Below, in pieces: positions 1 through 64,000 of a stretch of 64,000 bases of DNA. Positions within the stretch are counted from its first letter, which is position 1. Each line of letters starts with the position of its first letter. The notes beneath the pieces are model-generated. The model worked only from the letters and a program-made list of their open reading frames with translations, did no database searches and had not been told where the DNA came from. A program made the translations under genes and the position numbers. The stretch comes from Trichosphaerium sp. ATCC 40318 (Eukaryota > Protista > Tubulinea). The DNA is taken from assembly GCA_038496445.1 (NCBI GenBank), contig JALMLS010000179.1, forward strand, positions 372,001 to 436,000. Reading direction: 5' to 3'.

Positions 1-1465
1 GGTAGATTCTGGACGTGAACTCGCCAAATTAGCTGGTTACACTGCTCGCTTACATGACTTCAGTTCTGTTCTTGAAGATGTCCGCAATGGTATGAATTAT
101 ACATTTCGGTGTAATCTCTGAAATACCCTTTAGGAAAGTTTGTTCGGTCTACAGTAAAGACTGAAGAAGGTGATGATAAAACAGAAAAATTAGACGTTTC
201 TGAAGCGAAAGGAAAGTTAGTAGAGCTTGACCAAACACCACGTGCGTAAATCTATCTTAGCTTGTTATTGTTTTGTTGTTTGAAGGCGTTAGCTGACTTT
301 TTTTTTCTACTTTAGCTGTTATTGAGTTCGATCAAGTACCAGTCGTCACACCAAATGGAGATATACTCGTACGATGTACGTGTTGTCAGATATTATTAGC
401 AGACTTAATTCATTGAATTTTTTTTATTGATTTCTATTATTAGCACTTTCATTCAAGATAAAGGCCGGTATGAATTGTCTTGTTGCTGGACCAAACGGTT
501 GCGGTAAATCATCGCTATTCAGAATCCTTGGTAACTTGTGGCCGGTATACTCTGGAACCGTACGACGCCTTCTTTTCGCAAAAGAATAATTTCTTAACCG
601 ATACTTTTTAGGTAACTCGTCCAAGTGGTAAGAACTTGTTTTATGTTCCACAGTACGTCATATCTTTGTTGTGCTTGTGTTTACTGTTTTTTGTAGAAAA
701 CCATACCTCACTTTGGGTACTCTCCGAGACCAAGTTGTATACCCTTGGTCTTGGGAAGAAGCCTATGAGAACGGTGTTACACAGAAATACTTGCACGAGC
801 TTTTCTTGATTGTAAAATTGGATCATGTTGTAGAACGTGAAGGTGGATGGGAAGCAAAACAAGATTGGACCGACGTATTATCCGGTATGCTTTATCACCA
901 AATATAAGGCGACAACCAAAACCCCAAAAACGTCAAGAACCCATTTGGCTTTTGTATTTTTTTTGTTTGTTTCAAGATTGGGTTGTTGAGCATTTTAATT
1001 ATCTTTTTTTTTGTCTCTAAAACTGATGGTTTAGGTGGTGAGAAGCAGAAGATGGCCATGGCACGTTTATTTTTACATAAGCCACAATTCGCAATTCTTG
1101 ATGAATGTACCTCTGCAATGAGCGTAGATGTTGAGGTATGTCTTTCTTTCTATTTGATCTGTTCTTGGAGCCTTTGTTGCGAATCTATGACTCATTCTAT
1201 GTATTAGGGCGATACTTATAATCACTGTAAGAAGCTAGGAATCACTCTATTTACTGTATCCCATAGGTATGTGCCAAAGACTGCTAAGTTTTGTTTTTTT
1301 TGTATTTTCCAGCATTGTGGTTCGCTTGTTTTCAGCCCTTTTGACACTTTATTTAGAAAGAGCTTATGGCAATACCATGATTATGTAATTATGTTTGATG
1401 GTCGTGGTTCAGTAGACTTCAAGAATATTGATCACTCCAACAATGAGGACTTTTTTGGTAGTTAA
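1..1465 (+). CDS. Peroxisomal ABC transporter (ABCD/PMP70 family), 3' portion, multi-exon
   Basis: Spliced exons read [21 protein letters not shown], Walker [48 protein letters not shown] and [14 protein letters not shown], all typical of ABCD. GT-AG introns; stop at 1463-1465. Confidence 0.93.
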
Positions 1466-2101
1466 AGAAAAAGACAAAAAGTTCAGTATATTTGCTTTAG
1501 TTCAAAAAATGAATGACTCCCCCCTATATTAACAAACCAATTTCCGTACACAACAGCGTTGTATAAATAAAGCATAGTCTCGTATAAAAACAACTTATAA
1601 AAGGCGAATATGGTGATTGTACAGGCAACAAGTTAGTTGATGCTAAAAATGATTAAACAGTTAAGGCGCCCTTAAGTCAAGTTGTCGAACTAACGCGTTA
1701 ACTTTCAATCAGTACGGTCAAACACGTGACGCTGTTATCATAATCTCAACGTACGTCAGTTCGGAAATCCAATACAAAGATTTCAAGGTTTAAAAAGTGC
1801 ACTGATTTAAACCAATGTTAGTCTTTTTCTTCGGTTTCTCGAACATCTACAAAATGGCCATTCAAAAGTATCCTCCAACAATCTTGATTTGATAAAACAA
1901 AAGAGTTTGTTTACATGACATCAGCTTTTTTGTTTCTTGCATACCATTCCAATTTGCTTTGTTGTACTGACCTTCATACAGTTGCGAATATCAAAATTGA
2001 CTCAGTACATTAAGGTCTTTATTTGCTCTTTGAGTTTCTGAGATAGAAGTCTAAAGCTTTGAATATAATACAATAACCTTTAAAACCAAGCTAAGGAGAT
2101 T

Positions 2102-2680
2102 CTAGTCGCGGTATTTTTCAGGTCCAGCAAAGGATTTGTAGAGTGTGTATTTATACTTCTTAGCTGCGTTATCAAGCATTATTTTCATCATCATCAAGTG
2201 AACAGGAGCTGAGAAGAACAAGTACCACCAACCAGGCCATGATTTTGTTTGAATTATAGAATCAACCTCTAAAGTGGCTTCATCATACCTATTACGCACA
2301 GAAAATCGCAGTCTAGACGGTTTTTGTTAGTACGAACAAAGCGCGTAGACAGTACAAAGATTGATTGGTTTTTTTTGAATAGTTTTTTCGAATTGTACCG
2401 ATGTTCTAGATGGTTGTCTCGCTTAACCATGACAACACTATTATTCGTGCTTTGTTCTGTTTTGAAATCACAAAATCCTTCTTCCAAATCGATATTCTCA
2501 ACTTTATCAGGCGTGAAATAAGCAGGTGTCATGCCATAATTACTAACAATCATATCTCGAAGTTGTGCAGCATATAACATAAGTTTTGGTGTACTATGGA
2601 AAAAGCTTTGAGCAAAAACACGGAGTCTTTCTTTTTCTGTTCTTCTGGTTGTATCTGGAGCGTGCTTTAGTCTATCACGT
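2102..2680 (-). CDS. Hypothetical protein (multi-exon, ends uncertain)
   Basis: ORFs 2269-2580 and 2102-2299 appear joined by a GT-AG intron and have protein-like composition. No family recognised. Confidence 0.4.
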
Positions 2681-3466
2681 GTTAGCTAAATGGCTGGTTG
2701 CAATATAAATACGAGAGTAGTGGCTATACGCTAGAAAGGGAGTTGCCAGGTTTTTTTTGTCAAAAAAGAAGTTTTGGTAACCGAAACGGCGTTTTCACAA
2801 CACACTAACACGGTGTACTACGCGCAAGTATTGTATTGGTGTATTGCGGTATTTTTTTCGAAAACAATGCTGTCGTACACTACGATGTGTTCTTCTCCTA
2901 AGTATGATGGATGAAAGAAACGATGCGCTCTAAGAAGCGTTGTCTGCACTTTACGGCGTTTTACAAATATTTCAAACCACATCCATCCTAAACCTACTCC
3001 AACAGCGGCTTTACCCCAATGCTTTCTATTGCAGCTATTAGCATGTTTTCTTAACCATAACATTTTGACGTACTTTACCTGTTGCCTAGCTACTGCTAAT
3101 GAATACTTGAAGAAAGGGAGTGACATGAGCGACTGTTGCTCTCCTTTACACCACCAGAGATGTATAAAGTCAAAAAGAGTCAGACTTCAAGAAAAGTTGT
3201 CACAATTTCTCAATTAGCAATAGTGTAATTGCCTCTCAAGTGTCTCTGTTTATACCACGACAATACAAAAACCACCATAACGCAATATACACGCATAACC
3301 GCATTACAATTTACAAGCATCATGGCAACTACACGGATTGTTACGAAAGTACAAAAGACTCTTAAAAAAAACGGTGACAAAGATATTGCAGCTGGTCAGT
3401 GGCGTTTCTTTAAAAAAAATCAGGATTTGGCTTTTCTCGGCCTAAAAGCGCCTTTGGTAAAGAAGA

Positions 3467-3617
3467 TGTCGTATATGACCTTGTCATATTCGTCATTCGT
3501 CATCATTCAGATAACGAAGTACTTAATCCCTATGTATATAAGTTAGTTAATAAATTAGATTTCTCCTTACCTTGTACTATTTACAACGTCTTATAACCGT
3601 AGCTAAGTTATACGACA
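3467..3617 (+). repeat. 5' LTR (151 bp; TGTCGTATA...TATACGACA)
   Basis: TG...CA ends with a 9-bp perfect terminal inverted repeat; internal TATATAA followed by AATAAA. Matches 10778-10898 and 48879-49029. Confidence 0.97.
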
Positions 3618-3619
3618 CG

Positions 3620-3630
3620 TGGCGACACTG
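3620..3630 (+). promoter_or_regulatory. Primer-binding site TGGCGACACTG (tRNA 3' end ...CAGUGUCG-CCA, probably tRNA-Ser)
   Basis: TGG begins 2 nt after the 5' LTR. The tRNA identity is inferred from the G discriminator and a GUCG-CCA end. Confidence 0.7.
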
Positions 3631-4046
3631 GATTTGAATTGGTAAGTATCTAAACACTTTTACTCTCGGCACGCCTTCGTGCAAACACATTCGGAGTACC
3701 CTACGCTCCTCCTCTTGGCTATAAGCCTGCGGCATAGACCGTTTATATCTACATAAGTCGCTCTTTTAGCGCTGTACCTACGTCGGATAGACTCCGGTCG
3801 TGTAAGTCGTTCCATAACGCAAAAACCTTTACGGAGCCAGTTCTTCGTGTAAGTCGAGTTAATCTCGCTAAATCTTGGAATTCTATTCCAACCGGAGCCT
3901 CTCGGAGTGTATTCCCAAGCTCTACAAGGGTATAATAATCCCTCTATAATCAGGCTAATTGCCTTTGTATCTATAAATAAAAAAAACTCTCTCCAACACA
4001 TCTTCTTGTATCGTTCTCTTCTTGGCATTGAGCCTTGTACCACGCC

Positions 4047-7000
4047 ATGTCTGGCTCTCCGTCACAGGCCAAAGACATTGACCTCGGTGTAGGCACGTCG
4101 TCCAGCGACAATACATCAGATCATGACAGTGGCTCGGAGTATGTAGAGACAGAATCATCACAAAGTGATAGTAGTATGAAAGCTGACATGTTAGCTGAAG
4201 AGCAACGAGCAGCTGATCTCGAAAGAGAGCAAGAAACTGAACAACACGAAACTCGTAGTGCAGATGACACTGAAAACAACAGTGCGGTGTATGACAATAT
4301 GACTGGGATATCTTCTAAAAAGAAGACAGTAGAAACTGAACTCATAATTAGTCCCAAAATGTCCGATAAATCACAAAACAATACCGCTATGAAAAAAGGG
4401 TCTAGGCGAATACTTAGCACCTCAGACAAGTCTGTTAACTCGAATAATTCGAGTACTACACTTCCCCCGGTTACATTACCGAAGTCCGCGGGTGATTCAC
4501 AAAAAATCGGAAGTGACTCTTCTAGAAAGAAGAAGTCCAAACACTCTAAAAATAAACGTCATACATCTGACAAAATAAAAGGCACCCTTGGGCTAATACC
4601 CAAGGTTTATGATAATAAGCGTTCTACAATCGATTATTGGTATGCTCTTAGCACTAAAATTGCAAAGAAGCACCGTATTGATGATGAAAATCTCGCAATT
4701 GCGTTGAGATTGAGCATCAAAAATATAGATATTAGCGACATGCTTACTTCCCTCCCTCTCACTGCTACTTCAAAACAAATTTATGAAGCTATCATAGAGG
4801 AGATAGTAACTCCGCTGGATAAAGCGCAAACTGTACTACGTTTTCGTGAGTGTGTTCACATGCAAGATGAACCTTGCAGGAAATATATGAGGCGACTCAA
4901 CGAGTTAGCCATTTACGCAAACAAATCAGTCTCCGAGATTACGGAACAATTTGTGATCGGTCTAAGAAAAGACCTGCAGTCTCAGATATACGCGAAATAT
5001 CTAGAGTACAAAAAAATGTTTGACCAACAGTTAATAACGGCTGAGGCGTATAACAAATGTGTTCTGCAAAAGGCAGAGAAAAAAGAGATTCAATTTAATC
5101 TCTACAATCTCAATACTAACTTAAGTAGTAATGCATATACGTCGTCTTATCCTAAGAGCCGTAATCCTTACGCTGGTAATCTGCAAACAACTAATACGTT
5201 CTCTAACTATGTCACTAAACCCGTACAGTCAGAAAAGGCACGTGACCTTGAAAAAGAAATTGCAAAATTAAGGCAAAAAATTGAAAAACTGACTTCTAAT
5301 AATAGAAAGTACGATAACAATAACCGTAACAACGATAGACGCCCACAAAAGCAACAGCGTAACAACTATCGTCAAAATAACGGTCAACGTGACTGGAATA
5401 ATAACAATCAACGTTACAACAATGACAGAAATTTCAACAATAATCAACGCAATTACAATAACAATCAGCGTAATTATAATAACCAACAAGGTTACAACAA
5501 CAACCAACAAGGTTACAACAACAATAACCAACGTGGTTACAACAACAATAACCAACGTGGTAACAACCAACGTGGTTACAACAACAACAACAATAGTCAA
5601 CAAAGACCAATGTTTATTAACGGCAAAAAACTATGCCGTCATTGCGGTGAAGAACACAAAAATGGTGAAGAATGTCCACATTTCATCACCTGGAAGAATA
5701 GTTTAGTGGATACACGCAAGAAGAATATCGAAAACGCCAAAAAGAGTAAGTCTTCTAATTCGACTACAAACTCTAATGTTGCTCTTTCTTTAGCGCCAGT
5801 ACCACCGCCACCACCGCCACCTCCAAGTCCACCTTTGAATGATCATTCGGTCGACAGTGATTGTGCTCCATTTATACCAGATGACATATCACCACCAAAC
5901 TCTCCCCGTCAACAAAGACGTGCAACAGTACATAAAGTTCCAACAATGAAAATGTTTGGACCAAAAGTACAGAAACTTCTCTACAAATATGAATCTCAAT
6001 CAATCAAAGAACATATTCCAAGCGCCGGCACTAGAGCACTCAGCCTAGATGGCGAAAAGCTTCCTATAGTCACTATTATTATGGCTGGTGTTAAGGTTGA
6101 AGCCATGATCGATTCTGGCTCTACCATCTCTATCATCAGTAAGTCGTGTATCAGAGATATCAATCACGCAATCAAGAGAAATAATGGTAAAGCACCAAAT
6201 GGCAAACAACGTACTCGCCTTGAATACGATCACAGTAAGAAAATACAAGTCACTAGTGACATTCTTAATGACGTTTCTGAATGTACTTTAGGTCTGTTGA
6301 GTACTGGCATAGAATTCATGGACGACTTTCTCTATGAGAACTTCCATGTCATGAAAAAACCAAAATTCAAAGTTGTACTAGGTATTAATACCTTGATGCG
6401 TACCAATGCCATCTGTGATTTTAAAAACGGTATCATTTACTCAGGCGGCGAATACATGACCGTACCTACCTTTGGTACTAAAGCAGCACAGTCCTTCATA
6501 ACAATTAAGAGCGAACCAAGTAGTGAAATTACTGGTAACGCTGCTACCAACTCAAAAACAAGTAGTGAAGACGTCAGTTCTCCAATTCCAATGGTAGATG
6601 ACGATAACCTTCCTACTAGTCCCATGGATGACCTGCAAAAAGAATTCATTGAAGGAGAATACAACGATAATATTCAACTTCAGTCTGAAACCTCATCCAA
6701 CAATTGCGATAAAAAACCTCTCCAAACGCAAAAAGATATTGAAGGCTTTATGGATACAATTGACACCAAAAAGATTCCAATGCACACGGCAGAGATCCGC
6801 TACGAATCAACCGACATCCGAAAGACAGCACTGGTAGCCGACCAATCGCACGAGATCCGCTACACCGACACCATGGGTGCTTGTTTCACTTTCAAACTTC
6901 CTACCCTCCCTCGTAACTCTCAGATAACAGTTACTGAAGCACAAATGTTGCGCAGAAACAACAATGCCAACATCACGGTTCTAGGGTTAGGACAAACCAA

Positions 7001-10000
7001 CAACAACCGTCCAATCGAATTACGTGTTGTCCACCGAGATGGCGACAACATGGACACTCCTATTGTAATCAACAAAGGAGATGTAATCGCTTACGCTTTT
7101 GTAAACCGTTTTGGTAAAGTGTCAATCAACAACAATAAACATAGATCAGATTACACTGTCTTAATTCCTGACGCTGAAAAGTCAAACCTTTCTTTTGAGT
7201 TTAACAAAGCTTCAAAAAACATGCCTACTTTTGATCCAAAAAATGGAACTCCCCCTCCTGTTGAACGTTTTCTCAAACGAAAACCAAACACGTACACTGA
7301 GACATTACCCGAAGTGAAACACAACCTCACACTTAAAGACATACAAGTCAATACTGGTATTCTTTCTAAAGGCCAAAGAAGAGATTTGGTTACTTTACTA
7401 GAACATAAGGGTACACGTGTTTATACAGAACCTGAACAGTTCGGTCAAGTTAAATACCCACCTATCAAACTTAAAATCAGAGCTAATGCAGTACCACATA
7501 GAGTCAAACGTAGACGATATGCAGATAAGTATGAAAAACGCCTTCAAAAATGTGTTGACAGATTAGTTGCACAAGGCATAGTTTCTAAGGTTTCTGGTTC
7601 TGATTGGGTTTCTCACGCCATGGTTATCAAAAAGAGAAGTGGCGATGATCGTTTTATAATTGACCCAGCTAAAGTTAATGAAAATACGGAGTTCTATCCG
7701 TATCAAATACCTGATTGTAATGAAATGTTAAATAAATTTGCAAAATGGAAAATAAAATGCGCTCATGATTTACCTCAAGGTTTCTTCCAGTTTCTTATTG
7801 ACAAGAGTAGTCGTAAGTATACTGCCTTTGTTACTAAAGAAGGCGTATATGTCTTCAATGTTCTATCTATGGGTTATAAGAACTCACCTGGTGAGTTCCA
7901 AGAAGCGATGAACAATATATTCAGTTCGCTCGAACACACTGAACCCTACTTTGATGATGTTGGCACAGGCGCCAACACAGTCGATCAAATGTTAAAACAT
8001 CTAGAAGAGTTCTATGATGTTTGTATTAAATACAATGTACGCATGTCACCGAAAAAGACTGTTTTATTTGCTACAGAAATGGACCACCTAGGTCACACGC
8101 TTGTCGGTAAAGCCATTGTACCTAGTGAACAAAAAATTAATAAACTTCTTTCTGTCACAAAGCCTACTGGTAAAAAACAGCTTAGCTCAATTATTCACTT
8201 AGCTGGTTACTACCGAAAGTTTGTTAAAGACTTCGCTGGTATAACTCAGCCTCTTACTAAGCTTCTTAAAGAAGATGTTCCCTTTGTTTGGAATGAGTCG
8301 GTTCAAGGTAAAGCCTGGAACGATTTAATTGGTAAACTCACTTCGTACCCAGTCTTAGTCCCTCCTGACTTCTCTAAACCCTTTATTCTCCACACAGACG
8401 CATGCAAATATGCAATTGGCGCTATACTTGAACAAGAATACAATGGAGAACTACATGTTGTAGAGTACTTCTCTAAAAAACTAGCACCTGAAAGAGTGTT
8501 AAAATGGGAAATATGGAAAAAGGAATGCTGGGCAATGGTAGCCGCTATCACTAAATTCAGGCACTACCTCTTACCTAACAAGTTCACAGTAGTGACTGAT
8601 CATAAAGCATTGCTGTATCTAAAAAACTTTAAAGAACCTGAACCAATGTTAATGCGTTGGGTAATGAAACTCTCTGAGTACGATTTCGATGTAATGTACC
8701 GTAGAGGTAAATCCCATGCTAATGCTGATGCGCTCTCACGATTAGAGTTTGAAGACGACAAAGATTATCAAGAGGATCTAGACGATCTTCTAGATCCAAA
8801 AGATTTAGAAAAAGCAAACCTCAAATTTAACATCAAAGACGTCAATGGAAACGTTGTTCATACAGTTAACAACACTACTGTATCTACTAGTTCTGAATTT
8901 GTACCAGAACTTAAACAAAGAAAAATAAATATCAGAAAATTACAAGAATCTGATCCTGATTTATTTCCTTTAATTGCTGAGCTCAGAACATCTAAAGTTA
9001 CTCAGCCAAAGAATACTCGTAATGGCACATTCGCCTTAGACGCTGATGGCGTTCTTAATAATTTCACTGTTCCTCCTGGACACGTAAAGGCGAATGGTGT
9101 GTTTCGAATTGTGATACCCAATAGTTTAAAGGAAGATGTCCTAAGACACTTCCATGACTCACTTCTTGGCGCTCATGTTGGCGTTAATAAAATGTATCAC
9201 AATATTAAAACTCGTTTCTACTGGAAAAATATGTTAGCAGACATCCAGAATTACACATCCAAATGTGATATCTGCCAAAAGCGTAAATTCCGTTCAAAGA
9301 CTACTAAGGATGGTCATATGATCCCAATCACTGCTAAACATCCTTGGGATATAATAGCTGTGGACATATCTGGTCCTTTCCCTACTTCTTATAGAGGTAA
9401 CTCTTATGTACTCTCTATCTCAGATCTGCTATCTAAATGGCACGAGTTCGTTCCAATGAGCTCGACAACATCCGACTTAGTCGCGGACGCTATTTGTGAA
9501 CGCATTATAACCAAGTTTGGTGCGTTCAGAGCTATTATTAGTGATAACGGCTCTAACTTTCGCAGTGCTATAATCAGCAAAATCTGTGAAACTCTTAAAA
9601 TCGAAAATCGATTTATTTCACCATACAATCCTCAATGTAATGGCCAAGCTGAAAGGTCTTTTGGTACAGCAGTACCTCTACTTCGTGCGCTTACCGCAAA
9701 TGACCCTCACGAATGGGACAATAAACTTCCTTTCCTTCAGTTTGCCTTCAATAGTACTATCAACCGTACCATAGGTGTTAGCCCACACTTTGCTCTTTTT
9801 GGTAGAGAACCTAGATTGCCAATCGACCAAGTGTATGCAACTAACATCCCTACTGATCACATTGATGCAGCAACTTATACAGCTAACATGGTTAAGACCA
9901 TTGCTGATACCCAAGAACTCGTCAGGCAGCATACGCAAAAGCGTCAAGCTGAATATCAAAAGTACAAAGATAGAAACGTACCTGATGAAATCAAGAAGTT

Positions 10001-10763
10001 CTCCATCGGACAACAAGTCTTGGTATGGAAAGAACTACAAGGCGAAGGTCCTAAAAAACTAAAAAATAAGAGACACGGTCCATACACAGTAACAGGTGTC
10101 ATCGGTCCAAAAACTTATAAATTACGGCATAATGAAAAAGGCCATACCGAAAGCGTTGACATGAAACGCATAATCGAGTACAAGTCACACGACTCAGTTG
10201 AGCGTGTTGATAGAGAAACACGTGAAGCAGTTAATAAGCTTCTTAAAAACCTACCTCACGCTAAATACCATCTTCGTGATGATGAACCTTATGATCGAAT
10301 TTTCAATGCTGAAAATATCGATTCTCAAAAAATTCCGAGTCAAATCGTACCAAGCTCGGTCGCCGTAAACGTTGAGGGTGACAATGATATCACTCCATCA
10401 ACAGTCTCTCCTCCTGCCTCACAACCTCCACCTCCGAAAGATACTGTCTCTGAAGTTGCAGTCGAACAGTCCAAAGAATATCCTCCTCTTATGAAAACGT
10501 TTAAAGAAATGCTTGAAAACATACGCGATAAAATCGCTAAGACAACAAGAGCTAAACTTCACAGCTCTTTCCGATCAAACCTGAAGAACATGGTTGAACC
10601 AAGTGCTGGCTTTATTAAGAACAGAGACCGCGCTACTAATTACAAACGCGAAATTACAAAAGCCACTACAAAAGATCAAGCTCTCACTCTATTGGATAGA
10701 TGGATTAACCACTTTGACGCTGAGTTCGAACATGAAATTCAGAAGCCGAGACGGTTCTCTTAA
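4047..10763 (+). CDS. Gypsy Gag-Pol polyprotein (Gag, aspartic protease, RT, RNase H, integrase)
   Basis: Uninterrupted ORF of about 2240 aa; first ATG at 4047. CRHCGEEHKNGEEC knuckle, AMIDSGS protease, DLPQGFFQ..MGYKNSP..YFDD RT, LHTDAC..EC..TDHKAL..ADALSR RNase H, H-H-C-C plus VDISGP..SDNGSNF..PQCNGQAER integrase. Confidence 0.97.
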   Translation: MSGSPSQAKDIDLGVGTSSSDNTSDHDSGSEYVETESSQSDSSMKADMLAEEQRAADLEREQETEQHETRSADDTENNSAVYDNMTGISSKKKTVETELIISPKMSDKSQNNTAMKKGSRRILSTSDKSVNSNNSSTTLPPVTLPKSAGDSQKIGSDSSRKKKSKHSKNKRHTSDKIKGTLGLIPKVYDNKRSTIDYWYALSTKIAKKHRIDDENLAIALRLSIKNIDISDMLTSLPLTATSKQIYEAIIEEIVTPLDKAQTVLRFRECVHMQDEPCRKYMRRLNELAIYANKSVSEITEQFVIGLRKDLQSQIYAKYLEYKKMFDQQLITAEAYNKCVLQKAEKKEIQFNLYNLNTNLSSNAYTSSYPKSRNPYAGNLQTTNTFSNYVTKPVQSEKARDLEKEIAKLRQKIEKLTSNNRKYDNNNRNNDRRPQKQQRNNYRQNNGQRDWNNNNQRYNNDRNFNNNQRNYNNNQRNYNNQQGYNNNQQGYNNNNQRGYNNNNQRGNNQRGYNNNNNSQQRPMFINGKKLCRHCGEEHKNGEECPHFITWKNSLVDTRKKNIENAKKSKSSNSTTNSNVALSLAPVPPPPPPPPSPPLNDHSVDSDCAPFIPDDISPPNSPRQQRRATVHKVPTMKMFGPKVQKLLYKYESQSIKEHIPSAGTRALSLDGEKLPIVTIIMAGVKVEAMIDSGSTISIISKSCIRDINHAIKRNNGKAPNGKQRTRLEYDHSKKIQVTSDILNDVSECTLGLLSTGIEFMDDFLYENFHVMKKPKFKVVLGINTLMRTNAICDFKNGIIYSGGEYMTVPTFGTKAAQSFITIKSEPSSEITGNAATNSKTSSEDVSSPIPMVDDDNLPTSPMDDLQKEFIEGEYNDNIQLQSETSSNNCDKKPLQTQKDIEGFMDTIDTKKIPMHTAEIRYESTDIRKTALVADQSHEIRYTDTMGACFTFKLPTLPRNSQITVTEAQMLRRNNNANITVLGLGQTNNNRPIELRVVHRDGDNMDTPIVINKGDVIAYAFVNRFGKVSINNNKHRSDYTVLIPDAEKSNLSFEFNKASKNMPTFDPKNGTPPPVERFLKRKPNTYTETLPEVKHNLTLKDIQVNTGILSKGQRRDLVTLLEHKGTRVYTEPEQFGQVKYPPIKLKIRANAVPHRVKRRRYADKYEKRLQKCVDRLVAQGIVSKVSGSDWVSHAMVIKKRSGDDRFIIDPAKVNENTEFYPYQIPDCNEMLNKFAKWKIKCAHDLPQGFFQFLIDKSSRKYTAFVTKEGVYVFNVLSMGYKNSPGEFQEAMNNIFSSLEHTEPYFDDVGTGANTVDQMLKHLEEFYDVCIKYNVRMSPKKTVLFATEMDHLGHTLVGKAIVPSEQKINKLLSVTKPTGKKQLSSIIHLAGYYRKFVKDFAGITQPLTKLLKEDVPFVWNESVQGKAWNDLIGKLTSYPVLVPPDFSKPFILHTDACKYAIGAILEQEYNGELHVVEYFSKKLAPERVLKWEIWKKECWAMVAAITKFRHYLLPNKFTVVTDHKALLYLKNFKEPEPMLMRWVMKLSEYDFDVMYRRGKSHANADALSRLEFEDDKDYQEDLDDLLDPKDLEKANLKFNIKDVNGNVVHTVNNTTVSTSSEFVPELKQRKINIRKLQESDPDLFPLIAELRTSKVTQPKNTRNGTFALDADGVLNNFTVPPGHVKANGVFRIVIPNSLKEDVLRHFHDSLLGAHVGVNKMYHNIKTRFYWKNMLADIQNYTSKCDICQKRKFRSKTTKDGHMIPITAKHPWDIIAVDISGPFPTSYRGNSYVLSISDLLSKWHEFVPMSSTTSDLVADAICERIITKFGAFRAIISDNGSNFRSAIISKICETLKIENRFISPYNPQCNGQAERSFGTAVPLLRALTANDPHEWDNKLPFLQFAFNSTINRTIGVSPHFALFGREPRLPIDQVYATNIPTDHIDAATYTANMVKTIADTQELVRQHTQKRQAEYQKYKDRNVPDEIKKFSIGQQVLVWKELQGEGPKKLKNKRHGPYTVTGVIGPKTYKLRHNEKGHTESVDMKRIIEYKSHDSVERVDRETREAVNKLLKNLPHAKYHLRDDEPYDRIFNAENIDSQKIPSQIVPSSVAVNVEGDNDITPSTVSPPASQPPPPKDTVSEVAVEQSKEYPPLMKTFKEMLENIRDKIAKTTRAKLHSSFRSNLKNMVEPSAGFIKNRDRATNYKREITKATTKDQALTLLDRWINHFDAEFEHEIQKPRRFS
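5296..5600 (+). repeat. Asn/Gln/Arg/Gly/Tyr low-complexity tandem repeats in Gag (NNNQRGY-type)
   Basis: Repeated aacaacaataaccaacgtggttac units. Confidence 0.9.
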
Positions 10764-10775
10764 AAACGGAGGGAG
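10762..10775 (+). promoter_or_regulatory. Polypurine tract
   Basis: aaaaacggagggag directly upstream of the 3' LTR. Confidence 0.8.
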
Positions 10776-10777
10776 TA

Positions 10778-10961
10778 TGTCGTATATGACCTTGTCATAT
10801 TCGTCATTCGTCATCATTCAGATAACGAAGTACTTAATCCCTATGTATATAAGTTAGTTAATAAATTAGATTTCTCCTTACCTTGTACTATTTACAACTT
10901 TTGTATGTCTTCTTTGTAGATGTCTTTGAATATCTTTGTCGTATAACTTAGCTACGGTTAT
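10778..10961 (+). repeat. 3' LTR, rearranged (10778-10898 direct; last about 25 bp inverted at 10937-10961)
   Basis: Matches the 5' LTR up to ...tttacaac. tgtcgtataacttagctacggttat is the reverse complement of the LTR end. Confidence 0.95.
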
Positions 10962-12053
10962 CATCACAAATAAAGATTGGAACCAAACTTTTCCAAGCTC
11001 GTCACATGGAAGAAAAGGAATTCGGTGTCCAAGTACCTAAGCTTTAGACGTAGTTCAATATTACTTACAAGTTATGCCAAGGTTTTACAAAAAAATGTGA
11101 AGCACATGACTGAAAAACACTTGAACAAATTCGAAGATTTGATAAAACAAGAATGCAACAACTGGTACAATGTCCTTATTTGTGTGCACGACGTAATATT
11201 TATTTTCCTTAACAATAGGGCTGTTTGTGATAGTATAAGTGGGAAGGTTATATTCGAGGTATTAAAACGTAAACCAGAGGAAGCATTAGAGGTTGTAAGG
11301 AAATGGAAGGACTCTGATAATATTTGGGTGAAACGCTCTTCTTGGTGAGTATAGTCTTTGCTGACATGTCTTTGTTGATGAGAATAGTGTCTCTTTTGTA
11401 AAACTAGCGAGGCATGGAGAGCATGATGGCATTATATATGACATTTGTACAACGTGTGTTCAACACCCTGAACGTTTCGTACAGCTCGGTAATGGGTACA
11501 TATCTTTTTTCTTTTTTGCTTGCAATTACTATTGTATGTTTTGATCACGTGCTTACTATTTTATTTGTATAGTTGGGTTCTTCGCGAATTATCACTTACA
11601 GATAAAGAGGGTGTTATAAAGTTCATAAAAGATAATTATGATAGTTTCTCAAGAGAGGTACTTTTTGTTGAAATTGTCTACAAGATTGTTTTTTGTAATA
11701 AGAGTGTTAGGGCTTGAGATACGCTATCGAAAAATTTCCAAATGACTTACGCCAGGAACTGCTAAAGTACAACAAAACTACACGTAAACCAAAGCGAAAG
11801 GCTAAACGTGTTGTAGAGCCCAAGCCTAAAAAAAGACAAAAGTTGGCGAGAAAGGCTAAAGCTGTTTAACTGTAATAGTACAATAAACTTCTTAAATGTA
11901 ATCACGTTTCTTACTATCTGTGCAACCTACAGATACTACAGCATCTTTGAAGAACACCAAAATAAAGAATATGTTCCTCGTTTGACGCACGTGCGTGAGT
12001 GTTTTCCAATCACAGAAAGGAAAAGCAACTGTTTTTCAAAGTTTGAACTCACC

Positions 12054-13261
12054 ATGAGCACTCCTGCACCTAAACTATGTACTGCCGGATGTGGCTTCTG
12101 TGGGTAATACTTTACTGAGATTGTCGGTTTAACTCATAGTACAGGACGCCGGAGCAGAACGATATGTGTTCTAAGTGCTACAAGGACCACCAAGCCGGAA
12201 CGTGTACGCCATATACATGACCCACGGCGTAGTAACGAACGTAGTACCAAAGCGTGGTTTGCCTGTTTTTAGTAAGGAAAGCACCTCTCTAGCAAAGCAG
12301 GATGGGTTCATACGCGAATTGAAGTCAATTGATCAGTTTGGACCGTTATACAAACCAATGTATGCTTGCCATTTTCAGACCACCTTTGGCTTACTAGCGA
12401 TAGCATCAAGAAGCATAACGCGCCTTCATCGTCATGCGGGTATATTTCAGTTGCAACTGCGTATTTGGTTTCTAAAGAGACAATACCCTATGAAACTACC
12501 ATTGAGCATGTTAATAATGTACTCTCAAAGCTAAATGATGAGAAAACGTTGCTACCAAAGGTGGAGGAGGTGAGAAATATGATACAAAATAAAGTTAAAT
12601 TTGCTCCTTGACTTAACTCATTTCTAATTAAGGTAATGACATTTATACAAGGTGATCGTAATGCATACGTGAAAAAGCATGAGAAAGAATTTACGGATAA
12701 AGCAAAAATAGAAGATTATATAAGCGATTGGGTTTCAAACTATGAAATCTCGGATTGGATGCTCAAAAATCCTAATGCCAATGTCCAATTTATTAGATAC
12801 GCGGGGCCACACCCAGGTTTGAGACTTAAAAAGAATCATATATGTTTACAGAATGCATAGAAACACTAAAACATGAAGAGAAAGAGGGCTTTTCAGAGGA
12901 GGTGCCTTTTGAAAAGTTTCGGTTCTTTTTTGAAGTTCAAGATGAGAAGAGAGGTGGTACACTACTTCTTAAACCATCTGAATGGCAAAAACGCTTCAGC
13001 ATAGATACGAGAGGTGATATGAATATCACTTTTATCATAGATGTACGTAACAGTTACAAGTAGATTTCGTTCTGATTTCATTTTAAGTTGCTTGGGCACT
13101 TTGCAGTTTTAAAGCCTGTTGTACTAAATAACAACGGCAAGCAAGAGAATAACCTACTTTTAATCAATTCTACTACTGGAAATTATCTTCATAAACCTAT
13201 TGTGGATGTAATGTACAGTTTGTGGTTTTCAAACAAGCTTATGCCACTGAGAAAGAAATAA
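12054..13261 (+). CDS. A20-type zinc finger protein with putative papain-like C-terminal domain
   Basis: Spliced N-terminus LCTAGCGFCGTPEQNDMCSKCYK matches the A20 finger. Later exons give SSCGY, IIDLLGHFAVL and LLLINS. Confidence 0.75.
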
Positions 13262-13519
13262 AAAAACAGTTTTACAAAAACTATATGTTGCAGTAAACAA
13301 TAGGCTTATGAGAATTCGATTGACGTATTGACAACACAATTGCACACGCCTAAAACCTCCTCTCATATATATGATTACACAGCGATGAGTTCTACCATGA
13401 CCATTCATCATTTATTTGTACTTATCTCTGGAGATATTTATGCACAATCTGTTGTTCAAAATCTACCACAAAAAAATGTCAAAATTGGTCGTTTAAAACA
13501 ATCTTAGACCACCAGTATC

Positions 13520-16494
13520 ATGGAAAAAAGTAATGGAGAGCACGAATACGTGCCCTTAGAAACGCTTGATTCAGATGGCGTAACTGCCGAAACCAGTGAG
13601 GCTACCAACGGAGAGTATCCGCCTGTTGAAGGCGATTATGACCCTTTCGTACGTTTTAAAACATAAAATTAAGCTTATTTGGGCTAAATAGCTGGAAGAC
13701 ATTAAACACATACGCACGTGACGCCATAACAAACCGAAACAATCTCGTTTTTTGTTTTTTTTGACTCTTTCTGTAACACAACGTTAGAACGTCTATTAAT
13801 CAAGATGGACGCGTGGTATCTTGATGTTAATTACGAACGGACGGCATGTAAACAACTATACAAAGCGCTAAAGGGCACAAGCAAGAAAGCAATAGGAACG
13901 TTTTTTATGTGAGAAGGCGCAAATAACATGTGCTCTAGATATGGGTGACGTAATGAGATCATACAAGCCAATTGTAGACGAGCTAGCGATACTGGCAAGA
14001 GAAGTAAAGATCTTTATTGAAAAGAGGTATACATCCATACCAGGAAAGGTGGAAATGCTGTGGTATGGCAGAGGAAACTTTAGAACGTTCAAGGTGAGTA
14101 TTCTGTAGCTACGCTGTAAAGTACCATGATTCTTACGCCTCTCTAGGCGTACCGTAATCGATTGGATCATTTAAAAAAACAAATACAAGATGTATTCATG
14201 AAATACCGCTTAGAACTGTTAAAAGGTTCAAGACGTCCAGGAAAAGAACTAGTAAATCTTATGGCAAATCCAAAAACACACGCACGTGATTTTCAAATGC
14301 ACTGGCTACCCTCTTCACTGGATATTGATTTTTTAAATAGATCGTATCTTGGCTTACAGCAACAAGTGGACAACGGACTACAGATGAAAACCCACAACGT
14401 TCTGTACTCAAAGATAGACACGCTATTGTTCTAGCACGTGAATCTTGGGTATTTATTCTTCTATGTTTAACGGTTGTCGAAACGTAGTTACCCTTTATTT
14501 ATTAGGAAGATGCCATGGAAGATATGAAGATGTTTGGCGAATACGCTTCGGGTCTTCTTGCAACTGTAAGATGGTAATTAAAGAACCAACTTTATTGTTT
14601 GTTTTTGCAGTTTTACACTCATTACTTATTAGGCGCATTGTGACACATTTATCTGTGCCTCTGAAGAAAGATGGTTTTGTTTCTAAAACTAATGGAAGAT
14701 TTGATCATACATACATTGAAGGAGTATCTTACCTTGCCAATAACGACTTTTTTGTGAGTCACTTTGAAGAAAAATTGCTATTTTGCCTCATGTGTATTGT
14801 TCCTTTGTTATTAATTTCTTTTCTTTATGTAGACACCTGTCGTTGTGTATACAAATAATTCTGGTCAAACTAACATCAAAAAGAACATGGTAAGGTATAA
14901 AAAAAGTGATGGCGCTAGGTACGTTGATTATTATGTTATGTTGAATAAATTAATATTCATCCAGAGATATGGATTCGTTCCTCATCAGCGGAGTTGTTAA
15001 GGTTGAATCCCTTGTATCGTATGTCCAAATATAATCTCGTATAAACACTCAGATACTTAAGGTATTGCTCTGGATCTTCTATTCTATGGGTAGATAGTAA
15101 GAAAGCAAGAAGTTCTAAAAATTATCAAAAACAACAAAAAGTGTTTGCTTTGTTGCAAAGTGCAGGTATAATGGTTATACGGTATCACGAAGAGAGAGAT
15201 GGAGAAAAGCTTGAGGATGATCCTATTAGTTGGGCAGCTGAGTTTATTGAACAATGCTGGGCAATGTATAGACACTGCAATTGTCTTGTTGTTTTTTACC
15301 TTGGTAAGCAATAACTTTTTTAAAGAAAAATTACAGTTGGTCTTCGCTCTATCAACGGATTTTTATTTTACACAAACGAAAGTATTTGCGTAATATTGAA
15401 ATCTAGACGTAGTGAACTATTGTATTTTTCTTCTGACTACTTTTTTTCCCAGATGATGATGAACCTCAGTATAAAAAGGATATTGTAAGTAGTTAGTTAT
15501 TTTTTTTACAACAACGCACATCTTATTTTTATAATTAGCTATACTTTATAAAGTCTCTGAGACAGTACAAGATAAAAGGGAAAAAAAGAATTGATAACAA
15601 GTTCATACTTTACAGTTACGACAAAGACCCAAGCCTTTCTGAGCTTCAAAAAAACTTAGAAATATCAAACGATGATGTCAAAGGTGTTCAGGTACGTCAC
15701 TTTTATATATATGAAATGTGACTTGTTATAGATTATCACTGAAGACATCAAATCTGCTATTAACGGACGAGTTAGATCAACAGGGCTTCAAAACGATCCT
15801 GTTATTTTCTCAGCAATTATCGGTTCTGGTATTAGTACGTTGTTCGTCTTGGTTTCTTTGTATTGCACTTTTAGGTGTTTATTTTCTGTATAGGAAAGTT
15901 ATGTGATAAGCGAGAACATCCGTTCCTTGTCTTTGTTCAAGATGATGTAGAATTATTCAGAACAGACATATGTACATTGAAGAAAGAAGGTAAACTGTTT
16001 TCCCTTTTTTTTGCTTGTGTAAGCACTTTTCATGGACCAGGGTTTGAGAAGAAAACTGGAGAAATTTGTTTCCAGTTTATATACGCACCTTATTCACGCA
16101 AATTTTATTTCCGAAGTATTTATGAAATTGAATATTCAACCTTTTTTGATATTCTTATTTTTTTCTTACCTTGTTTTCTGTATAGACCAAACATGGGAAC
16201 CTTTCAAGCTGTACGTTGAATTAATATTAAGTATTAAAGTTGCTTACTATTTTGTACAGTGCTGCGGACATGTCTAATTTACGGTCCAAGATAAAAGTAA
16301 TTTGCTTTTCAAGGCAGAAAGAGCCTTTTTTCTCTTGCAGTGTCCCAATAGAAAAAACTTTACAGGAACTTGGTGAGCCTATTTGTGAAGGTAAAATAAA
16401 TGTAAGAGTACTAATGAGGAATACAAAAACTCATGTTCTTCGCATGTCGAACGACGCAAAGTTGAATATCACATACCACTTCAAAGATGCCTAG
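13520..16494 (+). CDS. Hypothetical multi-exon protein, possible C2-like C-terminal region (may be more than one gene)
   Basis: Chain of short exons, several needing GC donors. The C-terminal PFLVF..LFRTDI..TWEPFKL resembles copine-type C2 motifs only weakly. Confidence 0.5.
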
Positions 16495-16753
16495 AAAGAA
16501 AAAATCAGGAACTCACCATTGAATTTTAATAAACAGATAATAAATACTTAGTGAGTGATCGCTATTAATACTTCAATGCACGTGATCTACCTTTTTTTAA
16601 AGTCAGCTGACTATCAAAGGAAGAACCGCCACTGCGCGCCATACCTTTTATATACATATTAAGAGCGTTTCTGGATTGTATGATTTCTTGTTCTCTTGAC
16701 GCATCATTAACTGAATATGTTCAAACTGAAAAAGGCAAGGTAGACCTCAACAC

Positions 16754-19700
16754 ATGAGCACCAATTCCGTTTTAGCCCACAAATTTGGGTTTTCAACGCT
16801 ACAGACGTGCGCACCGATAAAAGCAATCAAATTTGTTTGCTCACAACAGTTTTTGCTTGTTGGTTCGTAATAGCTGTATAATTAAGTGTAAATGGGTTAA
16901 TTATGCGTAGGTATTGGCTCAGAATTACAAGTGTACAATGTAGGTAGCGGAAAACGTCAAAACCGCGTTAAAGCGTTTACAAGTGGACGAATACATGGTT
17001 TTAGAACATGTACGTAATTATTTAGACGTTATATGTTCTAAATAACGCAAAGCCGCCGAAGAGGGACTACTAATCGTATACGGACAACAAAAGATGCGGT
17101 TATATACAATAGAACGCTCAGGAGATGGCCTGGACATAAAACCGGTACCAAACGCGTTGTTTGGCTTTAGCGCATGGATATGGGATATCATATTTCTACG
17201 TGATGATATAACAGCGACAATCCCTCAAAGTAAGTACCACAGACGTCAAAAAACGGTTAACATTTCAAAGATGACCAAAACTCAAAAAATGATCCAAAAG
17301 ATCACGTCGTAGCGGTAGGTTTCGGCATGAATAGGTTAGTGGACACATAAAGGAATGCTTTAACGTAATCTTAGTGTTGGTTTCTTGAATCTCAGGACAG
17401 GCGTCATGTTTCATGTCGTACAATGTGATGATAAATGTATAGTTTATAGTTGTGGTTTTTATCAAGATTCGCGTGGCTTACTTATCGGTTGTGGCACTGT
17501 ATGCGGCGATAAAAGGCTTTAAATATACAAAAACTAATGTTTTGATGTAGGTATTTAACCCTATTTTGATATGGGAACCTTTGGTGTCATCAGCAGTTAA
17601 TACAACTGTTAGAGGTCACAAGGTAGTAATAGTAGAGAAGTTACCATTCACGTCACGTAGGGAGCTATATTTTCTGTGAAATGGTCTGCTGATGGTAGCA
17701 AACTGCTTACTGCATCTGATGACCGTACTGTGAGATTATGGAATGTATCTCGAGAAGGAGGGAAGTAAGTACTTGACTTTCTCAGAATATTCTTACTAAT
17801 CATACTGTTATTAGGTTTAAAGTAGATTGTGCTTTGGTATGTGAAGGTCATATCTCACGTATCTGGGATTGTGCATTCTTGACAGATAAGTATATTGCAA
17901 CAGCTAGCGAGGTACGTGATCCTTTTCGTTTAGCATTAACTAGAAAAGGACATGACATGTGGTGTTTGGGATATAGTGACAGGAGAACGCTTGTTGTCTC
18001 TCAGAGGTATTACCTTTGACTAAAAATAACTATATTAAAAGTTCGTAAGGTAGTAAGGGTAGGAGCATATGGACAGTTGCAGTCAGCAAAGGCAGCCTCA
18101 CTATGGTACACAATAAAAGTAAAGTTGTTAGCACTATTGTTTTAACAGATACCTAAATAGGCGTCTGGTGGAGGAAACGCTGAAGTCAAGCTATGGGATA
18201 TAGATAGATTATTAAACACACAAGAAGCTAGCATTGTTCGTCATACAATGCCAGAAAAGTACTATCCACTCTTTCTCGATCTGCCCTAACAGAAAGTAGT
18301 CCTCGATCTGGCTTAGAAAAACAAGGATATGAGAGCGTCCGTGGTGTTCATATGATAAACGCAGATGAATCGATAATTATTTCTAACCGAGGGTATACAG
18401 CAAGGTATTCTAACATCGAACTAACTTTTTTAAAAGGCATGTGTATCATACAATCCTTTCAAGCAATGAATGGCATCAGCTTTACGAAAAGGTGGATGGG
18501 TATCAATCAATATGTGCGATCAAGGCGCACGGCATTTTAGTCATTGGTGATACAACAGGAAAGGTGCACGTGGTTCCTATGGTTCCTAATGCAACCATTA
18601 AAGTAAGCATACATTTTTTGCCACAAGAAATCGTAACAATCATAGCCAACTGCTTTCTCTGTTGGCAAAGGCAGAATAGTAAAAATGATGATTCAAAACG
18701 TATCAAGTAATACTATTAAAGTATTGTTAAGTATACCATCTCGTGGAGTACATCTATGGCAGCTTACACTTGTACCATCAAACTTAATCTACTTTTTTCT
18801 TACTTTTATTTTAGACTGACAAAGGATGGGAAGGGTCGCTTTACGCAGTATTTAGCTTAACATACAATAAAGAAGTTGTATATGCTATGCAATATGATGA
18901 AAAGCAAGGTGTACTTCTATGTGGTGACTCTAAATCTAATTTATACATGTACAATATCCCTGAGTCTCCAACAACAGGTACCTGTTTATTTTAATCTTAT
19001 TTATTAAGTTCTCATGTTCTTTTTTATTGTAGAGGTAATAGAGCCGTTACATCATGTTGGTACAAGCACAGAGCGCCATAGAATGACTACAATATATATA
19101 GACAAGAAGACAGATACTATTATTACAGGAAGTAGGAATGGACGTCTATGCAAATACAAATACGAAACATGTAAGTCCCTGTTCTGAGAATCAAAAAAAA
19201 ATCTAACAGAGATTGACTTTTGTAGCTGATACGATGCCAACCAAGATTGTTCAAATTGCTTCTATAAAAGCATTCAAAAGAATGCAGTATATTGAAACAG
19301 TTTTCCGTATGGATTATGATGATTCTCCTTTGTATCTCTTTGGGTTCTATGGCAGCTCTGCTCTTATTTTCGATTGGACAAATACTAAGGTTGAATGCAT
19401 GTGGGAAAGCAAAGGTAACAAACAAAAGGAATTCTATTCTTCTAGTGTCTTCTTCTCGATAAGAAAGACATAGGTTAAATTGTTTTGGTTGATTTTGAAG
19501 ATTTCTTCTCATTTTGTTTTAGGCTGTAAAGGCGCCCATGATGTTCTCTTACAAAAGGGTCAGGATTCTAATCGTATAGCCAGATTCGCTTACTGCCGGT
19601 ACACAATCAGTGTTTCATAAGGCAAATGTTTTCTTATGGATTCGTAGCGGAGTGTTCGTTGATATTTTTAAATCAACAATCACAAGATCAAAGTTTGCCA

Positions 19701-21159
19701 AAGATGTTTTATGTCCAGGCTACCATGGACGAGAATGTAACGACATCTTTACTATACGTATATATAACTGGATCACTTGTTTTCTTCACTTACAAATATG
19801 ATAGAAACGAAAGGAGGAGTTTTCACAGTTACATCTAGCGAAGACACAAACATTCGCATCCAAAAATGTAAGCAACTCTGTTTATTTCAAGTGCTAACAA
19901 GTGTGCAGTTAACCCTGAATTAAAAACCCTTGAACCCTTTCAAGTACTTCAAAAGCATGTTAGTGCAACACGTTGTGTTGCTTATGATACAAGTATGTCA
20001 AAGCCACCAAGTCTTTCTCGGTACTTGAGCTTAACTTTTTTTTAAGTCGGCGAGGATACTTTTCTATTCACAGGAGGTAGTAAACTAGAAGTTCTTGCAT
20101 GGAAATGTGTATCTATTCCTAAAGGTAAATTCTACTTGACTGGATCTCCTGCAAAAGAAGAAGGAGACGATGACTCTTACCGTGTGACTGGCTTGGCAGT
20201 TATTCCTCATCAAGACAAAGGTAACAAATGTTAACAACAATCTCTGGACAGTAATACTTTCTACATTTCATCTTTACACGTGTCCAATGTTGGGTTTTTG
20301 TGATACTACAAAGGCCTCGTATCTTATTCAGTTTAGAGCATATACTTTTTTGCAGTCGTTCAAACTCTACAATCAAAGTATTTAGAGTAAACCAAGGATG
20401 CTCCCAATTCAAAACAGAATGTGTTGTTTCAATTCCAGGAATGCCTTTATGCTTGAAAACTATTCATGATGTTAATCAAAGTACTTTATTGCTTGTTGTT
20501 GGTTGTACAGATGGATTTGTACACATATACGACTGCTCTTGTTTTATGTATCTTTACAACTTTTTTTTTCTTATTTTTTTCTAATCTTGACATTTAAACC
20601 TTGACTTGTCAAAGAAGCAAAGAAAGTACTGGAGCTGGTATAAAGATTCTTTATTCTTCTAGAGTTCATCAATGTGGTGTTGCAGCACTAGAGCTACAAA
20701 AAATTAAGCACAATCACTACCGCATTGCTACAGGTACAAATATTCTCCAGTGCTTTTTTATCTAAACACTTACACGAAATTTCTTACAGGTGGTGATGAT
20801 CAAGCGTTGAGTGTTGGAGAGTTGATGATAGGTACCAGTAAAGAAGTAGAATATAAACCTATCATTACAAAAGACGTCCACGCATCAACAATAAACGGTT
20901 TGTACTTCTTGAGAAGCTACCTTGTTTCATGCAGTATTGGTAAGAACTAAACTTTCTTTTATGTTGACTGACGAATGTAGATCAACGTATAAGGGTTTGG
21001 CGTGTTACTGATGACAATGAGCTAGTAAATGTGAGTGTTGGCATTACTGACATAGCTGATGTCAGTGGTATTGTTGGTTGGAATGTAGGCAAAGAAAACT
21101 TTATTACTGTCGCCGGTCAAGGTTATCAAATGTTTCAAATAAACGAGGAAAGCACTTAA
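16754..21159 (+). CDS. WDR6: WD repeat protein 6 / Trm734 (tRNA 2'-O-methyltransferase partner), many exons
   Basis: GHKGAIFSVKWSADGSKLLTASDDRTVRLW, GHISRIWDC, GYHGRE, TGGDDQAL, SIDQRIRVW and DIADVSG..VAGQG appear in WDR6 order. Confidence 0.85.
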
Positions 21160-21395
21160 TAACTAATCTTCCCCATATTCTATCTTGCTACTACTGGAAC
21201 ATGCAGTACGCTACGTTATCTTATACATGGTTGGGACTACATAAAATACAGTGTTAAACGTTTTTATAATCTTTTTCGTGCAGCAGAAAAAGTACACCGA
21301 TACTAGCTTTGACTTCTTCCTTACGCTGTAGCTTGTTTCATTACATGTAACGTGTAACTTCCTTTTTTTTATTACCATCAACAAAAACAGTGCTA

Positions 21396-22985
21396 TTAGA
21401 TATTTTGTAGGTTATTTAAACAGTGTAAAACGCCATTCTCATCATAGTCTTCTTTCATTGTCCTTGAAAAAAAAGAAAGTTACAAGAAATACTGTCAAAC
21501 TTGTTTCCACTGTCTAGGTCGCACCAATAGGAGTCTTTGTACTTCATTATACCTCCCAATAAAGATGCTCCAATATATGTACTATATTCACGATTTCGAG
21601 GATCAATTACTTTGACATGAGACGAATTCACCTTGACAGAAAATAAACATTTGCTTTGCTGTAAAAAGTCGTATGCACCCTTAATCTTTTGGCATCCAGA
21701 TTATGTTTTACTTCTTTTTCAAACCTAGATACGAAACCAGGGAACAAAGAAGATCCTCCTGTTACTATAATATTGCCTACTATATAAGAACGTAACTCAG
21801 AGTCAGCACGCTACAGAAAAGTTGGAAAGATAAATACAATCACCAATGCAAAAGTACATGAATAATAGAGCTTGTTTGCATTCCAATACCCATACTTTCG
21901 CTCCACGCTAGTGATGGATCAAACAACGCTTCAGGAGCACGAAATAATTCTGTATTGATATCCACTGAACGGCCATTGGAGAGCTTCAATAATTGTTAAG
22001 AAACTTTAAACGAGTTAAAACCAACCTTCATTTCTTTTCTGACATAAGTTGTTTCATTTGCCAGTCTAGTTTCACGTGATAGATCGAGACTATAATCACT
22101 TAATAGTCAATATGAATATGTAAATCTTACGCTACATAGCATAATTCTTCCTTGATTTTGCGAAGGCTATGACGTTCTGATCGTAGACATAAGTGATTTC
22201 TTTGGTAAAAAAGGTCAGCAGTTTTATCTTTTGTTGGCAGTACCAGCTTACCCATTACTGTTCATAAAGCTATACAAACATCGTTCGATTGTTCTTCCAC
22301 CAACAGGAACTCTACCATACAAGAATGGAATTACAAGTCCCTCATATACAACGCTAATGCGAGTGCTATTTGTTCCAACATCAACAACAATACCTGTCAG
22401 CAGCCCTAAGTAATTTAAGTCCCTATTTCTCTTTATGATAAATACCGCTGGAATACAGTGTTAATATTGGGTCTGGACACATGCCTAGTCCTTTAAACTC
22501 ATATGTCTCGAATAAAACTTCCATAGTACGTTGATTATGAGCACGAGGAGCAAGAGCAGGAGTTGATAGCATTATTTTATGATCTGGAGGATTTATCATT
22601 AACACATCATTGAATCCGTAGTCAAAAATATGCATCATTTTAGACCAGTCTGCTACATAATCATTGATAGGATAGTGTAGTTTCATTGATAATCTATTCT
22701 CCAGAGCGTCATTACCGACAAAAAAATCCTTCACAAAAAAAAAAGTGTCAGATTTGTAAAAAATACAAGTGCGTTTGTTGAATGGTGACTTTTTGCCTTA
22801 AAACGTACTGTAGTAGGATCATCGCCGAATTCATGACCTACAACGGAAGGAAATATATGAGCCGGTAGCCTATCACTTGAAAAACCACATCTCACAGACT
22901 AATTGCTAATTGTCAGAGAAACTAGTTATTATGGAGTGCATACATCTGTACCGGCGTCCCATACTACTATTTTGTCTACACTCAT
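21396..22985 (-). CDS. Actin-related protein (divergent, Arp2-like)
   Basis: IVVWDAGT..RCGFS..PAHIFPSVVG, FFVGNDA, LHYPI, MEVLFETY, LYSSG..TGIVVDVG, APEALFDPS, IVTGGSSLFPG, YSTYIGASL. Confidence 0.88.
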
Positions 22986-23522
22986 GAAATTAACGGCTTA
23001 CTACCTCGAAATTATGACCAAGCGATGTGTTACGCTACTGATGCCTTCGAAAGGTCAAAAGCGTTTAACTGACCATAAAAACATTCTAATTTCAACTAAG
23101 AGCGTACAGATTGCAATGATACCGATAGCTATATATTATTTACCGTTTAAGGGGTTGATTAGTTATTTCTGTACTCATTGGATTTGACCTGAAATGACGC
23201 TGTTAGATTTTAACGTTAAGATGCTTTTTGAAGGCCTACTTATCAGCACGTGACTTGCTCCTCTTACCATCATGTTAAGTACTCCACACAAGATACACTA
23301 ATGGATAGGGAGAACTTTCCGAAAAACGATTGAAGCACCAGCTCTGTTGTGAAAGTTTTATAGAAGAAAAGAAGAAGAAGCTTAGTGACACAGGGAATAA
23401 AATGTAAGCCCCTTTCCACTGTTTTAACACATCAAGCGAGAGATGAAAACACACTCGCACAAGACCGTTCTCTTTTTTCTCTTCGTTACCCGTTCAATGT
23501 TCTTATATCATTATTAGTTAAT

Positions 23523-24542
23523 ATGGCAGACACTACACGTAAACGTACCATCGACAATGTAGACACTACCAATAACCAAAAAACAACTAAAAAATTCAAA
23601 AAAACGTGCGCAGGAAACAAAAACGAAAAAAATCAAACTATATTTACTTGTCGACATAGAAATCCTAATTCAACACCAAAACAAAAACAATCTAACCCAA
23701 CAGAAAATAAGTATGCTATTTTCATTAGCTTTTCTTCCTCAACAAATTTAACAACCCTATACAGCTCCAAACAGACTGAAATTGACAACTTGGTACCATC
23801 TAACTTCGTCATACCGCAAAATAAACCTAATATCGATTTAACAAAAGATTCACCGTACGCCTCACCAATCCCTTTTCTTCTCCGTTTATACATTATTATA
23901 AAAATCAATTTATTAATCCAAAAAAATTTCCTCAAAATATTCATAAAACTTTTCTCCTTTAACTCTAAAACTCAAGTCACAAACCTAAAATTATACAATG
24001 TCAAATTTTCTTTCATACACAATCAACAAAAAATCTCCTCAAAGTTCAACAAACTAAACCAAAAAAACAGAATACCACAGGACATGGATGAAGTTATGAA
24101 CGAAGTTGCCGATAGTGGGGATATTTTTCAACCAAAAACTACCCTTCGTCATAATTCAAAAGTGGTTGGTGCTGATGATTCAGTCGATGAAGAAGATGAA
24201 GACAACAACAGCAATTTTGAAGAAAAAGGAAATACTGACGTTCCTGCTTCTCCCCTAGATGATACCATTAGAGGCGGCATCCTTAACCCTTGGGAAATTG
24301 CTTCTAAAGAACTTCTCAGTCAAGTGGAAGAACAAGTTCAAGCTGGTAACTATAGTGCAGCGCTAACGGAGGAAATGCTGGAGAAACACAGGATCAAAAA
24401 TATCTCTATACAACGCCTTCAAAAAGACCCAAAATTTCACGAAATTGTCGAAAATGCGTCCTTTCCTGATGAAGGTAAAGACATGCTTGAATACGAGTTT
24501 CCAGATTGCATTTGGCTACGTCATAGTGGAGTTCCCTTGTAA
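23523..24542 (+). CDS. Non-LTR element ORF1 (no recognisable motif)
   Basis: Intronless ORF between the element 5' end and ORF2; first ATG is MADTT. Confidence 0.65.
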   Translation: MADTTRKRTIDNVDTTNNQKTTKKFKKTCAGNKNEKNQTIFTCRHRNPNSTPKQKQSNPTENKYAIFISFSSSTNLTTLYSSKQTEIDNLVPSNFVIPQNKPNIDLTKDSPYASPIPFLLRLYIIIKINLLIQKNFLKIFIKLFSFNSKTQVTNLKLYNVKFSFIHNQQKISSKFNKLNQKNRIPQDMDEVMNEVADSGDIFQPKTTLRHNSKVVGADDSVDEEDEDNNSNFEEKGNTDVPASPLDDTIRGGILNPWEIASKELLSQVEEQVQAGNYSAALTEEMLEKHRIKNISIQRLQKDPKFHEIVENASFPDEGKDMLEYEFPDCIWLRHSGVPL

Positions 24543-24582
24543 TTATGCCTAAAAAGGGACTTTTCCTCAACTTCAAGGCTAG

Positions 24583-27500
24583 ATGAGTTCCAATAAAACA
24601 CACATCTCTTTTCTCTCCCAAAATCTCTATCTAGGTAGTATTTCTAACAAATTATGTGAACTAGTTGAAGTTATAGAAGAAGCTAACCCATCATTTCTAC
24701 TTTTCCAAGAAGCCCATATCTCCAAAGAGGACTTTAAGTATGTAGAACGTGACCTTAAAAAAATCCTCCCAAATTACAATATCTTTTCCAATCTTCAATC
24801 CAAAAAAGACATCCTATTAGCGTCCATTGTTAAAAAGGAAGCAATTTAAAAAAAATCTAAAGGCACAAATTTTATGTTTGCAACAGGTCTTGAAGAAATG
24901 AATGACCAAGAACTCTCTGACACTTGGAAAGACATTTCATGTAAAACTCCTCCGATGGGCGGTTTAATTACACTCGTCAAAAAAGATTTTTGCCAAAGTT
25001 TAGTTCGTCCTAAATGCTCTAATTTTTTCGCTCTCCCACTAATTATAGGTGCTAAAGCTGATGTTAAAGAAAGGTACTTAATTATTAACGTACACATAAG
25101 CCCTCAAGATGGTAGCCCTCGTAAGGCTCATTTTGAATTTCTATCTAACAAAATCCCAGAGTGGTGTAACAAATATGATATTCCACCTTCAAATATTATA
25201 TTAGGTGGTGATTGGAACACTCCTCAAAAAGAAGAAGAAACGGAAGGAAACGTACCTAAATCTACTAAATTCCTTCACAATTTCTGTGCTGAACTAAACC
25301 TCTTTGATCCTAGCTTTTTCAGAACTCCTTGCTTCTCTCACACAAGCTCCTCAACTAAACAAAAAGCCAGAATAGATTATTTTCTGATAGGCAAAAATAT
25401 CGATCTGGATACGGTGGCCTCTAGCATCGTTTCTGAAGAACCTTTCTATTCAGATCATAAAAGGATAACGTTAAATATTACCTTACCAATTCAACACGCT
25501 CCGACACCAGAACGCAGCGAGGTAGTCATTGAAAGACTCCTCCTCAGTAATGTAAGTGACAAATACCTAACTAAACTTTTAAGCTGGAACAACCTAAAGA
25601 CACACCTTGGTACAGAAACGTTAGATGTTTACGAGGAAGCTCTTTCAGAATCAGATACCTTTTTTGCGAAAGAAAAATGGAACAAATTCCTTTCTCGTTT
25701 TACCAAAAATCTTTACATTTATCTTGACAAAAAATTAGGTCATAACTCCAAACTTAGAATAAATCTTACTGAGAAAATCATTAATAATTTCTCACTCAAC
25801 AACGCTAAAAACCTATTTAATATCATCAAACATGGAAATTTTCTCATTAAATCGAAAACTAACATTTCACAAGGAAAATTAATCCTCGATGATGTTATAA
25901 CGAATAAAATAGGAAAATTTATAAGTGATTTTGATGATACGATTCTCATAGATACCGCAGAATCAGTAGTAAATTAAAAACGGGATTTTCCTCTGGAATC
26001 CTGTTAAATTCCGTGTTTTTTAAGGATTTTAGCGGAATTGTGGAAAAAATCCCTAAGCAATCTGAATTTTCGATTGGATTTTTGATGGGATTTCTGCTAT
26101 ATTCCATTAAAATAAGGAATTCCTTGGGATTTGTAAAAAAATCCCAAACAACAATATTGGCAAATGTTGGCAGCATATCAATGGGAATAATTGAAGGGAT
26201 TTTTAACGGAATTCCGTATGGATTTTGTAGGGAATTCCCTTGGGATTTTTAATGGAATTCCATAGGGATTTTTAACGAAATTCCATATGGATTTTGTGAG
26301 AATTCCTTTGAAAAATATTTTTGGTGAAAATTCAAAATTATTCATTATTTCGACAACTATCAAAGCCTTACCTAACCAAGTTTTTTTTTAGTAAACCACA
26401 TCGTCACCCTTTTATTGGTGTAGAAAACCAATGGATACAACGAAAAGACGTTTAATCAAAAAGTAAGCGAGATAAGTATTTTGGTGATTTTCGTTAGCAG
26501 TGATATTTCTATATCGCTTACTAATCTGTTTTGAGGCTTTTAAAGCATTTCAAAGGCCTTTACACACCACTAAGACACGCATTTAGGGCATTAATCTCAA
26601 GTACGTTGTTTTTGAAGGTTATTTCCATTTAATTTATCAAAAAACTACTCTTTTCTTATTTTAGCTTCTACGAATGCGTTATTAGCATTTATGATTGCGA
26701 TACCAGGTGCGATAAAATTCTTGGCCAAAGATTGGAAAGATTTGATGAGTTTGACCTGTACACAATAGCGTGTGGAACATTTGCGTTTCGTAACTAAATT
26801 ATCATTGGTAAATAAAACAAATTTTGTGCTACAAGACTTGATGTAAAGTATTTCGAGGTAATTTGTTTGGAATTTCATAAAAAATCCATTGGGAATTCCG
26901 TTGTTAATCCTTAAGGAATTCCGTCTGGATTCTTTAAGGAATTCCATCCGGATTCCATAGGGAATTCCATTCGGATTCCATAGGGAATTCCGTCCGGATT
27001 CCATAGGAATAAAGGAAGAGATTTTCCGCTTATAAATCCTTAGGATTTTAAGACGGAATCCCTTAAAAACCCTGATTTAAATTTACCACTGAATATACAA
27101 ACTTCGCCTCTGATGCCATGAAAAAACTAAAACTCTTAAAGGACCAGATACGTGAAGAGATAAGGAAAAAACATATTGACAATCTAACTGAAAAAATAGT
27201 TAAAAGTAAATCTAAATCCCTCTTCCATAGATACAGACAACTAAGAAATATGAAAGACATTAACTTCCCTCAGTCGTTCACCACAGAAGAAGACAAAATT
27301 ATCACATCCAATGAAGATATGAATAACAAGATAAACTGCAAATGGAGCAAAATATTTGAAAAAAGAACTAAACCCACTTCAAACTTAGATAATCTAACAC
27401 CTTTCTCACAAGAACCAATAGTAAACAACACCCACTTTAACGCTGATGATATCAATGAAGAGGTATTTATTAAAGCAGCGAAAAAAATTGCCTCATACAA

Positions 27501-30456
27501 AGCTCCAGGTACCTCTAAAATCGACCCTAAAATATACAAACTGTTACCTATCAACGCTATCAACATGCTAACCAATTTATTTAAATTCTGTTATAAAAAT
27601 TCCTTCATTCCTGACGAATGGAAATATAGTGTCACAATTCTACTACCCAAAAACGGAAACCCACAAGACGCGTTAAATTTCAGACCAATTTCTCTCTTAA
27701 ATTCTCTTTACAAAGTCTATTCACATATCATTACAGATATCCTCGATAAAGCAAATAAATCTAACAACCTACTTAGTAAAAATCAATTTGGGTTTATCAA
27801 AGGTAAATCTATTCATATGGCTCACAAAAAACTATTGTCGGCAATCAAGGACGCCAATAAAAGAAAAAAGAACCTTTTCGCCCTTTTTATAGATCTCCGG
27901 AAAGCTTATGACTCCATCCCCCACTGGGCTATAGACAATATTTTTAAATGGCATGGTTTCAACAAAAACATTAGAAAGGTCATCCTATCCCTTTTTAAAG
28001 GAATAACTACTACCATTAAATCTAAAGTTGGCGAAACAGATATTCAAATTAATAGAGGTACCAGACAAGGTGACATTATTTCTCCTCTTATATGGAATTT
28101 TTTTATTAACTCGCTTCTCCTACGAATGGATTCGTCTAACCTTGGTTATACATTCAAAAACGGCGAACGCATCACTGTCATAGCCTATGCTGACGATTTA
28201 GTCATTCTCTCTGACGATATGAAGAAACTCCGTAAATTATTCAAGCTTCTATCCTCTTTTTGCTCTTTCTATGAAATTGACATTAACACAGAGAAATCTG
28301 CACTACTCGCTAACAAAGACGTACTGGCAACGGAAGCGAATATAAACCCCCTAAAATGGAATGGAACAAAAATTCCTATTTTTAAACCTGACGAATCATA
28401 CAAATATCTAGGAATACTAATCAATTTAAATCTTGATTTTTATGATCATTTTAGTAAACTCCATAACTCATTTGTTTCAACTTTAAATCTAATTAATACT
28501 AATTACTTTACCACAGCCCAAAGAGTTCGCATCATTAACCAAGTGGCAATAGCTCGTATTAGATTCACACAAAATATAATTAACATACCTTACGACATAA
28601 TCGAATATTGGGATGATCTGGCTGCTAAAATAATCAAGAAAAAACTCAAGATTCAACATCAAGCGTACAATCATAGAGTCCAATCAAAACAAGTTGGTTA
28701 TGGTCTTCTCTCGCTATGTGACACACAAATTCAAGGATACGTCAAAACGGCGCTCAAAGATAATTTCAATAACTCTGACGGCCCTATCAATGACTTTGCC
28801 ATCAAATACGATGTTAAAGTCTGTAAAAAACTTTTGTCTAACTCCACTTTCGTTTTAAAGAATATAACTTCTGAAAACAAAGTTTCTCTTAAAATTAACC
28901 CTATCAGTTCTGAACACTTCACTAGATTTACCGATAAACATGATGGTATTCCAGTTATCGCCACTGATGGCAGTGTTAAAAATAACGTTGCATTTAGTGG
29001 AGTAGCTCTTTCTACTAAATACAAAAAATGGCTCAAAATGAAAACCTGTTTCTATAACGACTCCAATGGAGCTGAACTTGAAGCCATTGAGCTCGCTCTC
29101 AAAGTTACGCCAATTAACTCCCCTGTTATTATTATCACTGACTCTCTTAACTCCAAAAATTGGATTGATTCTTTTCCTCTCTGGCCTCCAAACAAAGTTT
29201 TTAAGAATCCATACTCCCATACGATAGACAGAATTAGAACTATTATTGATAAACGATTGGCAAATACCGATATTATATGGTACCCTAGCCATACCCTTGA
29301 AGATAAGTCAAAAAAGCCTCTAGTCAAACGCGCTGCCTCTTATATAAAAAAATATTTTTCGTCTAAACTTATTCCTTTGGCAGTCAAACTTAACAAATAT
29401 GCTGACGCTATTGCATCTAGTGCGTCATTTAAAGCCGCTGGAAAGTGTCTCCTAGGATCCAACATCCACCCTATAGGTACCAAAAACTATTGTCTGATCA
29501 ACAAAAATACAAAACACCCGGTATATCATGATCCTTGGAAGCTATTAAAAGAAGAAGCAGAATTAAATAAGATTAATTTTATTAACAACATTTCTAGTAA
29601 CCTAGGTAGATCTCGAACCAACTTGGACATCGTAGCATCTAAAATAACGACAGAAAACATTTGTTCTGACAAAATAGCTGACTTTGCCTTTAGAGTTAAA
29701 CGTCATGCGTTATATATCAACAATACACGGTATCATAGACAATCAAGCTCTTGCAAATCCCTTTGGGATAGAAGAGAGCGAATTAATTGTCCTAACCCTT
29801 TTTGCTCACTCTGTAATAACGATTCTCCAGAAACTTTCCTTCACTTTATACAATGTACTTATAACCCTTTCGATATCAGGTCACACATGTTCTATCACAC
29901 CATCCGAATATACCAGGAAATCACAGGTGACCTTATTCCCTCTGCGGAAGCTGACGTTAAAAAATTTAATTTCTACCCTCTTATTCGCAAACTGTACAAA
30001 GATAACTATTTTGTTTCTAGTTCGTTTCGCCTCCCCTACAGAGTTAAAGAACCGCTATATATCAAAATCCAAGCTGGAAGGAGTCTGGAATCTTTAACGC
30101 ACTGGTCCTGGCTAGATGAGACTATTGACGATCTCTGTCTTGGTGAAATCGTCGAAAAGTTCTTAGACAGATATGGTTTCTCAGGCTCAACTCCCAACTC
30201 CTTTTCTTTTCGTGCCGCCCAAGGTTGGATTACTACTGATGCTGTGGACTCGATATCTAGCCTTTTCTCGATTAGTAGGCACCTAGCGCGGGTCTTTGCT
30301 ATCAGATTGAACAAGGTTTTTGTTTGTCTTCTCTACAAACGTTATATCTGTAGGTGTAAGTTGGATATCAAGCACAAAAAAGATATGGGAGCTTACCTTA
30401 GTCCGCGTATTTTGGCGCTGGCCAATCCCAAAATCCGTAATATTCTCGGTCTGTGA
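24583..30456 (+). pseudogene. Non-LTR ORF2 (AP endonuclease, RT, RNase H, Zn finger), disrupted
   Basis: APE: SQNL..FQEAH..GGL..NVHI..GGDWN..RIDY..SDH. RT: FRPISLLN..QFGF..DLRKAYD..GTRQGD..AYADD..YKYLG. RNH: ATDGS..AELEAI..TDS..WYPSH..NKYAD. Zn finger: CSLC..HFIQC. One in-frame TAA at 24847-24849 and a nested insertion at 25964-27091; removing the insertion restores the frame (AEYTNFASDAMKK). Confidence 0.92.
25964..27091. mobile_element. Non-autonomous TIR DNA transposon (1128 bp, CAGT termini, 3-bp TSD AAT)
   Basis: Left end cagtagtaaattaaaaacggg; reverse complement of right end cagtggtaaatttaaatcaggg; aat on both flanks; subterminal GGAATTCC/GGATT arrays at both ends. Confidence 0.9.
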
Positions 30457-31046
30457 GTTTCATTTCCCTTTCCCTTCTTTGTTTTCCTTTTTCTTCTCTT
30501 TTCCTTTTCGGTTGTTTTTATCTTTTGTTTTTTACTAAAAATTTCCTTTTTCCTTGCCCTTCGTTCTCCTTCAAAGATGGATTGATCTCTGCGGAGAAAA
30601 ATGGCTGTTTCTCCCTTGACTGCTGGAAACGTGATTCCGCCGGACGTGAACTCAACTTTGGATATCTAAGACTGCTTTTGGACTTTGGCCTCTTTCTCTA
30701 CTAGCGACTTGATTTTCCTTCAATGTTCTCTGTTCCCTGGACCTCTTCTTCTATCCCTATCTCTTTCTGTTTCCCCCTTTCCCCCCTGTTTTTTTACATC
30801 AGTCAACCCCTATGGCTGCGTCGACACTTTCAGAGTATTACTCTTCCAGCGCCTTTTAGGCCTTAAGAATTTGTTTGACGTTAAAAAATAAATAAATAAA
30901 TAAACTAATGGATAACTTACAACCCACAAAAGGGCTACCTATGGGCACAATTACCTCGAACAACTAGGCTTAGTGCTAGCATGAAATAGCGTTATTTCAT
31001 GTCAAACCCACAAAAAGAGAAGCGAGAGATTGCGTCGCACGTTGTA

Positions 31047-31134
31047 TCTTAAGGTAGCCAAACCCTCGACACATATACAGACGCCATCATCGTCAATTAA
31101 ACGACTAATACTACCTTAAGGGAGTCATAGTTAC
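31047..31134. other. Two inverted short matches to LSU rRNA H69-H71 (not an rRNA gene)
   Basis: tcttaaggtagccaaa (+, 31047-31062) and gtaactatgactcccttaaggtag (-, 31134-31111), compared with conserved eukaryotic 28S GTAACTATGACTCTCTTAAGGTAGCCAAA. Confidence 0.8.
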
Positions 31135-31668
31135 GGTTGTTTGTTTAAATTGAATAGAAGGAACATGGTGACATGATTGCCTCTAACTCTTAACGGGTAG
31201 GTGGCCCGTTAACAAGACTATAGGTGATGCTCTCGCAATAGTATGGATAAGCTTACAGGATTAAAACTAGAGTTTTTTGTAGAACACTTTTTGTTGTGGT
31301 TTACTTTTCACTTAATTTTCACTTTTTTTTGTTGTTTTTTGCAACAAGCGTATAATACAGACAAGGTCCTTGCAATGATAGGCTCAAAAGGAAAAATGAA
31401 GCGTTGTTCCAACAGCCAAGCGCCACCAAAGATTAATGCACGTCTTATCTACAAGGTTTGCAGAACAAATTACATCGAACACGTGACTTTCTCAAAAATG
31501 AGTTGGCTACCAAATCACTTTACGTCAAACTTTTTTTCAAATACCACTGTAAAAGCGTTTCGAAACGCAAGTGTACCGTGGCTACCAAAGGTCGTTTCAC
31601 ATTCCTTAACGCTTTTAAGGTACAAAATTAATGTTAGCACTATTAACAGTAGTGACACGCGTGCTGTA

Positions 31669-32924
31669 ATGGAAGATCCAAGCCATGATAAACACTCAAC
31701 GAGTGAAAAAGGTGGCAATTTATATTTTGGCAAGATTTATGCCAAGAAAGGTAAATGGCCCTTATTCATATTTTATTACAACAACTGACGTTTTCAAGCA
31801 AAAAACAGTGAAAAGTATGGAACAAATAACGAGGTAAGACTCAATTTTATCATAAACGCTCTCACAATAGCGCTCAGTACTCCCTGCAGCGAAAACCTTT
31901 ACTCAATAAGCCTCAAACAGCTCAAGAACTAGAATCATACAGTTATACAGCTTCTACGCTTCTAATAACTATATTATTCATCCAAGCGGCGATAGTCATA
32001 ACTCACATTGTGTTTTCGGTTCAATGGCGTTACTTTGTTGGTAAACATAAAAAAAAGAAACCTCAACGTACTTTAAAACTAATATAAACTATACAGGCAT
32101 TGGCGTAGGAAGCTTCTCAATAGTCTACATAATTTTATTATTCGCAGGTACGCAAAAGAACATTCAACCCTTTCCACGCGAGGTCTTCTCAAAATTATCA
32201 GTATCTAACGTGTTTTGACGTCAGTTTCCATAAAACACTGTTTTTTTTTTGACACATTTTTTTAACTAGTCAAGATGCCTCTATGGAACGCTAAAAGTGG
32301 TGCTGTTCGTTGTAAAAAGACAATGTTTGTTCTTTTATGGGTTTTAAATCTTATTATTCTGGCTTGGATCATATTTTCAGTCGTAATCCATGCACATTTT
32401 AAAGACCCAAAGCCGTCTTCTTTACCTTCTTCTTGTGCGAGAACAACAAACTGTGTTCGTATGACGACAGACAATACTACAGATGTTGACGCAGAAGGAC
32501 TCGAGATACCTTATATTAGAACATCTCGCTCTCGTTTAACAAACTACGCACGTGATTATTTTGAGAACTTGTTCCAAACAAGGAAAGTACAAGAAATCCA
32601 CTCAAATTCCACAGCATTTTTACATTACAGGACTGTTTCACTTGGGTATGCACGATTCGTTTTACACGTGTATAATTAACTGAAATAGATTTGGATTCCC
32701 TGACGATACGTATCTTCTTCTAGAGTGCGTTGGAGATGACGCAGTGATAAATTTTCAGGTTGGTTATTTGTTTTTGGATTTGTTCCTGTTTTAATGTTGA
32801 CGTTTTTTGGTGTTAGGGAGAAGCACGAGTTGGTATTTCAGACCTTGGTGTTAACAAAGAAAGGATAAAAAAGTTCTTAGAAGCAGTTTTAAAAGAAAAT
32901 TTCGTTGTTGAAGATTGCACGTGA
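31669..32924 (+). CDS. DUF1499-family membrane protein
   Basis: Hydrophobic helices, then CARTTNCV, FGFPDD and ARVGISDLGVNKERI (DUF1499 signature). 5' exons uncertain. Confidence 0.75.
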
Positions 32925-33361
32925 CACAAATTATATGCTTTAACTTACTACGTGAAACCATTAATAAACAACCATAAATACCATGTAAAAGATTCTGTGT
33001 CCATGTACTTACAGCACTGAACAATACTGAAACACAAACAGTTATAGCACTATTATATTAGTTGCAATAACAATTATAGTATGTACCAAGATTCAACGGC
33101 CTGATGCAGTTCATTTGGCGTACAAAAAGTGATATGCTTGCTTTAAGAGTGTGTTTAGTGCAATAAGAGCGTATAGAAAGCCAAAAAAGCAGTGGCCACT
33201 TTAAATGCATAGTTTTCGCGTTACTGGTTGCATACTGCATTCTACGTATACTACGAGTTAAATAACTACTGGTTTTTTTAAGCTGTTATTCGCTTAGTGG
33301 TAAAAGCAAGTACCGGTAAAATCCCCTCGTACGCGTCTCCTATACCTGTTTTTGTCAACAG

Positions 33362-35362
33362 ATGGACTTCCAACGTACAAAGAGTGGTCGTGTGAGAAAA
33401 ATAAAATACCCTGAATTCAAGCGCCCGATACTTACAGATGATACAGAAACGCGTATTAGTATTTGCGTACAAAAAGGACTTAATCTGGCTTCCAAAGACA
33501 TTGGAGGTAAATCAGACCCTTATGTTAGGATTATGATTGCTCAAAAAGCACGTACAGCACACTCTTGTATTTTTGGAATTATATTATCTGCGTCGCGTAC
33601 TAGCCCATCAAAATCGCTATATCGCGATCAGTACAGCCATTTTATAATGAATATTCACGTTTGTCTAAAATATATTGTAGGAGGCAATAAACTCACCTTT
33701 AAAGCGTTCAAAGAGTGTAAAGAGCCCAAAAGGACTAGAAAATACAGCATCAACAACGGTAAAGAAAAATACGTTAACCCCTTCATGGCGAGAGGACTTC
33801 GACTTTGAGATACAAGGACCTCTCAATAACAAGATAATAAAGTTTGAATGCTGGCACGTCACCTGAGGCAGAAAACCATTTTTTTTTTTTTTTCCCTTCC
33901 TGCTTTAGCAGGAACGCGCAACTCCCTATAATTAGTAAATAACGCACATACACAAAGAGGTCCCAGCAACAAAAATGCTTGTGATCGCTTTGTGTGTTTT
34001 TTTATTTCGATTTTTTTCTAACGTCTCACTACAATGGTTTTTTTTTTTGGACGATTGTTTGGGTTGCGTTCTTATTATTAATACAGGGATAAAGATAAGA
34101 TTGGTAAAGATGATTTTATGGGTCAAAACCAGATCATTCTTTCAGAAATTATTGATGCTGCATTATCAAAATACAAAACATACTCTGATTTATTCGACAG
34201 GCTTGCTTCTCCTGTTGATACTATATCATTAGATATGCTTCCACGTCCTGGTAAAAAGGATAGAGTATCAGGATCTATTGTTGTTGTATTAAAGATGGAA
34301 GTATCCGCCTACGAAGAACTAAAAGCCGAAGAAAAAAAAATTGATGTCGAAAACTTCAAAAACAGACAACGTGCACAGGAAGAAGAACATGCAAGAGCAG
34401 AGCAACAAAAACGTGATAAACGAGCGAAGAAAGAAGCTGAATTATTGAAAGTTATTGCAGAGTTCCAAGAGAGGGAAACAAAAGTTCTTAAAGAAAAACT
34501 AGCCGCTTTGACTGATGAAGAAAAAGCTAATATTGATATCTCAACTCTCTTACCTAAAAATTCCCCTAACACTACCGCATTGAATCATTTCATAGACGAG
34601 AATCATGGTGACATTACTGACGCATTACGTGATGCTATAGCTTCTGCTTGTGACAAGAAAAATAACAAAGATTCTGTCCTTGTTATTTCTTTTGTAAAGT
34701 TTTTAAAGAATGTCGTCAAGGGTAACGCAAAGTCATCTTATGCTTCTGTGACACCAGAGGTACTTGATAAGCTTATTACTTGGAACTCAGAATGCCCTGG
34801 ACTTGTATCTATGTTCGATGAATACCAGCACGCTGGTGTTAAGGTTTCACCTGCCATTAAAGCCTTTTTGGATTCTCAGATATGGCCTACGGAGAGTGGA
34901 AAAAAAACATTCGAGAGGATAAAGAAGTTGAAAGCGAATCCACCTGATCATGACTCTGGGTTTACTAGTGATGCTAGAGCACTTAGAGAACAGTTCCAGC
35001 TTATTACTTCTTTCCACGAGCAACATGTTGAAGCATTAAAGCTTCTAACAGAAGCTCTTTTTAATTGGGATAGACTTGTCGCTGCGCAGGTGAGTATGTT
35101 TGCTCAACCTGCTGGGGATGCTTGGGCTCAGATAGGTTTATTAGTGAGTGATATTTTAGCAGATAAGGGTAAGTGCGAAGGCAGCATGACGGATTATTTA
35201 ACGAGCAAGACTGGGTACTTGATGGTTTCTGGTGTTGGACAAGCAATACGTCATATGCGACTTGTTAAAGAAGATAAGGCTTTAGTTACATCATTGGGTT
35301 CCAAGTTCCCTTCGTCTTTTCCTTCATCTTCTAGGTTAGCGTGGCCTGCTCATTATAAGTAA
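33362..35362 (+). CDS. C2 domain protein with coiled-coil/helical C-terminus
   Basis: GLNLASKDIGGKSDPYV..KKNTLTPSWREDFDF..FECW|DKDKIGKDDFMG; needs two GC-AG introns (33548-33680, 33854-34086). Confidence 0.85.
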
Positions 35363-35620
35363 AAGGACGTGAGATAACACGAAAAACATTTGAAAAAGAA
35401 TGAAAAGAAAACTCTGGCGCTTGTAAAAATCCACAAAAAATAAACAATTTTTTTTTATTCTCATTTTTTCTTTCTTTCTGTAGTGTTTTTCCTTGCAAGC
35501 CCTGAAGTATTAGCGAATTATAATGTCATGTATGGTCTAGCATCTATCAACAAGATATTCTTGGAGGTATTAGGTAGAAATAGAAGCTTGACTTAATGAT
35601 AAGTTCAAGTGGTAGGTACT

Positions 35621-36617
35621 ATGATGCACCACGTTGTGTTTGTGATTGTAGCCTTTCTCGCATTAGGTGTAAGTAGTCAGTTGAGTACTAATTGTTACGA
35701 TTGGCCGGCAAAGGAGTTTACACCAAGCGATAACGCGTTCGTTTCCTTCTTCACAAGGCCATTATGTTGTTAATCAACTTCGTAGTGGAGGTGAATATCT
35801 TTTCATCCATGCAGGCGACAGAGCGCCAGATTTTACTTTGTCAGATGTCAATGGTAAGAAATACACCCTAAGCGAGCTCTTAAAAGAAAAACCGGTACTA
35901 GCGTTAAATTACCTCCAAATCATGTCACTGACGATCATGTTTAGGTTGTCGTACAATTTGGAAGTTACACTTGTCCAGGTAACAGATTTGGCAATTATTT
36001 GTCATGTCACGTGATATTTTCGTACGACTTTTCAACTTCTTACTCCGGTTTTTTCTCCTAGTCTTTCAGCGTAAGGTAGAAGAAAGTAAGGTATTGGCAA
36101 AAGACTTTCCGCAAGTAACTTTTCTTGTCATCTACAATATTGAAGCACATCCTAAAACAGACGTTTCTCCATACAGTGGCAAAGTACGTATTATAACCTT
36201 ACTTCTGTTTGCAGTTTCCATTTTTCTCATTGACAACATAGCCTTGGGAACTCCAATATAGTATATACAAACAAGCATACACATATCCTGATCGAGTTAA
36301 ACATGCTATTGCAAATACGGAACTTTGGAATGGCTTCGGAAGTCAGATCTTGCTTATTGATGACCTTGAACCTAATGGTGCGCAATGTGAACAAAAGTAT
36401 CATTATGACACATTATTAGGTCCTAACAATCCATTATGGTGCACTTATGGAACAGCTCCAAATGGTACGCAGAGTTCTTTTAGTATATTCTTTGTTTTAA
36501 CATTGCTGGTATGTAGGAGGGTGGTTAATACGACAAGACAGTATTGTTGATTTTGAGCAATATTGGTTTGGTGTTGATGACTTCCGTAAAGCCATACAAC
36601 GCTTAATATCTGCTTAA
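35621..36617 (+). CDS. Iodothyronine deiodinase-like / thioredoxin-fold protein with signal peptide (Cys form)
   Basis: GDRAPDFTL..KPVVVQFGSYTCPVF..FLVIYNIEAHP..LLIDDL..YGTAPN; hydrophobic N-terminus. Confidence 0.8.
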
Positions 36618-36939
36618 AACTGTATGGTCCTGTAACGGCAATTCAATACTGTGGTTATTTTGAGTATAGTAAAATAAAACCTCTACCCTTTTTGACTTTG
36701 TAGCAAACTTAGTTGCGAGAAAGAGCCGCCAAATCCAAACATTTTAAAAATTGGGAGTTGTAAACTATCTGTTGCATCTTTGTGAAACACTGTGAGAAAA
36801 TAGTCATAATCTTCAACAACAAAGCCTGGTTAAACACTAAGAATTTTATTAGAATGCATAGATTCAGTGACAGATTCAAAATCCGTTTTTATCACAAATC
36901 ACACAAACTAGCAACACATAACAACAAAGAAAGGAAAAA

Positions 36940-37467
36940 ATGACATCGAATATCACTAATACGCTACTAACATTACCTACTGAGTTACATTATCGAGTAG
37001 TATCAATTGATCGCCATTTAAGTGAAATATGGCCACTTTTATGCTTTCAAACAGCTGTAACTAGTAGGTTCAATACCTCGCTGGAGAAGCAAGGTTATTG
37101 GGTTAAAAGAGAAACAAGACTAAATAGAGAAACAATAGCGGAGTTTAAAAACGGAAAAAGGGATGGTATATTGATACAACAAAGTTTGGATGGTATCAAA
37201 TGGATTAAATGTCATTACAAGGAAGGAAAGCTTCATGGTGAGTACAAAAGGTTTTATAGGAACGGTACAATAGCTTCGCTGATACGTTTTGAACATGGTA
37301 AAAGAAGTGGAGAATGTAGGGAGTTTCATGACAATGGACAAGTTGCAGATCTATATGTTTATTGTGACGGAAAAAAGATCAAGCACGTTTGTTGGGACAA
37401 GAACGGACAGTTGTACTATAGACACGATTTTATAAATCATACAAGTACAGATCATTCGTTGTTTTGA
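36940..37467 (+). CDS. F-box-like + MORN-variant repeat protein (intronless)
   Basis: LLTLPTEL N-terminus; YKEGKLHGEYKRFYRNG-type repeats. Confidence 0.8.
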   Translation: MTSNITNTLLTLPTELHYRVVSIDRHLSEIWPLLCFQTAVTSRFNTSLEKQGYWVKRETRLNRETIAEFKNGKRDGILIQQSLDGIKWIKCHYKEGKLHGEYKRFYRNGTIASLIRFEHGKRSGECREFHDNGQVADLYVYCDGKKIKHVCWDKNGQLYYRHDFINHTSTDHSLF

Positions 37468-38428
37468 AGTGATAAATATAATGTGTTGTTAATTGCAGTA
37501 CCAAAAAACCAAAGCTTGTTGCCTGTAAAATAAAATTGCTCTTCATGGTAAAATACATAAACCTATGATAGTAGATGTTTGTTGAGTTTGCCAAGTTTCC
37601 AACGAGAAGATTAGTATGAAAAAAAACAGTACTTTAGGCATAGTTTTGTTAGCGTCTCAAACATAGCCACATCACTTTAACTTTGACTTAGTACGTTCCA
37701 GCAATAGTGTGCTTTTGATTGTTCATGGAGAAATCAAAATTCACATAACGCGTAAAGCGGATATGGTACTTGAATGGTACAAACCACTTTTTTATTTTTA
37801 GCTACTTTAGTTTTGTATTTCTGTACACCTGAAAAGTTAACGTACCTTGTTCTGTGTATTCTGTGATCACGTAGGCAGAGTCACTACTTTAGAACAGCCC
37901 GTAATGCACTTTGTTCGGGTGGCTAAAGTAAGGTAACTCCGTTGTGAGTTGCTCTGGAGCACAATTTTTTGCCTATTGGCATAGCGCTTAGTCGCTTGCC
38001 AAATCCAAACAACAAAGAAAAAAGCCCAAAAAGCCCTCAGCAGTTAGTGTCTTTGGCTCTTTCCTTCTCTTATATTGTTGCTCGTGTATCACGTGAGTAT
38101 ATTTACATGACCACAGACTCTGGTAGAGTACTTGTATGAGGAACTGGAAGCACATTCGTTGTAAAAGCTATTTGTTGTAAGCTTTGTATGTTTTTTATTT
38201 TCTCACACTTTGTTTTTACCAATTCAGATACACAACTCCCCAAGTTATGATTTGCTTTTTGACCATTCCCACCAATTGATCCCCTATAAAAATACTAAAC
38301 TGGGTTTATTTTTCGGTTGTACATTTACAATTAAAGTTATACCATAAACGAGTGGAGAAAAAAAATAAACAGGAGCTTCGGAAACAATGCGCTGGCGCAA
38401 ATGACTTAATTAAGTTGTTTGTTGTTTT

Positions 38429-40003
38429 TTACCATCGCCCACTCTCTCTTTCTTTCATCTTCTTCTCATGAGCGAGTCGCTATTGAAAACGTGAGAAGAG
38501 AAAAAAAAGAAAAAAAAACTCAAAGGCTTACCTTCGCTTTAAGATCTGCTTGTCTCTTAGCATAAGCAGCGGCTTGATCCTGCAACTCCTTTGCTTTTCC
38601 ATTTCCATTTGTAGTTCCGTTTCCATTAGAACTAGGAGCTGGTGCGCATGCTGCAGCGCTATCTTCTTTAGCTTTTGCTGCCTCTGCGTCTGCCTTGGCT
38701 TTTTCTTGGGCTGCTTTCTCAGCTTCAGCTTTTGCTTTTGCTGCTTCGGCTTTTGCTTTCTCTTCAGCGGCTTTTGCTTCAGCTGCTGCGGCTTTAGCTG
38801 CTTCGCTGGCACCTGACTTGGCACTAGCTGCTTCAGCTTTTGCTGCCTTTGCCTCGGCCTTTGCTGCTTCGGCTTCAGCCTTGGCTTGAGCTGCCTCTGC
38901 CTTTGCTGCTTTTGCTTCAGCGAGAGCTTTGGCGGCTTCGGCTTTGGCTTGAGCTGCCTCTGCCTTTGCCTTCCTAGCTTCTTCTAAGGCTTTGTTCTTA
39001 TCAGCTTGAGCGCGAGCAATTTCTGCGTCTGCTTTTTTGGAAGCATCATTTTGTTTCGCAGCGGCTTGAGCCTTCGCTTGAGCCTTTGCTTTAGCTTCTC
39101 TTTCTTGTCTTTCCTTGGCTTGGCGTTCCCTAAAATATACATAAGCACATGTTCAGAAAAGAGTAATTTCTCACCTAGTGGCTTTCTCACGTGCTTCGTA
39201 TTCTTTTTGTTTACGCCTGAATAGAGTGTCAAACACCACACGCAAACTAGAAAAATAAAATGAAAAAAAACGTACTCTTCTTCAGCGCGTTTCCTATCAC
39301 GTGCTTCTTGGGCTTTTCTCTCGCGGTCAGCCATCATTTTTTGAGAGTTAGGACCTAATTTACTTGTTAGATTTCCTTTGTGAGCCCAAGTTTTGTGTGT
39401 GGCGTACTCAATGATGTAGTCTTTGGTTTTGGCTTAGTAGAAGAAGGCTTCTTCGTTGTTTCTAAAAGAGAAAAATTTAATTTTAGTGACAACGCTACAA
39501 AATCACGTGGGGCGCTATATAAGAGGACTGTGGTTGTACTTACGCGTTTTATTTACTCCAGCAAAGCCGTCAAGACGAACAGGAGCAGGCTGCCATTTCT
39601 TTGTTAGTTTCTCTTCTCCGAAGCTCTCATCGTAGTTTCCTTTGGTTTTAAACATTTGCTACAGGACATTTGTGAACACTCAAAAAAAAAAAAATACTAT
39701 TTCCAAATGCTCGCTTGTTCTTACCTTGAAATGAGGTTTACAGTAGTATTTATCCTACAACAGGGGTCAGAAAGCGGGTGTAAGTGTTCTAAAAAAAAAA
39801 GTACCTTCAATCCAGCGTAGTTACCGATCGACAAGCGCATGCCACACTGACAACACTTGAAACACCACTTGTGAAAAATATGGCCATCAGTTTTGAATTG
39901 CTCCAAAGGGTAAGCCTAAGGTATTTCTTTTTAGTAAACGCGCTCTATTATGGTTTAAACTTACTGTCTTTGAGCATATAAAGCATACAACGGCACTAGA
40001 CAT
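38429..40003 (-). CDS. LIM domain protein with Ala/Glu/Lys-rich coiled coil
   Basis: [44 protein letters not shown], then AEAKAA repeats. Confidence 0.88.
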
Positions 40004-40410
40004 AATAAAGAGATCGAGGATAAGGTGTCAAATGAGGTGGAATATAATTTTCTGGCATTGTTGCTCTTTTACGAAATGTGAGCTACAAACAAATAAGTGT
40101 ACGCTGTTTTCATGCGTAATACAATTATAGGAACTATATAAAAATAGCAGGTAACATCATCTAAAGCGGAGGTGTCAAAAAAGGCAAAAAAAATGTGAAA
40201 TTTCGGACAATTTCCCACTACGTCCGCGCAAACAGGTAGCAATTTTGTCTTATATCGCTAATATTGGTTGTAAACAACACGGCAATATGTGTGGGTCGTT
40301 TTACGAATTTTTGTACGATCACGTTTTAACAAAGTCGCGTGGTGTTATTGCTGAAACACTCACCTGTTGTGGTACTGATTGACGAGAGTTTTGGAGTGTT
40401 TGTAGCTAAG

Positions 40411-42332
40411 ATGGAGGTACGTAACGGTAGCTCTGTGCAGCAATTGAACACAAGCTTACAAAACTGCCATAGGATTCTGTGTTCGATGCTCTATGCGACC
40501 AACACTCTGAGTGCGTGAATAATAGTGTGTTGCGAAAACATTTCCTGACGCTATTTGTAGCTCGGACTCTCTACGAGGTACCTCTGGTTCAGTACTAGCG
40601 TTGGTGCGGTAATATAGATAGTTTTCCTAGTTTATTTTTTGTAGGAAGCTTTCGAAACGACAGAACAACACATTACGCGTACGTAGGCTCCAAGGTTGTC
40701 AAAACAACACATTGTAGTGAATTACACTATATTTTATTTTATGTTTGCTAAACGACGTTTGTGCAGCTGTTCAACAGGGAAGCTGGCTAGGTACTAGCTT
40801 TCTTTCGCTAGTTAAAACTAAATCGTCAAAATAGTAAACCAAGTAAACTCAAAGCGCCGTAAACCCAACATACCAGTAGCTTCACTAACACTCCTAATAA
40901 CTATTGGTACAATAGCACGTTTTTTTCTTGTTTACAAAAGACTCACTCACATTAAAAAGTCGGCTTTCCAATACTATCGGCAGTAATCACCTACGCCACA
41001 GATGCTCAAAGCCAGAGTTTTTTTCAGTCAAGCCCAATGCTTGTTGGTACAAAAAACCGATAACGAGCAAAAAAAAATAAACAATCACTTGACACGTATT
41101 TTAGGCTCATTGAGTAACATCTTTGGCGTCGTATTGGGCATTTTCTTACTTGTTAGACAATACAGAAAATGTAAAAAAGTCTATTATATACCCATGGCTG
41201 TATCTGCATGCGCTGGAATAATTCTATCTTCTTTTGTCGTATTTCAATGGTATTTATTCAGTACGATCAATATTTAAAACAAGACATTTTTCGGGTGTTC
41301 GACTTTTCTTACTTTGCACGGTTTATTCAGCGCACATTTATTGATTTTCTCATAGAACATGATTCTTGCACTGAGAAAAAAAGTGCTTGTGATTATAGTT
41401 ACACATCAGGAGCGCTTGTGATGCCATTGTTGTACATACATAAAAAAAAAGTTGGATTTTATGATGTTTGACAGTTTCACAGAGTAGGTGCGTGGAAATC
41501 TGAGCGACCAACGGTGATAGACACTGTATTTGTGGTATTTCAGGGTATAGGTATGTTTTTGGTAATTTGGGCTAGCAATGGGGTATGTAGTACCTAAAGA
41601 TTTCACGTGATTAACATGTGTAGACTACAGTAAAACTTGTTGGTAAAGAGGATATTTCTATGGTTATTGTGTGTATCTGTAGTGGTATACTGATTGTATT
41701 CTATTCTATTTTGGTTAGGTATGCCTGTAGCAAGAATATAGAGAGTGTAAGACAAACTAAGACTTGGTAAACAATGACTAAATTAGTTCTTAAGGTGATT
41801 TTCAGTCATTATACAACGTGCTGTATTTTCATGCTGATAATGTCTGGCGTCCTAAACAGAAACAGGCCTTGGAACGCATTGGAAGCGTTTGAGAATATAG
41901 GACGTATCTCAGGACAAATAATAGGCGTGTCAGGTACTACAAACTATCAGACATGTTCGTTTAATTGGCAATTTTTTGTTTAGCGTTGGCTTGTTTTTGG
42001 ATACTTGCTGTACTATACCTTGGTCAAAGTACTGATGCATTCGTATTAGGTACCACTGGTACATAAATGCAATCATGCTAACGTCATTCACAGCTAGTGG
42101 TCTTGTAAGTTCTTGGTTTTTTAGCCTTTATTTTAAGCCAGTTTTGTCAACTTCAGGAGGTGTTTGGCAGTTTATTGGTATTTTCCTTGTATTCTCAACA
42201 GTCGTTTACTTGTTTATACGTGTTGTGATATTGAATTATATCGTTAACATGTGCAAAAACAAAGACAAAAGTAGAAGATTGAAACACTGCGAACAAGTAG
42301 CTTTTCTACATTCGGATGTGTACACTATTTAA
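40411..42332 (+). CDS. Hypothetical multi-pass membrane protein
   Basis: Successive short exons encoding hydrophobic helices; no family recognised. Confidence 0.5.
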
Positions 42333-42519
42333 GTGTACAATATGGTTTTACAAAATTTGTGTCATAAATATTTTATTCAAGTGCGTAAACCGAATGTGTT
42401 TTTTATTATTTTTTTCAATTGACAAGTTGTTTGCTTTACAGTTTCTCGTGTTACAGCAATAACTCAGTTGTCTGTTTTTTGGCCGGGTCGTGGATGTCGC
42501 CCTAATTCCCCACAAGCAA

Positions 42520-42593
42520 GCTTCCGTAGCTCAGTTGGTTAGAGCGCACGACTGTTAATCGTGAGGTCGTAGGTTCGACCCCTACCGGGAGCG
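42520..42593 (+). tRNA. tRNA-Asn (GTT)
   Basis: Acceptor GCTTCCG/CGGGAGC, D arm GCTC/GAGC, anticodon arm CACGA-CT-GTT-AA-TCGTG, T loop GTTCGAC, downstream T-run Pol III terminator. Confidence 0.97.
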
Positions 42594-42887
42594 TTGATTC
42601 TTTTTTTATTTGGTTACTCCTTGCTATGAGTGCTAAACAATCACAAAGGATGAATACGCGAAAGTTGTTACGTTTTTATCCCAAACAACCATTTTTGATT
42701 GTGGCAGACGCGAGTTCTATTTAAAACACGTGTCTGGTACAAAAATCGCATTTTATTTCGTAATCAAGCTTGTACGAATGTTGTTCTTAGGCTTCCCACT
42801 TCGAAAAGTGGATAATTATCTGTTAAAACTAAACGGGCAGTGCTGGTGTTGGAGTATTGGCGTAGATAGGTATTATTCCGTATCCTC

Positions 42888-45391
42888 ATGGAACAAGGGC
42901 GCCCAAATAAAAAAAGGCGTGTATCTCCCAACAACGTTTGTAACCATTGCCGCGCAAACCAGATAGACTGCAATGGCCAAATACCATGTTTCCGGTGCTC
43001 TAAAGAACAGATTACGTGTTCTTATACAACAAATAGTCAAACCACCCAACGTACGGCATACCACTCATGAAAGAACGCGTATAACCATTGTTAGCCGAAA
43101 CGGAAACGCAGGCACAGCTTGAAGCCACTGAAAAGACTGTACAGTACTGGAAGAATAAGTACTTAGCACTACAGCACAAACAGCGTTCAAAAACGAATGC
43201 GCAAAACGTTGGAAATGGATACAGAGCACGTTAAACTTTAATCGCCATTTCTACCATTGAAACTACTTGTAACAGTGCGGATAGGACATTGAGATCATAA
43301 ATGATGATAATAAAAAGGTACGTTCAATTTATCATCACCACCTGCGTCTAATAGCCCAGTCTATGTTTAAACTTGTAGTCACACATCTAAATATAACATC
43401 TTATGTATCATTATGGCTATCAACGTACAATGCTTTGCTCTATCAGAACTTTGTACGAGTAAACGAAAAATTTTTGCCAACGAGTTCGAAATTCACCAGA
43501 AACAAAATCTGGCTGGATCCTACCAGACAAACGCAAAAAGTTTCAAACGCCAAAGAAAATAACGTATTTTTTGTCGAATTGCTTTTTTTCCGCGTCTATT
43601 TGCTTAAACCTATTCTTATCTAATATTAGGCAGTACCTACTAAACACTGGACTGCTGGCCACACGATTGAGGCATTTGGGGGCACTAGTAAGACTTGTGA
43701 AACTACAAATTCATTAACTAATTTTGTTTTTTTCGTAGTACAATGGCAGGATCATGTAGAAGCTGTTGAATTGCTTAGTGTCCTTGCATTTGGAGCTCTT
43801 GTTTCAGGATATCCAAAAGAAGCAACACGTATTCATAACATTGCAAAAAGCCTTCAGAAAAAGTTTAAAGATGTACAGAATCCATGCGTAGCCTGTACTT
43901 TTTTGTTTATGCCGTTTCCGAAATCATACTCGCTAATGTTACACTTTTAGCCGGTACAGCCATGATAGGTGGTTATATATGTATGACGGGAGATACCGCC
44001 GGAGGTTTTCCATACATACAGGAAGGACAAGGTACATATTTTAACAGTTCATCACTAAAATCGGTTTTTGAACTAGAGAAGATAGAGCTGGTGTTGAAGA
44101 ATCCTAACTTTGCCTCACATCCATCTACACAACCACTAGGTTATCTACAGCACATGTCAAGAAACTGTAGGGTGTTCACAAATGACTTCTTTAACGACCG
44201 GTACGCTTACTGCTTGTAGTACTCACGTTTATTTTTCTGATCATTAGGCAAAAAGAAATAATAAATATTCGAAATGCAAGTCATGACATTATAGATTTAG
44301 TTCTACAAAGTGAGAATCCATCACCCTATCATGCAATATTTGTCACTTTTGCTACTTGTGGCGAGGTATAAAAAAACAATACTGTTTCTTTCATATTTTT
44401 TATTATTAACATCGTTTCGTTAAGATTTGGCTATCTATATCGACAGCTGCTCCTAATTTGATTTTAGAGCGTAAACGTATACCAGGAGATTCGATGAAGG
44501 CTATTGTATGTGATTTATTACCATTTAGAATAGTGGCCTTATGCTCAAAAACTTTAGAGTGTGCCACAACAAATTGAGATGCTTCACAAGTTAACAGAAC
44601 TGAACAAGTTTGCACATTTTGCTCTTTCTTCGTCTCATGTTTCTATACAAAATGGCTGGTATACACTCATTGACTTTACGATTGCATTTGTTTACTTTGC
44701 AGCCCGTAACACAACTGAAGCGCTTCGAGTACGGATTTTGATTTGTTAACTTTGTTTATTTTTTTCTTGTACAGTTCAACCTGTATGCTTATTTTTTCGT
44801 TATAGAGACTCAAACAAGTAATACTGCTAGTAGATGATGGATTTATTAACCAGCTTGGTCAGTCAATATCTCTTTGTATGGTTGTTGATATATGTACTGT
44901 TGCAATATGTGCTCGTGATGGTGCTTTTTTTTTAGAGGTAAGGAAAAGTTTGGTTGCAATGCAAGTTTTCCGTTCTTGTGCTACCACATGTGTTAGTGGT
45001 CATGCTTAATATTAAGGATCTAAAATAACATTTTATTAGGTTGCCTCAATTATGTATGAGAGGTATGGAGATGCTTGTGGTAACTACTTGAGGTATTTCA
45101 AAAAACAAAAAAAAAAGACAACTTACGTTTTTGTAGTGCACTTCTTTTGCTTGCTGATGGTATTGGATTGCGTTATTCTAAGGAAATCGCTTTTGATTTA
45201 ATTTTTAAGTTAACTGCTGACAAGGTGAATAATCTTCCAGTGGTAGAACCTGGATCACCAGCAACCATCGAATCTCAAGATGACTTGCCTAAAACAGACT
45301 CGAGGTTAGTATTTTTTTTGACAAAGAGATTTCTCCTCCAATAATGTCTGACAAACTCACGTGCTATCTTAGAAAGAATACCACTGATTAA
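42888..45391 (+). CDS. Zn(II)2Cys6 binuclear cluster transcription factor
   Basis: KKRR..CNHCRANQIDCNGQIPCFRCSKEQITC followed by a coiled coil; many exons. Confidence 0.85.
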
Positions 45392-45857
45392 ACATTGGTA
45401 AATAGATTTTATGTACAAAGTATGATTTCTTTAATCTTTTCTGAGGAAGGGTCTGTGTTCTGTATCTTTGTGTACACCATTTTCAATTGTAGTACTAGCA
45501 TCAATATGTAAAATAAATAATGTTAAACCGAACAGAATTAAGACATAACATATGTACACAATACATATTAATACTACATCACGTGGTAACACCTATTTTT
45601 TTTTATGATAACGCCATCCAAAGCCGTAAGTAAGCCTGAGCTGTGTTACAGTTCTGAATAGCTGTTTCAACATTCAACATCTACATGAATAATGCTGGTA
45701 ATGTGATACACTTTGCACTGGTTGATAAAGCTTGGTCTAGCAACAACAAAGCTAAGACCAAGATACAGTTAGTGACATCTTAATTATACTGAATGAACTA
45801 TGTCAGCTATCTTGCTTAAATTTCTACACAAGTCAAAAATAAAAATACAAAATCACA

Positions 45858-46920
45858 ATGGGTGAGGTAACGGTTGTTATTGCGGGCGTAAATATTGCAC
45901 AAATAGTATCTGAGGTCGCCAATGACGAAGATGACGCGGTTTGTAACTACTCTAACGCTTTTTTGAATAATCGAACCAAGGAAGGCCTCATTTATGGTTC
46001 TCTGGCAGAAAACAAGGTTACACACTACCAGGATATGGTAGACGACGAAACAGTTACAAATGTAACTGCTGGTACGCAAAATTAACCAAATAACTGTTAA
46101 CAACCTATAATAGCTGTATATGGTATACTACGCACAGGACGTCGCCTGAGGTGCCGTGTCTAATTTTTCGTTCGTTTACAATTCAAAAGCTTCTACGACA
46201 ATCTTGGCGTTATTGATGAGGCGCAATTGGATGTATTCGCTAACCAAATACCGAAAAACAGCGTGCGTAGCAACAAATTAGTAAAACAAACTCAATCGCG
46301 CTTTAGAGCGTTATAGGTTGGTACAGAACACGTCGCGGTGCGCCACTATCAATCACAGCACGTGAAGGAAGAGTACAACAGCAATTCACCAAAAAATACA
46401 AAAATTCGATTGTGGCCATCTTCTCTGAGAGTATAAGTAATGAAGGCACGTCAAACCACTATTAGTGGTAACACACATTTTTTTACAATCCATGGTGTTA
46501 ACGATCGAATTGTAGATCAAACTTGGGCCTGGTCATACAAGTTTTTTACTTCAAAAAATAATGAAAGCAGGTTAGTAGTTTTGAAACTCGATTTATTTCT
46601 TTATGATTATCTTTTAGGGAGACATCATGTGTCCCAGTGCGTATAGCAAACCTTGGGCAATCTGCTTCTGCTTATGAAAACAACTATGCAATGTCTGATG
46701 CTTCGTTTGGTACATTTTTTGAAAAAAACAATTTCTTACAAAAATACAACAATTTCTAATGCTGCCACCAGATATTGCTGCTATGCCCGATAACCCGCAG
46801 ATCGCTGCACTTAAGGAATGTTATAATAATGCTATTAGAAAAGGAACAGAAATTTCTGCTAGTATAGTTGATGCTCTTAAAACTATTGATAAACTTCAGG
46901 AAGGGTTCGCTGTCGAATAA
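45858..46920 (+). CDS. Abraxas/FAM175-like MPN domain protein
   Basis: EGLIYGS..SFYDNLGVIDE..VIGWYRTRR..ITARE..VPVRIANLG resembles the Abraxas MPN- domain. Confidence 0.7.
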
Positions 46921-47083
46921 ACAAAAACTCTTTGGCTCCTTTAACAGAATGGTAATAAAACATAAATTACTGTTAACAGAACGGTAATTTTCTAAAACAC
47001 GTGACTGTGAAAAGACCATGACTCATTATCTCCCACGACCTACTAACAGCTGTACTTGTATTGGTTAGTACGTAAAAAATAGA

Positions 47084-47987
47084 ATGACTACTAAACGTAG
47101 TGTACGCTGTTAGTCATGCAGAAATGTTTGCTGACAAGTAGTAGAATAACAATAACAACCCACCATCAAAGTGGGGATTGCTTCACATCCCAGTAGAAGT
47201 ATTACTTTACATCTGTGACATAGACTTCTACGCGTTTATGAAGATACCTCTTTTATCAAAACAAACAGCAACAGAGATCAGATTCGATAGCGATATGAAT
47301 AAACATGGTACCTGGCTTCGGATAAGACCAAGAACCCAACGTATTTGGTATAAGCAACAATGGAAACACGGTAAGCTACATGGAGAAGGCAATTGGTACT
47401 ACACCAATGGAAAGTTGCATAAACAGACCAAATACGCCAACGGTTTGCGAGATGGAGACCACAAGATGTGGTATGAAGACGGCAAGTTAATAGAAAGTGC
47501 TCATTATGTCAAAGACAAACTTAACGGTGAATACAAGATTTGGTTTGAAAATGGTATACTATGCATTCATACTCATTTTATTAACGGTTCAGAAGACGGA
47601 GAATATAAAATGTGGTATAGCAATGGTATCATGAGAAAGTTTTACCCTTTTTACCAAGGCAAAATACACGGAGACTACAAAACCTGGTTTGAGGATGGTA
47701 AACTGTCCAAGCAGTGTCAGTACGTTAATGGTAAATATCACGGAGAGTATAAGGAATGGTGTCAATTGCACGAAAGATATGGATTGTCCAAGCATTGTCA
47801 GTACATTAATGGTAAATATAATGGAGAGTATAAGGAATGGTTTCAAACAGGTGTACAGTCCATACAGTGTCATTACGTCAATGGTAGATATCACGGTGAG
47901 TTTAAGAAATGGCTTTGGTGTGGCACCTTATCTCAGCACATTTACTATGTTAATGGTCAAGAGAGCACAAAAAATGAGCCAAACTAA
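47084..47987 (+). CDS. F-box-like + MORN-variant repeat protein
   Basis: LLHIPVEVLLYIC, then about 9 repeats of Y.NGK.HGEYK.W..NG. One inferred 5' intron supplies the ATG at 47084. Confidence 0.85.
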
Positions 47988-48136
47988 TAAATGACAAGAT
48001 CTCGAATAGACTTTATTGCTGTTAGTTCAATGAGTGATTAAAAAAATGGCTGCTGCCTAGTTTACCCAGTGTATCAATTGTTGCCTCAAGGCAACGAATA
48101 AAAGTTAGGTAAAGCTTGCAACCTTTAGTTTCAAGT

Positions 48137-49135
48137 TTACTCCGAGTGGCTAAGTCTGTTGGACCAGCGATGGGTCTCAATTTCTCTATTTCTAGACTTA
48201 CATTCTATTTGTCCACGTGTTAAGTAACTTGTGCTATTTACCATCCGTGCAATTATATCAAAACGCTTTATTGTGCATTTCACCACGGCAACTTCGTCTG
48301 TAGCATAAGTATATGAAAGATTAATGGTATGAACATTTTTAAGAGCTTTGACACCTTTGTCTGTTACATTAGGTGAGATAGATAGTATGAACGTTTTTAA
48401 GTGCTTTATCCATAACTCTAGTTCTCTGTAGTGATATATCATATGCACCTCTTAAATCCTTTAAGCCTTCATCTGTTACAATAACTAAGGTTAATGGTAT
48501 GGACACCTGCACGGGCTTTTAGACCATTATTTGTAACTTTGGTGCTAATATCAATTTCATGTACGCCCTTTAATGCCCAAATACCCTTATTTGTTACATA
48601 ACAACTGCTGATATCAATTGTATGTACACCTTCATCATCAAGTTGATAACAGCCAGGCATATATATTGTATGAACGCCTGAAAGTGCTTTAAGATCACTA
48701 CTGCTGATTGTACTATCATGATCACCCTTTGTGGTGATCTTACGGCAACCAAATAGCATTGAATACAAAGTATTCTCTGTCATGCCACGCAATCCAATCA
48801 AAGTATTATTCATAATTCCCTTGTACTCCCTTATCTTTAAGATCCCTTGAATATTATCTAAGAAGATATGGTCATATCTGTCGTATATGACCTTGTCATA
48901 TTCGTCATTCGTCATCATTCAGATAACGAAGTACTTAATCCCTATGTATATAAGTTAGTTAATAAATTAGATTTCTCCTTACCTTGTACTATTTACAACG
49001 TCTTATAACCGTAGCTAAGTTATACGACATATCTGCCATCAACTGACATTTGAGCAATTTTGAATCTATCTTTTATGTACTCAATGATACTTGAAATAAT
49101 CTCTGGAGGAAAATCAAGAATACGTGTTTCCTGTT
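48137..49135 (-). pseudogene. F-box + LRR gene, frameshifted and interrupted by a solo LTR
   Basis: ILDFPPEIISSIIEY (F-box) upstream of the LTR; repeats like ALKGVHTINLSYC.VTD.G in shifting frames downstream. Confidence 0.75.
48879..49029 (+). mobile_element. Solo LTR of the same Gypsy family, 4-bp TSD TATC
   Basis: 151 bp matching 3467-3617 with no difference seen by eye; tatc at 48875-48878 and 49030-49033. Confidence 0.97.
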
Positions 49136-50255
49136 GGTAAATTTCAAGAAAAATAAGTGACAATAACTTCACTATTTTTAGGATGTACTTTGTTTATGTT
49201 TGGTAAATCAAGGTTCGCAGGATGCTTTATACATTGTTTACTTTTGTTTAAGTAGGTGTCTGAGTGTTTAAAGAGAATCTGATCCAGTTGTTGTACCAGG
49301 CTTGTATTTGATGCGGCTAGTACAGTTTTACGCTTGTTTTGTTAGTGTTTCGTGTTTATTCACTTCAATTCATCAAAAGCTTCTGAATGGTGATTGCGGT
49401 AATACGCCAACACTTGTTCTATTGAAACACCGGTAGAATTCATTGTTGTACCTCTGTTGGTGCGCCAGTGTGATGTTTTTTTTATCTCATCGACTTTCGA
49501 GATTGTTCTTGACCATTCGCAACAGCTTGCAGCATTTGGCGTCAATGGACAGAGCTAAGGTTATAGGCGAGCCTCTACAAGAACGGAACGTATCACTACA
49601 CCACCTACCTGTAGTACTACAGCACGATGGAAGTGCTTTAGTCAGTAAATTCTTTGAGCCACGCAGAGAGGACCTAGGCGACCACGAGCGATGTTATTTC
49701 AGAGGTAGAGAATTTTTGGGCAAGTCTAACCCTCTACCAGAAAACTACACAGGTACTAGCACACCCAAGTACAATTGGCGCGAAAATACGAAACTTTTGA
49801 AAAATAACATTTTGTAGGTAACATCTACAGACATTTAGAGAATCAAGAAAAAGAGGATTCAAGTACATGGGCAAGCGTTGGTACGCATCTAAAGGCCTTG
49901 TAAACGCATTGTAACATTGATAAAAGGTAAATTCGATAAATTTGTTTACTGGAACCGCGAAAGAGAACCACACGCTGGAGATAATGTATCTGGGTGGATG
50001 CAATGGATAGAGCTGTCAAACACTGTGCGTAAATAACAAACGACACTTTTCATCAGCTTAACAAAGCGTAGATTCACGCACCAATAACCGAGGACGACAT
50101 GAAACCAGAAAACCAACCGAGTAGTCAAAAACAATAAGGCACAGTTTTGTTTTTTTTGTGATTGGCAATCCATTGTATTATACATTAAACACACCGGCCA
50201 AGACAAGTTGTAAACCCGGCACCATGTACTTTTGTTTCTTTTTGTTTTTTCTGTT

Positions 50256-53200
50256 CTACTTCTTAAGGACAATTTGCAATGCTGCCAAACTTTGCATAAT
50301 TTGTCCTTGCGTTTCGCTGTCCTTTTGACGCACCTGCGAAGCTTTTAGAGAAGAAAGTTCGTTGGTTTTTTTTTATAAGGTATCTACGAACCTCGGTTTC
50401 ATCAGTAGCTCTACGGATGAGCAAGTCGATAATTTGTAATAAGTCCTTGAATTTTTGTGCCTTGGTTATCTTGGCATCGTTGACAACGAGTAGGATCCTG
50501 TTAAAACAAAATTAGTCAAAAAAAAAACTTGGTCAAGTTTTTTTTGTTTACCGTGATAAGAGAGCGGCTTTAGCATCTGCTGCTGCAGTTCTTACTGTCT
50601 GGACACTAGCTCTTTCAGTAAAGAATACTTCTAGCTTACTGGCAAGATTCGCAAGGTCTGGATTGGCCTTGATAACCTCGGCGAGGCTAAAACATTTTAG
50701 AACCAAAAATATAAATAAGCAGTGTACTTTGCACATAACGCTTGATTCTCAGTCTTGGCAGTTTTTGTGGCTTTTTCGATATTTTCAATCTCTTTTTGTA
50801 GTTGAGCTTGCTCTTCTTTTAATTGTCGAACTGAAGTTTGCTTCGCCTTTACTTGATCCATTACATTACCAAGCTCTTCAATAAATTGTTGTCTTTTACT
50901 AACAGCAGGTACCACCTTTACGTAGGATGCAGGAAACAATCCCACTTTGGCATCATCAATACCATCGAGCTATTTAAAAATAAGAACCAAAATAAAAAAA
51001 TTACAAAAGAACGTACCTTTCCTACCCACCATCCGTCTGCACGTTGCTGTGTTACGAATAGTATAGCGTCCTTAGCAAAACCAATCTCATTTTCTGAGTT
51101 TGGGATATACTCATATAGCGCTTTGGCCTTGACAATTTCATCTTCCTGCCGAATTAATTAGCAAAATGATAAAAAAAAATACAAATGAAATGACACGCTA
51201 GATTCAATGAAATAGAAGTGTCAAATGACTTGATTTCAATAAAAAAACGAGAAAGAGATAAAGAAGCGTACCTTGAATAAATAGTCATACTCTTTTAAGA
51301 AGCTATTTACAATACCATGTACTAATGGCGTATCTTCTACCATTTTGAACACGTTTTTAACTTTCGGCGCCAGGAGATTAGGCGCAAACACAGTAGCAAG
51401 ATTGTGAATAGCCATCATGTTAACGTCAGCATACCGCTCGACACGGATAAGAAACTTCATAAGATAAGTTAACACTGCCTGATTGATAGAAGGTAATTGA
51501 CGGATAAGCGTTCTAAGCGCAAACCGCTGCTTTTCTGTATCCTTTTCGGCTAAAACAAGAAAAATCAATAAAAAACGTTGAATACTTGTTTATACATAAA
51601 TACGTTGTAGTTAGCGTACCTTGCGCAGCCAAAAAGCTGTCGTATAAATCATACGTTAAAATAGGCTCTGGCATCTCTCTAATCAGACGTAAGTAACGAG
51701 AAAAGCGTCAACTAGCGCTGGTACCGAAAATACAGTTTTAATAATCCGGCAACTGTGTGAGGATCGTTTTCATGTGCAAGAACAACATCAACACCTTGAT
51801 TGAACTTGTCTCTGTATTGTTCGATTAAAATTTGACTACCACTTAATCGGAAGATGCCCTCGACTTCTAGAGCGCGCTCATCGATATATTTTATGGCTTG
51901 TTCAACAATGTCTGGAATGTTTTGACCTTCTTTACAACCAGCTTTTAGAGGTGCACCGAAGATACCCTCAGACTGCGCAGAACCCTTAGTTTCGTGGATA
52001 TAATCGAACCTAGACATATTAAAACACGTAACCCAAAACATAGCGGTTTTTTTTTTTTTGTGAATAAACGCCAACCAACATACCATTTTTTAACTTCCTC
52101 GTCGGTAGATGGTTTCAAAACAATAGTATCCGCTTGTTTTGCTTTACTATGAAGCTCAACTGTTTTTTTACTCTTTGTGTCATGAGGTACAAGGTCGTAG
52201 TCACTTAATTTTAGTGTAAGGACTGGGGTATCGTCCTAATACTAAGTATCAGCGTCAAAGATATTGTGTGAACTGAAAAATGATTCAAACAAGTTTTACC
52301 TCTTTTTGTTTGTAGAACGAAAATTCTTCTTTATCTTCCAATTTAACATAAAAGCGCCCTTTCTTTTTCTGTTGTTTAGCAGTTACTTCAAAAGTGCCAT
52401 CAAGGATTTCTTTTGCCTAAATATAAATCCTTAGAACGTATAAAACCACTCTCTACAAGAAAAAGATCACAGCGGAGCAGTTGAGTTTGGTTTTTTTTTT
52501 ATGATCTACTCGTTACTTAAACTCTATGACATACAGCTTCCTGTCTTCTCAGTTCCTCTTGTTTTTTCTTTGCTGGAATGTTTTCGATGTAAAGATCAGT
52601 TAGAGGGACTCCAAGATCGGGTATTGTCTTGTTCAAGGGCAGTTCTATGAATGAGTAAATGACAACGACAGACTTCGAAAAACGTTGTATTTGAGTTATT
52701 TCGCGTACCGGCATCGTGTCCTAAGTTAAAAAACCCGTAATTCTCTGGATCTACAATTTGAAACTTTCTAGCGATGAGAGGGCGAAGGAAGGATAAAGGC
52801 TTGCTGAGGTCTACGAGTACAATTTGAGAACTTTTCATTTTGCCACTAACAAGTTTCAAATCAACATTTTGATATTTTTTGAGTAGCGTCAAGGATGCCT
52901 AATTGATGAAATGGATAAGATCGCTGTTGTAATAATTCTTGAGGCAAAATGGCAAAATTTTGGCAGTTAAAGTAGTAATACCGCTCCGCGCTATTGTGCC
53001 GTACTCAAACGCGCGGTAACACAGTAATTGTTGACGGTTAGCCTAAAAATTGAAACATTTTTGTGTTATTGCGTTATTCTCTTTCAAAATCAGTTTTAAA
53101 GCCGCACCTTGCTGCCAACATTAAAATCGGACAGCGTTTTGTCCTTATTGTTTAGAACCCATTTTGTTTTACCGGCTGGGTAGTACAGAAAGTATGAGTC

Positions 53201-53350
53201 TGGTTTTAGCTTCCCATGTTCTTGTATGAGGTTATCAAGCAAATTCTGTACGGTTGTTGATTCATCTACTGTAATCGCCGCCGTTTTACGCGGCATAGTT
53301 GGTAAATCAACTTTGATCTCCATATCTCCCACGGACGATCTATTGCCACC
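50256..53350 (-). CDS. RhoGAP protein with N-terminal ubiquitin-like domains, SH3 and coiled coil
   Basis: IFGAPL..IPDIVEQAI..EGIFRLSG..DPHTVAGLLKLYFR..NMMAIHNLATVFAPNLL; SH3 AKALYEY..EIGF..DGWW..GLFPASYV. Start uncertain. Confidence 0.9.
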
Positions 53351-53662
53351 TTACAAAAAATACACCAATTTTTAACTAACAAACCACATTTAACAACTTT
53401 AAGCCAATCGAGCAGTCATTGTCGTGTCATCAAACATGCGTTTAGACACCTGTTCTACAATCACTGTTGAGCGTCACTAAATTAGTAGTACACAACGGAG
53501 TTCGTCTCTGGAGGTGCTACGATAGCAAGCAAAAGTATGACGCTTGGTTTACATACACTGATTTTTTTTATGTACAAAATGGTTCTACTTGCGCTTACCA
53601 CGCTTGTTCACGCACTCAAGTACGTAAATTTGGCATTTATAAGCAAGAAAAGGTAAAGTCGC

Positions 53663-55944
53663 CTACATCTCGTCCATCTCTACATCGTCCTCTTCCTCCG
53701 ACATATCCACACTAGAAGCAGAGGATTCTTCTGAATCTTGATCTTGTTGGTACTTTTGAGTGCTGTGGATCTCTCTCAGCAACGCTGAAGCGTCTTCTTC
53801 GACCTAATTAAAAAAAAATTAGACTTGAGAACAAACACGTGACAACGAGTCAACTTTCACGTGATTAACGCTTACCTTTCCCTGATAATTCAAGAGCCGT
53901 TGGCATTGCTTCTCGGCAGTTTCGTACTCTCCAAGATCAGCGTTAAAACGCGCCAAAAACAACAGCGCATCGGCAGTCTCCTGTCCATCCAGCTAATTGA
54001 AATAGGTTACAAAACTGGTGAAAATAGCTAAATGAGTTTAAATTCAAAACTCACTTGTAACCCATCCCGCCTTTCCAAGTTCTTTGTGTAACACTCTGCA
54101 GCTTCTTTCTTTTTACCAAGCTCTTGGTAAAGTTTTGCGAGTTCATTCAATGCTATACCCTCTTTATCATGATGTGTATCGGCCCGTTGATAACATTTAA
54201 TAGCTCCTTCAATAGACACTGACTTGTAACATACTGCCATAGCACACCACATTCTCGAATCATAAGGTCGTATACGGGTAGCTATAGTAAATAATTTAGA
54301 ACAATTTTATGGCGCTGCGCGAGTTACCTTTGTCATAGTAGTATAAAGCATACAACGGCATTTGTAACATTTCATAGGCTTGACCAAGACCATACCATGC
54401 CCTGTAATCATTCTTGTTTATATCTACGGCATTTCTATATGCATTGATAGCTCTTTCAGCATTTTTTAATTCAATATACTCGTGTCCCATTAGTGTGTAG
54501 GCTGACAAGTACCTTTTTGTGATTTAGTAAACTAAAGAAAAATTCAAAACAAATACTAACCGCCTGTTTAATGCTAGAGCGCGTTCGAAGTATTCAACGG
54601 CCTTTTTATGTTCTCCTTTGAGTGCATAGTAATTTCCTTGTGTGACACAGTTAGGTTATAGTAACAAAGAGTAGAGCGATGTACCAATCACGCAACATGT
54701 TTCAGGTCTATACTTATCGACAGAATTTGTCTTGTAAGCCAAATAACTTAGTTGTGCTCTTTCTTCCTTTACAAAAAGAATATTTGAGTATACATCAACG
54801 TGATCTAACCGACATTCATCTTGTTCTGTTAACTACACAATAATATTAGAAAAAATAAAGACCACATATTGCAATGAAGAAAAAAAAACAAAAAAAATTG
54901 GCTGGATGGCGGCTGTACAACACAAATCCGCATGTCCCCCAATCTAAATGGTGCATACCTGTTCAAACATTTCTTGCGCTTCATCGTACTGTTGCATTGT
55001 AAAATTGGCTGTAGCTAGCTGTGAGAGAATGTATCCTGATTTTGGAAAAACATCTTGCAGTTTTGTGTATAATGCAATGGCTTCTGCGCCTTCCTCCTTC
55101 TCGAGCAATGCGTGAGCGCGAAAAAATGATACCATCCAATGTGGTTTAAGCTTTAGTTGTTTAATTTCAGCCGTAGAATGACATAAATTGGATAAATCCT
55201 GCCAAGCAGACCAATTTAATGGCCAATCATTACATGATTTTGTTAATGTGTCAATAGCCTTTTGTCTCAATCCAAACTCCCTGTACACCAATCCAAGAAT
55301 ATAGGTGGCAAAGGCATCAAGCTTGCCCTGCGTTAGGCCCTCTTCAAGTTCTTGTTTGAGCTCCTTCAGCGCTTTGTTTACAACTTTACGTTTTTCTACA
55401 TTTTGTTTTAATATTATGTGTGCTAGCGCGCACTGCAAACGCTGGCACCTTTTATTCTGAGATCCTCTGCTTTTTGTTTTTCTCCAACCTGGTAAATGTC
55501 AGTTTACTTGGGCTCGATTGCTAGGCGTACCAAAAACCGCGCATAACTGCGGATAAATATTGCTTTCTTTGATTGGCAATTTGCGAGCGTTCGTGCTGCG
55601 CGTTGGTATTCTTTAAGCGCAAAATACGTCTGTACCGCAAGTGAGACATTTTAAAGGCAATTGTAAATGATTTAGTACCCACCTTCGCTAATGATATCAC
55701 ATCGTATTCTGCGATGTCCAGTGGTGAGTGCTTAACGACAGGCAAGCGTGTCGCGTTGTTTACTGTTTCGCCGCCATTTTTTGTATCTTCAAATGCCAAA
55801 GTCAATTCAGCCGCCCTACGCAACTATAAGTACCCAACATTGGTTGCTATCCAATAAACACCATTTGGCACTATGATGTAAACCAAAATCTGTAAGCGTT
55901 GCTACGGCTGTGCGTAGCTGTTGCTTGGCTACAGCTGGGTCCAT
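53663..55944 (-). CDS. CDC23: Anaphase-promoting complex subunit 8
   Basis: [79 protein letters not shown]. Confidence 0.95.
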
Positions 55945-56452
55945 TGTACTGCCACTTGCGGTAGTGTAAAGCCGTTTTACTACAGTTGACATTAAACACA
56001 AGTGTTTTAAAGGTAAACAAAAAGTACTAACAACGCCTTTTGTGTTTATGCATACGCAAGAATGCTAAATTTCTGAGCAACTTTTACGTTTGATGGAAAT
56101 TTCTTCATGAAAATTATGGTAACACCAAGTGGTAACTGTAGTGAATGATAGCAATCACACTTCTTTCCGTACTGGGAATTCGTTGTAACATAGGCAAATA
56201 TGGGGTTGACGTTAATAAAGAAGGTGGAACAATACACGGAAAACTCTGTGTCTTTGTCGACTTTTTCCCACATATCTAATAAAGTAGGGACGCGGCGTTT
56301 TGGTGTGATAGCGCATCTGGAGAAAAGTTAGCTAAGATAGGGCTTATGACGTTTTAAGCAACAACTTTTTTTAAGTCTTTTTCTGAAATTTTCATCATTT
56401 GAAAGTTCCAAACAACACGCAACAGCCAACAAAAATATGCCATCAGCCTAAT

Positions 56453-59400
56453 ATGCTCGAAAACAACAGACGTACGTTGTTTTTAGGAATTCGAGACCGT
56501 AACAAGCTTTTTATAACAGAGGTGGCGAAACCAAAGCAAAAATTCGGCTCAGTGGTTAAAATAATAGATGATATCGTATTTAACAACCAGAAAAATGATG
56601 TGGACAATTCTCAAGGCGTAACTCCCCAAGAGGATGAGGTATGCACCCAAAAGCTTAGTAGGCGATGTAGGCGCTAATTATCAAAAGCTATTTTACAAAG
56701 TGTGGCGAGAAAATCCAGTCGAAGAACAATTACAAAAGGGCTTGGATGAGTGGCAAAATCATACAAAGGTTCAAGTAACAGTGACTGGGGCAGTTGAAAA
56801 TGACAAAGCACATTTAATAAATACTTTGTTGAAAGCAACCGCACCAACGCAATATGGCGAATCAATGCAAACACAAGCGGATGAAATGGATTGTGGCGAC
56901 AAGGCAAGTGGTTGCTCTTTTTAACGAAAAAAATCTCTACAACTAACGATAATAATGAAACCACGTCTAATTTATGCAATAGCAAGACGATTGGGCGAAA
57001 AATGTAAGAGTACTCCCTAAACGACAAAAAAAGGTTAAAATGTACAGAGCTTCTACACAATACGCTTTCGAATCAACAGACGACGAGAGTTTGGGTAGTT
57101 TTGGAGATCTTAGTGTCGTACAACCTGAGCCACAGCCAGAAACAAAAAAAGCTGGTAGTAGCGAGAGACGCAAGCCAAAGCGTAGTTCGTACCGTAGAGC
57201 TACTGGATACTTGTTTAACCACAAAGGAGAAGAGTTTCAGTTTGATGACACACTTCAGAAAGTCTGGAAGACTTTTGAGCCAGATGGTGACTTTAGGAGC
57301 AAAATTGATTGGGAACGGGAAGACAACGCTAGGTTGTTACTATGTGATAGAGGTACGAGACTATTTTCTGTTAATGGTGCAGCACAAAGTGGTTTTTATT
57401 GTTTCGTCTTTTTTTCACTATTTTTGTCATGTGACGTTTCTTTTTGCTTTTTCGCGTCTTCTTTTCTCAAGCTAACGCGCTTTGTAGATGCTATTGATAT
57501 GTATTCTTACTTGCTACCGCAAGATGGCGCAGAACATGCACCTAAAGCGCAACTACGTTACGGAAAGATACCCGAAGTTATTGTTAGCTTCCCTGAGGAG
57601 GCAGAGTTTCGTTTGGCTCTATGGGAGCTTCATGAAGTGGAAATTGGCACAAAGAAAACTACAACCGCCGCTCATTTACAACTACTCCAGCGCAGGTACG
57701 TCTTCGTGTTTTAATTATACCGAAAAGTTGGTGTTTGGAAATTTCTATTCACAAAAAGAGCGAAGTTTTTGTCGTTAAGATTTTTTTTTGTACTTATTAA
57801 TATTCGCGTCGTAGGTATCGTACAATTCTAAACCTGGTTCCAGAAGCACCTGTACCTCTTAGTGGTATACCTTCACTACAAGATTTACCTATACCTCCTG
57901 CTGTAAAGAAGCTTTGTGGAAAGAGTTTCAGGTTTATGGGAGCCGGCAAATCTTTTGACGAAGATCGTTTATTCGTTCGTGAAAAACTAAAGGAAATAGT
58001 AAGCCATTACGCTTATTTTCCATGCCGTTTGCTCGTTCGAGTACCCTCCGATGTTTTAAAAGGCAACAAGGAGATTATAAATTTATCTGGTACGGCTAAA
58101 AAATTCAAGCGGTTTATTTTACGTTTTTCGGTTATTCTTACGTTACAGCATCGTGATTATGCTCACATATTCTCTTAGGCACTTACAACAATGACCCTTC
58201 TACTGTTAGCGCTATTAGAGACGCGAACTTACTGATGGTCGCCGTACAATCAGGTGTTGGAATTACTCAAGATATTTCGTCACTGCTGAAAAGTGCTGAC
58301 TTTGCACGCTTGGCTGCTACCAAGCCTATGCTTCATGACGCAGTGTTCTTAGATATGGCACAGCGTAAGGAAGACGAAGAAGATGTTGATATGGAAGGTG
58401 TTAACGAAGACAACGCAAGACGAACAGCGGAAAGGATAAAAACACAGTGGGTGTCTCTTGTTAGTGAATCTCTTGATGACAACAATACAAACCAAGGGCA
58501 TAAAAGAAAAGTGTTAGAGAGATCCATGAAAGAAACACGTGTATTACAACCGAAACCAATGATATTTGAAAAGCTCACAAACAGGTAACCTTTTTTTTTT
58601 CCAGCGCAAAAAAAAAAAAGAGTCGTTTTGTATTGTTGTCTAATCTTCATTTATTAGTGGCTTGGATTGGACAAAGATGCAGTCTGGTAGTGGTACTGAA
58701 GATGATACTGATACTGATTCCATGGAATACGATGCTATGAGCGATGTATCAAACAGTTTCGAGCGACTTTCATTGACGAATATTCCATCGTTGTTGTACA
58801 CAATCCCGAACCGTGGTGTTGCCCGCTGTTGTCTCCCACTCAAAGCAGTATCCGAGAAAATTAGACAACCAAGCAGACCTCCACCAAAGATACCTCTTAA
58901 ACCTCTCACAGCAGAACAAGCAGCACAAAAGTTAGAACGAACAAGGCTATCTTTAACACGTCTTGCTGGAAGGATATCAACAGAATTAAAAATGACCCTT
59001 CACGCACTTCAACCTGCCCTAGCCAAGAAGGCTCATCAATCTCTTGGTTTGATAACACACAAAGATGATACTCAACCTCTAAACGCACTCATCGACTACG
59101 CTGTACAGCTTTGCACTAGCAAGATGAGCACTATTACACCTGTTGTTGGTGAGTTTGCTGCTCAAGCCGCAAGAGCAGTTCTTCAACTTAAGTCTATTGC
59201 TGAGAACGGTAAATTGAGCTCCTCAAAGCGTAAGCTATTCTCTACCGAGCTCTCAAGGGCTGAGATGATGGTCCGCACAAGCTTAGATCGTGCTAATGCA
59301 CTCATCATGGTGGACGTTGATAAAGTATCTCGTGTTATTGCTATTTCTGCCAGAAACAACATCGAACTCAAGAGTGTAGAAGGCAACGAATCTGGTACGT

Positions 59401-62400
59401 ACCGCACTGCTACTATTCAGTAATTAATATGTTAACGTACTTTTTAGTTATGGCTGAGACGATCATGTCTACTGTAATGTCTTTGAGTGAGAAGTATCGC
59501 AGTTTGATGGATAGTGCATCTAATATGATTTCATCTTCTCTTGAAGTAATCACACAGTATTCTACGCTTGTCATTCAAGCCTTACAGAGCGGTGAAACGA
59601 AGACATCTAAGCGTAAATGGTAATTATTTAGCGTTAAAGAAAAGCACCCTACTCACTTTTCCCTCAAGGTCTTCTGTAGCTGCAAGCAGTAGGACGTATC
59701 AGTTAACAAGCGAAATGGCTTCCCATGCTTCTGGCGCCTTTGTGCAGCTATCCTCACGTAACAGAGTTAAGCCAACATCGGGCCTTAAACGTATGAGAAG
59801 GGCATTGAAAAGAGCTAGACTTCGATGTATTCCAGTCAAGTCTGATTGTCACGCTCAGTTCAGAGTAATTGCTCATCAAGTATATGGTAATGCTAGTTTA
59901 TATGCTATTGTCCGTATACTTCTTTGTGGTGAGATCTTGGCGAATGCTTCTCAGTATGCTTCTTATCTTCAAGAAGGAGATATTCAAGCCTACGTTAACG
60001 GAATTGCTCATGAGGTATGTTTGTTTTTATTCTTGATTTTGTTGTTCTAACTTTGAGGTTATAGGAAGCTTGTGGTGAAGACTTGACTATGTGTGCTGCT
60101 GCCAATTTTTATAGCAGCGATATTATGGTTTGGTCACCAGATAAAGCTAGACCTACGATCATACAATGTCGTAACTCTGCTCAATCTCCTTCTGCATTAG
60201 TTGTTGTTCGTCTTGGTGATAGTTATGAGTCTGTTTTACCTGAAAAACCTAAACCTCGTGTCACTAGTATGCGTCAGATGGTGGCTGATGGGTATGTAAT
60301 TTCTAATATCTTTTGGTTAAAGCAAGCTGTTAACTTTGTCTTTTCTAGTCTTTCTGAAGGAAAACCAAATAATAGACCTCAAAAGAAACGTCGATTATCT
60401 GCTGAGAATCTATCTCTTGCTGAGGTTTCTGCACTTGGACCACAGACTCTTAGCCAGATTTGTATTAATGTAATATTGGGTAACTTGAATGCATACAGCG
60501 AAGAGTACGTCTTTTGTTGGAAAAGTAGTCTTTTTCTTTTTCCTTCTAAATCTTTGTTTTAGTATGTGGAAGTCTATTCCTCTTCATTTGATGACGTGGA
60601 TGTTCGATACTGCTCAGAGCTGTCGTGTGCTTACAGATGATATGATGGATAAGGTGTTACACCCATGTACACCTAGAGTGACAATAGAAGGACCACTTCC
60701 AAGCCTTACAAACGCTGGGCTTTTTACACTTGCACAAAAATGTAATTCGCTTTCAAGGCTTCAAATCCATAATATGCAACATATTACAGATAAGGGTATT
60801 ATTCAGCTAGTATCGCGTAACCCACATCTTATGTATGTATCCCTCAAAGGATGTACAGCAGTCACTGGTATGGAAACAACAAAGCTTTTTTCTTTCAAAC
60901 GAATCAAGTTTACTTATTTTTCTTTAGGTATGGCGGTTCAAGTTATTGCCAGAAAATGTTCTGGTGTTCGTGCTATAGACCTCAGTGGTTGTATTACAAT
61001 GACTGATATCGCTATACAAGAGATTTGCCTCGCTTGCACTAACCTGACGTGCTTGTTGCTCAACGGCTGTAATCAACTAACAGATGCCGCTTTCAACTAT
61101 TTACACTCGCAGATTTTGGAGCTCTCACTTGCGCAGTGTCATCGTGTTACGGCAAAGACTGTTATGTATATAGCACAGAACTGTACCAACATACAGAAGC
61201 TTTCCTTATCGCATTTGATGCTCACAGACGTGGCTATGGCAATGCTTGCAAAATTAGCTACAAAACTACAAATTTTGGATCTCTCGAGTTCTCGTGGTAT
61301 CACTGATGCTGGCATGCAAGCCATAGTTTACTATGCGCGTAACCTTGTAGAGATAGATATCTCTTCAATGCGTACAATCACACATGGAAGTTTCAGAAAC
61401 CCAATGCAGCAAGATACACCTCAGGTTCGTTCTCTTTTCTCTTTCATCATGTTTTGTATTTTTTTTTAACTTTTTTAATAGGTTGATGGACCAAAACCTT
61501 TACACCGTTTGTCTGTCTTTAAAGCTGCCAGAATACCTGGATTAACTGACCCTGCAATGGTTACGATTGGATTATTAGCAGGTGCTGCGTTGACACGTTT
61601 GACTCTGTCGGCATCTGCTATTACTGATCAGGGCATGCTCAAAGTTTGCGAGACTTGTCCTAACATTGTAGAGCTTGATCTCTCTTTGTCGGCTGCTGTC
61701 AGCGATTTATCTGTTCAAGGACTTGCGAAGCACTGTAAGCAGATCAAATCAGTGTCTTTCTATGGTCTTCCTCGCGTATCAGATGTTGGTATTCAAGATC
61801 TTGCTTCTTCTCTTAAAGGAAAGCTCGAAAAAATCAACTTATGCTGCTGCGATTCTATTTCTTCTAAAAGTATCACTTCACTTACAACTCATTGTAAGTC
61901 TCTTTCGTTCCTTGGACTTGAGGAATGTAGGATAGACGAGAAAGGCGTTAGTGATATTGCTAAGCTTAATAAGCTTACGTTCTTATCATTCGCTCATGTT
62001 GCTGGTGTTACTGATAGTAGTCTTGCTCAGTTGGCTAAAGGTTGTCCTCTTTTGGATGAACTTGTTTTGGCTCATTGTAGTAATATCAGTTGGCCTGTAT
62101 TGTCTTCTTCCTTGAAGAAATGGAAGCTTCTTAAGAAGTTCAATGTTCGTGGTTATCTTGGTATTGATGAAAATTCTGTTATCGAACATGAAGAGATCAC
62201 ACATTTGAATATTTCATGGTAAGGAAGAAAACCTTTTTTGGTTTCTCTTTTTTTTTTCCCTCTTTTCGAGCTTTTTTTTTGATCTCTTGCCACTTTGTGG
62301 TTTTATTGGTTGTTTACTTATTTTCGTTTAGGTGTAAGAAAGCCAATGATACTACAGTTTGTAATGCTATTAATTTATGTCCCAAGTTAGAGTGCCTTAA

Positions 62401-62551
62401 CTTAAGTTGGCTACCTAATATCACCGGAAATTCTATCGTTTCTATTGCTACAAAGTCTTCTATTATTTCATTAAATATACGCGGATGTACTATGATAGGA
62501 AAAGATGCTCTACGATTCCTTTCTACAACACCAATTTTAGTTCAAAGGTAA
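56453..62551 (+). CDS. Large multidomain protein: degenerate dynamin-like GTPase, inactive OTU, and FBXL/AMN1-type LRRs
   Basis: Exons from about 56690 to the stop at 62549-62551 join in frame with canonical junctions plus one GC-AG intron (56904-56982). OTU-like segment about 59820-60235; many L.GC..ITD-type LRRs. The first exon junctions are unresolved. Confidence 0.75.
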
Positions 62552-62868
62552 ACGACAAAAGAAAGAAAGAAAAGGAAAAAAGCTTCGAAAAAACGAAAGT
62601 CTGGTATGGAGATTGAAAAAAAAAACAATTGAAAATACTTGAAAAAAAAAAATAAGCAACGATTTTTTATTTTGTTGCGTAACTTGTACTTGTAATACTA
62701 TAACCAAATAATAATATATTACTCATTTATCAATGTTGACTTGTTTCAAAAAAGCACCTTCAAAAAGTTGGCAACAAGGTTACGTTGTTACATTATGAAA
62801 GTTGTTTTTGGCTATTTTTACATTTAGTTTGGTTGGGTTTTTTTACAAGGTGGTAAGTAGTTAGGGGT

Positions 62869-63138
62869 TTACAACTTCATCGCCAGAGGTATGTGAGCTG
62901 GTGAGCAGAGTTTTAAAGGCGAGCAGTCGAGTTCCAAGTCACCAAAGTCGAGTCTGAACTGAGAGTTTATTTCTTCTTCGCGTTTTGTCTCGTCGATTGT
63001 CGGTATGATCTCTACTCGCTCTGAGAATGTAACTTGGCCATGTATTATCGAGGGTTCGATCACAGATGTTGTTTTGCGTGAGAGGAGGTTGAATGCGCGG
63101 CGTGTAAAGGATTTGAGAGACTTGGTAAATGTAAACAT
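62869..63138 (-). CDS. Small hypothetical protein
   Basis: 89-aa ATG-initiated ORF, less AT-rich than its flanks; no motif. Confidence 0.35.
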   Translation of the reverse strand: MFTFTKSLKSFTRRAFNLLSRKTTSVIEPSIIHGQVTFSERVEIIPTIDETKREEEINSQFRLDFGDLELDCSPLKLCSPAHIPLAMKL

Positions 63139-64000
63139 CTGATTGCAAGCAAGATTTGTGGTTAGTTCGGTTCAAGAAGTAAGATTATGATGTTTTAAGA
63201 CACTTTGGAGTCTTTAGTTTTGCAAACTGCACAAACTACATTTTTTGCGCACCCTAAAAAACATGTTGTATCGCTTGCGTTTATCGGCGAGTGTGCGTCA
63301 AGAGTGCAAACAAGTCATTTTGTGTTTGTTCTCGGATTCTCAATTTCTCAATAATTTCAGGGTATTTCCGTTATTCTCACAATAATTCTCCGTATCAGAC
63401 CGAGAGTCTGTTTATGGTACAACGTTATTAAAAATGATTCTTTGGTGTGGGAGGTTATTGGGTTTCGTTTCAGAGTAAATTTCAAGGAGATATCAGCTAA
63501 AAAAAGCAATTAAAAGTATATCATTTACTTTATTTGTTTGTATTCGTATTTTTCTTTTTTACGTGACTGTAAAACGAGACTGCAGGTGATGGTAGCGTCG
63601 CCAAAAGCATTTTCATCCATAAAAGTCTGTTGTTGGAACAGACAAAATGTGTACATTTGTATTTTTTCGGGCACTTTTTATTAAACTGCTACAATCCGAT
63701 TTCTCCATCTAGACTAATGGTCAGTAAGCGATACAGGTCTATTCATAAATCAACATGGTTTGTTCAATGCGATTTATACTATTAATGGATGGTTTCGGTG
63801 TAAAGTTAGACTTCAGTGTTTCGTTAAGTCAAAATACTAAAAACAACACAAACGAAACAACTCTTCCAAATGCTTTCTTTCATCAGAACATCTATCATCA
63901 GCGTATTCAAAAGACGTACACGCAATACAAAGGGTAAATCAAAGACTCTTGAGAAGCTTGCTCGTAAACCTCTTAATCTTGGCGCCATTGCGACAGTGCT

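Follow-up and report, generated by a model that had tools for sequence, protein, structure and literature searches.

Why should DNA outside any rDNA context carry two opposed copies of the H69–H71 segment of large-subunit rRNA? The question is raised by a short interval near the middle of the 64,000-nucleotide stretch of Trichosphaerium DNA analysed here (hereafter the window), for which a preliminary description had reported a 16-nt exact sense match at 31047–31062 and a 23/24 match on the opposite strand at 31134–31111. We found both matches, and both fall on the H69–H70 site of this genome's own 28S. On the (+) strand, TCTTAAGGTAGCCAAA at 31047–31062 is identical to the genome's own 28S over 16 nt, and the reverse complement of 31111–31134 matches the 28S directly upstream of the 16-mer site at 23/24 positions, with a 10-nt overlap, CTTAAGGTAG. 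When the region was compared with the organism's own 11.5-kb rDNA unit, the 24-mer and the 16-mer were the sole significant matches (blastn-short E 2e-6 and 5e-4). An exact search of the 70-Mb assembly placed the 16-mer in 16 rDNA copies, which mostly sit at the ends of contigs; outside rDNA it was present only in the window and at one locus on another contig, C251. The resemblance to 28S is therefore not due to chance, and the earlier placement of the site outside rDNA is borne out.

The orientation of the two elements depends on the strand that is read. On an RNA copied from the (−) strand, the 16-mer is an antisense element and the 24-mer a sense (mimic) element; the antisense element begins 48 nt after the sense element and is the perfect complement of the overlapping 28S H70 segment UCUUAAGGUAGCCAAA, with which it forms a duplex calculated at −34 kcal/mol. 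The simple collinear match to the organism's own rDNA that had been named as the counter-case did not emerge, as the similarity comprises only 24 nt in sense and 16 nt in antisense, in opposite orientations and 48 nt apart. The preliminary description had further traced the 24-mer into an H71-like stem-loop. The collinear sense resemblance does run into an H71-like hairpin and an AUGAUGG motif, although this extension is marginal (p ~0.03 versus shuffles), and on the antisense side we found no significant extension of the 28S resemblance (p ~0.10 versus shuffles). This weak flanking resemblance is compatible with an inverted capture of ~45–60 nt of rDNA and does not amount to proof of one.

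The interval from 30922 to 31242 had been described as one hairpin-rich cassette. This description did not survive, as the flagged interval is made up of three unrelated, juxtaposed elements: the tail of a LINE, the terminal repeat of a MITE and a small RNA gene on the (−) strand (Table 1). The MITE repeat is present in at least 14 copies at 75–89% identity, some of them arranged as inverted pairs, and these copies have a common edge, ...GTCAAAYCC. Two extra hairpins had been reported, at 30980–31001 and 31190–31212, and both exist; the second is a conserved part of the RNA gene, whereas the first belongs to the MITE repeat and not to the gene. The two weaker rRNA echoes fared less well, that at 30932–30944 lying inside the MITE and being unrelated, and that at 31184–31200 being lost in the paralogue on C251. 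We also considered the direct repeat ACCCACAAAA as a target-site duplication and rejected it, its first copy being internal to the MITE consensus. Insertion targeted to tRNA genes was rejected as well, with no tRNA beside the MITE copies or loci examined.

Table 1. Elements of the window at and beside the (−) strand small RNA gene; positions are those of the whole window, and folds, transcript start and terminator are predicted
Feature	Position	Strand	Remarks
LINE, APE-type (endonuclease remnant, reverse transcriptase, CCHC)	25168–30905	+	(AAAT)n tail at 3' end; neighbour of the gene only
1.1-kb high-copy insert splitting the LINE	25963–27090		Seen from alignment to C605 copy on both sides
LINE reverse-transcriptase ORF, 1112 aa	27118–30456		RVT_1 E 1.6e-37
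(AAAT)n tail of LINE	~30884–30905		Same end in C13 copy
MITE-like terminal inverted repeat	30905–31010	+	Multicopy; holds the 30980–31001 hairpin; outside the gene
T5 run, Pol III-type terminator	31012–31016	−	5 nt past 3' stem half here, 0 nt in C251 copy
Terminal stem, 3' half, CUCUCGC	31022–31028	−	Pairs with 31230–31236
Antisense element, UUUGGCUACCUUAAGA	31047–31062	−	Perfect 16-nt complement of 28S; 16/16 in both copies
Middle of 3' domain	31063–31110	−	Small hairpin and 5' arm of long hairpin; H71 resemblance marginal
Sense (rRNA-like) element	31111–31134	−	23/24 to own 28S, H69 3' side through AAGGUAG; 20/24 in paralogue
Hairpin 2 block, 21 nt (CAUG/CAUG inner stem)	31157–31177	−	20/21 identical between copies
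Hairpin 1	31190–31212	−	8-bp stem, conserved loop CCACCUA
Terminal stem, 5' half, GCGAGAG	31230–31236	−	Pairs with 31022–31028; 7 bp; invariant in both copies
Small RNA gene	31236 to 31012	−	~221–225 nt, predicted start G31236 to T5 run
TATA-like box, TTTTAAT	31260–31266	−	27 nt past DUSE-like box; 23 nt before first stem G
DUSE/PSE-like box, AAACCACAA	31294–31302	−	Common to C251 copy, all U6 genes inspected, U6atac and RNase P

The RNA gene was delimited by comparison with small RNA genes of the same genome. In dictyostelid amoebae, ncRNA genes transcribed by Pol II or Pol III have a DUSE ~60 nt upstream (PMC7919456), an element that the upstream box of the RNA gene resembles. Each U6 gene that we inspected in the present genome carries, in order, AAACCACAA, 26 nt, TTTAAAA(A), 23 nt and the U6 5' end. 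The gap between the DUSE-like and TATA-like boxes is 27 nt in the window copy of the RNA gene and 25–26 nt in U6, U6atac, RNase P and the C251 copy. The TATA-like box of the C251 copy is TTTAAAAA, as in the U6 genes, and that of the window copy is weaker. From the TATA-like box to the first G of the terminal stem there are exactly 23 nt in both copies, equal to the TATA-to-start gap of U6, and we therefore predict that the transcript starts at G31236. The spacing of the boxes has been kept between the copies though the spacers themselves have diverged (9/26 and 16/32 identical). A genome-wide search for the box-plus-TATA pattern returned 43 matches versus 13 for the reversed control, a 3-fold excess; the C251 copy was among them, and Rfam identified RNase P RNA and U6atac as genes behind other matches. 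None of the other promoter-bearing candidate genes examined in the genome had a significant match to rDNA. At the 3' end of the gene, the run of five T compares with the T7–T9 runs that terminate the U6, U6atac and RNase P genes of this genome. An upstream PSE/DUSE-type box at about −55 to −60, a TATA-like box at about −25 to −30 and at least four T at the 3' end of the coding strand are the marks of a Pol III type-3 gene, and on these features we consider it very probable that the locus is a real Pol III small RNA gene with an external, snRNA-type promoter and a predicted transcript.

The gene has one paralogue, on contig C251 (L028 4701–4927), where the flanks are unrelated. Homology between the two loci runs from the promoter to the T run only, and the surrounding genes are unrelated; paralogous downstream genes with a common regulatory region were rejected on this account, there being no homology past the RNA gene and its promoter. 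Searches for further paralogues in the genome returned none, exact-pattern scans of metagenomes for homologues in other species or in environmental DNA were blank, and no ORF of at least 30 aa was found within the gene. Conservation between the two copies is uneven. The 5' domain is identical at 74/115 positions (~64%) and the sense element at 20/24, the C251 version of the latter matching 28S at ~19/24. Further downstream, the middle of the 3' domain is identical at 47/48 positions, the antisense element at 16/16 and the 3' end with its stem at 24/25, so that it is the 89-nt 3' domain overall that is ~98% identical between the paralogues, and not the antisense element alone. Pairing with rRNA would not by itself explain constraint over the whole of this 89-nt domain. 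The near-identical 3' halves may reflect purifying selection or gene conversion, which are inseparable with two sequences.

Folding of the RNA also pointed to the (−) strand, for which the consensus fold was calculated at −49.5 kcal/mol versus −38.5 kcal/mol for the (+) strand. When folded separately, both copies gave alike predicted structures, with a terminal stem, two hairpins in the 5' domain, a small hairpin and a long 3' hairpin. Hairpin 1 carries the evidence of covariation, which comprises two sequences and one hairpin: 5/8 aligned stem pairs have changed on both sides and yet still pair in the paralogue, and two of the C251 pairs are G.U on the (−) strand and would be A.C on the (+) strand. 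The hairpin 2 block has no copy elsewhere in the genome beyond chance at up to 3 mismatches. These conserved blocks and the covarying hairpin within the 5' domain indicate that selection has acted on the RNA. The long 3' hairpin, of ~53 nt and ~20 bp in both copies, is predicted to be approximately an antisense image of H70, in which UUGGCU forms the apical loop and the other antisense bases lie on the 3' arm. Roughly half of the antisense element would thus be engaged in base pairs of that hairpin, its mean unpaired probability being 0.52. For the 131-nt core taken alone, folding was not significantly more stable than that of shuffled sequences (z −1.2 and −1.7). It had also been proposed that the two rRNA-like copies pair with each other. 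A 10-bp sense:antisense helix is indeed possible, at −16.7 kcal/mol, but a structure containing it is ~11 kcal/mol worse than the best fold, and the helix has an uncompensated change in the C251 copy. A long foldback of sense on antisense as the working structure was rejected, being energetically disfavoured and having weak flanking resemblance.

We next compared the RNA with known classes. A covariance-model search against Rfam 15 gave no match at E ≤10 for either strand of either copy. U3, SRP, MRP, RNase P, 7SK, Y and vault RNAs and ribozymes were rejected for want of an Rfam match, RNase P and MRP having moreover been located elsewhere in the genome. The preliminary description had noted no correctly placed C/D boxes, and we confirmed this. 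A box C/D snoRNA was rejected: CUGA is missing from the window copy, the sole heptamer resembling a C box (RUGAUGA) is not kept between the copies, and in both of them the bases after the guide are UACAACG, where a D or D' box would be expected at a distance of 1 nt. A box H/ACA snoRNA was rejected too: the 3' end is CUCUCGC followed by a U run, with no ACA, and the complementarity is contiguous, not bipartite. Nor was telomerase RNA retained, given that no template-like repeat was seen and that contig ends are rDNA with no clear telomere arrays. One narrow pattern search of the genome for a canonical guide-plus-CUGA directed at the H70 site gave no match.

The reading that we favour, and which we judge to be somewhat probable, is that the (−) strand from 31236 to 31012 encodes an orphan structured RNA of ~225 nt, made by Pol III and acting via antisense pairing with 28S H70. 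Pol III would transcribe the (−) strand from the DUSE-like and TATA-like promoter, and the T run would end the transcript. The terminal stem would join the 5' and 3' ends, enclosing a 5' domain of two hairpins that evolves fast while its structure is kept, and an almost invariant 3' domain that appears to be built partly from 28S sequence, first the H69 3' side through H70 in sense and then H70 in antisense. Such an RNA would have the large-subunit rRNA, or the precursor of that rRNA, as its target in trans, pairing through an antisense element that lies partly in the apical loop, and its role could be a snoRNA-style pairing or chaperone function at the heavily modified H69–H71 region, performed without C/D or H/ACA boxes. 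The paralogue has kept the antisense element unchanged but not the sense element, and for this reason we take the antisense as the likelier working part; the sense copy would more probably be left over from the inverted rDNA capture by which the 3' domain would have arisen than be a working part itself.

The components of this proposal differ in strength. We conclude that this is probably a functional gene, previously unrecognised, well delimited and present in two copies, in which the presence of both a sense and a perfect antisense version of the 28S H69–H70 site is unusual. That the RNA works by pairing with 28S is a tentative proposal, possible but short of probable. A bolder version posits a new class of ribosome-directed RNA, in which a Pol III transcript would have co-opted an inverted piece of 28S H69–H71 and the H70 antisense displayed on a hairpin loop would dock on the intersubunit face of the nascent or mature large subunit, either helping its assembly as a chaperone or regulating how the subunits join, with no snoRNP boxes; this we regard as rather doubtful. 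The earlier hypothesis of an antisense/guide or rRNA-mimic ncRNA thus holds in outline, with a promoter-to-terminator gene and a conserved paralogue behind it, and to it we add the transcribed strand, which is the minus.

Other origins for the rRNA-like sequences have to be weighed against an RNA that pairs with 28S. The site is the one known as the target of R2 elements and I-PpoI, and the preliminary description had proposed a decoy for rDNA-targeting nucleases or an rRNA-derived SINE. According to such mobile-element readings, the sequences would be a decoy or target of an R2/I-PpoI nuclease, the 3' UTR of the neighbouring retrotransposon, or a SINE derived from rRNA. The readings draw on the 1112-aa reverse-transcriptase ORF, which stops 560 bp upstream and among solved structures is closest to R2 proteins, and on the exact R2/I-PpoI cleavage sequence contained in both rRNA-like elements. 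However, the N-terminal part of the LINE gave weak but reproducible matches to PF14529/PF03372 (APE-type 'endonuclease-reverse transcriptase') in two copies, and an independent 3' LINE fragment on contig C13 is homologous up to the (AAAT)n tail and ends there. From these observations it follows that the LINE is of the APE type, its endonuclease remnant not being R2-type, and that it stops at the tail, at ~30905 and ~110 bp before the rRNA-like sequences, with the MITE repeat in between. A related LINE copy on contig C605 (1400 aa, 63% identical), which aligns on both sides of the insert at 25963–27090 and extends the element to 25168, lacks 28S-like words in its vicinity. The site is uninterrupted in every one of the 16 assembled rDNA copies, and hence no connection with R2, an intron or I-PpoI is supported. 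Accordingly we rejected an R2 3' UTR or target: the endonuclease remnant is of the APE type, the C13 copy has the same A-rich tail, and the rDNA sites are intact. The SINE proposal meets with only two copies, which have their own external promoters and unrelated flanks and neither a tail nor target duplications. The mobile-element readings are thus largely refuted.

A mimic or decoy of rRNA is a further alternative, in which the sense H69–H70 segment and the H71-like hairpin would titrate a protein or snoRNP, and the antisense element would mask or regulate them within the molecule. The 23/24 sense match of the window copy, the marginal collinear resemblance into the H71-like hairpin and AUGAUGG, and the 10-bp helix that the two elements could form are all consistent with it. 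Against this, conservation within the 3' half is lowest in the sense element, the would-be helix has suffered an uncompensated change and is costly to force, and the H69 stem itself cannot form because the H69 5' strand is absent; we regard a mimic as quite improbable. It is also unlikely, in our judgement, that the locus is a neutral relic. On that reading an orphan Pol III gene, whether ordinary or in decay, would have taken up an inverted scrap of rDNA to no effect, and recent gene conversion would account for the near-identity of the 3' halves. The sharp boundary between ~64% and ~98% identity resembles those of gene conversion tracts, and there are two copies only, with no homologue found elsewhere. 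Yet the copies lie on different contigs amid unrelated flanks, the promoter boxes and their spacing have been kept while the spacers diverged completely, the 5' domain retains conserved blocks and a covarying hairpin, and the 16-mer is still perfect to 28S in both copies. The preliminary description had set "scrambled rDNA filler" against its own hypotheses; the promoter, terminator and compensatory changes speak against such an origin, which we regard as unlikely. Finally, ~21-nt RNAs directed against rRNA or rDNA could be processed from the long 3' hairpin, which is predicted for either copy and bears the antisense on the 3' arm. We hold this to be very unlikely, as the stem is imperfect, with bulges and several G.U pairs, the anatomy, with its terminal stem and conserved 5' hairpins, is that of a stable structured RNA, and no feature suggests Dicer-type processing.

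An orphan Pol III RNA that pairs with 28S H70 would bear on several matters. No part of the large subunit is more heavily modified than H69–H71, which also takes part in forming bridges. Provided that the RNA is expressed and touches 28S, this region would be addressed through long antisense pairing by an RNA with none of the hallmarks of a snoRNP. It would then also be an RNA built by capturing its target's own sequence in both orientations, which would bear on the origin of guide and chaperone RNAs. To our knowledge, almost nothing is known about ribosome assembly in Amoebozoa outside Dictyostelium, and the gene, if the proposal is true, would bear on how that assembly is organised. In practical terms, the unannotated non-coding genes of this amoeba gain one member whose limits, from promoter and start to terminator, are well defined, and a link to R2/I-PpoI that looked attractive but is wrong can be set aside.

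Among the closest known systems are the pairing or chaperone snoRNAs of the U3, U8 and snR190 type, which have long antisense to pre-rRNA, measure 140–330 nt, carry C/D boxes and belong to defined families. On general knowledge of these RNAs, the RNA described here is like them in its long pre-rRNA antisense, in having an element that resembles the partner strand in rRNA and in its size, and unlike them in having no C/D boxes and belonging to no defined family. We know of no RNA of this type that targets H69–H71 or holds both sense and antisense of one rRNA site. U3 itself is a Pol III transcript in plants (PMC8351944). In yeast, the modifications m5C2278, Am2280/Am2281 (directed by snR13) and Gm2288 fall within the rRNA segment with which the antisense element could pair, a segment of importance for the stability of 60S (PMC4174444). 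Yeast snR13 and its relatives are box C/D snoRNAs that guide 2'-O-methylation of the AA of UUAAGG in H70, and the RNA is like them in that its antisense element would pair with this segment. It differs from the snR13 type in having no conserved C or D/D' box, with UACA instead of CUGA after the guide, and in being ~225 nt long, with a Pol III promoter and a 16-nt guide held within a hairpin. A further comparison is with the amoebozoan genes that have a DUSE and a TATA box. Although U6, U6atac, RNase P and MRP were all found elsewhere in the genome and the RNA belongs to none of these families, it is like the U6, U6atac and RNase P RNA genes, as measured in this genome, in its upstream box, both of its spacings and its T-run terminator.

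The retrotransposon upstream of the orphan small RNA gene is interrupted by a 1.1-kb insert element, of which the genome has more than 15 copies, 92–98% identical, and which carries terminal arrays rich in GGAATTCC. The retrotransposon's putative RNase H-like motif (DGS...E...D) was seen in translation only. The closest full copy of this LINE lies on contig C605, where it has an ORF of 1400 aa, with a protein identity of only 63%. On the other side of the LINE's tail, the ORF beside the RNA gene contains no Pfam domain, and it is probably not a gene.

Elsewhere in the Trichosphaerium assembly we found 16 assembled rDNA units, most of which are situated within 1–3 kb of contig ends (C6, C34, C75, C125, C166, C284, C293, C46 and C177 carry rDNA at their ends); those on C481 and C469 are arranged as inverted pairs. 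As the LSU match extends over 3621 nt on C592 and C284 versus about 3840 nt on C481, some rDNA units contain ~220 extra bases somewhere within the LSU. We also found 23S sequence of bacterial or organelle type (TCTTAAGGTAGCGAAA) in several copies, part of them as inverted pairs, on C309, C350 and C369; these are organelle or bacterial contigs inside the assembly.

The external Pol III-type promoter, with its DUSE-like and TATA-like boxes, also lies in front of other small genes. One family, with five or more members (L061, L062 and L076), has this same AACCACAA/TTTAAAA promoter, and its RNAs, of about 110–135 nt, have paired termini (GAUGAG...CUCAUC) and a T-run; this family had no Rfam match at the gathering threshold. 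Likewise, no Rfam family was found for the gene present at L055 and L072.

Features in the window and promoter-bearing loci elsewhere in the assembly
Feature	Position	Strand	Description
LINE	window 25168-30905	+	APE remnant, RT, putative RNase H-like motif, CCHC knuckle
1.1-kb insert	window 25963-27090		interrupts LINE
181-aa ORF	window 31243-31788	+	starts within the RNA gene's promoter region
L046	C4, about 221000-222000	-	genes for the RNAs of RNase P and RNase MRP
L048	C6:737806	+	promoter-bearing gene, about 115 nt
L055	C24:10688		promoter-bearing gene, ~160 nt, T-run at end
L072	C125:180034		identical copy of L055 gene
L061	C50:30414		family gene
L062	C50:146302		family gene
L076	C169		family gene, three copies

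At L046, the RNase P RNA gene bears the DUSE/TATA promoter and lies ~250 bp from the RNase MRP RNA gene on a common strand. Short arrays mixing TTAGGG and TTTAGGG occur in the assembly (e.g. C73:266803-266950), and the L048 gene contains CUAAACCCUG, a word of the type expected in a telomerase RNA template for TTTAGGG, a candidate telomere repeat here.
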